DNA of 64,000 nucleotides, from assembly GCA_965603825.1 (NCBI GenBank), contig CBFDEM010000010.1, positions 434,001-498,000 on the forward strand, written 5' to 3'. This stretch comes from Blepharisma stoltei ATCC 30299 (Eukaryota; Protista; Ciliophora). Both the position numbers and the translations under genes were made by a program. The notes beneath the pieces are model-generated. The model was given only the letters and a program-made list of their open reading frames with translations. It had not been told where the DNA came from and did not search any database. Positions 1-64,000 of this stretch are shown in pieces. Every line of letters starts with the position of its first letter. The stretch's first letter is position 1.

Positions 1-448
1 GGAAATGCTGAATAAAGAAGAAGATCGGCTGGATTATTGGACTAATCAAATCCAAGAATCGCTTAATCAGCTTACTAATGATCCAAGCTATGCTGAGTTT
101 GCATATGTCACATATGATGATATTAAGAGCCTGCCAAATTTGACTGAGTATCCTAATGAGACGCTGCTGGCTATAAGAGCACCTCCAGGAACGTCACTTG
201 AAGTACCAGACCCAGAGCAGTTTCCACCTGAGGAAAAGGAAAAATATCAGATCTATCTGCACTCAAAAAGTGGGGAGATTTTGGTATATGTTGTGTCGAG
301 TGATAAACCGATTGAAAATGAAGAGCCGAAGATTTTAAGCACAAATACGTTTAAAGTATCATCAGCGATGGCGGAAGAGCTGAGAAAAAATACTGTTTAT
401 AATAACGCAATGAAAAATGAAGGAATTTCAGATTTGTGGTCAGTTTAA
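1..448 (+). CDS. E2F: E2F-family transcription factor, C-terminal part (5' truncated by window)
   Basis: AYVTYDDI...TLLAIRAPPGTSLEVPDP...YQIYLHSKSGEILVY matches the E2F coiled-coil/marked-box region; ends TAA. Confidence 0.85.
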   Translation, partial: EMLNKEEDRLDYWTNQIQESLNQLTNDPSYAEFAYVTYDDIKSLPNLTEYPNETLLAIRAPPGTSLEVPDPEQFPPEEKEKYQIYLHSKSGEILVYVVSSDKPIENEEPKILSTNTFKVSSAMAEELRKNTVYNNAMKNEGISDLWSV

Positions 449-701
449 GTTAGATAACATTACTTCTGGATTGATGAAATAAAATATTTAATTAAATCTC
501 ACAATAATTATTGTGCTATTATTTGTCTTTGAGATTAAAATAATTAAATTGCGTTTCAATATAAATTAAGGTTGAATTTTTGGATAAATTTAAAATTTAG
601 CATTATTTAGTAGTATTATCTACAAATTTCTAATAAAAATCGAATAATCGTCTCATTCTTTATTTTTATGACCTTCTAGTTTCTTTTATTTCTTTTTATA
701 A

Positions 702-1805
702 ATGGGTAGTTGTAATTTCAAAGAAGACAGTACAGATACAACGGTCAGCATCTCCAAAACGCATTTTCAATTCCAATATGTGATCGGCAAAGGTGGCTTT
801 GGGAAGGTTTGGAAGGTTGAATTGAAGAAATCTCATGAAAATTTTGCTATGAAAGAAATGCTGAAAGCAAGAGTTCTAGCAAAGAAAAGTGTAAATTCAG
901 TGATGAATGAGAGAAGACTCTTGTCAATGCTTCATCATACTTTTATAGTAAACATGCACTATGCATTCCAAGATAGAGAGAATCTTTATTTAGTAATGGA
1001 CCTGATGCCAGGAGGAGACTTAAGATATCATTTAGGACGTTGAAAAACATTTACGGAAGAACAGACTAAATTTTTTATCGCGTGTATTGTGCTAGGTCTT
1101 GAATATTTACATAAAAACGGGATCCTTCATAGAGATATCAAACCTGAAAACTTAGTGATTGACGGTCAAGGATATGTAAGAATCACAGACTTTGGTATCG
1201 CTAGGGTCTGAAATCCAGAAAACGCTAAAGACACAAGTGGTACACCTGGCTATATGGCCCCTGAAGTAATGTGTCGGCAAAATCATGGAGTTGCTGCTGA
1301 CTATTTTGCACTTGGGATTATTGGCTATGAATTTATGAACGGAAAGCGGCCTTATCTAGGAAAGTCAAGGAAAGAAATCCGTGACCAAATTTTAGCTAAG
1401 CAAATCCAAATCAAAAAAAATGAAATTCCTGAAGGATGATCAGTAGAAGCTGCTGATTTTATAAACAGAGTAAAACTTATTTAGATGATTCAAAGAAAAC
1501 CTGGGAATAGGCTAGGGTTAAATGGTCCTGATGAGGTAAAAAACCATCCTTGACTCAAGGATTTTGAATGGGATAAGCTTTTGGAGCACTCTTTAGTGTC
1601 TCCTTTTATACCTGACAAAAATGAAGATAACTTCGATATGAGGCTGCATCTTTCTAATGACCCTTGAAAAGATGCGGATAATAGTGAGCTTCAGGAAAGT
1701 GCAGAACTACTGAGAAATAATTCAACTCAAAATTTATTTGCAGGCTATTTCTATGATATAAATCAGCAACAGCCAAATAATTCTGATTCGGCAACAACAA
1801 AATAA
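702..1805 (+). CDS. AGC-group Ser/Thr protein kinase (5 in-frame TGA=Trp, one 15-nt intron)
   Basis: [33 protein letters not shown](TGA=W); TGA at 1041, 1209, 1437, 1551, 1665; intron 1470-1484; stop TAA 1803-1805; MG N-terminus. Confidence 0.93.
1470..1484 (+). other. 15-nt spliceosomal intron
   Basis: gtaaaacttatttag; carries in-frame TAG; removal restores FINR|MIQRKP..RLG. Confidence 0.9.
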
Positions 1806-2000
1806 TATCTGATACAATACTTTTAGTAATTAATTTAAGGTCAAGCATTCATTTCCTATGAATGAATATATTTTATTATTGTATAACCGCATAAGTAAAC
1901 TAATTAACGCAATAAAAATAAAACTTAAAAAAAATTTAAATAATTTACTAGTAATTTTAATTCTTATCAAAATATTGCAAAACGCCTAGCTATAAGCTTT

Positions 2001-2966
2001 ATGAAGCTAGTCTATATGATATGGTTAATTCTTGAAGCTTTCTTTGTTACATCCTTAGAGCTTCCTCATTTCTACCATAAAACTGAAGAAATTCAAAGAT
2101 ATATTTCATCACTTTCATGCCCAGCCTTAAAATTAAAATCATCAGACACAATACACTCCTATTATATTTCAGCCTCAACCCCTCACGCACTCAAGGTATT
2201 TTTGCTATTTGGCGAGCACCCTAGGGAATTAATATCAACTGAGCTAGGCCTTGAATTTATAAAAGAAGCCTGCAACGGATCACTTTCATCTGTTCTCTCA
2301 GTTGCTGAAGTAATGATTGTGCTCAATGCAAACCCAAAAGCAAGGAAAAAAGTGGAAAACGGAGACTTTTGTATTAGAACTAATGATAATGGAGTTGATA
2401 TCAATAGAAACTGAGGCTCTCACTGGGAATCTATTAACTGTAATACGCATCCTGATACATGCCCTGGAAATAAAGCATTCAGCGAAGCTGAGACTTTGGC
2501 GATAAAAAAGCTGCTTGAAGACTTCGACCCAGATCTTTTTATTTCAATACATTCAGGAAAAAAGGCACTTTTCATGCCATATGCTTATAAAAAATCCTCT
2601 GGAAATCGATATCATGAAAAAATGCTTGATGTACTCAATCAAGTAAATACAAAGCATTGCCACTGTGCAGTAGGCCCAGCAGCTGAAATTCTTGACTATG
2701 TATGTCCAGGAAATTGCATGGACTATGCATATGATCGCACAAAAGTCCCTTTTTCTTTTGCTTTTGAAATTTATGAGCAAACTTCTGCATTTAAGAGTTT
2801 TCTTCAAAAGCCTTATTCGTGTTTTATACAAACGACTCAGCATATGAGCAACTCAGAGTGCTTTTATTTTTTCAATCCTAAGAGTGAGGATGATTATAAG
2901 TACACATTAGATACTTGGATGGGAATTTTGAAAGATACAATTTTACTTGTTGCTGATGAAATTTAG
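2001..2966 (+). CDS. Secreted M14 zinc carboxypeptidase
   Basis: Signal peptide; GEHPRE (HxxE), DINRN(TGA=W) at 2412, SIHSG, FEIY; two track ORFs are in frame across the TGA. Confidence 0.9.
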
Positions 2967-3226
2967 AATTAATAAACTAATATAATTTTTAGCCCATAAT
3001 TTTGAGGATTTATGATTGGTAATTATTTTAAAATAATATATTGTTGAGAGCATATCTGATGAATAATTTTTACGAAATTAGAGAAATAACTGGAGTTTCA
3101 TATGAGTTTATTCTTTGAGGATAAACCTATAGCTAATCAGACTTTTGTTAAGATTTGCTTGTACCAGAACAGAAAAAAATGTCTGATTAATTAATCATAA
3201 TATTAATATAATTATTAAAATTAAAT

Positions 3227-4354
3227 TTATTCCCTTGCTTCCATTCTGCACTGCTCAATTTCCAATTTTCTTTCTTCTTCATTTAATTGGTTTCCATCAT
3301 AATATTGGTTCATTTCCTTTCCTACCCATAATTTTTCAAATTCTCCAACAAGGTTCATTGCTTCTTTTTTCATCTGTTGAGTATTCAGATCAGAATCAGC
3401 TTTATCAAAAGAAATTTTCAGAGATGCAACTCCACCTTTAAATTCGCCCTTATCAGCAGAACTGTATGGATTTAAATTGAGATCTGCAATGTTCACCATT
3501 TGGCTTCCTTGTAATTTTTCATGTATTTGAGGTAATTTTAATATCTGTTTAGCGCTGCTCACAGGAATAGAGCTTGTCATCATATTAATTGGCTTCATCG
3601 GATGCTTCACCATTTCTTTGGCCATTGTGCTTCCTGATTTAACGACATTTTCTGTAGTAATTCCTCCAAGTTTGATCATAGAAGCTGCTATTTTTTTGGC
3701 AACTCCAAGAGTAGAAAGCCCTGTACGAATTGTTTTGCCAGCTACATTATAAACTGCAGACTCTGCAGACTCCACAACATACCATATCGTATTTTCAGCA
3801 GTTTTTAATACAGGTTTTACTAACCCAAACGCAAAAGACCCAGTATCCATAGTTAAATCCATAGTAAAATCATATATTCCCCTTATTCCAGTATGCTTTA
3901 CTTTTTCAACCTTTTTTCCTTCAAAGTCCATATTTTCGTCAATAATTTTTTTTCCTTCCTCAACCTCCAAAACCCCAGGCTCGAAATTTTTGCCTTGAGA
4001 AATGACGCATAATCTTTTTCTATAATAATGAGCTGCTTTGCTATTATATTTGATTTCTATTCGTGTCAAATGATTAAAACCATATATGTTGAAATAATCT
4101 TTGAGGGTTGAATTTCCTCCTGCAGTCATGTGCTTTAAATGCTGGGGTGTCCAGGTTTTATCACGCAGCAATTTTATTATTTCGGTAAATGGGTGAATGG
4201 AGCTGTGAGCTTGAGCACACTTAGAGCATATAAAAATCCCATAAGTTATGGAAGCATATTCGGGGTCAGGACTTATGCAATCGAAACAGTAGTTGTTTTC
4301 GTCGTCTTCTTTGAGTTTTTTGAATACTTTTTGGGGAATATCAGATCCTTCCAT
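3227..4354 (-). CDS. ArfGAP domain protein
   Basis: N-terminal CFDC-x16-CSKC...H zinc finger, WT and GGN motifs of ArfGAP. Confidence 0.85.
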   Translation of the reverse strand: MEGSDIPQKVFKKLKEDDENNYCFDCISPDPEYASITYGIFICSKCAQAHSSIHPFTEIIKLLRDKTWTPQHLKHMTAGGNSTLKDYFNIYGFNHLTRIEIKYNSKAAHYYRKRLCVISQGKNFEPGVLEVEEGKKIIDENMDFEGKKVEKVKHTGIRGIYDFTMDLTMDTGSFAFGLVKPVLKTAENTIWYVVESAESAVYNVAGKTIRTGLSTLGVAKKIAASMIKLGGITTENVVKSGSTMAKEMVKHPMKPINMMTSSIPVSSAKQILKLPQIHEKLQGSQMVNIADLNLNPYSSADKGEFKGGVASLKISFDKADSDLNTQQMKKEAMNLVGEFEKLWVGKEMNQYYDGNQLNEEERKLEIEQCRMEARE

Positions 4355-5086
4355 CTTTATTATTTATGATGGGAAAATTTTGAGATTGCTAATGACGTAA
4401 TCAGATCATTTTGTTAAGCAAAACTAGAATAGGATATTTTTTGGCAATTAAGGTTAAAAACGAGAGATTTATTAATTTCTTATCGGGAAATAATCATGAG
4501 AAAAGTCTATTCTTATAGAATAGGATTTGATGAAGAATATGCAGAATTAAGGAGTTCATCAATATAAATAAAAGATTATCGATAAATAGCTTATAAATCT
4601 AACATAAATTGAATTCAATCTATGAAGATGCTATGCATTTTTACCTCCCAAATTAAATTTGATGCCAGCTATTTATATATATTATTTAAATAGAAACGTT
4701 AACTCTAATGATTCGTACAGTAATTATGATAAGATTAAAATTTTACAAAATATTCAAGCATAAATTCATATTTTTACTCGGTATAAGACATTTGAAAAAC
4801 TAATCTGATTAATTATCTAAATAACTTTTAATAATAATTTCTTTATTTATTCTATAAAACAGATTTATCCAAGATTTTGCTTTTTCCTCAGCACACTTTA
4901 CTGTTTATTTTAGCCATATAGCGCGTGCTGTTAAAAATAATAATACTAAATATATTAATCCCCAGAAATCTCCCTTTTTAAATTCAATTCCCTATGACCA
5001 TTAATTCAGTCATATTTAATCTTATCCAAATAGTACCGGAATGTTGATTTGTTAAATGGTGCATTTTATCTCAAATAATAATTCTG

Positions 5087-5599
5087 ATGAAGTATGCAAT
5101 TTTGTTCATGCTTTGCGCAGCTGCATTTGCAACAGGCATAGATGATATAAAAGGTAGATCTACAAGGGAACTTGGAGGATGGTGTTATGATTGGGACGAC
5201 GTAAATGATAGCAATGGAGGGGCTGACATTGATGAAGCTATGAATCAAACTTTGCCAGTTCAGCTGACAAACACAACAACCAACACAACTGGGCTTGGCA
5301 GCTGTGACTGCAATTGTACATGTGATTGCTTTTCCTGTAATTGCTCGTGCAACTGCACTACACCATTAGGAAACCAAACAGTGCCACCACCTGGCAACGA
5401 CACAAATCAGACTAATACGACAAATTGTACTTGCCATCGCCCTCGTCGTCCTAGATGTCACCAAAGATGTAGGCCATTTGACTGTGATGGCGATGACTAC
5501 TGGATCACTGAAGAGCTAACAAGGAATGCTGAATTTTTAGAATATGAAGATTTAAGCGATACTATTGATTTTATGGCTGAGCGCCAAGTGGATCCTTAA
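5087..5599 (+). CDS. Secreted Cys/Thr/Asn-rich protein, unknown function
   Basis: Signal peptide MKYAILFMLCAAAFA; CxC run; many NxT/S sequons. Confidence 0.75.
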   Translation: MKYAILFMLCAAAFATGIDDIKGRSTRELGGWCYDWDDVNDSNGGADIDEAMNQTLPVQLTNTTTNTTGLGSCDCNCTCDCFSCNCSCNCTTPLGNQTVPPPGNDTNQTNTTNCTCHRPRRPRCHQRCRPFDCDGDDYWITEELTRNAEFLEYEDLSDTIDFMAERQVDP

Positions 5600-5641
5600 T
5601 TAATTTGTAGTATTTTATTAATAAATTTTCAATAATTTAAA

Positions 5642-6559
5642 TTAAAACTCCATAGACTCCTTTGTGGGTACAAGCGAGTCTGCAGGAGGAAGGCTCAAGC
5701 TTTCTACCGCTATATGCCTTCTATCCAATTTAATTCCAAATGCCAAAGCGTCGAAATCTATATTTTTGAGTGAATGAATCCTAGGACACTTAATGATCCT
5801 TAACAACCCAGAATAATCCCCAAAAGAATCTCCTGAAATTGCAAAATTTTCAGTTGAAAGGACAATATCACAGCTTTGGTTGAGTAAAGTCACTAATTCA
5901 GTTTCCAAACCTGACGTAAGGGAAGTAATCATGCATATTGCATTCAGAGATTTCACCAATAGCTTCAAAGACTGCAAAAACTGAAAAATTTCTGATATAG
6001 GTGCCTTCGGCCATGACGGCCCTAAAAATGATTTTATAAAAATTCGTCTAATTCCAGTATCATTAGCTGATTCTAACGAATTTTGTATGTCACTAAATAT
6101 TTGGCTTCATAATTTCCTATACAAATCTTGTTCTGTTACATCAATTGTGTATTGGTTTATTTTTTCATTTCCCATCGATTTCAATAAATCAAACGCATAA
6201 GGCTCTTTAACTGAGCTCGTCTGTGGATAATGCTCATATCGCCACGCAATTCTTAACTCAGCTGACTCTTGCTTCTTTATTTTTCTGATATCAGGGACCA
6301 GGTTTTCTTCATATGCATCAGAATAAACAAATATTTTTTCTGAATTTATTACGCCTTCTCCTAAGAAGCATCTTGCTATTTGTAATGATTGATAATTAAG
6401 AGAGTCTTCTTGGATTAAAACAATTGAAGAGAGTGGTAAGCCTCCTTGGAATATATGGTCAAGTGAAGGGATTCCTGTGCGCACCAGAGGCAGACTGCTT
6501 GGAGCTGCTTTTTTTTTGGCTGCTTTAGAATGTCTTATGAAAATGCCTGACTCAGCCAT
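5642..6559 (-). CDS. ELP4: Elongator complex subunit 4
   Basis: TGIPSLDHIFQGGLPL, LRIAWRY and C-terminal IKLDRRHIAVESLSLPP motifs; two ORFs joined in frame by TGA at 6107-6109. Confidence 0.88.
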
Positions 6560-6565
6560 ATAATA

Positions 6566-7594
6566 ATGATCAATTTAGAAAGGCCAGGGGAAGAGGTTAA
6601 AGATAAAAACACCAAACAAAACTTAAAAAGGAGAATTTCAAGGCTGATTTTAGATATAAACCCTTCTTTAACAGAACAAGAAACTTTTGAAAGGTTTCCG
6701 GGATCGCATCCTGTTTCTTTTACAAGAGATCTATTGGGCGCAACATGCCAATATCTGATTTGTGAAAAGACTGATGGGGTGAGGTATCTTTTGTTTATCC
6801 CTGCTATACCAAAACTTAGAGGGATTGTAGAGGTTTTTGCTTATCTTGTTGATAGGAAGTTTGCGTTTTGGAAGGTGGTTCTTTATATCCCAGGGAATAT
6901 GCTGACTGGGGATAGTTTATTCGATGTTGAGCTTGTCATAGATTATAACACTGATATCAGATTATTAGTTTTCGATACTCTTTATGCAAGAGGGATGTGC
7001 TACATGCTTAATAATTACTATGAAAGGCTGAGAGCGGCATGGCTTGAGCTAATATATCCAATTCGTGAAAGTGGGACTAAATCAAAAAACGCAATTGAGC
7101 TATTTTTGAAAGATTTTTATAGGACTGATGATATAGATTTCCTCGTGAACTCTATACAAACCAGGCTCCCACATGCAACTGATGGGATAATTTTTACTAG
7201 AGTTGATGCTCCTTATATTGTTGGAACAAACAGCAATATAGTTAAATGAAAACCAAATAACTTGAATTCAGTAGATTTTATTATAAAGCCAAGCCAAAAT
7301 GATGGAATTTACAATCTTTTTACCAAAAATTTGAAAATTATTGAAAAATTTGGGGAAATTGAAATATTTGACGAAGAGCAAAGAGAAATAATTAAATATA
7401 ACCAAAATCTTATTGCGGAGTGCTGCTATTTAGATGGAAAATGGAAGATTCATAAGATTAGGACAGATAAAGATACCCCAAATACAACTCTTGTCGCGCA
7501 AAGGGTTTTTAAGAGTATATCTGATAATGTGACCGTTGAAGAGTTAATAGCTGCTTTCAAAGCAAAATCGTTAAAAGCGCATAAATCTCAATAA
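6566..7594 (+). CDS. mRNA capping enzyme, stand-alone guanylyltransferase
   Basis: FPGSHPVSF, KTDGVRY (motif I), FDVEL, DGIIF, K(TGA=W)KP motif V at 7247, RTDK motif VI. Confidence 0.92.
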
Positions 7595-7721
7595 ATGACC
7601 ACACAAATAATGCTTATTAATAACTAATAAATATTATTTAGAGGAAAATCATATAATTAGTATAATAGTTTCCATTAATAAAATATTATTCATTTTTATA
7701 TAAAATAATTACCTAGAGTCC

Positions 7722-9240
<1,519 letters not shown>

Positions 9241-10198
9241 ATTTAATATTATACTGCCGTTTTTTGAAGGATTAATTAAGGTCAAAAAATATTTATATCA
9301 ATTTTCCTTATTTTCTGAGATCTTTTGCAAAAATGAGATAGAACAAAAATTTATCTTGTTTCATTAATTATATAACAAAATTATCTAATAAGTTGTCTTG
9401 CTAACATATATTCAATTTCTGCTAATTTAGAGTAATAAAAAAGCCTTATATTGGACTTTTAAGCATCGAGCTTCTATGAGAAATTACATTAATGCATTAT
9501 CTAAACTTGACTTCGCCAAGTATATAATAATTCAAGGGGTAATCTATTTGCCACTTCGCACCTTAAAGCGCTTTTCAAAACACCAAAAATTCCCAAATAT
9601 AATTGGTTTCGCAAAATAAAGTTTTTTGCATGAATTCTTATTATAAATAATTCATATAATTTAAGTTCGAATTAACGATAATCACTTCAATTTGAATTGA
9701 TATATTTTTGATAAGAAATACTAAAGAATAATTTTAAATAAAAGCTGTTTGATTATATTGAATAATTTTGAAATATAAGCCACTTTATAAAAATGGATAG
9801 TTTGACAGAGAAAACAATAATCCTCTATTATGTGAAGGCTGAATTTACTGAAAAAAGAAATATCTTGCTCTCCTCATTTAATTTGGAGTAAAATGCATGC
9901 AAATTTTAAAAATTTACTTTATTTTAAAAGGGAAAGTATTAGTAGGATACTTTTTAAATAAATCTAGCGCTTTGAATCTAATTTTATAAATTATTTTTAA
10001 AAAGAAAACCTATAAGCTAATCATGGAGAAATTAGGGTAATGCAAAGGTAGTAATGAAGTAAAGCTAAAATTTTTGATGCTACCAATAGCAATATCTATA
10101 TCCCGCGCTTTATAGACCATGGCAATCCAAGTTATTTTAGGACATCATATACATTATTCAAAAAATGAATTACTATTTTCAACTTAATTCTTGGCTTA

Positions 10199-12433
10199 TT
10201 ATCCAGGCCATATTTTCTTTTTCGTTAAATCTATAATTCTCTGTGTTCCACATCTTCTTATTTCATCTTCTTTTTGGATTATTGAATTTTTACTACTATT
10301 ATCTGTGTTATATGAAAGTGTCTTGATTTTATTTCGATTCATCTCATACTCCCAAGATGCTAAGTTTGCTTTTAGCTGCTCTAAGCAATTTTCCTCCACT
10401 TGAGCAGAGCCTAAATAATTCGACAGAGCCTCATATAATGGCAACACAATCATCCTTATAAACCCAGCTTGTGACTTCGATATGTCTGTAGTTTCTCTAT
10501 CGCAGTACATAGATACAGGCTGTTTCATACTTTTCTCCATATCTCCTTGTCTGAAAAATTCTTCAATGACAAGTTTGCTCCATTTATGATGAAGGTCAAT
10601 GCTTTTGGCAGCGTGGCCCACATCTGCAGCTTTGATGCTCATTTTCAAAATGTCGATCCTCTGATCTACTGTTTCGAATTGATTAGGAGGTTTTAAAGCT
10701 TTTGCTTTGAACTGTGCTAATAAATCCCAATGCTTGCTCATATCTGTGGCTAATATCATTTCTATGATGAGTTTTCTAACACTCGTATAGTGCTCAGTAT
10801 CAAGAGATGCAAGAATATTTGCATCTTGGCCTTTTAGCAATTGAAAAGTCGTGGAACAATGCATCATTTCGAGAACAGAATAGTCATTATCTATATAAAA
10901 ATTACACATATTAGCAAGATCGTCTTTGTTGACTATTAAAAACCGATTTGTCAGGCCTGGATGTCCAACGTCATGACCTAAAGCTGCTAAAATAACAGCT
11001 AGCATATCATACTCTGAAAATAGCTCTGATAGGACTGATTGATTAATAAAAAACAGAAAGGATGACAGCACATCTGCTGCGTGGGTCGAATTGTGATACG
11101 GGTTTTCTGTCTTATACCCTTGTTCCATATCTTGGAAAAAGTTGACATAAACCATTTCATTAATATTAAGAATTTCATCCAGCCTAAACTTTTTCATAGA
11201 ATACTTCCCTACTGTAACAAGTGGCTTACCTCTTGTGCATTCCTTTAAAAAAAACATGTCGAAATTTCAGTTCTTCCCTATGTGCTTTAAAACTCCTATC
11301 AATTCTTCGACGTCGTAAACTTTATAAGTTAAAGCAATTTCGTCAGTTTTTCTGACTCTTAGCTTATTTCTTGGCTTTATTGGGAGGGTTTTTACTTGTT
11401 CATTTTGGGTTTGTTTAATAAACAGCTTGTCGTCTTCATCAAGACCTTTTGTGATCGTTTCTATATCAGTTGAATAGATATTGGTCTGAGACCTTATTTT
11501 TCCGACTACTTTATTTACAAGTTCATGGATCCTCATGACTCGGCTTTTGTTGTCGTCTGCTGAAATATCAGCAATAATTTGTTTTGCGTTTGTAAGGGTT
11601 TCTAATAAGCAGTCTATGATTTCTTCTAACTCTGTTTTTGGCTCGAAACTTCCATGGTTAGCGGCATCGTCAAAACCTTCAGTAGCATTTACGGTCATTT
11701 GAAATTTTTTTCTGGTCACTACTTCATGTGTATAAAAAGTCTTAGTTTCTACTAAAACTCGATAATAGAAAAATCCGACCTCAAATAGTGTCGTCGCCAA
11801 GTGCTGGTTTCCAAGAATGTGTGAAATAAGGAATACTACAGCAATCAGAGTATTTCATAGGAAATAATTCAAAAAATTGGTATGGAGAATAAACTTTGAT
11901 GTGCTTAATAGAACAAGCAAGCCTGGAAGACAGGACATATAAGTTACTGAGTCTTCATCAAACATTGCTGCTTGAACCGGACCATTGTTTAAAATAAGCA
12001 TAACTGCTGTCAAAAAATAGCTGATCTGAAGCAGCTCAGGACGAATGCTATTGAGAGCCATCGTGTAAAATCCTAGCAGGTATATTGAAGAATTCGCCAA
12101 AAATTGCCCCAAAAACAGTCCTATTTGGCATCCAAAAACTCTTGATGTGCTTTCCTTTAAAGAGACAGCAATGATATAAATAAGCAAATAAACCGCAAGC
12201 AGAAAATAATAGCTGAATAAAAAGATTTTAAGTCGGTATCGCAACTCAGTTATAATATTTGTAGCACTTGAGTCATTGCTTGTTATCACGTTTTGATAGT
12301 GACGCTCAAGAGATCGGCTTGGAAACTTTAAAATTTTGCCAAGTGGGCTGAGGAAGTGGGTGTTGGAGTGAGCTGAAAAGCCGGATAGAGTGAAAGGATT
12401 CTCTTCTGGGTTATTTGATTGTCTTGTTCTCAT
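10199..12433 (-). CDS. Membrane-anchored class I cyclic-nucleotide phosphodiesterase
   Basis: N-terminal hydrophobic helices; (TGA=W)NFD at 11267, YHNSTHAAD, HDVGHPG, TDMSKH, SQAGFI; TGA at 11855 and 11267; in-frame intron 10891-10905. Confidence 0.9.
10891..10905 (-). other. 15-nt in-frame, stop-free intron
   Basis: gtaatttttatatag; removal converts MCNFYIDNDYSVLE to the conserved MYNDYSVLE. Confidence 0.88.
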
Positions 12434-12739
12434 TGATTATTATATTTTAAAATCAATTTATTACCAATTAAGATGAGCTTAGTGACTAAATTAGTCTCTC
12501 AAAAATGAAAGGTTTCTTTTGAAAGAGAAAAACAAAATAAATTGATAAAAACATAATCTTGAGTTTGTGCTCCAATTAATGATGCTATGCTTTTTTGACA
12601 AGAAATTTAAATAATATTATAATTTTCATAAATTCTATACAGATCTATAGGTTATTATGAAATAACAGCGGCTTTATTATCAAAAGACGAGGTTGGTAAT
12701 AATAATCTAAGGCAAGCAGTATTATTAAAAGTTCTCTGA

Positions 12740-14512
12740 TTAATAAGGATGCTTATGGAACTTAAAAATATCTTCAACTTGTTTCATCACGCCTAAAACA
12801 ACTTCATCATGATATGGTTTTCCAGCTATTTGAATACCGATAGGCATCCCAGCAGACACAGCCATAATTTTTTTCGCGGATCTCGTAAACAAATCATTAA
12901 TTTCACTTTCAAAATTCGTCTCATTTTCTTCAACAAGGCGAACAGGGACAATTCCACTTGGGTATTCCACTACATTCCAAAACATACAATAGTCAAGTGC
13001 ATCAAAGATTTCAACTGTTTTTGTATGAGGAGGAGCTACAGTTGCATATGCAGGGCATATAACAGCATCTAAGCCTAAGGAATTCCAGTATTTTGAAAAA
13101 GTAGTCTTATAAGAATTAATGGCTCTGAATAAATCAATATATTCAGCTGGAGTAGCGTTATCTTTTAATTCCAAAGCTCTAAGAACTCTTGGACTGTTGA
13201 ATAGTTTTAAAAGAAGTCGGAAAAACGGCTTAAGGTAATATTTATCATTTAAAAACTCAACTATTCTGTAATAATACTGTGGGGTTTCTCCTTGAAGCAT
13301 TTCTCTTAAAACTTTGTTGCCATGACAGTTGAAGCCATCTTTATAAAGCTTGACTGCCTGTATAGAGTTAGGAATTTTTATTTCAATTAAAGTATGTCCT
13401 AATTTTTCTAATGCTTCTTTGCACTCCCTAATTGCGTTCTTTATGCATGGAGCACTTTCAAACTGCTCTAAATCATAGAAATATCCAATTTTCAAGTTTT
13501 TCGAAGCTGCAGCTTCATTGTACATATTATGATTAAATGGAATTGGGGCTAACGATAAATCTCTTTTATATTGTTTTTCGACACAGAAGCATTCCATTAC
13601 TGCTTTTAAGTCATCCACACATCTTCCTATTGGGCCAGATGTTATTCCTATAAGATATGCAAGTGGTTCAATATCTCCAGGGTGCGCAGCTCTTACTCCG
13701 ATATTTGAAACTCTGCCAGGTGTTGGCTTTAGCCCATAAACCCCACAAAATGTAGAAGGGATTCTAATTGACCCTCCAATGTCACTGCCTAGCCCAAGAG
13801 GTGAAGCTCTACAAGCGACTAATCCAGCTTCTCCACCTGAGCTTCCCCCAGTAGTGTGATTTTTATTCCAAGGGTTTTTAGCAGTCCCATATATGTCATT
13901 TGAAGACTCAATCCAAAGCATCCCTTGTGGAACGTTACTTCTAATGAAAGGAATTGCTCCAGCGTCTTTTAATAGCTCAAGCAATAAACAGTCAACTTCA
14001 TCAGGCAAATCAAGCCTCCAAGCACATCCTGAACTAGATGTGCAGCCGATTTGGGAAAAATGATCCTTGATACTGACAGGGACACCGTGAAGTGGTCCAC
14101 AGTTTTCAGGGTTTTGTAGGAGCATTTCATCATGAGCTTTCGCTAAGTCAAGAGCTTCTTCAAAAGGCTCTTCAGCTGTGAGTTCTAATTTTCTTCCTAA
14201 ATCATAGGCCCTTCCAATATATGTTGCTACAGCTTCCAAACAAGTAAATTTTTTTTCTTTAATTGCAGCTGCAAGCTCTAGGGCGGTCAATGAAAGTATA
14301 TATTCTTGCTTTTCCTTGTCAACTGGAGGTATTTCAATTTTTTTGGCATCTCTTTGAGCTCTTTTTGCTTTCGCTTTATGTCTAAGTCTGCAAGCCACAA
14401 CTTGTTTTTTAACGCGCGAATAAAGGAATAAGCTGGCACAGACACCAACCCCATAGAGAATTCTTTTGTCGACTTTAGAGAGACGTTCACGAATGGTTTC
14501 GATAAAATTCAT
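12740..14512 (-). CDS. FAAH: Fatty acid amide hydrolase-like amidase
   Basis: GPLHGVPVSIKD, GGSSGGE, GSDIGGSIRIP amidase signature; N-terminal TM anchor. Confidence 0.9.
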   Translation of the reverse strand: MNFIETIRERLSKVDKRILYGVGVCASLFLYSRVKKQVVACRLRHKAKAKRAQRDAKKIEIPPVDKEKQEYILSLTALELAAAIKEKKFTCLEAVATYIGRAYDLGRKLELTAEEPFEEALDLAKAHDEMLLQNPENCGPLHGVPVSIKDHFSQIGCTSSSGCAWRLDLPDEVDCLLLELLKDAGAIPFIRSNVPQGMLWIESSNDIYGTAKNPWNKNHTTGGSSGGEAGLVACRASPLGLGSDIGGSIRIPSTFCGVYGLKPTPGRVSNIGVRAAHPGDIEPLAYLIGITSGPIGRCVDDLKAVMECFCVEKQYKRDLSLAPIPFNHNMYNEAAASKNLKIGYFYDLEQFESAPCIKNAIRECKEALEKLGHTLIEIKIPNSIQAVKLYKDGFNCHGNKVLREMLQGETPQYYYRIVEFLNDKYYLKPFFRLLLKLFNSPRVLRALELKDNATPAEYIDLFRAINSYKTTFSKYWNSLGLDAVICPAYATVAPPHTKTVEIFDALDYCMFWNVVEYPSGIVPVRLVEENETNFESEINDLFTRSAKKIMAVSAGMPIGIQIAGKPYHDEVVLGVMKQVEDIFKFHKHPY

Positions 14513-14985
14513 ATTATATCAGATTAATACTTATGGGTATGTTTTCTTTAATTGTATTAGATATATCGCTTATACAATTAAGCTATAATGCTTTAATTGT
14601 GATATTTCAAGATCATTTTTAAATAAAACAGCGAAATTTATTATGAGTAATCTTATACTCAAAAAAATGTGATAATAAATATTCTCCAGTTGATTTAATA
14701 AAGAAAAGCTATTGTAAAGTATAGAAAATTCCCTTTAATATCTCTCTTGAGAACATTAAAAAAATAGTTTTTGCTATTCTCTGGTTTTATAGCTCAGTTT
14801 ATTTTGTATATAATTTGTTTAACATTATTAGCACCTTGCTCATAAAGTCTCTCAACTCTCTGATCAAAAGCGTTTTAATTTCTCTGCTCATGCATCTCAA
14901 AATTATAATTGACTACTTACTTCCCTCCCATTTTATTAATGTTTTTTCTATTCCATAATAAAATTATTTAACTTAATTTCGACAA

Positions 14986-15630
14986 ATGAAAAGTGCTTCT
15001 CCTATTCCCAGTAAACTAGAAAAGAGAGGACTAATTTCAACCTTAACACTAGGTCACTCGCCTATCGTCCATTTAGAAAAAGAAAAAGAAAAGCCAACTA
15101 AGCCTATTTCGAAAAGAAGAATTGACGAAGAAAGCCTAACCTGGAGAACTCTAAACCCGGCCTACCCAGAAAAACCTTCTCGATGCGTATACGGAAAAAG
15201 GAGAGTAACCCCTAACTATGCTGACGATTCTCAAGATAGCAGAAGCACGAGTGCAGATCTTGCGGTTAAATCACCAAATCCTCAATGCAAGACAAGCAGA
15301 GAGCATCCTTTTAGTGGGGAAGCCGTAAAAATCGAAGAAGACTACAAGTCCATAAGGTCACAAAAGTACCTTGAAAGCCAAGTAATTGGACTCCCTGGAT
15401 CGAGAGTTAAATGCTATACACCTCCTCCCTCAAACAAAATGCCCAGAACAATCTCATCAATAGAAAATTTGCCAGGGTCATTCTTAGTTCCTCCAGAAGA
15501 TCCTCAAAAAACCCAAAAAAAGCTTAGTCCTTTGAAGCATGAGACAACAATGTTTAATCCAGTTATTGAAAAGCCTCTAAAACAAAGCATTACTTTAGAG
15601 CAAAGTTTTGATATCTCAGGCCGGTTTTAG
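14986..15630 (+). CDS. Hypothetical Ser/Pro/Lys-rich protein
   Basis: 214-aa ORF with AT-rich flanks; no recognised domain. Confidence 0.7.
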   Translation: MKSASPIPSKLEKRGLISTLTLGHSPIVHLEKEKEKPTKPISKRRIDEESLTWRTLNPAYPEKPSRCVYGKRRVTPNYADDSQDSRSTSADLAVKSPNPQCKTSREHPFSGEAVKIEEDYKSIRSQKYLESQVIGLPGSRVKCYTPPPSNKMPRTISSIENLPGSFLVPPEDPQKTQKKLSPLKHETTMFNPVIEKPLKQSITLEQSFDISGRF

Positions 15631-15671
15631 AGAACTAGAAGATAGTTTAAATTAATTTCATATTTAATATT

Positions 15672-16361
15672 ATGAAGCTCAGCATTGCCTTATTTGTCAG
15701 CTGTGCTTTGGCTTTAAGTATTCCAGATCCTATTAATGATCAAGAACGAAATGACGAAATCGCTCAATCACAAGTTAGGGCCCGCTATCTATCTTGTTTA
15801 CTGATTTATAGAAATCTGAAGAAAGAACTTAAGGACTTTGAAGAAATAATGGCAGCCACTAAGCATGATAAAGATCTGACCCGCAAAAAGATTTTTGGAG
15901 ATTTACTATATAGATGTGAAAATACAATGACTCCTAAGCTTGCAGAAGAGCTTTTGACCGCTGACGAAATGGATCTCGGTAAAGAAGAGCTTAAAGACAT
16001 TGTTTTAATCAATAAAGAGCAGCTTTTGGATTCTGGAAAAGACATTAAATTGACACAGCAGCAAGAAGAATTAATTAAAAAAATCACAGATGTAACTTTT
16101 AAGTAGGAAGCAAACAGATCTGATGACGGGTTTGACCAAGAACCCCAGGTTTTGAGCGATTTTGACATAAATTCATACATGCAGGCAAAAGAGCTTCTCC
16201 ATCCAGTTTTGCATTATTTCGGGCTTGCAGGAGGGATTTCTCTGCTCTTACTTTTAGCATTCATCAGTATTTTTTATTTAGTGATCAAAAAAATCCTAGC
16301 TTTAAGTAACAAAGATAAGGCTAAAAAGAAGTCTAAGAAGGCATCTAAAAAGACTAACTAA
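15672..16361 (+). CDS. Type I membrane protein with C-terminal KKxx ER-retrieval motif
   Basis: Signal peptide; intron 16092-16106 joins two ORFs in frame; single TM then ...KKASKKTN*. Confidence 0.8.
16092..16106 (+). other. 15-nt intron
   Basis: gtaacttttaagtag with in-frame TAG; joins ITD|EANRS. Confidence 0.85.
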
Positions 16362-16492
16362 GACTTTTAACCCAATTTGTGCTGCTTATCCTTAGATTTA
16401 ATTCTTAATTTATATTAAAAATTGGCTATTTTCTGAACAAACACAGTAGATTTCTTTCATAATTTAAATTATTTTATATCAAAACAATAAAT

Positions 16493-17572
16493 ATGTTGAA
16501 GAATTTATCTTTAGCACTCATCCTTGTTATTTCCTCTGCAAGGCGAATTGACATAAGGGAAGACGAAGATATGCTTTCAGCTGTTTCCTGTAAAGCTTAT
16601 ACCTGCAAGACTTCAAATGTTACCATCCCTTCTGGATCTTGTGGGGTTGTTGTGAACTCCAACGTTTACTTAAAACCTTGCTCCACCGTTGACCCAACTA
16701 CATCATACTGTAATTATACAAACTTCAATTTCACATGCACAGCAACACCCACAAGTAGCTCCCTGCAGAATTACCCTGGAGAGCCATGCTCGACGCAGTC
16801 AGACTGCAAGTTTGGGACATGCACAAAATCAGTATGCACAGGAGTAAGTAAAGGCAGCAGCTGTGTTATTCATGAACAATGCAGCCCTGGACTCAGATGC
16901 TCATCTGGAGGAGTCTGTGTGGATCAACTAGCTATTGGTGTTTCGGGATGTCGAAGCTATGCTGATTGCGTCAATTATGCAAGCTGCAATGCCACTTATT
17001 CTTCATCTAATGGGGTTTGCACTCAATATCACTCTGTTGCAAATGGATTAGTTGTCACTGATTGTGAAAATGGGTTTTCTGAAATGTGTGCTACAGGTTA
17101 TTGTATTAAAACAGGAAGCTGGTTTGGGCAACTAGGGACTTGTGCAATTGCTCCGACAAGTACTAAAACAATGCCAGTCAGCTGTGCACAAAATACAGAT
17201 TGCTTGGGAACTGATGGCACAAATATGATGCTAAGCAGCTGTCAATGTGGCTATAATTCTGGTGCAAAATCCTATTGCAGCGCATTCATTGGAGACACGC
17301 CAGGCCAAAATCTTCTCAGTATGTGGCTAAAAGCCTTAAAAGCTTCAGCTTCAATATGCAATACAGTCAGACGAGATGCAGATCCATGTCTATCTCTTAT
17401 AGGCTACTTAGACTACATAACCGCAGCGGATTTCTACTGAAATTACTATTCCCAAGTCCAAGGAAACGATTTGTGTGTCCAAAACATCTTAACCAAGGCT
17501 TATTGGGCATATGCAACCGATTCTGCATATCTGATCACATTTGGAGTCCTCTTAATTTCCCTTTGGATTTAA
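16493..17572 (+). CDS. Cys-rich surface protein, probably GPI-anchored
   Basis: Signal peptide, many Cys; TGA at 17438 read as W adds 43 aa ending in hydrophobic AYLITFGVLLISLWI*. Confidence 0.82.
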
Positions 17573-17609
17573 AAATAATTCATTCTTATTTTTATTAGAT
17601 TATTCAAAG

Positions 17610-17792
17610 CTAAGATCTTTTTGTCTTAAATATTTGATATCCAAAGAAACAGATTCCTAATGCTGACGCAATAAGAGTCCCTACTATTATATACTTTTCT
17701 CTTCAGGTTATGTCAAAGCCTATTTCATAGTCTCCGTTCACCCATTCTGGATAAGGTCCTTTATCGTAATCATACTTTGCCCACTTTCCCAT
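17610..17792 (-). CDS. 60-aa single-TM microprotein (not in ORF track)
   Basis: MGKWAKYDYDKGPYPEWVNGDYEIGFDIT(TGA=W)REKYIIVGTLIASALGICFFGYQIFKTKRS*; GC-richer block between AT-rich flanks. Confidence 0.7.
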
Positions 17793-17928
17793 AATTTTTA
17801 TTAGTAAATTATTTTAATTTACATTTTACGAGCAAAAAATAGCTATAATTATATTGCAATTGATCTGAAAAAACTCGTAAAGGCTTATTAAATTATTGTT
17901 AAGTAATCCATTTATAAACTAATTCAAG

Positions 17929-18507
17929 ATGACGATGACTTGTACCAAAGCAATTCAAGAATGGGAAGCGCGCACAGGGCAGCGTGCAGCAGAAGCATCA
18001 GAAGTCAAACTAATCTGCTGGAACCCGCCAATCAACAAGATGGACCAAGGTTTATCTCAACTTATTAACTGCCGCAAGTTATCATTATCAACTAATTCAA
18101 TCGAAAAAATAATGAACTTGTCCAACCTAAGAAGCCTTGAAATTTTATCAATAGGTAGAAACCAAATAAGAAAAATATCTGGGCTTGATGAAGTCGGAGG
18201 GACACTTAAAGAGCTTTGAATTTCTTACAATATGATTGAAAAACTAGATGGACTTCAAAACTGTGTAAGGCTTGCTACACTTTTTATATCAAACAATAAA
18301 ATCAAAAACTGGGAAGAAATTAATAGGCTTAACCAGCTACAAGAGCTGAGAAACGTCCTTTTGTCTGGAAATCCTATTTATGATAGCTTCCAAAATAAAG
18401 ATGATGCGCGACCTATGGTAATTAAAAGGTGTCCTCATATAGAAGTCCTAGATGGAGCAATAGTTTCAGACCAAGTCAGAAGACAAGCAGAAGAGCTAAG
18501 AGATTAG
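17929..18507 (+). CDS. DNAL1: Axonemal dynein light chain 1 (LC1, LRR)
   Basis: [26 protein letters not shown](TGA=W)ISYN at 18217, GNP, LDG. Confidence 0.93.
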
Positions 18508-18646
18508 CCTAAGTTAGCTTAACAATAAAATATGAATAATAAATAATCCTTATTTAAATAGTTTAACTTAATAGCTCCACGATCTATTTTATAGTCAGCA
18601 GTTAAATTTCCAATACATCAGTATCTAATTACTAATGATATAAATT

Positions 18647-19168
18647 ATGATAGGAAGTGTAACTCCAGAAGAGGTTCTTTCTCATACCCAAGCAACAACT
18701 GAGTTTTTATGCTCACTGAGCGCCAACATCTTTGATATAAGATTTGGAAGCTTCAGACTCAGAGATATGGACTCCAACACAATTCTCCTAGACCTAGAAA
18801 GAGATTTTGAGCCTCAGACTGAAGAATCAAGATTTATTAGCTATAATTTCCCTCCTGAGTTCTTGAATCTGCGCACAGTAGGCTCTTTGATTTATTTTTC
18901 TGTAGGAGAATACCCTGTCTCTAACTTTAGAATGATAGAAAGGCACTACTTTAAGGACAGACTGGTGCAGAATTATGATTTCACTATTGATTTTATGATA
19001 CCAAGAACCATCAACTCTAGAGAGTTTATCTATACACTTCCAGAGCTTACTGAGGAGCAAAAAGAAGATATTATGCTGAGTCCAAGAGAAATGAAGTCAG
19101 ATAGCTTCTTTTTTGCTGATGGTCAGCTTATCATGCATGTCAGGGCAGAATATGATTATTCAGGCTAG
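18647..19168 (+). CDS. UNC119: UNC119-family lipid-binding chaperone
   Basis: FLCSLSANIFDIRFGSFRLRD, FRMIERHYFKD, SDSFFF..LIMH.RAEY. Confidence 0.92.
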   Translation: MIGSVTPEEVLSHTQATTEFLCSLSANIFDIRFGSFRLRDMDSNTILLDLERDFEPQTEESRFISYNFPPEFLNLRTVGSLIYFSVGEYPVSNFRMIERHYFKDRLVQNYDFTIDFMIPRTINSREFIYTLPELTEEQKEDIMLSPREMKSDSFFFADGQLIMHVRAEYDYSG

Positions 19169-19410
19169 TTTCCCAATAATTAAAGTTAAATCGAATTTCT
19201 AATAAAAATAAGCCATTGAGAGGTTGATTACAAGGCTGCTTTATAAAGTTTTTTTGGAAAGCATGAAAGGCTTTTAAGTTGAGACTAAAATGCCATTTCT
19301 GTAATCTGAGTTTCGTATTTTAGCGATTTTCGGAGCATAAGAATTTATGATAAATAAAATTATTCGTTTCTACATAATAAAACTTTTTTAAAAAATGTTT
19401 GAATTTAAGC

Positions 19411-20772
19411 TTACTGCTTATATCCTTGAATCCTATATTGAAGAGCTTCTAAATAATGGCTGAAGTCAACTTTATAGTTGTCTATAACTGTACCTCTAAG
19501 TATAGCTGCAGCCCATTTTCTTTCAGCATCTTCACATACAGCTTTTATATCTCTCCCTGAAAGCCCTTCGCTCATATCTGCTAACTGGTTTAGCTGTGCC
19601 TGTGTTAAATGCCTTGCATATCTCATAAAAATTGCAGATCTGCTATGCTTATCTGGATATGGGAATGAAATCACTTTAGAAAATCTGCTCTGCAAAGCAA
19701 GATCTAAATCTTCTTTTCTATTAGTTGCACATATCACGATTACGTCATCGCTGCTTTCAAACCCATCTAGATATCTTAAAAATACACTTAAAATCCTTCT
19801 TGTGGCTTCATGCATCTCTTTTTCTCTGCTTTGTGCTAAGCTGTCTATTTCATCAATAAATATTACACATTTTCCAAGCCTTTGACAATTTTCAAAAACT
19901 TTGCCCAGATTTTTTTCTGCTTCTCCGTATAATGAAGAAATTATAGTTTCCAATCTGACATAAACCATTGGGATTTTTACCTGATGTGATATAATTTTTG
20001 CACTTGTTGTTTTTCCAGTTCCAGGAGGTCCCTCAAATAGCACCGCTCTAGGCCTATTTTTCTCATCTTTCACTCTTGTAACTTGTGTAATTTTATCAAA
20101 AATCTCCGGCCTTTCAAGCGTCAGCAGAATTGTGTCTTCAATTTCTCTTTTCGCTTCTTCAGATCCCGCTAAATAATCCCAATCATAATAAGGATCATCT
20201 GGCAGAAACACAAGCGCTCCTAAATTTTGTAAATTCTCAATAGGATCCCCTCCTCTCTGTCCTCTCCCATCATATCTTGGATGATTTATCCTTTGGACAT
20301 GTGAAATAATAGGGTTAATCGGCTGATTTGCTTTTTGGTAAATATCGCTAAGCCTTTTCAAGTCTTCAGTAAACCCATCTTCTTCTTTAGTATACTCAAA
20401 CATATAGAAATAATTATTGATTGGGCCTGACAGAGTAATGGAATATTCTTTATTGTTTTCATCTAGAAAATCATATCGAAGACTTTCAATTCCTCGAATA
20501 TTGGTTTGTTTTTTATGTTTTAATTTGCAGTTTTTCATATTACCCTCAATATACTCTGCTATTAATGGGACGGTTCCTCGTCTTTTATCGATATGGAAAG
20601 AGATGGAGTATTGATCCCCTTTTTGCTGATATTTGACTTCAGGAAAAGACATCATTTGTGTGCCGAATTCTCGCTTCATTTCTTCGATTTTTTGGTTGAA
20701 TTGGGATTGAATGTGGTCAAGGCCTTTAGCGCTGCAGTACGCAAGACTGACTAATCCTCTGAATAAAAACAT
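19411..20772 (-). CDS. Single-domain AAA+ ATPase
   Basis: Walker A GPPGTGKT, Walker B IFIDEID, SRH ATNRKEDLDLALQSRF. Confidence 0.9.
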   Translation of the reverse strand: MFLFRGLVSLAYCSAKGLDHIQSQFNQKIEEMKREFGTQMMSFPEVKYQQKGDQYSISFHIDKRRGTVPLIAEYIEGNMKNCKLKHKKQTNIRGIESLRYDFLDENNKEYSITLSGPINNYFYMFEYTKEEDGFTEDLKRLSDIYQKANQPINPIISHVQRINHPRYDGRGQRGGDPIENLQNLGALVFLPDDPYYDWDYLAGSEEAKREIEDTILLTLERPEIFDKITQVTRVKDEKNRPRAVLFEGPPGTGKTTSAKIISHQVKIPMVYVRLETIISSLYGEAEKNLGKVFENCQRLGKCVIFIDEIDSLAQSREKEMHEATRRILSVFLRYLDGFESSDDVIVICATNRKEDLDLALQSRFSKVISFPYPDKHSRSAIFMRYARHLTQAQLNQLADMSEGLSGRDIKAVCEDAERKWAAAILRGTVIDNYKVDFSHYLEALQYRIQGYKQ

Positions 20773-20999
20773 AAATTTATTATTAAAAATATTGGCTTAA
20801 ATTGCAAAATTAATAAGCAAAATGTTTTCAATTGTAATTTTTCTAATTGAGATATGCAATAAAGCTATTTTAATTTAAATTCTTAATTAAATAGCGGAAA
20901 AATATTTATTTTTAAGCTTTATTCTGGCTCTTGGATGAGTAGAATACCATATGTGCATAGCCAAGAGCATAATAGCCATAAATGAATATCCTGAATAAT

Positions 21000-23447
21000 T
21001 TAGGCCCGAAGCATATAGTTTGAGACTATTTTTAAAGCGTCGCCAAGCGTTTGCAATTCACATCACCTTGTTCTGTCAATTATTGCAGGATTTCCATGAA
21101 TCATATATTGCACAAATAATCCTAAAGAAAAATTTAATCCAGCCTCATCAAAAGCTTCTTGTTTTAAATGATCTGATTTTCATTCTTCACCAATCAAATT
21201 TTCTGCTTTTAATCTTAACTTCACTTTTTCATCTCCTGGAAGCATCACCATTTCAGGATCAAATGCAAAAATAGGAATCTTTTTGCTTTTAATCAGCAAT
21301 AAAGCTTTTATCAGCTCTCTCAAATATGTTTGCGCTGCATCTTTTGAGAGTTTTTTGTTTTGTAAATTATATTTTGAGAAGTAATCAAGTGCATTGGTTT
21401 TATAGCTTTCATAAACTAGGGATACAGAATCTCCATTGTCAATAGTACCATAAAATCTGCAAATGCTGTCACTTGATAAAATGCTATTGTATTTCCACAG
21501 ATTTAATATGGAATCTTGAGTTTTCCCATCTATTGGAATATTATCATAGTGTATTTTTGAGTTTTTTATACCATTACACAAGAATTTTTCCAAATAACTT
21601 GTATATTTGCTTTCTCCATCAATATCCATTGCATCAGGCTCGAAATTGTTATGATGGTTAAATTCCCTATAGTTTGAGTATTTTTTGGAAGAATTAATAT
21701 GGGTAAATATATATCTCCTTATATCTCTATGCAATTTGACTAACAACTCTTTTTCATTAGCGAAATTGCAGCTAAAATTAAAATTCAAATTTTGGTTGAA
21801 TTTCACTTTTAGCTGATTTTCTCTAAAATAAAAATTATCAATTGGCAAATCGCTTATAGATAGTCCAGCTCTAGATAGTTCTAAATATAGTAATTCAATC
21901 TGATTTATATAAGAAGACTTCCCTTCCAACAAATAATTTATAAATTTTTTGCTAGGGGGCAAAACTTGTCTAATTCTAAAATTCTGTTTTTCTTTTATAA
22001 TTGATATTGATTGTGTCTCAAAAGCTTGGCTTAGAAAAGCATTATTTTTTAGTTTTTCTATAATTTCATAGGATTTAGGGTCACTTACCTCAAAGGATTC
22101 TTCAATTGGATTTGCATTTTTTCCTTTGCTATCAATTGAATTAGTATCTAAATGAAAAGGCTCTACCTTAGAATTTTGAATTTTACTCTGGCAAAACTTA
22201 AATAGCTTTTCTACTCCCTCTATTTCATAGTTTGAATGCTCTTCATATAGCTTAAAAATTCCAAAGCTGAAAATTTTATAATAAAAAATGGCCATTGATA
22301 TCATTTCTTGTGGATATTTTTCTATGCTTTTGTTTTCAATTCCTTCGAAATAGTGAGAAACTTTGAAATAGACCTGAGACTTATTCATGTCAAGGTTAAA
22401 AAATCCATATTCACATTGAGAGTTAGCTAAATTTAAGAAGTGGCTTATCTTGCTATAGGAGCCTATTTCAAACTTTGCTACTTTTGAGTTCACAGCTACA
22501 ATAAGCTTCAGCGCTATAAAATTATTTTTTGATTCAAAAACAACTGGAAAAGTGCTTAATTTTTTGTCTAATTGGTCATTTTCATAAGTAATTGCAATTA
22601 AATCTATATAAGTTTCATTTGAGACACTTTGCTTTATATTTGCAAATCCAAGTTTTTTAATTGCACTAATAACAATATCATTCAATTCGCTCGCGTTTTT
22701 ATGGATAATATAGCTTGGGGAGTTTATTTTTCTTTTTTTCTGACACTGCCCTTTTGAATCAAATTCATTATTTCGTGAATAAACATTTAGAAAATTCTGG
22801 TATTTTTTAATGATTTCTATAATAAAGCTCCACCAAACTCCTGCATTAATATTGGAGTTTTTATAAAAAATTCTTTGAATAAATACCAAATTGTGTGTAT
22901 TCGCATCTTTTGATATTTTAGTCACTGGTTTTTTGATCTCCTCTTTAGTTTCTTCATTTAAAGTTGAAGATTTGATAATAGGAGCTATATGGGCTGAAAA
23001 TCTAAAATCTTCAGCGTTCATTTGGTTAATGAGATTTATCAGTTTGACATCATCTTTGTCGAATTTGAATTCTTTAGAAAGAATTGAGACATAAGCGACA
23101 TTTTCTGTGAAAGTTAAGAAAATAGCGGAGTTTGATTTTTCTTTTGAGGTGTAGGTGAAGAAAAAGTGGGCACAGCTGGACTGGTCAACAAATAGTGGAA
23201 GGACTGCTAGCTTTTTTGAGGTGAAGGTGTACTTTTTGTCGTGTTCTGTTAGGTAATGCTTGAAGGATTCGACGACTTTGTTGTTGAGCATATTATTCGG
23301 GAATTCTGGAGGATGAAGGTTTTGGGCTGGTAAGGCGCAATCAGGCCTACTAGGAGCTGCACCTTGGATAGCAATCTGGTCTGCCTTAGTAGGCCTTCCT
23401 CTGCCCCTTTTAGTAGGTAAAGTTCTTGGTAAGCTTTCATGCATCAT
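21000..23447 (-). CDS. AT-hook plus YbjN-like plus degenerate kinase-fold protein
   Basis: KRGRGRP; long ORF extended through TGA at 21180 and 21063 to TAA 21000-21002; C-terminal kinase-like subdomains lack HRD/DFG; start uncertain. Confidence 0.65.
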
Positions 23448-24132
23448 TTTAATAATTATAAGCATTGAATTCTATAAAAGTTAAACAATTTATCTATATA
23501 CGCTAATATGGAAATTATGTCATTTAATCTTTTTAATTTACGTATTCTGGTTAAATCTTTTTACTAAGCTCAAATTTTTATTGTAAGCAAAATTCTCAAA
23601 TATTTGAGGCTGAACTAAAATAAATAAAGCGAATAGAGTGCAAAAAATGTAGAATTTTAATTTTCTGTAAAGGGTTTAAATATTTAATTCCTATTTATAT
23701 AAGGAAAAGAATAGATTTCTATAATTTTTTTTATAAGCATCAAATTTATCAAAAATATATATTGGTTTTTAAGAATTATATAAAATCAAAAATTATTATA
23801 AGGAATGATTATATAAAACTAAAAAATTTTAAACTCAGAGGAGATTATAGGAATGATACTAAATAAAAATGGATGACTAAGATAAACTAAATGATTTACA
23901 AACTTAATATTATGGCTTTGCTGCTTATTTATTTATAAAATCACTAATCTCAAATAAATTTCTTATTGGCATGCTTTGTTTATCTAATTATTATTCCTCA
24001 TCACTTTAAAAATTTTTCTTTCACAATAACAATTAAGACTTTTATTTATCCAGTAATTTTATCTCTATAATATATTTTCATTATTTTTAAAATTGTTGAA
24101 ATTTTCATTGCAATCACTCTTTAATATCCAAT

Positions 24133-27100
24133 ATGTTATATATGAGTGAATCTACTCCCAAGACTATTAAGCCACGACAACGTCGATATACGTTTGACAT
24201 GCAAGAAGCCGACGGCAGCCCTAACAACTCCACTGTAAATAATGCCAAAAATAACACCAAAGTGATGATCCCGCAAGCGCTGATTTCTCTTTCAGGTTTG
24301 GTAAATGTTCACCATGTCCCACTTGGAGACATAGCAAAAATTTCAGGAAAGCTTATTTCTGAGCTGACCAGTTCTTCATGAGTAGAAGTCCTGCTCAAAG
24401 AAGACAATAAGCTGAAAATTTTTAACCCTTCTCAGCCTTTTACAGAACTAGAAATTAATGATGAGTCCCTGCCAGGATATGTAGCCCAGACACAGCAGCC
24501 AGAACTTATCACGAACCCTCACACGTCCACTTTTTATTCCACTTTTCAGCTGAAAATCAACCCTTTTTCCCCTGCCACCAATAAAGTGATCCAGCCGACT
24601 ACTACAGCCTGTATCCCGTTAGTTGTAGAAGAATGAAAAGTGATTGGTGTTGTACAGTTATTTAATAAAGTTAACGAAGACCTTTCCCAAGGGTACTATA
24701 CTGACATCGATATAGATATTGTAAGTAGCTTTGGTCACATTATGAACCAAGCCTTAAAGCAGAGGTCAGAATATTTATCATTGATAAATAAAAATGAAGG
24801 CCATCATGCAGTAAATAAAGAAAAAGACAGGCTTTATAATGAAGTCAATATGATTTGTAAGAAAAAAGAGTATTGTAAAAAACTTGATTCTGTAATAAAA
24901 CCTTGGTATAGGATCTCAAAGGCACTGATGGACGCTGTTTCAGATATCATGAAAACTGATGGATTAATCCTTTACAGCTTGCGAGATGGGATGCTAAAAT
25001 GTGAATACGCTCACAAAATCGACGTAGATATATGCAATTATGAATCAAGAATTTCAGAATATGTAGGATTCACTCATAAAGACATCTTGAATATCAAGGA
25101 TCTCTCTATAGAGCCACTATGGCCTCAAGATGTAAACTATGGATATAAATCCTGCCTTGTACTGCCAATTATGTCTTATACCAACACTGTACAAGGAGTT
25201 GTCGAATTTTTCAGGTCAAGCTCCGTTTTCACTGAAATTGACGAAAATTTTGCCTTGTATATAACGGGAACCCTAGGCAAACTTACCAATCTGTCAGTAG
25301 AAACTAATAATTCGACAAGTTTTGAGCAGGATGACTTAAGAAAATGGATAAACGGGATGTACTCTTATACGCTTGACAGAAAAGACAAGCTTTTTGACTA
25401 TGTGAAGCTCACTGACGTGATTACCCAGTCCTTGCACAATATTTTACCTCACGATTCTTCTTCAGTTTTCATAGCAAATCAGCACAAAAAGTTTATATGG
25501 ACTAAAAAATCAGACTCTTGTGGAACAATGGCCTTTCCTTTGTCTCCTGATACAGTTTTTGGGTATGCTTATTCACTACAGAAAACCTTGGTCCTTCCAA
25601 ACAGAAGTCTTCCAGTTTTACAAGATATTGAGCTGTATGCAGGAAAATCTGTAGTAATTGTGCCAATTTTGGCGAAGGAATTTAAAGACCCGACTATTGG
25701 GCTGATAGTGATAAGCAGAGAAAAAACATTTAGTAATGACGATTTACTGATTTTGGAAACGTTTTCTAGTTCTTTGCAGCCGATTTTTATGAGGCTTTTC
25801 GTTGAAAACTTGCCTGAAACGATGCTTGAAGACTGCAAAATTGAAAATTCTTCTCCTGATAGAGCCAAAGAAAGCTCTGAATCTGAGTTCAAAACTGTAA
25901 ATGTTTTTAGAAAAAATTCAGAACTGGCAGCTCAATCAAGCTTCTTTTTAAGCCAAGATCTTACAAGAAATAGAGAAAAAAATAAAAAAGAGCCTCCTTT
26001 CCTACTAAAAAGCTTAAATAACATTCTCAGCATGCCACGACAAACTCTAGAAAGCCTCTACGATCTTCTTGACGATCTAACAAAAACCCCTTATGACCCT
26101 TACATCAAAATTGCAAGAAAATTACCCGAAATAGTAAAATGTCAGGTCGCCAAGCTGTTTTTATATGACAAATCTCAAGTAAACCTAATCGAGCAAACCA
26201 CTTTTTCAAGCTACACCCCTGCAGGACTTATTAAAAAATCAATCCAAATAAAAGATATCGTAAAAATCGACCACGATGCTGAAAATGATTTAAATTTTGA
26301 GTTTGATTTAGACTCACTTGACTGTGAAGATCAAGTAGACTCTTACCTTTGTGTGCCTATTATTGATAGCAAAACCTCAGTAATTGGTGTTATTGCGTTC
26401 GTCAATTTAGAAAATCTTGAAGAAAACACGCTGCAAGTGGCTTCATTTTTGTCGATTCTGCCTAAAGAGTTTGCTGAACTGGCCTCAGCTCAAGATGACT
26501 CTGCGACGCAATGGAAAAAAATATTGGAAACTGGGAGGAAGCATAAGATGCTGCAGCATTGGTGCAAGCAGGTGTTTTTAGTAGCCAATCAATTTCAAAA
26601 GAAGTGCACTTATTATAGAGATATGCTGTACAAAATATCGTGCTATAATGATTTAGAAAATTTAATGAAATTCAGCATTGATTTGGTGCAATCTCATACT
26701 AATACGAAAAGAGCTTATATATATTTATATAAAGACTCAGAGTTCGAAGAGCTTACAATTCATGACGGTGAGCCTCATAACCCACACGAATGGGAGCTTG
26801 ATTTCTTTAAAGAATGCTACGATAAGAACTCCACAATTGCGTCCTTAAATCCTAATCAGTCATACCACCTGCTTGCAGTCCCTATAATTAATGAAAATGA
26901 TTTCATAGGGCTTCTTTATTTCAAAAATAAAAAAGAGCCTACTTTATTACAATCAGTTCCTTTTACCGCTGAAGATATAGACATTTTTGAATGTTTAGCC
27001 AAAATAATTTCAGTCTCCCTGAAAAAAGGGTCTGATTCTGAAGAAAAAAGAAACAACGACGACTTTAAAAATTTTATAAAGGAAATTGCATGCGAAAGAG

Positions 27101-29253
27101 ACTCCTATGCACTTATAACGACTATAAGAAAAGCAGCTGAACAGCTCTGTGACTGTGATCGAGCAGTTATTTTTATTCACGAAGAAAATGTGCTAGTTGC
27201 CAAACCTCAAGGACTAGAGCAGCAGCTGCCAGCTAATTACAGCTTTTATGTAGGATATGGGATCCCAGGGACAGTTGCCTCTAAAAAGACTACAGAAAAT
27301 ATTAAAGACGCTTATAATGACCCTAGGTTCACCCCTGACGTCGACAGGCTAACTGGGTACCGAACTACAAGTATCCTGTGTATGCCTATTTTAGACTCAG
27401 AAAAACAAGTCCTTGCAGTAATAGAATTAATTAATAAGAGACACGCCACTTTTGATGCTAATGATGAAGAAACGATGGACTTATTCTGCGAAATGGTTTC
27501 AGCTGTATTAGAGAACTGTGGGCTTTTCGAAAAAACTATTGAGGAGAGAGCTAGCTTGTTAGGGATTCTCAATAGCATTGGGAGCTATGCTTTGGCTCTG
27601 AATAGTGAAGGAAAATTAAGCTATGTTAATAAGCCGATAGAAGGGGTGTTCGGGGTAAATGAATTTGTGGTTAAAAAATTCCATTATACAGACTGGCTTA
27701 AGAATAATCCATCATTGGTCAGTGATATCCAAAAAGTGTTTAACGATCCAAGCTTAAAACCTTACAAAACTTCTAAATTCATATACACCGAGTCCTTTAG
27801 GAGTTCTTCATTCCTCTCGATTCTGCCTATAAATGACCAAGTTAAAAGCCAAAAATTCAACTACAGGATCCTCGGGCTAAAAGGAATCAACAAAGGCCAA
27901 TTCGAAGGCGTGGTCATCATCTTAGAAGACTGCAGCAGCTTAGAAGAAATCCATATGAAATTCAAAGAAGTCAAATCCCAAATCAAAGCCTTAACAACTC
28001 CTTTACAAACAGAAACCGAGCTGCAGCGCTGCATAGGAGACTTAGAAGCAATAACTGAAAACGGCAACATCCAGCAGGAAATCAAAGACAACCTGCAAGA
28101 CATAATGTCAAGGCTGAAATCTGGAAACCTCAACAGGCCTAAATATCGACTTGATGGCCCAGTTGACCAAATTGAGCAAGGCGTCGAAGCTTTAAAGTCT
28201 TTATTAGAAATTGACATGCCAGTGGAGCATGCAAGAACTCGTAGATATTCATCAATCTCTGAAAGCTCGCCTGACAGCCTTGAATCTTATCAACAAAACG
28301 TATCTCTTGATGACATAAGAAATTGGAACTTTAACGCATTCAGCATAGAAGACCCAATAAGTTTTGCATTTTCCCTTATGAATGATTTTGATTTATTTAA
28401 GAGATTTAAGATAAGGGCTCACATTTTTGTGAATTTTGTAGAGGAGGTGAAACATATTTGTGACCAGAAAGGAAACCCGTTCCATAACTTTGAGCATAAT
28501 TTAAGCGTGATGCATGGGACTTATATGCTTCTGGCCAGTACTTCGGCTGGGTCTTATTTTAAGCCTGCTGATATTTTGGCTCTGCTGGTAGGGTCGATTT
28601 GTCATGATTTAGACCATACAGGAAGAAATAACCCATTTGAGTGTGCAAAATCGTCAAGGTTAGCTGTTTTGTATCATGATAAATCAGTGCTAGAGCAGCA
28701 TCATGCTGCAACTGCGTTCTTTACAATGCAAAACGAAAATTGCAACATTTTCAAACATTTGAAGCCTAAGAAATTTAAATATATAAGGAAACTAATGATT
28801 GCAGCAATTCTACAAACTGATATGAGCAAGCATCTAGGCATGATTTCTCATATGACGAGAAGATTTAATGATACAACTGAAAATCCATTAGGGACACTTG
28901 AAAAAGATACAGAAAAATTGGCAGGGCTGCTGCTGCATTCTTCAGATTTAGCTCATGGGACAAAAGATTTCTCGATTTATGAGATATGGTCTAGAAGGGT
29001 ATGTGAAGAATTTTCTGAACAGTATAAAGAAGAAGTCGCTCTTGGGCTTACGCCGACTGGGTTTATGAAAGATTTGGATAAGCCGAAGGTGTATTATTCT
29101 AATGAAATCAATTTTATGAAGTTCGTGGTGAAGCCCCTGTGGGAGTGCTTGAATTTGTGGCTGAAGCCGAATTTAGGCAATTTCTTGCAAAATATTGAGA
29201 AAAATATTGAGGAGATGCAAGCGAGGTTGGAGAACGAAGATGAGACGTCATAA
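24133..29253 (+). CDS. Multi-GAF plus PAS cyclic-nucleotide phosphodiesterase (~1706 aa)
   Basis: TGA at 24379 and 24634 in frame; repeated GAF signatures (GVVQLFNK, DAYNDPRF..DRLTGYRT.SILCMP..INK); PDE motifs FHNFEH, HDLDHTG, TDMSKH, SDL. Confidence 0.9.
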
Positions 29254-29432
29254 ATACTGTATATATTAAATATATTCGAATTATAAATGAGTTAAAATTG
29301 CTATTAAATATATTTGTTTGCGTATCTATGCTTATAGCTAGCTATATTTAATATTTCTCAAAATTATTTCCATTATTTTTTGCTATTTTATTTCAATATA
29401 TCATTTCACAAATCAGAAAATATCTATTTTCT

Positions 29433-29957
<525 letters not shown>

Positions 29958-30699
29958 TTATTTTGATATAAATAAAATATGATATATTTAGAATAAACAA
30001 AAAAATGGGTAAAATTTCACATTTATCCTTTTTGAGATTTTTCGATTAAATATTAGACTAATAATTTAGTGATTTTAAATTCATTAAAAGGTGTAAGATT
30101 GAAATATAACTTTTATGCAAGATTTATAAAATTTATAATAGTAAATTTTAAGTCTTGAGCGGTGTTGTAATATTTAAAAAGGCAAATTTTAGTTAAAATT
30201 TCTAATAGTAAGTTAACAAAAAAATCTCACCAGGGAAATAAATTAAAAATCTGTATCTCTGATATTCAAACTTTGCCTTAAGCTGAATTACAATAGCTCA
30301 CATAATCTACAAATCACCTACCTTAATTATACATAATACGCAAATTAATTTGTGTTTACAAACATGAAATGGTGAATAAAATGGCTTGGTAGCCAAGATC
30401 AGTATTATTCAAGTAGCCTTTACCTTCTTGTTTAAAATTCCATAAAATAAATCCCATTTTTTTAAGCTTTAATCAGCATTGCCCATATTCCGCTTTTCCA
30501 AAGATTCCCACAATTTTTCATACAAAAAAAATTAAATTTAATGATTTCCTACAAGGCTCATAAGGCTCTAATAAATATTTCTCCAATCCTCGTTCCTTCA
30601 TAAAATCCAAAATGTCGCATAAAAATAACACTAATCTAATATACATCTTACCTTAAGAAGCAATAACTTGCCATTAGTTGTCGAATAATAATAGTGGTG

Positions 30700-33459
30700 A
30701 TGGCAAGCTACGAGAAGATTAAAGACGAAGTCAATGAAGAGCCAAAAGAGAAAGCAACTAAGTTAACCCCAGAGCAGATGGCAGATATGAACACACCTGA
30801 ATCTGGGCTCACAAGTGCAGAAGCCGCCAGAAGACTAGCAAGGGACGGGTAAAGCTTATATAGGCCAAACATGCTGCCGGAGAAAAGGGTGAACCCTTTT
30901 TTGAAGTTCTTAAGCTACTTCTGGGGCCCAATGCCAGGGATGATTTGGGCAGCCATTTTGATAGAACTGATTAGGCTGTCGTGACTGGACTTCGGAGTCC
31001 TGATGATTTTGCAGTTCGTGAATGGCTTTGTAGGCTGGTATGAAGAAAAAAATGCAGGAAACGCAATTGAAGCTCTCAAGAAGAACATGGCTCCAAAGGC
31101 AAAATGTAAAAGAAATGGGCAATATGACACAATCAATGCTAAAGATCTAGTTATAGGAGATAGAATTAACTTAAAGCTGGGAGATATAATTCCCGCTGAC
31201 GCAGTCTTAGGACCAGGCTTTGCTGAGATCGACCAATCAGCTTTAACTGGTGAGTCTTTAGCGGTCATGAAATATGAAGGCGATACTGTCTATCAAGGCT
31301 CTGTCTGCAAAAGAGGCGACCTAGAAGCTATAGTTATGGCTACAGGAGCCAGGACATTTTTTGGGAGGACTTCAGCACTTGTAGGCTCTGTAAACCAGCG
31401 TGGGAACTTCCAAAAGGTCCTATTAAAAGTAGCCTTTTCGTTACTTATAGTTTCTGTCGTTCTGGTCATCGTAATTCTTATAGTGAACTTGGCAAAAGGT
31501 AACAATTTCCTTGAAACTTTATCAATTTGTGTTGTTTTACTTGTCGCCTCAATCCCAATCGCTATGCAAGTGGTATGTACAGCCACCATGGCTGTGGGTG
31601 CCCACGCATTAGCAACCCGAAAAGCCATTGTCAGTCGTCTAACTGCTATAGAAGAGCTCGCAGGCATGAAAATCCTGTGTAGTGACAAGACTGGGACACT
31701 CACAAAAAATGAACTGACGATCCAAAATCCAGTCCTTCTTAAGGATTATAAAGCAGAAGACTTATTTTTAGTTGCAGGACTTGCAGCTAAAAGGGAAGTT
31801 GGCTCACAAGACGCTATCGACAAATGCATCACTGAGTATGCCTATGAAAAATGCAAGATCAGCTATGATGGCTACGAAGAAGAAGAATTCGTCCCATTTG
31901 ACCCAAAAATTAAAAGAACTGAAGCAACAGTTAGGAACAGAAAAGGAGAAATTTTCAGATGCACAAAAGGAGCGCCACAAGTGGTTTTAGCTATGGCAGC
32001 TGACCCAAGCATTGAAGAAGAAGTCTCTGGACATGTGATGGACTTAGCTTCAAGAGGCTACAGGACACTTGGAGTTGCCAAAATGGACCCTGGCCAAACC
32101 AAATGGAGCATGATAGGCTTGATTTCTTTATACGATCCTCCTAGAGATGACACCAAAGAAACCATTCAAAAAGCTTTACAAATGGAAGTCAAGGTAAAAA
32201 TGATCACTGGCGACCAGCTTGCAATTGCAAAAGAAACTGCAAGACTGTTAAACATGGGCGATAAAATTTATAACTCAGAAATGCTCCAAGCTGAAACAAG
32301 CGTGGTAAGTAAAGAAATTTTGGACTCCATGGTAGAAGAAGCTGACGGATTCGCTGAAGTCTTCCCTGAGCATAAGTTTGCTATTGTAAAAATGCTTCAG
32401 GAAAGAGGTTTTCGATGTGGAATGACTGGAGATGGAGTAAATGATGCCCCAGCATTAAAAAAAGCTGACGTAGGGATTGCAGTGGATGGGGCTACTGACG
32501 CTGCCAGAGCAGCTGCTGATATTGTCCTGACTAGTCCAGGGCTTAGTGTGATTATAGAAGCTATATATAGAGCTAGAAAGACTTTCCAAAGGATGAATAA
32601 TTACTGCACCTATAGAATTGCTTGTACCTTCCAGATCATTATTTTCTTCTTCATCACTATGGTCGCTGTCGACCCCTCTGATGATTTCACCTGCAAAGGC
32701 CACGGCTGCAGCAATGTTCCCAATACATTTGCGTTACCTGTGATATGCCTTGTCATTATGGTAATTTTAAATGATGGGCTGATCATTTCAATTGCTTATG
32801 ATAAAGTGACGGTAAATAAAAAGCCTGAGGCGTGGAATATGATCCTTATTTTTTCAAACTCGACTGTTCTAGGCTTTATTGCTTTTATTTCGTCACTGAT
32901 TTTGCTATTGTTGTGCTTAGACAATATGAACGGTGATGACAGAAATGTTTTCCTCAAGGCTTTTGGAATTGAAGCTATGAGATATGGAGAAATTCTGACC
33001 ATTATTTTTATGAAGGTCTCTATTTCGAATTTTTTAACGGTATTTTCAGCCAGAACTATGAGCTGGTTCTGGACGAGAGCGCCTGGGAAACTGCTGTTCA
33101 GTGCTGATATGTTTGGAATAATTGTGTGCTTGTTCCTGTCCTGCTATTGGTTTTTAAATATTAGTGTAGGAGAAAGTAGCAATATTCCTGATATGAAGCC
33201 GATCAGTTGGGGAGTCACTATGTGGATCTTAGGCTATGACGTAATTTTCTTTATTTTGCAAGATATAGCCAAAATTTTGATGATAAGAGTTTTTGATGCT
33301 TATTATAAATCCCAAGGAAAAGAAGGTGGTTACTCAGGAAACACGCTTGGTGAATCATTTTTGCTATTCTCAGATTCAAGAGATCCTAAAAATTATAGGA
33401 AGTCAATTGTCACTAGAAGATCTATGGTCGCTGCTCAAGATGTCCATGGAGGTCGTTAA
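30700..33459 (+). CDS. Plasma-membrane H+-ATPase (P3A)
   Basis: GLTSAEA..RL..G|PN after intron 30849-30863; FWGPMP; TGA=W 30982; TGES, PIAM, DKTGTLT, KGAP, DPPR, GDGVNDAPALKKA, ILNDG. Confidence 0.93.
30849..30863 (+). other. 15-nt intron
   Basis: gtaaagcttatatag; removal gives RDG|PNMLPEK. Confidence 0.9.
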
Positions 33460-33515
33460 GATAATCTAATACTTAAGATAGTTTAAATAATGTCATAACT
33501 ATTATTTTCTTATTA

Positions 33516-34922
33516 ATGGAGCCACTCTTAGATCCACTACGTGACAGGGCGGTTCAAGATCTTACGCCACCTCCTCATAGAGCTCTGGACAGAGTAAAGC
33601 TTTATCCTAGAGGAATTGCGAACCCTCCTGATTGGATAGTCCTGAGAGACCACTTGCAAGCTGAAGGTAGAATTGCAAAGCAAGATTGTTTATTACTGAT
33701 AAGACAAGCCTCTGACCTATTAAGGAGGGAGAGAAATTTATTAGAGTTGAAAGACCCAGTATCTGTAGTAGGGGATATTCATGGCCAGTATTATGACTTA
33801 TTAAGGCTGCTTGAGCTGGGTGGAGATCCGAATCGAACAAAGTATTTATTTTTAGGAGATTATGTAGATAGAGGCTCTTTTTCTATAGAAGTCACCCTCC
33901 TCTTATACGCAGTCAAGCTTAACTTTCCTCAAACAGTTTTTATGCTGCGAGGAAACCACGAATGCCGACAGATGACATCTTTTTTTAACTTCCGTGAAGA
34001 AACGCTTTATAAATACGATACAGAGGTATATGACGCTATAATGGAGAGCTTTGACGCCTTACCTTTAGCTTGTATAGTGAATAATAAGTTTATCGCTCTT
34101 CACGGAGGCATTTCCCCTGAACTGTTGACCTTAGAAGACATTTCCAGGCTCAGCCGCTTCCAAGAGCCTCCACGGCAAGGCCTTTTTTGCGATATTTTAT
34201 GAAGTGACCCAGTAGACAGTGAAACAGGAAGCTGCCCAGAAAAATACAGAGTCAACACAGTCAGAGGCTGTAGCTTTTATTTCGGGCTATCAGCCGCAAA
34301 TGGATTTCTAAAAAAAAATCGGCTGCTTTCAATCCTAAGAGCCCACGAAGCACAGCTAGATGGGTACAAAATGCACAGATGAAGCGGGACTTCAGAGTTC
34401 CCTTGTGTGATTACAGTATTTTCAGCACCAAATTACTGCGACGTTTACAACAATAAAGGCGCAATTTTGAAGTTCGATAACAATACCCTCAATATCCAGC
34501 AGTTTAATTATACAGCGCACCCTTATATTTTGCCGAATTTCATGGGACTTTTTGAATGGAGCATTCCATTTGTGATAGAAAAAGTGCTTGAAATGATAAA
34601 AACTGTAATTAAGCCAGCAAATGAAATTGAAGCAAAAAGAGGAGCTGATGTAGGCGAACAGGTAAAAAAACTGCAAGAGGATGTCAGAGAGGCGAAAGTA
34701 GAAATTTTCAGGAACAAAGTTAAAGCGGTTACAAAGATGATCAAGATGTTTAAGACTCTCAGAGAAGAAAAAGAAATCATTATGCAATTGAAAGGGCTGT
34801 GCCCTGATAATAAAGTACCGAGAGGGCTGCTGCTACAAGGAAGAGAAGCGATTCTAGGAGCAGTTGACTCGTTTTCACAAGCCAAAACTTGGGATATAAT
34901 AAATGAAAAAAGACCAGACTAA
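33516..34922 (+). CDS. CNA1: Calcineurin A (PP2B catalytic subunit)
   Basis: GDIHGQ, GDYVDRG, RGNHE, DIL(TGA=W)SDP at 34200, RAHE, TGA 34380, [21 protein letters not shown], CaM-binding region, NEKRP. Confidence 0.94.
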
Positions 34923-34979
34923 TTGAGTGTTAGAAAAGAATTTTAAATTTAAATTAAAATTCAGTATTTTGAGGTAACA

Positions 34980-35804
34980 TTAAAGGGAGACTAAAGCACT
35001 CTCTGAGCTGCGAAGTCGGAGATTTCGCTTGCAGTTTGGGCAGTTGCTTTGCCGCATAAGCCAAATGTCAATGCAGCGCAGATGGAAACGGTGACCACAT
35101 GGCATGATTCTAACCTTTTCTCTGACTTGTAGGTCTTCTAGGCAGACTGAGCATATAAAAGCTCCTCGTTCTGGGCTATTTATTTCGCTGACATTAAATT
35201 TTAGAATAGACCCAGGGGAAAGTCCTCTTGCACTTGAGGTAAAGCTAGGGGCATCTTCGTTTCCATATTGCTCTATTAGCTGCGTGTATTCGCCTTCTAT
35301 AACCCTATTCCTTAAATAGCTTAAAATTGATATCATAATTGAAGTTGTATAAGCAATAATCCAGCTATAAAATACAACAAGTCATAGAGCAAAATATCAT
35401 TTTTCCTGAGGATTTTTGAAGCATTCTGATCCGACATATTTAGCTTGCGACTGAACTTCTGCAAATCAGAAAGTTCCAATTATGATTCAAGCTAAGAAAA
35501 TAGGGTATATAACGCCTACAGAAATGATTGAACTTAATGAAAAAGATCTAGAAAATGCTTGGAAACATCAAGGCTCATTGGGTTCATTTTCAGCAAAATT
35601 TTCTAATATGTGGGTAAATCTGATTAGCGCTAATAATGCACAGGACACTAAAAGTCATATTTCTATAGGTTTTACGCATGACCTTCATAATTTTTACGTA
35701 AAATCTTGCCATGTGACCATCAGTTCTGCTGCTGCATAAAAGATTGCTAAGCCAATAAAAACATCGTGACTTTATAAATCATACCATGATAATCGTACAG
35801 GCAT
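34980..35804 (-). CDS. Multi-pass transmembrane RING-H2 E3 ligase (2 introns, 6 TGA=Trp)
   Basis: ATG 35802-35804; introns 35770-35784 and 35683-35697; TM helices; CSVCLED...PCGHRFHLRCIDIWL...CPNC. Confidence 0.85.
35683..35697 (-). other. 15-nt intron
   Basis: gtaaaaattatgaag; contains in-frame TAA. Confidence 0.82.
35770..35784 (-). other. 15-nt intron
   Basis: gtatgatttataaag; contains in-frame TAA. Confidence 0.78.
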
Positions 35805-35979
35805 ATTTTAATTATTTTTAGATTTCATTATTATTTTCTATGACTATTATATACTAGTAAGCATATAAAACTAAAATTGTAATTAAAAAACTCAATAATT
35901 TACATGCTAGAATATGAATTTATAATAGGAAACTGAGTTAAATAATCTTTGATTTTCTGGGGGTATAATAATTTATAAC

Positions 35980-36621
35980 ATGGTCGACAAAGGAAAAACG
36001 TAATTTTTATTTAGAAAATCTTCTCTGAATCAAAGCAGCATTAGTCTTGGTTTAGATTTAATGAGGTACTTAGAAGCCTTACCAGAGTCGTACCCATTTT
36101 TAGAACCAGTTGATTATGTAGGCTTACAATTAACTAACTACCCGCTCATCATCAAGCAGCCAATGGACCTTTCAACTGCCAGAAGAAAGCTTATCACTGG
36201 AAAATATTCTTCTCTTGAAGACTACATCTCAGACTTAAACCTAATTTGGGCTAATTGCAAGACCTACAACCTAGAAGGTTCTGATATCTATGTTATGGCG
36301 CAAAAGATGGAATCAAGCATGCATCATTATTATAAAAAGCTTTTAAATAAGCAGCAGGAGCACTCACAAAGCAACACAGTCTCTTTTGCAGAAAAAGTTG
36401 AATTTGCAGAGAGAGTTAGAAAGGTTGCCCCAAGTGTCTTAAAAGAAATAGTAGAAATTGTACAAAAACAGTGCAGCAATGCGTATTCTGAGCCAAGAGA
36501 AGACAAACTACAGATTAAAGTGGATTTATTAGATAAGAACACGTTTACAAGGATTTCAGAGCTTGCCGAAAATTATATCGCAAGCAGGCCTAAAAAGATC
36601 CGGAAAGTGTCTAAAGCATAA
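35980..36621 (+). CDS. Bromodomain plus ET domain (BET/GTE-like) protein
   Basis: PFLEPVD..L..YP.IIKQPMDLST, NCKTYN; ET-like SFAEK...IKVDLLD; ATG 35980 with intron 36000-36014. Confidence 0.88.
36000..36014 (+). other. 15-nt intron
   Basis: gtaatttttatttag; links ATG 35980 in frame to the bromodomain ORF. Confidence 0.85.
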
Positions 36622-36672
36622 TGAAATTTTATTTATTTCAAAATTTATCCAATTAAAAATTTTTAAGTAAAT

Positions 36673-39600
36673 ATGCTCATAAAATCTCAAACACCGATAT
36701 ATCAGCCTTCAGGGATTGTTACAAATATTAATAGAATTCGTTATCGCTCTCCTTCTTATCGTGCGAATATATCTCCTAAATCCCGAAGAAGATCAAGTCC
36801 TAAAATTAATCGCTCATTTGCTGTATATGAAGAATCATCACCTTCTGCTCTTAAATTTAGGAGTACTTCAGTGGACCGCCCAAGGCATAATTCGACAGGA
36901 GAAATGAAATCAATAAGATCAAGGCACACAACTCTTAGATCTGTGACTAAAATTTCTGATATTTTGGAACATCAAGAAGTTCAAATTGAACTTGGCAGGC
37001 AGCTTATTAAAGATACCAACTTTTCACAGGCCATTGAGGTTTTTGAAGGGGTTTTGGAAAAAGATAAAGCAAATATTGATGCCTTGTATGGAAGAGCTGT
37101 CTGTTATATGCATTTGGGAAATCATAAATTAGCAGTCACTGATTTGCTTGCGGTTGCAAAAGAAAACCCTGTATATGACAAACAGCTGTATGCAGCACTA
37201 AGTATATGTTTTATGTCTATGAATGATATTTCTACAGCATTAAGGCTAATATCTAAAGGCTTGTCAAGATTTCCTAAGTTTTCTGAAGGATATGTTATAA
37301 GAGGACAAATTTATTTAAAACAAGAAAAAATAGAAAAAGCATTAAGCGATTTTAAAAAAGCTGCTGCTTATAATCCAAAAGATGGATCAGCATATCTTGG
37401 AATCGCTGATTGCTTGATTTACACAGAAAATAAAGAAAGCTGCTTAGAAGCTTTAAACAAAGCTATTTCATTTCCAGAAACTTCTGTGCTAGCCCTTCTG
37501 AAGCGTGCAAAATTTTTTGCTTCAATAAATAAAAATGACCAAGCTTTTGAAGACTTAAACAAATATATTTCTTATAAGTCAGAAGATCCTGAAGCTTATT
37601 TTACCAAGGCTCTGCTTCTGCTTAAAACTTCTCAGTTTCATGAATCAGCTTTATGCTTTGAGCAAACTATCAAATATGACTATCAAAACTCTTTCTTAAA
37701 TCAAGCCGTTTTTCATTTGGGGGCTTTAAAAATCAGGGAAAGAGACTTCTATGGGGCTTTACACACTTTTAAAAGAATCAATGGGCAAAAAGAAATAAAG
37801 GACCAAAAAACCTTGAGACACTATGCAGAAGCTGTTATAAGTCTTATGAAACGAAAATACAAAGAAGGAATTACTTATTTTTCAAAGCTTATCAAAAATG
37901 GGGACAGCATAATACAAGAGTATTTAGGAAATTGCTATGCATATAGAGCATACGGATATTGTGCACTTAATAAATTTGATAAAGCTTTACAGGATTTTAA
38001 AAAAGCATCATTGATATCAACTTTGAATAAAGCTTCACTTTATAATCAATGTTTAGCACATGGTCTAAAAGATGCGAAAAAAGGAGATTTTCAATCTGCG
38101 CTTAATTATTTAAGCAAATCTCATAAGCACTTCAACAAAAATCCTGACCCTTTGGTTTATCATGCAGCTATATTACTTCACATAGCATATGAAGCTTCCC
38201 CGCCTAACGATATTTTTATTATAGAATCCGAAAATTTATTACAAAAAGCTTCCCAGCTCAGAGATCCAGAAAGTGATATTTATTATTATCAGGCAATAGT
38301 GAAATATCTGAGAAATAAATTTTCTGAAGCTTTAGAAGATGTTAAGCTTACTATTGATAAAGCAGAAGACAACATTGCTGAGCATTATGTGCTTAGAGGG
38401 CTGTGCCATGCTGGACTTAAAAAATATCAAGATGCCTTGCAAGATTTTACTATAGCTATTCAATTGAATGAAGAACTATATTATGCTTATTCCTATAGAG
38501 GAAGGGTTGCTTATTTAGAAGACGATACAGATCTTGCTTATAGCGATTTTCAAAAGCATATAGCTGGCTGTCCAAATGATCCTTTAGCTCATATGCTGGC
38601 TGGAAATCTCCTGATGTCAACTGGATCTTATGACGATGCAATTAGTGCTTATAATAATGCTTTAGCGTTAAAATTCAGCTGTGAGGCTACTTATCAGAAG
38701 GCAAAATGTTATGTGCTGCTTCATAAGCTTGACGATGCAATTATTGAATTAAATAAAATTTTGCAATCAAAACCAAATTTTTTAAGCGTTATCAAAGATA
38801 AAGAAATTTTGACTTATTTGAGAAATTTAGCTTCAGAGGAAAAAAATGTTAATATTTTTCAAAAATCAATTGAAAATTGTTATAAATGACTCAGTGAAAC
38901 GTGCGGGGAAATTTTTGAGAGGAAACATATTTATTGAATGAAAGCGATTTTTCTAATGTACACTGAAGAATATGAACTTGCTTTAGATGATTTTCAAGAA
39001 GTTCTTGAAATTATTCATTCAAAAGACAATGAATTGATGACTTCTGATGAAGCACTTGCAGCAGAAGAAGAAAATTGTGAGGCTCTCTATAATATTGGCT
39101 TATGTCATTTACATGTAATTTCCTATTTAGTCTAACAAAGAGCAATCTTTAGTGATATTCCAAGACCTTGCTGAAGTTCTCAATGACAAGCATAAAGGCC
39201 AAATGATTTTTCTGTCAGCGCTTTCAGAACTTTCATTAGGAAATAATGAAACTGCTGAAAAATTAATGAAAGAAGCTTTCAAATGTGACCCAGAAACCAT
39301 CAGTCCATTTCTCTCTGATAATCCCACCACTTTATTACCTTTAAATACCAAAAGTGAATTTTCATCAAATTTTCCTTTAATTACATTACCATTTTCTAAT
39401 ATCCCAAAACTCCAAGCAAGACCAGCAATTTCTTTGCCAAGAGTTAGAGCTCCTTCATTAGAATTAAACGTTGAAGAAAAAGTCAAAGATTTCTTTGATT
39501 TTTCCAAAATTTCTCCAAAACCTGAAGCTCCTTGATTAAATAGAATTCGAGGGTCTATACAGTTTACTGAAAATATTGTAGAATTTGACGTAGACCCTTC

Positions 39601-39844
39601 AGATACTGAAGATGAAAAAGAAAAAATTGAAGAAAAAAGCACAAATGATATCAGTGAAAATTTTGAGCGAAAAGTAAAATCACTAATTCCTATACGGCAT
39701 AAGACCCCAAGTCCAATTGACAGCTCAAAAGAGATCCTTAAGCATATTGATGAATATAGCCTTTTTAAGCAAAACGGAAATCAAGATCCAGACCCTGAGC
39801 ATGCTATTATAAAAAAAATCAAAAATGTCTGCAAAGGAGACTAA
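36673..39844 (+). CDS. Large TPR-repeat protein
   Basis: Many TPR motifs; TGA at 38887, 38935, 39533; 16-nt intron 39115-39130; stop TAA 39842-39844. Confidence 0.85.
39115..39130 (+). other. 16-nt intron
   Basis: gtaatttcctatttag; removal joins the 38938 and 39152 ORF frames. Confidence 0.88.
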
Positions 39845-39886
39845 TGTAAACTTATTTAAAATAATTTTCTATTAATTCACTTTGTA

Positions 39887-40585
39887 TTAATTCTGGCTTG
39901 CCCTGCCTTTCCATATAGAAGGTGTCTTATAGCTGCTTTCCATAATTTCGTCTTCTTCATGCAGCACATCTAGCCTAGGCTTATAAAGTTCTTGAATTAC
40001 TTCTCTATTTACCTGCAAGCTTGTCTGCATATTTACTTCATTCTCTAATGGTGAAGTCAGCGCCATTTCTTCTAAATGAATGCTTGGGATTCTTTTTCGA
40101 TGTTTATTTTTGAAATATAATAGCACTCGTAAAAGGAGAACTAAATTTCGGACGATAAGTACAAAAATGCCGACTATGCCTCCTAAGTCGTCAAATAAGG
40201 TATCTTGTGTGCAGGCAAAAATGATCCCGTAGATGCATAGAATAATTATGAAAATATCAAATATATTACTCAATGCAGTTCAAAATCGGCGAAGACCGAT
40301 TAAATACATTCTAAGCAAAATTTCAGATAAAATTGTTACACAGATTATGACTTCTAATGCGATAAACCATCCTTGATCTGTTTAGAAATTACTTGGATAT
40401 CTCTTGATATGATTTAAAACCCAAATCATGCTAAAGAGACTTAAAATAATCTGAGTGATGTAAAAATAGCGAGCAAATCCTGAAAAATATAATTGGTTTA
40501 GACGTTCCTTGCAGGTGCTATGACGATTGAGATATGTTGATGTTGGAGAGTAAGCTATAGGAAAATAATCAGAGCTGTAGTCCAT
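39887..40585 (-). CDS. Four-TM stand-alone voltage-sensor-like (S1-S4) protein
   Basis: Intron 40378-40392 and TGA at 40280 join two ORFs; S2 LE....SEILLR, F(W)...NIFD S3, S4 VRNLVLLLR. Confidence 0.72.
40378..40392 (-). other. 15-nt intron
   Basis: gtaatttctaaacag; contains in-frame TAA. Confidence 0.85.
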
Positions 40586-41100
40586 TTTTAATATTAATAT
40601 TTTTAGAAACTCATTTATGCAACTCTCTGATTGATAATTTCTTCATACTGAGCAGGAAAAATTCTAATTTTTAATTTAAATGGAATTTGAGTTGAAAAAT
40701 TAGGAATTAAATAATAGTCAAATATTTGAATATAAATAAAATGTGAACTTGGATTTATTTACAGTTTTATTAAGAATAAATTAATATGTAGCTTAAATAA
40801 AATAGTTGATTAAAAGAATCTTTAATATGGCAATAGCATTTTTGAGGCATGAGCAAACTCATTGCAGCTATATCTTTGAGCATGTTTGAAACTATATATA
40901 TTATCGGTAAAAGTTGAAATAAAAATTATTTAATTAGGTTTTTTGTTTCTTTATAATTTTTAAGATTTATTATGATTTTATATAATTGTACTTATCTTTT
41001 AGTTTGAGTTTTAATATTTCTGATATATGTCCATATGATTTCATAAAGATGCTGAGTGTTCTAAAATGTATCTATATCTAAATTAGATTTTCAAAATTGA

Positions 41101-41140
41101 CCAATCATATGCCATTTTTAGGATAAAACTCATCTATAAA
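41101..41140 (+). promoter_or_regulatory. Putative CCAAT box and TATA-like element upstream of H2B
   Basis: tgaCCAATca at about 41098-41107 and ctataaa at about 41134-41140, 30-70 bp before the ATG; CCAAT boxes are common in histone promoters; short motifs in AT-rich DNA are weak evidence. Confidence 0.4.
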
Positions 41141-41168
41141 TGGGCCGAAATTAGCCTTTATTTATAAA

Positions 41169-41513
41169 ATGGTAAAAACCCCAAAGAAAGGAGAAGACAA
41201 GCCAAAAGTTGAATCAGCAGGAAAGAAAGGAAAGAAGAGATCTGAAACTTTTGCTCTTTATATCTACCGTGTCCTTAAACAAGTCCACCCAGATATTGGT
41301 ATCTCAAAAAGATCGATGAGTATAATGAACTCATTCATCAATGATATTTTTGAAAGAGTCTGTTTTGAATCCAGCAAATTAGTTAGGTATCAAAAGAGAA
41401 GAACCTTAAGCAGCAGAGAAGTTCAAACCTCAGTCAGACTTATTCTTCCAGGAGAACTCGCAAAGCACGCTGTCAGTGAAGGAACTAAAGCTGTTACTAA
41501 ATTCACAAGTTAA
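41169..41513 (+). CDS. H2B: Histone H2B
   Basis: [31 protein letters not shown]...[20 protein letters not shown]. Confidence 0.97.
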
Positions 41514-42142
41514 GTTAAATGTTTTGCAATTAGAATTTTGTGTTTTAATTTAAATATTAAAAATAAATGAACTTAAAAATATTTACGCAAAAGTTTTATA
41601 TATTCAGAAAATATATGACTTCAGTTGATTAAATTTTATATAAGAAAAGAAAAAAGGACAAATCTGATTTATCTGTATGCTTTATACATATAATTATAAA
41701 AATGAAATAGAATAAGGATCAAAAAGCTGAATTTATGATTTCTTAAATAACATCAAAATGTGTTCCTTTATCAAAAAGAAATCAAACACAATTGAATTAA
41801 AATACCAAAGCATTTTTAGTAGTTAAGAAAGCCTAATTTTTATAATAGATTTTCTTATCATATATAATCATGATATCAGGTATACACGAAAAAACCTACT
41901 GTAGATTTATTACACATTAAAAATTCTAATCCGCGTTTATAATTTTCCGGGCTTTTATTTTTCGATATTCTTAATAAAATTTTCTCTTCCAAAATTCACC
42001 TCCAAATTTTTTATAATAATTTTTTACCCAACTTTTCTACTTTTCTAGTTATTTTGATACAATTCTGATCGTGATTTCCTATAAATTCATTGCCATCATA
42101 ACTGTTGATATCTTGATTTAAATTCCTAACGGTCATTAAAAA

Positions 42143-42706
42143 ATGAATTACAAGTTTGCTGTTATAGCTCTCTGTATCTCTCTGTCAATTGCAGGTAAAG
42201 CTGACTTTCCATATGGTCTTCAATTAGAATGGAACATCGAAGGTGATTCTATAACTTTTAACTTCATTGTCCCTAACATACAAATAGGTCCTTTCGGCTG
42301 GGCAGGAATTGGTTTTAAAACACTCGAAGCAGGACGAACCATGGCAAATGGTGACTTTGTAGCTGCTATATTTGATTCAGGGAAAATCGAAGATAGGTTT
42401 GGAAACCCAAGAAACTCAAATCCTCCACTTGACGAAGAAAAAGGAGGAATGGACGATCTTCAAGATAAAATGAAAGATGTTCAGGACAATTACACAGTTT
42501 TCAGCTGGACAAGATGGCTTGATACTAAAGATGCAAAAGATTCACCATTAGTAGAAGGGAAGGAATATTATTTATTGTGGGCTGTTGGGAAGAACGAAGG
42601 AGAATTTATTAAACACCATGATGACGCTGGAGCTATCCAAATTGTATTATCCAATGATTTCTCTACAACTGAAGAAGCACATGCAAGCTTCATTAATATT
42701 AATTAA
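42143..42706 (+). CDS. Secreted DOMON-domain protein
   Basis: Signal peptide; GWAGIGF...M..GD, PPLD..GG.DD, WTRWLDT.D, LLWAVG, HH. Confidence 0.85.
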   Translation: MNYKFAVIALCISLSIAGKADFPYGLQLEWNIEGDSITFNFIVPNIQIGPFGWAGIGFKTLEAGRTMANGDFVAAIFDSGKIEDRFGNPRNSNPPLDEEKGGMDDLQDKMKDVQDNYTVFSWTRWLDTKDAKDSPLVEGKEYYLLWAVGKNEGEFIKHHDDAGAIQIVLSNDFSTTEEAHASFININ

Positions 42707-42909
42707 TTTTTTTTCATAAGCCATATCCCCTTATATAACTGCAAATCTTTTATTACTATCCAATATGGGAAATCCCTTTAACTAGACTTAATTTATCATA
42801 ACATTATCACTTAATTAATAAAAAATTTACCCTTGACCCTTCATTTTCTCACAATTAAATAATGGTCCTCAATAAAAACACCAAAAATATATATAAAATA
42901 AAAAATCCA

Positions 42910-43818
42910 ATGTCAGAAAAAAGCAGTTTAGACTCCTTTGTAGTTTTACACACAATAAGTAAAGGTGAGCACGCAGTTGTAAAATTAATAGAAGATAGTT
43001 ATGGTAAAAAGTTCGCTGCCAAAATTTTCAAAGCTAAATCTCTAGCTTTGAGGGCTCTACACATGTCACTGTGGGAATCCGAGCTTAAAGCTTACCGAAA
43101 TATCAACACCCTCTGAACTCTTCGAGTTCTAGCGTCAAGCAGCACAGGAATCTACAAAAAAAAGTCCCAAAAAGGAGAATATTCCTGCTTTTATATGCTT
43201 TTTGAATACTGCCCTTATGGGTCACTTTGGGATGTTGTAAAACTTTCACCAGACGAAAAAATCCTCAGATTTTACTTCAAACAAATCATTGAAGGGGTTG
43301 AAGGGCTGCATTCTCATGGTCTGACGCATCTGAATTTTAAACTAGAAAATGTACTTATAGACGAAAATTTCGGGCTAAGAATTTGTGGATTTTCACATAG
43401 CTCATTTGATACCCAAGAAGCCCCAACTTATAATGGAAGACTAGATTATTATAAAAGCCCTGAAATAGTCAAAAGGAAGCCTTATATGAAAAATAAAGCA
43501 GATTTATTTGCCATTGGGGTCATGTTTTTTATATTGTTGCTTCAAAAACCTCCATTTATGCGGGCTGATTTGATAGACCCTTATTTCAAGATGATGAAGG
43601 CGAAAAATAATGAATATTGGATAAGAATGAAGCCAAAAAATTTGGCTGTGTCAAGCGAGTATCAGAAAATTATTAATTCAATGCTGGGAGAGCTGGAAAA
43701 TGAAAGATTAAGCATTGAAGAAATTAAGAAGCATGCGTGATATAATTTAGAAGATCCAACTAGAGAAGAACTAAGGGAGTTTTTCCAGAAAGTTAGGGAA
43801 AAAGCAAAAATATTGTAA
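42910..43818 (+). CDS. Protein kinase-fold protein, probable pseudokinase
   Basis: FAAKIF, EYCPYG, HLNFKLEN, ICGF, SPE, ADLFAIG, HA(TGA=W)Y; TGA at 43114 and 43738; stop TAA 43816-43818. Confidence 0.82.
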
Positions 43819-43999
43819 ATGGTGAGTTTTTGAATATTACATAATACATAAATATTTAGAATTAAGATAATTGGAGAAATAAAAATTGTATAAAATTATT
43901 GCTGAAAATAGATTAAGAAAAGAAAATAAAGCTGAGTTGTAATTTTTAAGATTTTCTTAAATTTTTTACAAGTGTTGCCACGGATTTGTCTAATAAAAT

Positions 44000-44965
44000 A
44001 TGGGGTTGGACGAAGATGAAGTGTTGAAACATAATAAACCTAATGACGCTTGGGTAACCTATAAAGGAAGAGTCCTTAACATAACTTCATTTCTTAGCGA
44101 TCACCCTGGTGGCTCTGAAATCATAGAGCCTTATTTAGGAAAAGACATCACAAAGCAATTCGACGAAAATGACCACTCTGAAAACGCAATCAAAATGACA
44201 AAAAACATGGAAGTTGGAAACCTCACGAAACCTTCAAAACCAGAAGAAAATTTAACTATTGACCCAACCCGAGGTCTTGTTTACCAAGTCTTCACCAAAC
44301 TAAATCTTAAGGCATACCAAGACTTTGTCAATGATCCAAAGCACACAAAAACAAATGTTAGAGTTTTTGATTCGCCGATTTTAGAACCTTTTTCTAAAAC
44401 CCCTTGGTACGCAATTCCAATTTTTTGGATTCCTGTCATGCTATTTTATGCCTATTGTGGTTTAAAACTTGGAATTATTTCTTTTGTTTGTCTATTTTTA
44501 TTAGGAGTGGTGTGGTGGACCATATTTGAATATTCACTTCATCGATTTGTATTTCACAGTGAAAAATACTTACCGGACAACCCTTATTGGATTGTATTTC
44601 ATTTCTTATCACATGGGATACATCATGCTTATCCTATGGATAATCTAAGATTAGTTTTTCCAATAGCCTTAGGTGTTATACTAGTAATTGTGCTTAAAGC
44701 AGGAATATACAACAATTTAATGCCAGTTGCAGTTGCAGATGCATTTGCTGCAGGGAAATTAATGGGGTATATGTATTATGACCTATTTCATTATTATTCA
44801 CATCACAGCCGACCGCATATTAAATATTTTAGCTTTATGAAGACTTATCATATGGCACACCATTATAAAGACCCATTAAAAGGCTTTGGAGTTTCTAATC
44901 ATTTTTGGGATATTGTTTTTGGGACTTTACTTCCAGTTACTTATAGGCCGACATCACTGGATTAA
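44000..44965 (+). CDS. FA2H: Cytochrome b5-fused fatty acid/sphingolipid 2-hydroxylase, copy 1
   Basis: HPGG cyt b5 domain; His boxes HRFVFH, HGIHH, HYYSHH, HMAHH; GFGVS. Confidence 0.93.
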   Translation: MGLDEDEVLKHNKPNDAWVTYKGRVLNITSFLSDHPGGSEIIEPYLGKDITKQFDENDHSENAIKMTKNMEVGNLTKPSKPEENLTIDPTRGLVYQVFTKLNLKAYQDFVNDPKHTKTNVRVFDSPILEPFSKTPWYAIPIFWIPVMLFYAYCGLKLGIISFVCLFLLGVVWWTIFEYSLHRFVFHSEKYLPDNPYWIVFHFLSHGIHHAYPMDNLRLVFPIALGVILVIVLKAGIYNNLMPVAVADAFAAGKLMGYMYYDLFHYYSHHSRPHIKYFSFMKTYHMAHHYKDPLKGFGVSNHFWDIVFGTLLPVTYRPTSLD

Positions 44966-45184
44966 AATAACCTATATTTAATAAAAAATTTCTCTTTTTC
45001 AAAAATTAGGCAATTTACTTTAATTTGGAAAATATCGAATTTTTAATAATATAAAATACATGGATAGTTAGATTTGAAATAAAATAGTAAACTACTTAAT
45101 AAATAAAATAAAGATGAGCTAAATTATTAAATTTGAATTATTTTATGTGACGTCGTTGCCAAGGATATTTATGTCTAATAAAAT

Positions 45185-46150
45185 ATGGGGTTGGACGAAG
45201 ATGAAGTGTTGAAACATAATAAACCTAATGACGCTTGGGTAATCTATAAAGGAAGAGTTCTTAACATAACTTCATTTCTTAATGACCACCCTGGTGGTTC
45301 TGAAATCATAGAGCCTTATTTAGGAAAAGACATCACAAAGCAATTCGACGAAAATGACCACTCTGAAAACGCAATCAAAATGACAAAGAACATGGAAGTT
45401 GGAGACCTCACGAAACCTTCAAAACCAGAAGAAAATTTAACTATTGACCCGACTCGAGGTCTTGTTTACCAAGTCTTCACCAAACTAAATCTTAAGGCAT
45501 ACCAAGACTTTGTCAATGACCCAAAGCACACAAAAACTAATATTAGAGTGTTTGATTCTCCAATTCTAGAGCCCTTCTCTAAAACCCCTTGGTACGCAAT
45601 TCCAATTTTTTGGATTCCTTTCATGCTATTTTATTCCTATTGTGGTTTAGAGCTCGGATTTATTCCTTTTATTTGCCTTTTTCTTTTAGGAATTGCATGG
45701 TGGACACTGTTCGAATATTCGCTTCATCGTTTTATATTTCATAGTGAGCCATACCTACCAGACAACCCATACTGAATTGTATTTCATTTCTTATCACATG
45801 GGATACATCATGCTTATCCTATGGATAATCTAAGACTGGTATTCCCAATAGCCTTATCTTTACTGTTATGGCTAGTATTTAAACCTGGCTTATACAATCA
45901 CATAATGCCAATTGCAGTAGCCGATGCCTTCTTTGCAGGCAAATTAGTGGGGTATATGTATTATGACTTATTTCATTATTATTCACATCACAGCCGCCCT
46001 CATGGGAAATACTTTAGCTTTATGAAGACTTATCATATGGCACACCATTATAAAGATCCATTTAAAGGCTTTGGAGTTTCTAATCATTTTTGGGATATTG
46101 TTTTTGGAACTCTACTTCCAGTTACTTATAGACCGACATCGTTGGATTAA
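45185..46150 (+). CDS. FA2H: Cytochrome b5-fused fatty acid/sphingolipid 2-hydroxylase, copy 2
   Basis: Same length as copy 1 when TGA 45773 is read as W; all His boxes intact. Confidence 0.92.
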
Positions 46151-46272
46151 AATTAACTAATCTTTTTCTAATAAATTATTCTAATTTTTTATATTTAAAG
46201 AAATTAGAATATAAATAAAGTATTCCTACTATATTAAAAAGCAAGTAAATATGAAAATTTTTTAATTATTAT

Positions 46273-47667
46273 TTAATCATCTCCCAAAAACTCGACTCTG
46301 TCCAATTCTTCTTGTGGAGGCTCAACAACTACTTTTTCAACAATCTTTTCAGGCAGTTTACTCTTTGGCATTGGCTGCCTTCCAACTTTTCTAATCTTTG
46401 GATTTGCTGATCTTTCCATATATTTTTGCAGCTTATCTTGATTTTTCTTCTTTTCTTTAATAAGAGTTTCATTCCTTGATTTTTCTCTTCTATTTTTTTC
46501 TAAGTCAATAGCTTTTTTAGTAACATATTCTTCATCAATTTGATCAAATTCTTTAAAAATCCTTAAATAAACATCAAGCCTGTGCTCAACTTCAGTCAGC
46601 AGCCCTAAACAATCTTGTTGTCCTTCATCTGCTTCTAGCCTCAGTACATCTCTTGTGGTTTGTTCTAATCTCATAAGTACTGGATGCCCAGTTTGTTCAT
46701 TGCCTATAGTTTTCTGTAACCTCCCTTCTAGCTGTATACATCTTTTATCTTTTTCTTCAATAGCTTTTCCCAGCTCCCCTCTCCCTCCGTTTAGTTCAGA
46801 CAACTTATGCCCAGTCAATCTCTCAATATTTTCATATTCATGTTTAGTCTGCTCCAAATTTTGTTCCAATTCTTGTATATTTTGTATCAAAATTAAATTA
46901 TGCTCTATATACCCATGAAAAATGTCAGTCAGCTGCTCTGAATTCTGAAAATGATTCCCTGCATCCTTTTCATGTGGCTCCACCTTATCTAAAAATTCTT
47001 TATATTTCGTGTACTCTTCCAAGCTTTCTTCATGTTTCTGTATTTGTGTCTGCAGCTGCTGGATTTCTTCATTTAAATGATTGATGTCATGAGTTATATC
47101 AATTTTTATTTTATTCAATTTTTTTGCTTCTTTCATGGCGTCATGGCTTTGGCGTTTGCATTCGTCTCAGTATTCATTAAACCGGGTTGTGTCCTCTATG
47201 AGCATATCTTCAGAATTTTTTAAGCCGTATTCTCTTAATAAGGCGAATTGTTCAAGTTTTTTGATTTCTTCTTTTTTAATGTCAATCATCATTTGAAGGA
47301 GAAACATTTCACGTTTCTTGTCAATTGTTTTGTGGATGTTTTCACGAGCTCGCACACGGTCAGCGACAAGGGCAGCATGTGCAGCTTCAGCAACAGTTAC
47401 TTTTTCTTCAGCTGGGGTCGTGCTGATTTCAATTTCTTCGATTTTTCGTAATGCACCTGCTCGGTTATATTTGAGCCCTTTATCCCAAATTTTCATGTTT
47501 CGAGTTTTTGAACGGTCTTCTTTTTCTCTGGCTTTGATTTCACGGATGTTGAGGATTTCTTCGTCAGGAGGGACTTTGAAAGGATTTTCATGACTTGTGT
47601 CGAACATAGTTGGCTTGAGAGGAGGTAAAAGACTTTTAGAGTCTTGTGAAGAGTCCATTTTATTCAT
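46273..47667 (-). CDS. CFAP100: CFAP100/CCDC37-like ciliary coiled-coil protein (DUF4200)
   Basis: NPFKVPPD, KKREMFLLQMMIDIKKEEI, ED..RFNEY, YKEFL; TGA 47167 in frame. Confidence 0.75.
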
Positions 47668-48027
47668 TTTCCAATATAAATATTTAATTTTGCAGCTTTA
47701 AATTTATTTTCTTATAATTTTTATCAATAAAAATACAGCTGATAATAAATAATTTTCTCTTAAACTATATCAGGATAATCTTTATTGAAATATGTGACTA
47801 TATCTTCTAATAAATCTAAATAAATTCTCTATAAAAGGCTTATACTTTAAACTGATTATAAAATATGAATTTCTCCTTATCTATCTAATAAAACCAATTA
47901 CCATTTTAATATTCCATATCTAATATAAAATAATTATGGCCATTCTAAGCTATCATAAAGAAAATTAAAATCTTGCTTAACTTGCCTAATCTTCTAGCTA
48001 AGAAATAAATCTTGAAATAATTGCTCA

Positions 48028-49062
48028 ATGAAAGGGAATTTTTGTCCAGTCTTTCACCCCACAAAGGAAGATATGAATGATTTCCAAGCTTATATAGAAA
48101 AAGTTGAAGGGCTGTCTGAAGGTTTCGGAATGGCAAAAATAATACCTCCTGAAGGCTGGAAGGCCAGAAAAAGAGGGTACAAAGATATACAAGTCCAACT
48201 AACGAACCCTATCAGCCAGCATGTTCAAGGCTATGCAGGTATTTATAACGTGATTCTCATCACAGAAAAGCCGATGGACTTAAAAACGTACCGTAATTAT
48301 GCCACTTCGCGAGAAATAAAAAATAAACTTAACGACGAAGAAATAGAATCACTCGTAATTTTTATATAGTTTTGGAAACAAATCCGATATAATTCTCCAA
48401 TATATGGCGCTGACAGTAACACAGAGACATTATTCGACGAAGATAACGAATGGAATTTATCCAAACTTGACACTACATTATCGTAAATTATATATAGAAA
48501 AGGATTATACCCTTATAAGTTAGCTGGGATTAATATGCCATTTATTTATGTAGGCTGCTGGAAAAGCATGTTTTGCTGGCACAAAGAAGACTTAGACCTT
48601 TATTCTATTAATTATCTGCATTTTGGAAAGCCGAAATTCTGGTATTGTATCCCATTGTCTGAGTCTGAAAAATTCGAGCGTTTCTGTAAATTCCATTTTC
48701 ATACTGATTATGCTGCGTGTCCAGAATTCTTAAGGCATAAATCTACCCAGGTTTCTCCTAGTATTCTGAGAAAAGCTGGGATAAACGTCCAAAAGATAGT
48801 GCATAATGCAGGGGAGTTTGTAGTAATTTTTGCTGGGGCTTATCATATGGGGTTTAACTCAGGTTTCAATTGTGCTGAAGCAGTGAATTTTGCGACACCG
48901 AAGTGGATTGATATAGCTGAAAAAGTATCAAGATGCTGCTGCGACCCTGAGACTGTGAAAATTGATATGGAGGAATTTAAGGCAAAATTGGAAGGAGATA
49001 CTCAAAGTATGCCAAAGAAAAAGTCAGGACCAAGGAAAAAGCAAAAAGTTGCAGAAAAATAA
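48028..49062 (+). CDS. KDM4: JmjN/JmjC histone demethylase, KDM4/JMJD2-like (2 introns)
   Basis: PVFHPT.E.M.DF..YI, G.AKIIPP.GW, YGAD, WNL, WHKEDLDLYSINYLHFG.PK.WY, FLRHK, GFNCAEAVNFA. Confidence 0.9.
48355..48369 (+). other. 15-nt intron
   Basis: gtaatttttatatag; removal gives ESL|FWK. Confidence 0.9.
48483..48497 (+). other. 15-nt intron
   Basis: gtaaattatatatag; contains in-frame TAA. Confidence 0.88.
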
Positions 49063-49245
49063 AGATATAATAAATGTTTTTATTTTTTAAAAGTCTTTTC
49101 AAAGGATTTAAAATTTAAACGAATAATAAATATTGGTGAAGAAATAATGTACAAACTATTAAAATCTATGAGCAATCAGTATCTGTGTGCTTAAACAAAA
49201 GAATAAATCTGTATAATAGTAATTTTTATTAAAATCTAAATATAA

Positions 49246-49791
49246 ATGTATTGTTGCATTCCATCGCCAATACCAGAAAATCCTTCTCCACAAGCAATCA
49301 AGTTATTTCGAATTATTAGAACCCTTGTAATTATCCAGGTGATGCTTGGGATATTTAGCATGTTTGTAGATATATGGTCAGGTTTTCTTTTACTTATAGG
49401 AGCAAGCGTTCTTTATATGATAATTTGTTCAAGAAATTGATGCACATGTGTATTTTACATTGTTCTCTGTATGATGGACATAATGACTTGTATAATGCTT
49501 GTTGGGGAATATTTTACTGCTCACAGCACGATTGAAGGAGATTATGGAATTCTTGTCTTCGTCTCGATGGTCAAATTCCCATTCTACACTCTCTCAATAT
49601 ATTATACCTTCTTGTGTTATAGAGAACTCAAAGGTCAGGGATATTTAGGATTATTTATTGAAGTCGTAGAAGGCGGAGGGGCAGGAATTATAGGATCTCA
49701 AGCACCTGCACAAGCATGGCAAAACGCCAGAGATCCTCCGAGGGCACCAGAACCACAGCCATTCCAAGGACAAGGATATAGGCTTGGCTAA
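49246..49791 (+). CDS. Four-TM membrane protein of unknown function
   Basis: Two ORFs joined by TGA 49438; hydrophobic helices; C-terminal PFQGQGYRLG (SHP-box-like); possible in-frame intron 49634-49648. Confidence 0.78.
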
Positions 49792-49838
49792 ATTCACAAT
49801 GTAATAGAAATACATATGATTTTACTTTAATTTCTAAT

Positions 49839-50297
49839 ATGGATCATGAACAATTAAAAGCAAAACTCGAACTAAGGGAAAACCAGCTAAGAGAAATGGC
49901 TTCACATTTAGCTGAACAAATGCACTCAATAAACGTAAAAAGGAGCTATATTTCAGAAATGCAGACAAATATACAGAGATTAGAAAAGAAATTGAATAAA
50001 AAAAATAAACAATTGGAACAGGAATTAAAAGATAAAGAAATTATTATTGCGAGGATTAAAGGGCTGGAGGAAATAGCAGATATTTCAAAGGATGCAGCGT
50101 ATTATAAAAGATCCAAAATTCTTACAAAAGAAGAAAAAGATGACACTGCAGATTATTTGGAATATTATGCTAAATTAAGAGACTCCTTGGAAGCTAAAGA
50201 AAGTTTTGATGATAGAATCAAAGATTTAGTCGAATCTGGGGTTGTTGTTAAAAAAGAAGAATTGGCGAATGAAAAAGAAAATGGTCGGACAGCTTAA
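49839..50297 (+). CDS. Coiled-coil hypothetical protein
   Basis: 152-aa E/K/L-rich ORF. Confidence 0.65.
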   Translation: MDHEQLKAKLELRENQLREMASHLAEQMHSINVKRSYISEMQTNIQRLEKKLNKKNKQLEQELKDKEIIIARIKGLEEIADISKDAAYYKRSKILTKEEKDDTADYLEYYAKLRDSLEAKESFDDRIKDLVESGVVVKKEELANEKENGRTA

Positions 50298-50614
50298 AAT
50301 CGAAAAATTAATGAGGTGTAAGCACTCAAATTGATTTTCTTTTAATAATTTTGTAGTTATCAGCAAGGAATTGGGATTCTTAAAAGATGATTTATTTATT
50401 TATTTTTCGAATAAGTTAAAAGAATAGAAAACGATTAATATAATTCTGATAGGAAATAGGAAAAGAAAAGTTTATATTATAATACCCAAGCAAGTAATCG
50501 GACTTATATATCGCTATACTTTTATTTAAAGTCACATAAACCATTGAAATTAATATCATATTTGCTATTAGGCTGATTAACCCATTACCAAATTATTGGT
50601 TATAATAATTTATT

Positions 50615-51223
50615 ATGGAAAGTGGTTGGGTTGGTACAGTTGGACCTATTCTGGTCAGAGCTCTTGAAGAAATAAAGCAGTTCGCATCCAGGAATGACTG
50701 GACAGCTAAAGATCCAGCTGACGGAGTCCAATATTCTTCCCGTCCTCACGACGACTGGCCTATGATAAAAGCTGTCGCTGAAATCCATGCCCCACCTGAA
50801 GCCATTGTCCAGTTCTTCAGAAACGTAAATAACATCGGCCAATGGAATGACAAGCTCAAGAACGTCCACATTGTCCACGAAAGCGGACCTCTCAAGCTAA
50901 TTAAGTCCCAAATGAAGGCAAAATGGCCAATGGATGATCGTGAAACCCTTTACGCCCAAACAGAGTTCGTTGAAAATGATGGGAACACTGTTTTCCTTAT
51001 TGAAAAAAGCGTAGAATTGCCTGATGTCCCAGTTGAGAAAAAACATGTGAGAGCTCACTTGATTTACAGCGGGTACATTTTGGAAAGATTGGAGCCGAGT
51101 AGAACGAGAGTTACTTATATTGTACTTTTCAATCCAGAAGCAAGCGTTCCTGGAGCAGCAAAGGAAAAAATGCAAATGCAAAATGCAGCCAGAATTGGAG
51201 TTGCCAAGAGAACCTTAGGGTAG
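50615..51223 (+). CDS. START-domain lipid-transfer protein
   Basis: QWND, WPMDDRE, VRAHLIYSGYIL, TRVTYI..NP...VP. Confidence 0.85.
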   Translation: MESGWVGTVGPILVRALEEIKQFASRNDWTAKDPADGVQYSSRPHDDWPMIKAVAEIHAPPEAIVQFFRNVNNIGQWNDKLKNVHIVHESGPLKLIKSQMKAKWPMDDRETLYAQTEFVENDGNTVFLIEKSVELPDVPVEKKHVRAHLIYSGYILERLEPSRTRVTYIVLFNPEASVPGAAKEKMQMQNAARIGVAKRTLG

Positions 51224-51540
51224 TTATTACTAAATAACATTCATTCCAATTAATTTTTATTTTAATTATATGGAAGATATTATGCGTATCAGGTCAAGAT
51301 TTGTGTAAATAACACATAAGTTCTTATTTTAATTAGATTTTGTAAGGAGACATATCTAAATTATTCTAAAGGAAATTTTGAGGATTTTTCATATAAAAAA
51401 TTCTAATATTTAAAATAAAAATAATTCAAAATCATAACGAAAAAGACTTCTCAAAGGTTTTTATTTTTTCACCAATTTTCATATTATAAAATTAACTTCA
51501 GATGTAAATTAACACAAGTTAATTCAATAGAAAATCTAGT

Positions 51541-53085
51541 ATGGTAAACTCTCTTTTAAAAAGCCTTTCAATTCTACAAGTTTCATGTTCCAAAAATGAA
51601 TTCAGCCATTCCTCACTTATTTCACTTATTGAGAATGTAGAAACAGAACCAATCGCTGAAAACCCTTTCAAAGTTGCAATAAATTTATCATTTCTTGAAG
51701 AAATTGCCAATATTGCGAATAAGTTGGCATCAGAAGATGCAGTTCTCTATAACCACTTGGTGATCATTGAATGTGGCATCCAAGAGTTTTTAAGGCATTG
51801 AAAAGGAGTCTCAAATATTCAAAATGACTTAAAATCGATCCGACAAAATATCGTTGAAAACTCAAAAATAATCAACTCTCAAATGAAAAGAGTCTCCAGA
51901 ATTCTCAAAGATTACAGAGACCGCTGCAGGAATTCTTTTTTAGAATACCTCAAATCCCTTGATTTAGATGTTCGAAGAATCCTCAAACCTTTAGTCCCTA
52001 CAAGTGTCGTTCTCGAGCAAGTCAAATTTCCTCTGATAAATGAAAATCCAAGCTTAAGAAGCTCAGTAGCAGCGTCTCAGCCTGAGTCTGCTAGAGAAAG
52101 TGTATCCCAGCAGAGCCCAAGGGAAGATTTAGAAACTTTGCCAAGCAGCAACCCAGCAGAAAATACAATAGACAAATTAAATAACCATATACAGATGCTG
52201 GTTGGGACACTTGAAAAAGTGGCTAAAGAACTAATCCAGATTGTGGCGGAGTCTGATAGACAATATTATGAAATTTTAAATAAAGTTGAGGTATATTCGA
52301 GACCTCCTACACCATTAGCTGCACCTTTGCCTGAGTATTTTTGCTTTGATACTGAAGAATCTAAAGAAAACTTAAAACCAGAAAAGCACGTTTTTCCTAA
52401 AAAAACTAAGGCTAAATGGAGAGAAAGGTTAAAATTGCTATACACACAGAATAACATTAATGAAAGCACATATGTAAAACTGCTGAAAAAAGTAAACTTA
52501 GCAGACGATAATGATGGAAAAATCGATTTAGAAGAGCTGTTTAAAGACACTGATATCTCAATGGATGTTAAAGAAAACGCTGCATTTTGTTTAGTAAATA
52601 CTTCAAAAATCCCACAACAAGACGTCTCTCTAATTGATTTAATGCTTATAGAAGAAGACGCAGCTAAATCTATTGGTAATGGCATTTTATCAGAAAACGT
52701 AAAACCAGAGCCTCCAAAAGAGCCAAAACCCAAAAACCGGCCAATTCATAAAATTGAAAAACAAGTCATAGAATCAAAACCGAAGTCTCCAAACCCTTCA
52801 TTCCTTGATTTTTCTCCTCAAAAAGTAGATAAGGACAGGCTATCGCCTGTCCCAAGAATAAACCAAGTCAGAAAATCCATCCCATCGACCAAGCCATATT
52901 CAAAATTTATAGCCCAGAAGCAGCAAAATGAAAGCTCCTTTAATATTGAGCGTAAAGACGTCAGAGTGCGATCAATAACTCCTGTAGGAAAACCTAAATT
53001 TAAGTTCGACCGGAAAAAGAGAACGAAGACGCCATCAGGCTTTATGCCTTATTCAAATTTGAATAGTTTCAGTATTATACATTAA
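51541..53085 (+). CDS. Hypothetical protein (coiled-coil, low-complexity)
   Basis: Two ORFs in frame across TGA 51799; true start uncertain. Confidence 0.65.
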
Positions 53086-53748
53086 TATTAATGTTTTTAT
53101 AATATAAAATGCAGCCTGATTTTTGTGTAAAAATAAATTATAATTTTGACATGATTCTACATGTTTTGAAAAATTTTGGGCTTTGGGAATTTCGATAGAA
53201 TAAATGAGTGAAGAGGGCAGGGACTCAGGAATTAGGGGTAGATTGATGTTATAAGGGGCCTATGTGGAAATTTTGGGATAGACCGTTAATTTTAATAACT
53301 AAAAGCTGAGGGCTTTCTATAAATTTTTATCAAAATTTATTGACCATATTTATTTGTTCTATGGGATTCTGCAAATTTCTAGCGTTATTAATAAATATAT
53401 GGAGCACAAAAGAAGAAATTGAACAAAGCAACTTAGCGCTCAAGCACAAGAGAAACCCTCGTTCTGGCATCAAAAAATTTCTTTATAAGCCCTATTTCAT
53501 CAAATCCTGACAAAATCAAAAGGTTAATTGTCACAAAAAATTTTCGAGTTAAAGCCTAGGCACTCCTCTGTCCTATCTCAAAGCCTAAAAAGCTCGTTAT
53601 CTTCCTATACAGATTTGAAAAATGCCTAAGCAATACCATATTTTTTGTAGATTCCTAATGTTAAATCAATTGATTTTCATCAAACCCAATTAACTACCAA
53701 AGATCTAATGCTTAGACAATCTGATTAATCATTAACAAAAAACAAAAT

Positions 53749-54573
53749 ATGAAGCATGGAAAAATCGTCTCAAAGCTGCTGCTAAGTGACCCGTCAATTG
53801 AAAAATTGCCAGCAAAAAACCAATACGACACCACAGTCAGGTCACTATTCATATGCAAGCGAGGATTCCCCAAAAAAGAATACATTAGGTGTAAGCTCAT
53901 CAGAGGACAGAAAAGGATCATGAGGCAGCTGAAGCAAGGCAAAATTCCTGAAAAGACTTTAAATAGGTTCGACTCTTCCAAACAAATTTGTAGAGATTTG
54001 TGAAGCAAGCTCGAGCAGTGTATGAGGGAAGCTATTTCTGAAATTGAAGAAAGGATAAGGACAGAGGCTGGCCCGTTGACTGATGGTAAATGTAAGAGAA
54101 AAACAAAAAGCGATGACGATTGTAAGTCTTTCAATGGGAAATTTTGTAAGTGGTACTTCAGCCACCCTGTGATACGAAAACTGTACTTCTATTATATAGA
54201 GCTATTGTTTTCAGAATTTCAGCCTGAAATATTGAATGATAAATTTGATTTTAAGTGCTGTGAGGAAGAGCAGCATCAATTTTTATGCTACCAGAAATGA
54301 ATGCTGATGAAAAAGTACATTGATACCTTCCTTATTGAAGATTTAGGCCTTGAACCTTGGGCTCCAGAAAATTTCCAAATTCCAAACCTCCCAAATATTT
54401 TAGAAGAGAATTTGTTTGAGTCAATTTCAAAATCTATTGAACTACCAGATAAAAATGATGGGCTTGAGGACTTAAATTCTTTTGAGAAGTACAGTGAGCA
54501 GGAAACGTCCGAAAATGAGCAAGAGCTGCAAGCACGCCAGGAGTCTGCGTTTAAACTTTTCAAGCAGTCATAG
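53749..54573 (+). CDS. Hypothetical basic protein with Cys/His motif and acidic tail
   Basis: Three ORFs in frame across TGA 54001 and 54298; stop TAG; 5' end uncertain. Confidence 0.7.
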
Positions 54574-54628
54574 CTTATTCTTCATGAATAATGTTAGTGT
54601 TAAGATGGAAGAGCTTAAAAGTAAAATA

Positions 54629-57600
54629 TTAATCTTTTTTAAGTTTAATTGATAACTTTCCTGTCATCATTCTGACTAGTTCAGGCGACCTCAAGATATC
54701 AATCAGCTCATAATACAGTTCTTCTTCTCTTATCAAATCTCCTCTCATACGACTCACATAAATCCCAGAGCATAGAGTTATAAGTGGCCCAGCGTTTTTC
54801 ATGTCAGTGACGTAAATATTTTTTGAGCCTCCTGTTACAAAATATCTTAAAAATCTGGCTACTAAGTAGACTACAGATATATAGAAGGTCAAGACTGAAA
54901 AATTAAATGTCGCAGGACTGTAATGATCAGAGATCATGAAAAACTTCAACCCAATAGTTTTAAAATCTTGCCCTGTGCTCCCTACTTCTCAATATGAGAG
55001 ATCAGCTTTATATGTGTGAAGCCTTATAATTAAGTCTGACGTAAATCCTTTTACTGCTATTGGCTCTGGGGTTATGAAAGTTCCAGCACTCGGAAGCCTA
55101 ATAATTTTCCCATAAAAATTATCATAAGTAAATTCCGTCGCGTTATAAGCCTCGTTACAAATCATATCATAAAATATCCTCGTTTTCCTGAATAAAGGCG
55201 CCCGAATGGTTTGTGAGACCCTGGTTTGTCCATATGGGTACCTTCTATAAAAAACTAGCGTCATTTCTATAGACGAGCCCTGATAGTTTGCTGTATCATT
55301 AAGTGACTTGCAAAGCCTTTCCTTGCTGGGTGGTGTAATTTGCCAATAAGTTTCTTGAAATAACGGTAAAGAAATGATCTGCATTCTATCTATATCACTG
55401 GATTGGACCTCTTTTACATCATTAAATTCATAACTTGTCCATTCTTCTTCAGTAATAAAATGTGACTCGTCAAGTGTTTTTGTATTATAAAGCAAATAAG
55501 TCCTATCGTCTGTATTTATGCTGATTTCCATATTCATATATCTCACTTGGTTGCTTTCTACTATAGGATTTAGGGTACTAAATATGATTAAGGGTGCTAA
55601 AATGACGAGACAAATCACGATAATCACAAAAGCCCCATTAAAAACTTTCCATGTCCAATGAATAGGTTGATCCTTTTGAGGGACTTCGTACCACTTATAA
55701 ACGCATTGGGTTATATAAAGCTGATTGTAAATGTCTTCAAATTTAAACCATTGATATATGTCTAGGGTAGTTTTTGTAAAAGTCCAGTCCATTAACGTCC
55801 TTAGTTCAAACAAAAATGGCAATGCGAGATAAGTTTTGAACATCCTGTATGACCAAATATTGGTGCTTCTCATAAGAGGAAATGAGACTTTTCTAAAGGT
55901 CGGGAGTCCATGCCTAATTTGCAGAGAAACGATCATAAAATAGACAGCATAAATGATATAAAACCACTCAATAAAATCATTGACTTGAAAATCATTGCAA
56001 TTAGCTGAATTATTATCAGGACAATACACTTTTCCAGTCAAACTATATGTGCCACTAATAGGGAAATACCAAAATACCAGCACATGGACTAGCAGCATAA
56101 TTAAAAAATGTAAAAGTACTTTTAGCAGCAAATCTTTATTCCATTTTCTCCTATGTCTTTTTTCTACAGAGGTAGGCTGCTGAGGTTCATCCAAGCTTCT
56201 TTCAAAATCTTCTAATTCATCGTCAGAGTCCAATTGTTCTCTCGTCAAAAAGGAAAGTCTCTTTTTAAGCTCAGTTCTATGAGTAGCTGAATCAGTTGGA
56301 AAAACAGTGGCTGACCGAGACTTTTGAAAAAATGGGTCTTCAGGATCAAGGGATTCTTTATCAGAGTCTTCACTTGCTTCTAAATTTTCTTTTAACGCTT
56401 GCGAGGTTTTCCTTACGTATAAATATCTATCCAATAAAATTAATGAAAATTGCACGATTAAAGCTATCACCATTCTCCCTTGAAACTGATTAGCTCTTAT
56501 TGACTGAGAAATATCTTGAGAATACCCCTCCATTTTGGTGAAAGTAAAGAAAATATAAATCAAAATCACAAGCTGAGTAAAAATAATTGGGAAATAAAAA
56601 TCCTTGCCTGGCTTTTCTTCTTTATTGCTAGGGATAAGTCTTGCGAAAAATCTTTCAATGGTTTTAAAGAATCGTTTAATGCAGGAAGGGTGGGGTTCTA
56701 AAAAGGAGTCTTGTGGTTCCATTACAAGATTTTCTAAGGTGTTTCTAGACAAGGATTTTTCTTTTTCTTTTCTATCTTTAGCTTGCTCAAAAGTTTCTAT
56801 ATCATACTCTGACTGGGAAAATAAGCCAACTCTTCTGAGATAATATAAATGGAATAAAATCATAATCATTAATAAAGTATCCCAAATTGTATAGTAAAAT
56901 AAATTTTCGCTATGAGTATTGCTGGCTAAGTTAAAGCCCGTCTTAAATGGGTCGTGATATTCCTTCGGGAATTTATTCTGTGTGATATAAGGCCAAATTT
57001 CTAACTGTATACAGTACTTTATTAAGAAAACCCCACTGCAGTAGTACTGCAAAGTTTTGAAATAAAGAGGAGGGGGCCTTGGGTATTCAAACATAGCATA
57101 CCCTACAACTGATAATGGCAAAATCACTGATTCTAGGCTTGCATAATTATAGTGGTTTATAAAGCACAAAATAAATACCAGATTTTGAGTGTTACTGCTG
57201 GGAATATACATAAAAAGCAGCCTTAAATAGTCCCCTAAAATCAGCCTGTAGTCTTTTATGGCAGGGTTATTTTCTTCGAATAATTTAATTTCGCCTATTA
57301 TGGGCTGATGCATTTCAGTTTTGCTTCTTTTATATACTCTTCTATTTATTTCTTCATCAAGATTTGTTAATTCTAAATTTGGAGGCTGCACTTTATCTCT
57401 TTTTTCAATTTCTTGTAAATAATCTTTAAATAGTATTGGATCGACAAGTCTTATCAACAAATTATCAATGTGGACTTTTAAAGGTTTATCTTGCTTTTCA
57501 TCGGTAGATTTAGGGATTAGTTTTGGGGTATTTAAAAATTCTTTATAGTCTTTTCCTTTTTTTTGGCCTAATTCTTTGTCTTTTAGCCTTAGCATTTCTA

Positions 57601-60600
57601 AATGTTTTTCTAGCTCGTTCAGCTCATTTTTAAATGTAAACCTGCTTCTTTCATAATCTTTGAACCTATCAATCCTATCGTCATTAAATTTTTTTGCTTT
57701 AAGTATCCCTAGCTCTTTAGATTGGCTGTTCTGCTCTTTTAGTTGTTCGTCGAAATATTTATTAAATTCTTCGCTTTTTATCATTCTGTAGATGAGGCAA
57801 ATTACAGCAAAGACTGAAATTTTCAAATTTATGTAGGTTCAGGCACGATGACTAGGGTCAAAAGAGTTAGAGCCTGCTCTTCATAGTTTTAGGACTCCCA
57901 CTACTTGGAAAAGATTATTTTCTCCATATTCTTGGAAAATTTTAAATGGCATTTGGAAAACAAATTGCACAATTAAATCTAATAAAACAAATAAGAGGAA
58001 ATAGGCGAGTAGCTTGATATATTTTTTTAGATTTTCTATGCTTTCGATAAGATCAATTTCCTTTAAAATAAAAAGTAAAGCAAAAATACAGTAAATCAGA
58101 GAAATTAGCCCTAAGCTTTGAGATGTGAACAATAGGACAAAGAATAAGAATAAGTAGCGTGAAAATTTGTAAACTTGTCTCTTAATAAAACCCCATGTTT
58201 TTTGAAGCGTGTTTCCTTCATTCTCATGAGAATCTTCTGGCTTTTTAAGTTTTTCATATTTCTCAGAATCTTCTAGTTTTTCTGATTTTTCATTATTTTC
58301 TTGATTTTGCTGGAGATTTGAGTCATATAATTTTCTATCAGATTTATAAGTAACTAACAGTATAAAATGCAACATGCAAAGCAAAATACAAATTTGATCT
58401 AAAAGGATGCTGTGCAGTTGAGATATATCAGACCCAAGATTTAAAAAGAAAGGATCGTCCATTGTTATCCAATCTTGTTTTAGGTATCAAGGCTCGTCAA
58501 ATTGAACTATACTTGGAGGAGTCTGAGGCGAATTCTTTTTATTTATATTGCTCAAAATCAATATATACTGTACTAGCACCATAATTGATAAAGTCATGCA
58601 AAATACCAATTTTTGGTTATCTTTGCTGAAGGCTGAGATAAAAAATAAAGTCAGTAAATAAATTCCACTTATTATAGTCAGCTTATCGAATGCTATAAAC
58701 AAAAGCATCATAGGTATAACTGATTCTGAAATGATAATAATAAGATTAAGAGTCACAATAAACACAGCATTGACTTTTTTCTTAACCCCTTCTTCAGCGA
58801 GTTCTTGTTCTTTTGCTTTTAATAAGTGCTCTTCTTCAGTTTTTGGAGTTAAGTACTCTAGACAATGCTTTTCCATGATCAAAAATATGCAGATAATAAA
58901 ATAACCATAGTTGTCTAAAATACTTCAGTTAGTTGTTTTTGTGAAGCCTATAATAAAAAATGTCCATTCTAAATACAGATTGATATCTGGCTGGAAAAAC
59001 GTAGGCTCTAATAGCACATTTATGTATGAAACTATAAAAGATGAAATTGTTATAGTAAAAAGTGCTCGTCACAATCTTCGTCGATATCTTAACTCTACCT
59101 CATAGTCACGATCTGTTACATTATTGAAATAAATGCAGATTGAAATAAAGTAAATAATCGCTATAAATAAATACAAAAACATTGAAAGTGAGAGCTTCCA
59201 ATACACAGAGAGCACAAAAATTACTAAAAGCAGAAAGAAGTGATGAGACTCAAAAATTACTCAGTATTTGTAGTATTTGGAATAATCAAAAAGATAGTGT
59301 ATTACTTTTGCCTTTTGAACTTTGAGTAATCTATACGAGTACCTTGAAGCAATATATAAGCACGAGTCAAGTATCGCTGTGGTATACAAGTCTGTAGTAT
59401 CATAAATTTCTATTCCTATAAATAAACTATTTGTAGTTGGAAGCGAAAATAATGGGAAATATTGATATAAGTATCTCCCTATCAGAATAATCCCACTTAA
59501 AATTTTGAATACAAATGTTATGTAGAGCACCCCTGTAAAATCTTTTGTATAATATTTCACTGGCTTTTTCAAATGATCAATAACGAGTACGCAAGCTAAA
59601 ATAAACCTGACAAAATTAATGAAATTTTTGGCTGACATTAAAATAAATGCAAAAATTAGCACAAAAATAAATCAAAGCTCAACTCCCTTATACCATACAT
59701 AAAGTGCATGTTTTTTTTGATCATTTAAAGATTGTGTAAACAGTCTTGTTCTGTAAAGTAATTTTTGTCTAGTTTTATTTATCCATAGCTGAATTCCTTG
59801 AAAAATCACAAGTGCTCACATAAGGACTTCATTCCAATAAATAGTCCTATTAAATTCTTCTGTTAAAATACCTATAGTACTTGCATCAGTTGTGCTTGAT
59901 ACAAAACTTGACATTAAAATTTCTGGAAAAACATTTAGCGTTTTTATTAGAAATAAATACCCCATACTATAAACTGTTAAGTAAATTCAGTATTTCGGTA
60001 TTAAAGCATCCATCATTAAGAATACAAAATATGACAGAACAATTAGCCCATGGGCTATATCTACTTGGGAAAGTCCTACTAGGAGAATACATAAAAGAGA
60101 TATAGAATACCATCATTTTAAAAGAAAACTAAGTCGGCTAGGCCGAAATTTTTTCCTGTGTTTTCTGTATTCTAATCTTACTAAGATAATAAAGCACATA
60201 AGAGTAATTATTAAAAATGCAATTTCTCCCTTTCTTAAATAAGAATTGTCATTCATATATAAATTTTTGACATAGCTAAATGAAAACCCTCCAAATAGCA
60301 AAGGGATCAAAATAACCCGGTACAAGGCTAATATAATTTTTTTGTGTGAGATAATAATTGATAAAAATAAAGGAATCATAATTGTCATGCTCAGGACGTT
60401 TTTAAAATAAATTGTTCATAATATAGCAAATAGTCTTGCTATTAGGTGTAGGCCAGTTTCTTTTCATGTATAATCTAAAAATGCACTCCCATGGCTTTGG
60501 CTTATGATGCCATCATTTACAAGAATCAAAGGAGCCCGCATCATTTTTTTCATTTGGAATTTATTCATTTTTACAAATCCTAAATAAGTATAAAGCCACT

Positions 60601-61321
60601 GTAAAGCAAAAGCTGTCACGTAGACAGTAAGCATTTTTTGGTCCCATGTAATTAATCCTAATCCCCATACAATGTCATCTCCAATTCATTGATGCAAAAT
60701 AACCTTGTAAAGATAAGAAAAAATTATCTGGATTAAAGAAAACGATGATACTAAAATGCAGATAATTTTTCCAGCTGTATTGGATTTATATCGTAGGTTT
60801 ATTCCTATTGTTATAGCCAAAAGCGAATAAATAAAGCTGATGACTGAGAAATAAATTACGCATTCTACACATAAAAGTGCAAGCCCAACCCATTCAAAAA
60901 TTTGCATTACTTGATATCGAAAGCCATATAGGCCTAATTTTCTTGAAAATTTAGAATGATAACCGTATTTTGAGCCGATAATTGATATAATAAGTGCAAA
61001 AATATCAAATCCAAAATTCTTAAATAGCCAAAGCTCCATAGCAGCTTCATCCAGAAATAAACCTCGCGTGAGAAAAGTGTTTTCATTCACTTGAATTATA
61101 TTGAATTCTTTATAATAAATGACAAATATCAGAGAAGATTTTAGCAAAATGACAAGCAGGCTGATGAGCATTAAAAATTTAAAGATCGCTTTTGGGGCAT
61201 TGTAACCTAATATTAAGCTCACTCAAATGTATAAGGCAAACGCTATGTAGACCCCAGAGAAGCAGGTCGCATAAAATGATCCGCAAAGCAATAATAGGGT
61301 ACAAAATATTTCCTGCAGCAT
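54629..61321 (-). CDS. PIEZO: Piezo mechanosensitive channel (~2230 aa, intronless, 15 TGA=Trp)
   Basis: PFLFELRTLMDW, WFKFEDIY, LYYELIDILRSPE; I read a continuous frame from ATG 61319-61321 to TAA with only TGA interruptions; many TM helices. Confidence 0.92.
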
Positions 61322-61951
61322 TTTATTATGGATTTGTAGTTAAAGGATTTTTATTAGAAAATAAAAAAAAGCTAGAGAATTGATGCAGATATTGTAAGAT
61401 ATAACTAAAATAAGAAGAATAAATTACGAATATTGGAAATTTTTGATAGCTAGGCGTTTATTTTAGAAATTGATGATAAAATATAAATTTTAAAATAATT
61501 ATTTTATTCTGAAAATAATAATATCATCTGCTGTCACTCTACAATAGTCTAAATATTAATTTAATATAAATTGGTATTTTTAATATTTCAGAAAAATTAT
61601 TTCTTCATTTGTAAATATAAATATCACAGAAGTGTCTCAATAAATCTCTAATTGCAATCAATTTATTGAATTAATAAATATGCACATCTTAAAATTATGG
61701 ACTAAATTGCATGCCTTAATTTCAAAATCCTTAACTATAAGATGAGCATTCTATATTTCTTTTTTATTTTCAGCCAAAATAAATCAACTTTTCAATACTC
61801 ACCAATGAAAAAGAACGATTATTTTAAATTATACCATATAAACTAATAAAAACAGCTAAGCTTTCCTTACTAAAGAACCGGAATGGTATATTCTATCATA
61901 GAATCATATTTAAATCGAAAATAAACTGTTGGAAATAACAAATTTTTTATA

Positions 61952-63112
61952 ATGGAAGGCTATATCAGAGTTGGAGGAAAATATATTCTACGCAAAAAAA
62001 TTGGTGGTGGCTCCTTTGGGGAAATTTTTATGGGTAGTCACATAGAAACTCAGGAAGAAGTTGCGGTAAAAATTGAAAATGCGAACTGTTCAGTTCCACA
62101 AGTTATTAATGAAGCAAAGCTTATGAGATCAATCGCAGGCGTAGGAATACCAAAAGTTTATTGATATGGTACTGAAGGGTCTTATAATATAATGATCCAA
62201 GAGCTTTTAGGCAAATCTTTGGAGGACAATTTTGCTGAAATAGACCGAAGAATGTCATTGAAATCAGCAACAAATCTTTGCTTACAAATGATTCAAAGAA
62301 TTGAAACTGTACATAATCATGACTATATTCATAGAGATATAAAACCTGATAATTTTTTATTTGGCTTAGGTAAGAAACAATCACTTGTATATATAATAGA
62401 TTTTGGACTATCAAAAAAATACAGAGACAACAAAACAAAACAGCATATCCAATACAGAGACAACAGAACTCTAACAGGAACAGCTAGATATGCCTCCATA
62501 AATTCTCATATGGGAATAGAACAAAGCCGAAGGGACGATTTAGAAGGAATTATATACGTTTACCTTTATTTTTTAAAAGGCTCATTGCCTTGGCAAGGAC
62601 TTAAAGGTGCAAATAAGCAAGACAAATATTTAAAAATAATGAACATGAAGGCCAACACATCTTTAGACCATCTGTTCAGAGGCTGCCCTTCAGAGCTGAT
62701 TCCTCTTATGAGCTACATTAAAGGCTTAAGATTTGAGGAGACTCCTAATTATGACAGAATCAAAGAAATGATCCAATCTATCGGTGAAAGGAACGATTTT
62801 GCATTTGATAATGTTTTTGAATGGAGAAAAAAGAAAAGCGAGTCAAGCTCTCCAAGAAGAAGTTCAGACAGTGCAATTCAGGTAAAAAAAGGCAAAAAAA
62901 TAAAAAAAAGACAGTCAAAAGAAGAAATCAAGACAAATATAATAGAGCAGAGGAAGTCGCTGCAATATAATGAAGATATAGCTTCAACAACTGTAGAACA
63001 TAGATGGCCTGAATTTGCGGATAGAAGACAGGTAATGGAAGGAAGAAATAAAATAAAAGATGAGCCTACATGTGATGCCTGTAATGAGAAAAAAGAATGT
63101 TTGATTTTTTAA
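61952..63112 (+). CDS. CK1: Casein kinase 1
   Basis: GGGSFG, PKVY(TGA=W)YG at 62162, [38 protein letters not shown]. Confidence 0.94.
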
Positions 63113-63127
63113 TAAAATATTTACTGT

Positions 63128-64000
63128 TTACTTTGGATGTGGATGATTTTTTTTAAGAACTCGCTTAAATTTGGTAATGCCTTTAAATACAGTTGCGGCG
63201 ACATTTATATCCCTTCTAGCTTTCCACATTCTTTGGATTCTTCTAATAGCAACTCTGGTAGACAGCTTGTGGATTGAGAATAAATTCAATGTTTCGATAA
63301 AACCTTCACAAGCTCTAGGCAATGCAAATATTTCTAAATTTTTTATATTTTCTGGGATATTAAAAGAAAACGCTTTTCTATTGCATTCTTCAAAAGCCAA
63401 CTGAGCTTGTGTACAAAGCACCCAGAAATGCTTGAAAACATCTATTAGAGTCAACCCTCTATAGTTTTCTAGTGGCTCTTGGACTTTGTTTTTAATGAGT
63501 TCCTCAAATTTTATTAAACTTTCTAATACATCAGTCAACCCCATTCCTCTTACAGCGTCTTTGATTAAAGCAACAGGCTGTTTTAAATGGGAAAATGCGT
63601 CATACGCTTCTTTCATTTTGGCTACATATTCTGAGCTTTCTTCATTTATTTCATTATAATTATTGAGGGGCAGAGGAACTGCATCTGCTTTTAGCCTTAA
63701 ACATCTATAGAAAAATCCGTTTTCGTTGGCCAAAATAAAAAATCGATCGTGGGTGATTACGCCGTTTCCCATTATTCAGGCATCTCTGTACATTTTTATA
63801 ATTAAAGAGTCAGGAGCTTCTGGGTCTAAATTATTGCATATTGATTTGAAGGATTTTAAGGATAAAGTCCCGTTTTGGTTTTTTGGGGCTAAGTTAAAAA
63901 GTCCTCTGACAGCTAAATATCTGCATTTTTTTTCTCTGATAAAGTATTCGAGTATTACTCTTAAAGCTAGCCCTGCATCTAAAGTCATTAGACCGTTTTT
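63128..64000 (-). CDS. Hypothetical protein with EF-hand-like and IQ-like segments (5' truncated by window)
   Basis: Open frame from the window end through TGA 63776; NQNGTLSLKSF and IQRMWKARR. Confidence 0.65.

Follow-up and report, generated by a model that had tools for sequence, protein, structure and literature searches.

In Blepharisma stoltei, the gene for Elongator subunit 4 (ELP4) and the gene for mRNA guanylyltransferase (the capping enzyme; GTase) stand head-to-head with 6 bp between their start codons, both are expressed, and their mRNAs probably overlap at the 5' ends. The junction lies in the 64,000-nucleotide stretch of DNA that we analyzed (the window; C10:434001-498000) and reads CAT at 6557-6559, ATAATA at 6560-6565, and ATG at 6566-6568. 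This is the geometry that a sequence-only reading of the same DNA had described, and both ATGs open long ORFs that match Pfam families (Table 1). The same reading had held that a conventional intergenic promoter has no room here, which is correct, since the spacer is the only noncoding DNA between the two genes.

Two coding sequences separated by 6 bp

Both ORFs were translated with UGA as tryptophan, the code given, together with introns of 15/16 nt, for the B. stoltei macronuclear genome in its description (10.1101/2021.12.14.471607). Direct support for this assignment comes from GTase codon 102, where the window and a related transcript differ by a TGG/TGA exchange. For the Pfam searches, each protein was queried as the pieces on either side of its single UGA. 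The ELP4 pieces matched PAXNEB/ELP4 (PF05625) at 2.4e-19 and 3.6e-21, and the match covered most of the profile (14-340, 2.4e-43) above the curated cut-off. In a search of the 41.46-Mb, 64-contig assembly, the window gene was the best and the sole full-length PAXNEB match. A second, weaker match, at C14:314817-315470 (minus strand), is possibly another RecA-fold Elongator subunit. A homologue search with the N-terminal ELP4 piece gave no match, but its length window left out full-length relatives, and the blank result carries no weight.

The GTase pieces matched mRNA_cap_enzyme (PF01331) at 2.1e-27 and mRNA_cap_C (PF03919) at 2.5e-15, giving a nucleotidyltransferase domain with the KxDG motif (KTDG, residues 68-71) followed by an OB-fold C-terminal domain; CEK.DGV was invariant in the alignment of GTase homologues. 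The protein is a stand-alone enzyme of GTase and OB domains, and its single-copy gene encodes the only mRNA guanylyltransferase in the genome.

An in-frame stop sits five codons upstream of the ELP4 ATG, and the next in-frame methionine is residue 129, so the ATG at 6559 is required; both the start of the PAXNEB match (residue 21) and the IAWRY motif come before residue 129. In the GTase, the next in-frame methionine is residue 112, past KTDG, and the earlier observation that the next methionines lie beyond essential motifs therefore stands for both genes. Neither ORF needs a hidden tiny intron at its start, and none appeared in the RNA contigs. A/T at positions -3 to -1 is usual among 107 predicted starts.

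Table 1. Features at the ELP4/GTase junction (window coordinates)
Feature	Position	Strand	Basis and remarks
ELP4 (Elongator subunit 4, PAXNEB family) CDS	5642..6559	minus	305 aa, one UGA-Trp, intronless; Pfam and RNA contigs
Spacer ATAATA, 6 bp, between the start codons	6560..6565	none	A/T-rich start-codon context on both strands
mRNA guanylyltransferase (capping enzyme, GTase) CDS	6566..7594	plus	342 aa, one UGA, intronless
Minimal inferred antisense overlap of both 5' ends, 31 nt	6541..6571	none	X4 contig start at 6541, X2 contig end at 6571, X1 bridge
GTase reading frame continued upstream, with ATGs at 6455 and 6530	6455..6565	plus	Antisense in ELP4; probably not used
Out-of-frame 6-codon uORF (MPDSAI, stop TAA)	6543..6563	plus	In the inferred GTase leader; ATG 2 nt from 6541; read from sequence
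T9 tract; its minus strand encodes Lys-Lys-Lys of ELP4	6509..6517	plus	About -32 to -24 from 6541; post hoc candidate promoter element
A-rich stretch (75% A+T) that codes for the Lys-rich N terminus of GTase	6601..6640	plus	About -30 to -70 relative to 6571, minus strand; candidate promoter region for ELP4

RNA contigs extend past both start codons

The RNA data came from four public runs of one study (X1 to X4), in which the locus is present as assembled contigs. These contigs are unstranded and not cap-selected, so their ends give minimal extents, from which neither the start site nor the share of molecules can be read. They behave as RNA: a 15-nt intron at 8556 and a 16-nt intron at 8894, both in a neighboring calcium-dependent-kinase-like gene, were spliced out, and 590 bp of intergenic DNA (4388-4978) had no cover.

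In run X1, a single contig (5835-7534) bridged both genes with zero mismatches, which requires at least 30 shared letters, provided that the contigs were built from 31-letter words. Run X2 gave two unjoined contigs, an ELP4 contig that stopped at 6571 and a GTase contig that began at 6569. In run X4, the GTase contig began at 6541 and cover over 6318-6540 was zero; ELP4 reads would have continued leftwards into this bare interval, and the k-mers at 6541 therefore do not come from them. We inferred the strand of contig ends from continuity of this kind, a read from the other gene being one that would have extended the contig. The X3 contigs reached neither start codon. Bin depths recomputed from the contig ends (6.37, 77.9, 35.7, and 55.1) matched the tabulated values exactly, which leaves no room for unlisted contigs in the gaps.

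By their ends, these contigs put ELP4 RNA at least as far as 6571 and GTase RNA at 6541 or further left, which suggests leaders of at least 12 and at least 25 nt, respectively. The geometry agrees with complementary mature 5' ends in three of the four runs, all of them unstranded and not cap-selected. The X4 and X2 ends have exactly one 31-letter word in common, a coincidence that could be assembler-made, and the ends could also come from minor upstream starts. The contigs of three neighboring genes ended before reaching their own ATGs. The depths of the ELP4 and GTase contigs were of the same order, which is a weak measure. For annotators, the locus is a warning that unstranded transcript assemblies fuse pairs of this type.

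Start sites that probably cross

Measured ciliate leaders are short, with a median of 19 nt in Paramecium tetraurelia (PMC5485702) and a length of about 18 nt in Halteria (PMC7858049); in three Paramecium species, the middle half of the starts falls at -9 to -26, in A/T-rich patches (10.64898/2026.09.19.752804). Two leaders of ciliate length on a 6-bp spacer imply an overlap of roughly 20-40 nt, as the contigs show, and leaders of that ordinary length would place each core promoter in the partner's coding sequence.

We propose that ELP4 and GTase are probably ordinary, separately transcribed Pol II genes from between which the intergenic DNA has been lost. Each gene would have kept a leader that is short, as is normal for a ciliate (about 12 nt for ELP4 and about 25 nt for GTase), such that the start sites would cross, the GTase mRNA starting near codon 6-7 of ELP4 and the ELP4 mRNA near codon 2 of GTase, and the two 5' ends would be complementary over about 31 nt. 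Both core promoters, and a nucleosome-poor region at roughly 6500-6610, would lie within roughly the first 20 codons of the partner, and the two initiation complexes would overlap and presumably fire alternately on any one DNA copy. A polyploid macronucleus could buffer a conflict of this kind.

The sequence-only reading had offered two options, antisense-overlapping 5' ends with promoters embedded in coding sequence or almost leaderless mRNAs from a point-like bidirectional start, and the contig ends at 6541 and 6571 support the first. Under the second, most mRNAs would start in or beside the A/T spacer and the longer contig ends would represent a minority. The most A/T-rich 20-mer of the region (6561-6580, 85%) does lie here, Paramecium starts fall in such patches (10.64898/2026.09.19.752804), leaders can be shorter than 7 nt in Encephalitozoon cuniculi (PMC2803860) and about 3 nt in Giardia (PMC1885649), and the contigs give no proportions. 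Against this, the contigs pass the two ATGs by 12 and 25 nt, where those of the three neighbors stop short of theirs, so at least part of each RNA population would carry a leader longer than the <7 nt of a nearly leaderless mRNA, and measured ciliate leaders are mostly 9-26 nt. We therefore consider a point-like start unlikely and favor crossed start sites.

The candidate promoter elements in Table 1 (the T9 tract and the A-rich stretch) were picked after the fact, and nine T9-type runs occur in 186 kb of ORFs. An AUG as close to the cap as that of the uORF in the inferred GTase leader is usually skipped. The 60 nt upstream of each ATG have 32-33% G+C, compared with a median of 23% for the 107 predicted starts, about 11% of which are equally high. 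Synonymous divergence was not lower in the first 16 or 25 codons when two related loci described below (L005 and L012) were compared with each other or when the window was compared with L113, a transcript of another Blepharisma (P, 0.15-0.55), and a sequence-specific promoter element within coding DNA is thus not supported. Hexamer enrichment upstream of the 107 predicted starts gave no motif attributable to the ELP4/GTase junction, and a search for stable leader hairpins found none. A bacterial promoter scan produced one match versus 0.6 expected, of the wrong promoter type, and was discarded.

Tight divergent pairs recur in the genome

We counted divergent spacers in 264 kb, made up of the window and 200 kb of contig C1, with our own simple gene finder; the counts are thus based on predicted starts. 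The 34 predicted divergent junctions consisted of the 6-bp junction, one of 18 bp, and 32 of at least 135 bp, with a median of about 630. When the index case is excluded, 1 of 33 is tight (3%; 95% range, 0.1-16%). No spacer among these 33 fell between 19 and 134 bp, for which P is about 0.009 against a simple exponential, in what is a small sample of predicted starts.

The two genes of the 18-bp pair (C1:230815-230834) stand head-to-head: an ODAD1-like coiled-coil gene lies on the plus strand, and a Rab GTPase gene, with the Ras domain beginning at residue 5, lies on the minus strand. On contig C41, PSD13_N (RPN9) and Thg1 (THG1) matches face apart with 45 bp between the domains, and on contig C35, an RF-1-domain gene and a CapZ-alpha match diverge with 60 bp between the domains; these coordinates confirm very tight head-to-head packing, not exact gaps. 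The ELP4/GTase junction had been singled out as the most unusual architecture in the window, with uniqueness implied, and this did not hold up, because tight pairs recur in these three cases and on other ciliate-like contigs. The junction is a member of a recurrent minority class, at the extreme of compact head-to-head packing.

Relation to known compact arrangements

Tetrahymena has 885 head-to-head pairs with shared start regions (PMC11754650), and in Paramecium, divergent pairs tend to wider spacing (PMC8997361). These ciliates share with Blepharisma the divergent neighbors, the gene-dense macronuclear genome, and the short A/T-rich start regions, but the Blepharisma pair has its ATGs 6 bp apart and starts that would lie inside the partner's coding sequence. 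The E. cuniculi RPS16/RPL13 pair also has a tiny divergent spacer (35 bp), and transcripts overlap their neighbors in microsporidia (PMC2803860), but leaders there are <7 nt and the spacer still has room for the promoter motif, whereas the Blepharisma spacer is shorter, its leaders look normal for a ciliate, and the host is free-living, with a 41-Mb genome and a usual divergent spacer of several hundred base pairs. Giardia bidirectional promoters are similar in their loose A/T-rich initiation, short leaders, and starts also from A/T patches within genes (PMC1885649). The genes of the Giardia ran/phd pair, however, share an intergenic region of 153 bp, and upstream transcripts in Giardia are often sterile, whereas the Blepharisma pair yields protein-coding mRNA both ways without an intergenic promoter. 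In B. stoltei itself, the supplement of the genome description (10.1101/2021.12.14.471607) reports overlapping 3' ends of convergent genes, likewise a sense-antisense overlap of mRNA ends, which it ascribes to compaction; compared with these, a 5' overlap would additionally move the core promoter into coding DNA.

A canonical bidirectional promoter serves two divergent expressed genes with close start regions, as is the case here, but from nonoverlapping starts around intergenic DNA, whereas our contig ends cross (6541 on the plus side and 6571 on the minus side). The junction works like a compact bidirectional promoter region yet departs from one in this respect. Animal and plant 5'-overlapping cis-antisense pairs have complementary 5' ends and the promoter of one gene in the transcription unit of the other; the overlaps usually lie in long UTRs or first introns, with the start codons far apart, whereas the proposed Blepharisma overlap spans both start codons. 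In the open-access literature searched, we found no description of heterotrich ATG-to-ATG spacers of <20 bp with crossed 5' ends. The ELP4/GTase junction is a variant of the already known compact head-to-head packing, and the probable crossing of the 5' ends at <20 bp would be the new part.

If the crossed starts hold, a free-living eukaryote with divergent genes normally at least 135 bp apart uses, for an essential single-copy gene, a promoter made solely of the coding sequence of another gene. Such pairs would be natural minimal cases for the definition of core promoters with weak motifs and minimal space, a question raised for ciliates (10.64898/2026.09.19.752804), and would raise the issue of how complementary mRNA 5' ends are tolerated in cells whose small-RNA system is active.

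The capping-enzyme gene has different partners in relatives

We found 10 GTase homologues with 49-56% identity, including that of Stentor coeruleus, and examined the neighborhood of the gene in S. coeruleus and related loci, part of the synteny check that had been suggested for the pair. Tight spacers were found in some loci, but ELP4 was never the neighbor: it was absent from beside the orthologous GTase gene in all 11 related loci (L001-L006 and L008-L012), and at these loci the pair is therefore not conserved as adjacent genes. In L005 and L012, which group with Stentor (support, 93/99, below the tool's star threshold), GTase lies 6 bp head-to-head (junctions at L005:2992-3003 and L012:1194-1205) from an orthologous uncharacterized 810-aa coiled-coil gene whose Met1 is conserved and whose products are 82% identical. 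The 12-bp junction of L005 is a perfect palindrome, and the 6-bp spacer of the pair has been kept across about 50% synonymous divergence. In L001-L003, a glutaredoxin gene diverges from GTase with its likely start 4 bp away; the gene caller chose an internal methionine, but in the longer form the Pfam domain already starts at residue 25. The divergent neighbor is 79 bp away in S. coeruleus and 426 bp away in L006, L011 and L114 have none nearby, and L008-L010 have tandem neighbors.

A spacer of 4-6 bp was thus found in three lineages with three different partners; L001 and L010 come from very compact neighborhoods (gaps of 1-21 bp). L001:126-4899 is ciliate-like, with 43% G+C and intergenic gaps of 1-21 bp, and L010:1838-3004 is ciliate-like, with 48% G+C and a dehydrogenase gene whose called stop overlaps the capping-enzyme ATG. 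The L113 transcript (91% identical) starts at GTase codon 7, short of the junction; compared with window positions 7125-7141, it lacks 17 nt in mid-GTase, with a frameshift, perhaps from cryptic splicing or an assembly error. A metagenome scan with the GTase alignment returned only relatives of 26-34% identity, of no use for synteny. It is conceivable, although we hold it to be doubtful, that crossed promoters form a class of their own across heterotrich genomes (on the order of at least 100 gene pairs), with the two Pol II core promoters of each pair lying wholly in the partner's first codons, an empty spacer range between this class and ordinary divergent promoters, and repeated entry of the capping-enzyme gene with different partners.

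These partners bear on whether the junction has been selected as a regulatory unit, in which a shared promoter or 5' antisense pairing would couple the expression of ELP4 to that of the capping enzyme. Both are single-copy housekeeping genes for gene expression, and their contig depths, weak as that measure is, would fit; the lack of ELP4 at every related locus and the change of GTase partners among lineages argue against coupling, as does the finding that Paramecium start-start pairs are no more co-regulated than other neighbors (PMC8997361). Coupling thus seems improbable. The pairing looks like tolerated compaction with no functional Elongator-capping link, and we see in it no pointer to a new pathway.

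A developmental origin of the tight spacer, with a germline eliminated sequence at the spacer TA and ultra-tight pairs as excision products, would be compatible with crossed starts, as it concerns origin. In this lineage, excision boundaries usually lie at TA. Blepharisma has many intergenic eliminated sequences (10.1101/2021.12.14.471607), but TA is common in any A/T-rich 6-mer and the L005/L012 spacer has persisted despite its synonymous divergence, and we regard this origin as very unlikely.

The GTase start codon and the integrity of the junction

The sequence-only reading had taken both ATGs to be required, which is so for ELP4, but had overlooked upstream GTase ATGs. With UGA as tryptophan, the GTase frame is already open from 6440 and has two upstream ATGs inside ELP4, at 6530 and 6455; were either of them used, the coding sequences would overlap and the 6-bp gap would not be the real geometry. 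This is very improbable, because eight GTase homologues start at a methionine matching 6566, the coding score peaks at 6566 (57.2) and drops on extension to the upstream ATGs (55.7 and 50.6), and the X4 contig begins downstream of 6530. Homology and domain boundaries show both start codons to be those at the 6-bp spacer. For annotators, a longest-ORF rule under this code would put the GTase start at 6455, overlapping ELP4.

That a longer spacer was collapsed during assembly, which would have undone the earlier reading, is very unlikely: in three runs, contigs built from RNA include the spacer without a gap or mismatch, the locus exists in one copy, other organisms assembled independently have similar spacers, and we found no evidence in favor of a collapse.

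Elsewhere in the window, an expressed gene for a 170-aa protein with a signal-peptide-like start and Cys/Thr-rich repeats (5087-5599, plus strand) is convergent with ELP4 at 42 bp, and allelic variants of it are present in the RNA contigs. Two near-identical tandem genes at 44000-44965 and 45185-46150 have a cytochrome-b5-like start and, judging from their translations, possibly encode fatty-acid hydroxylases.
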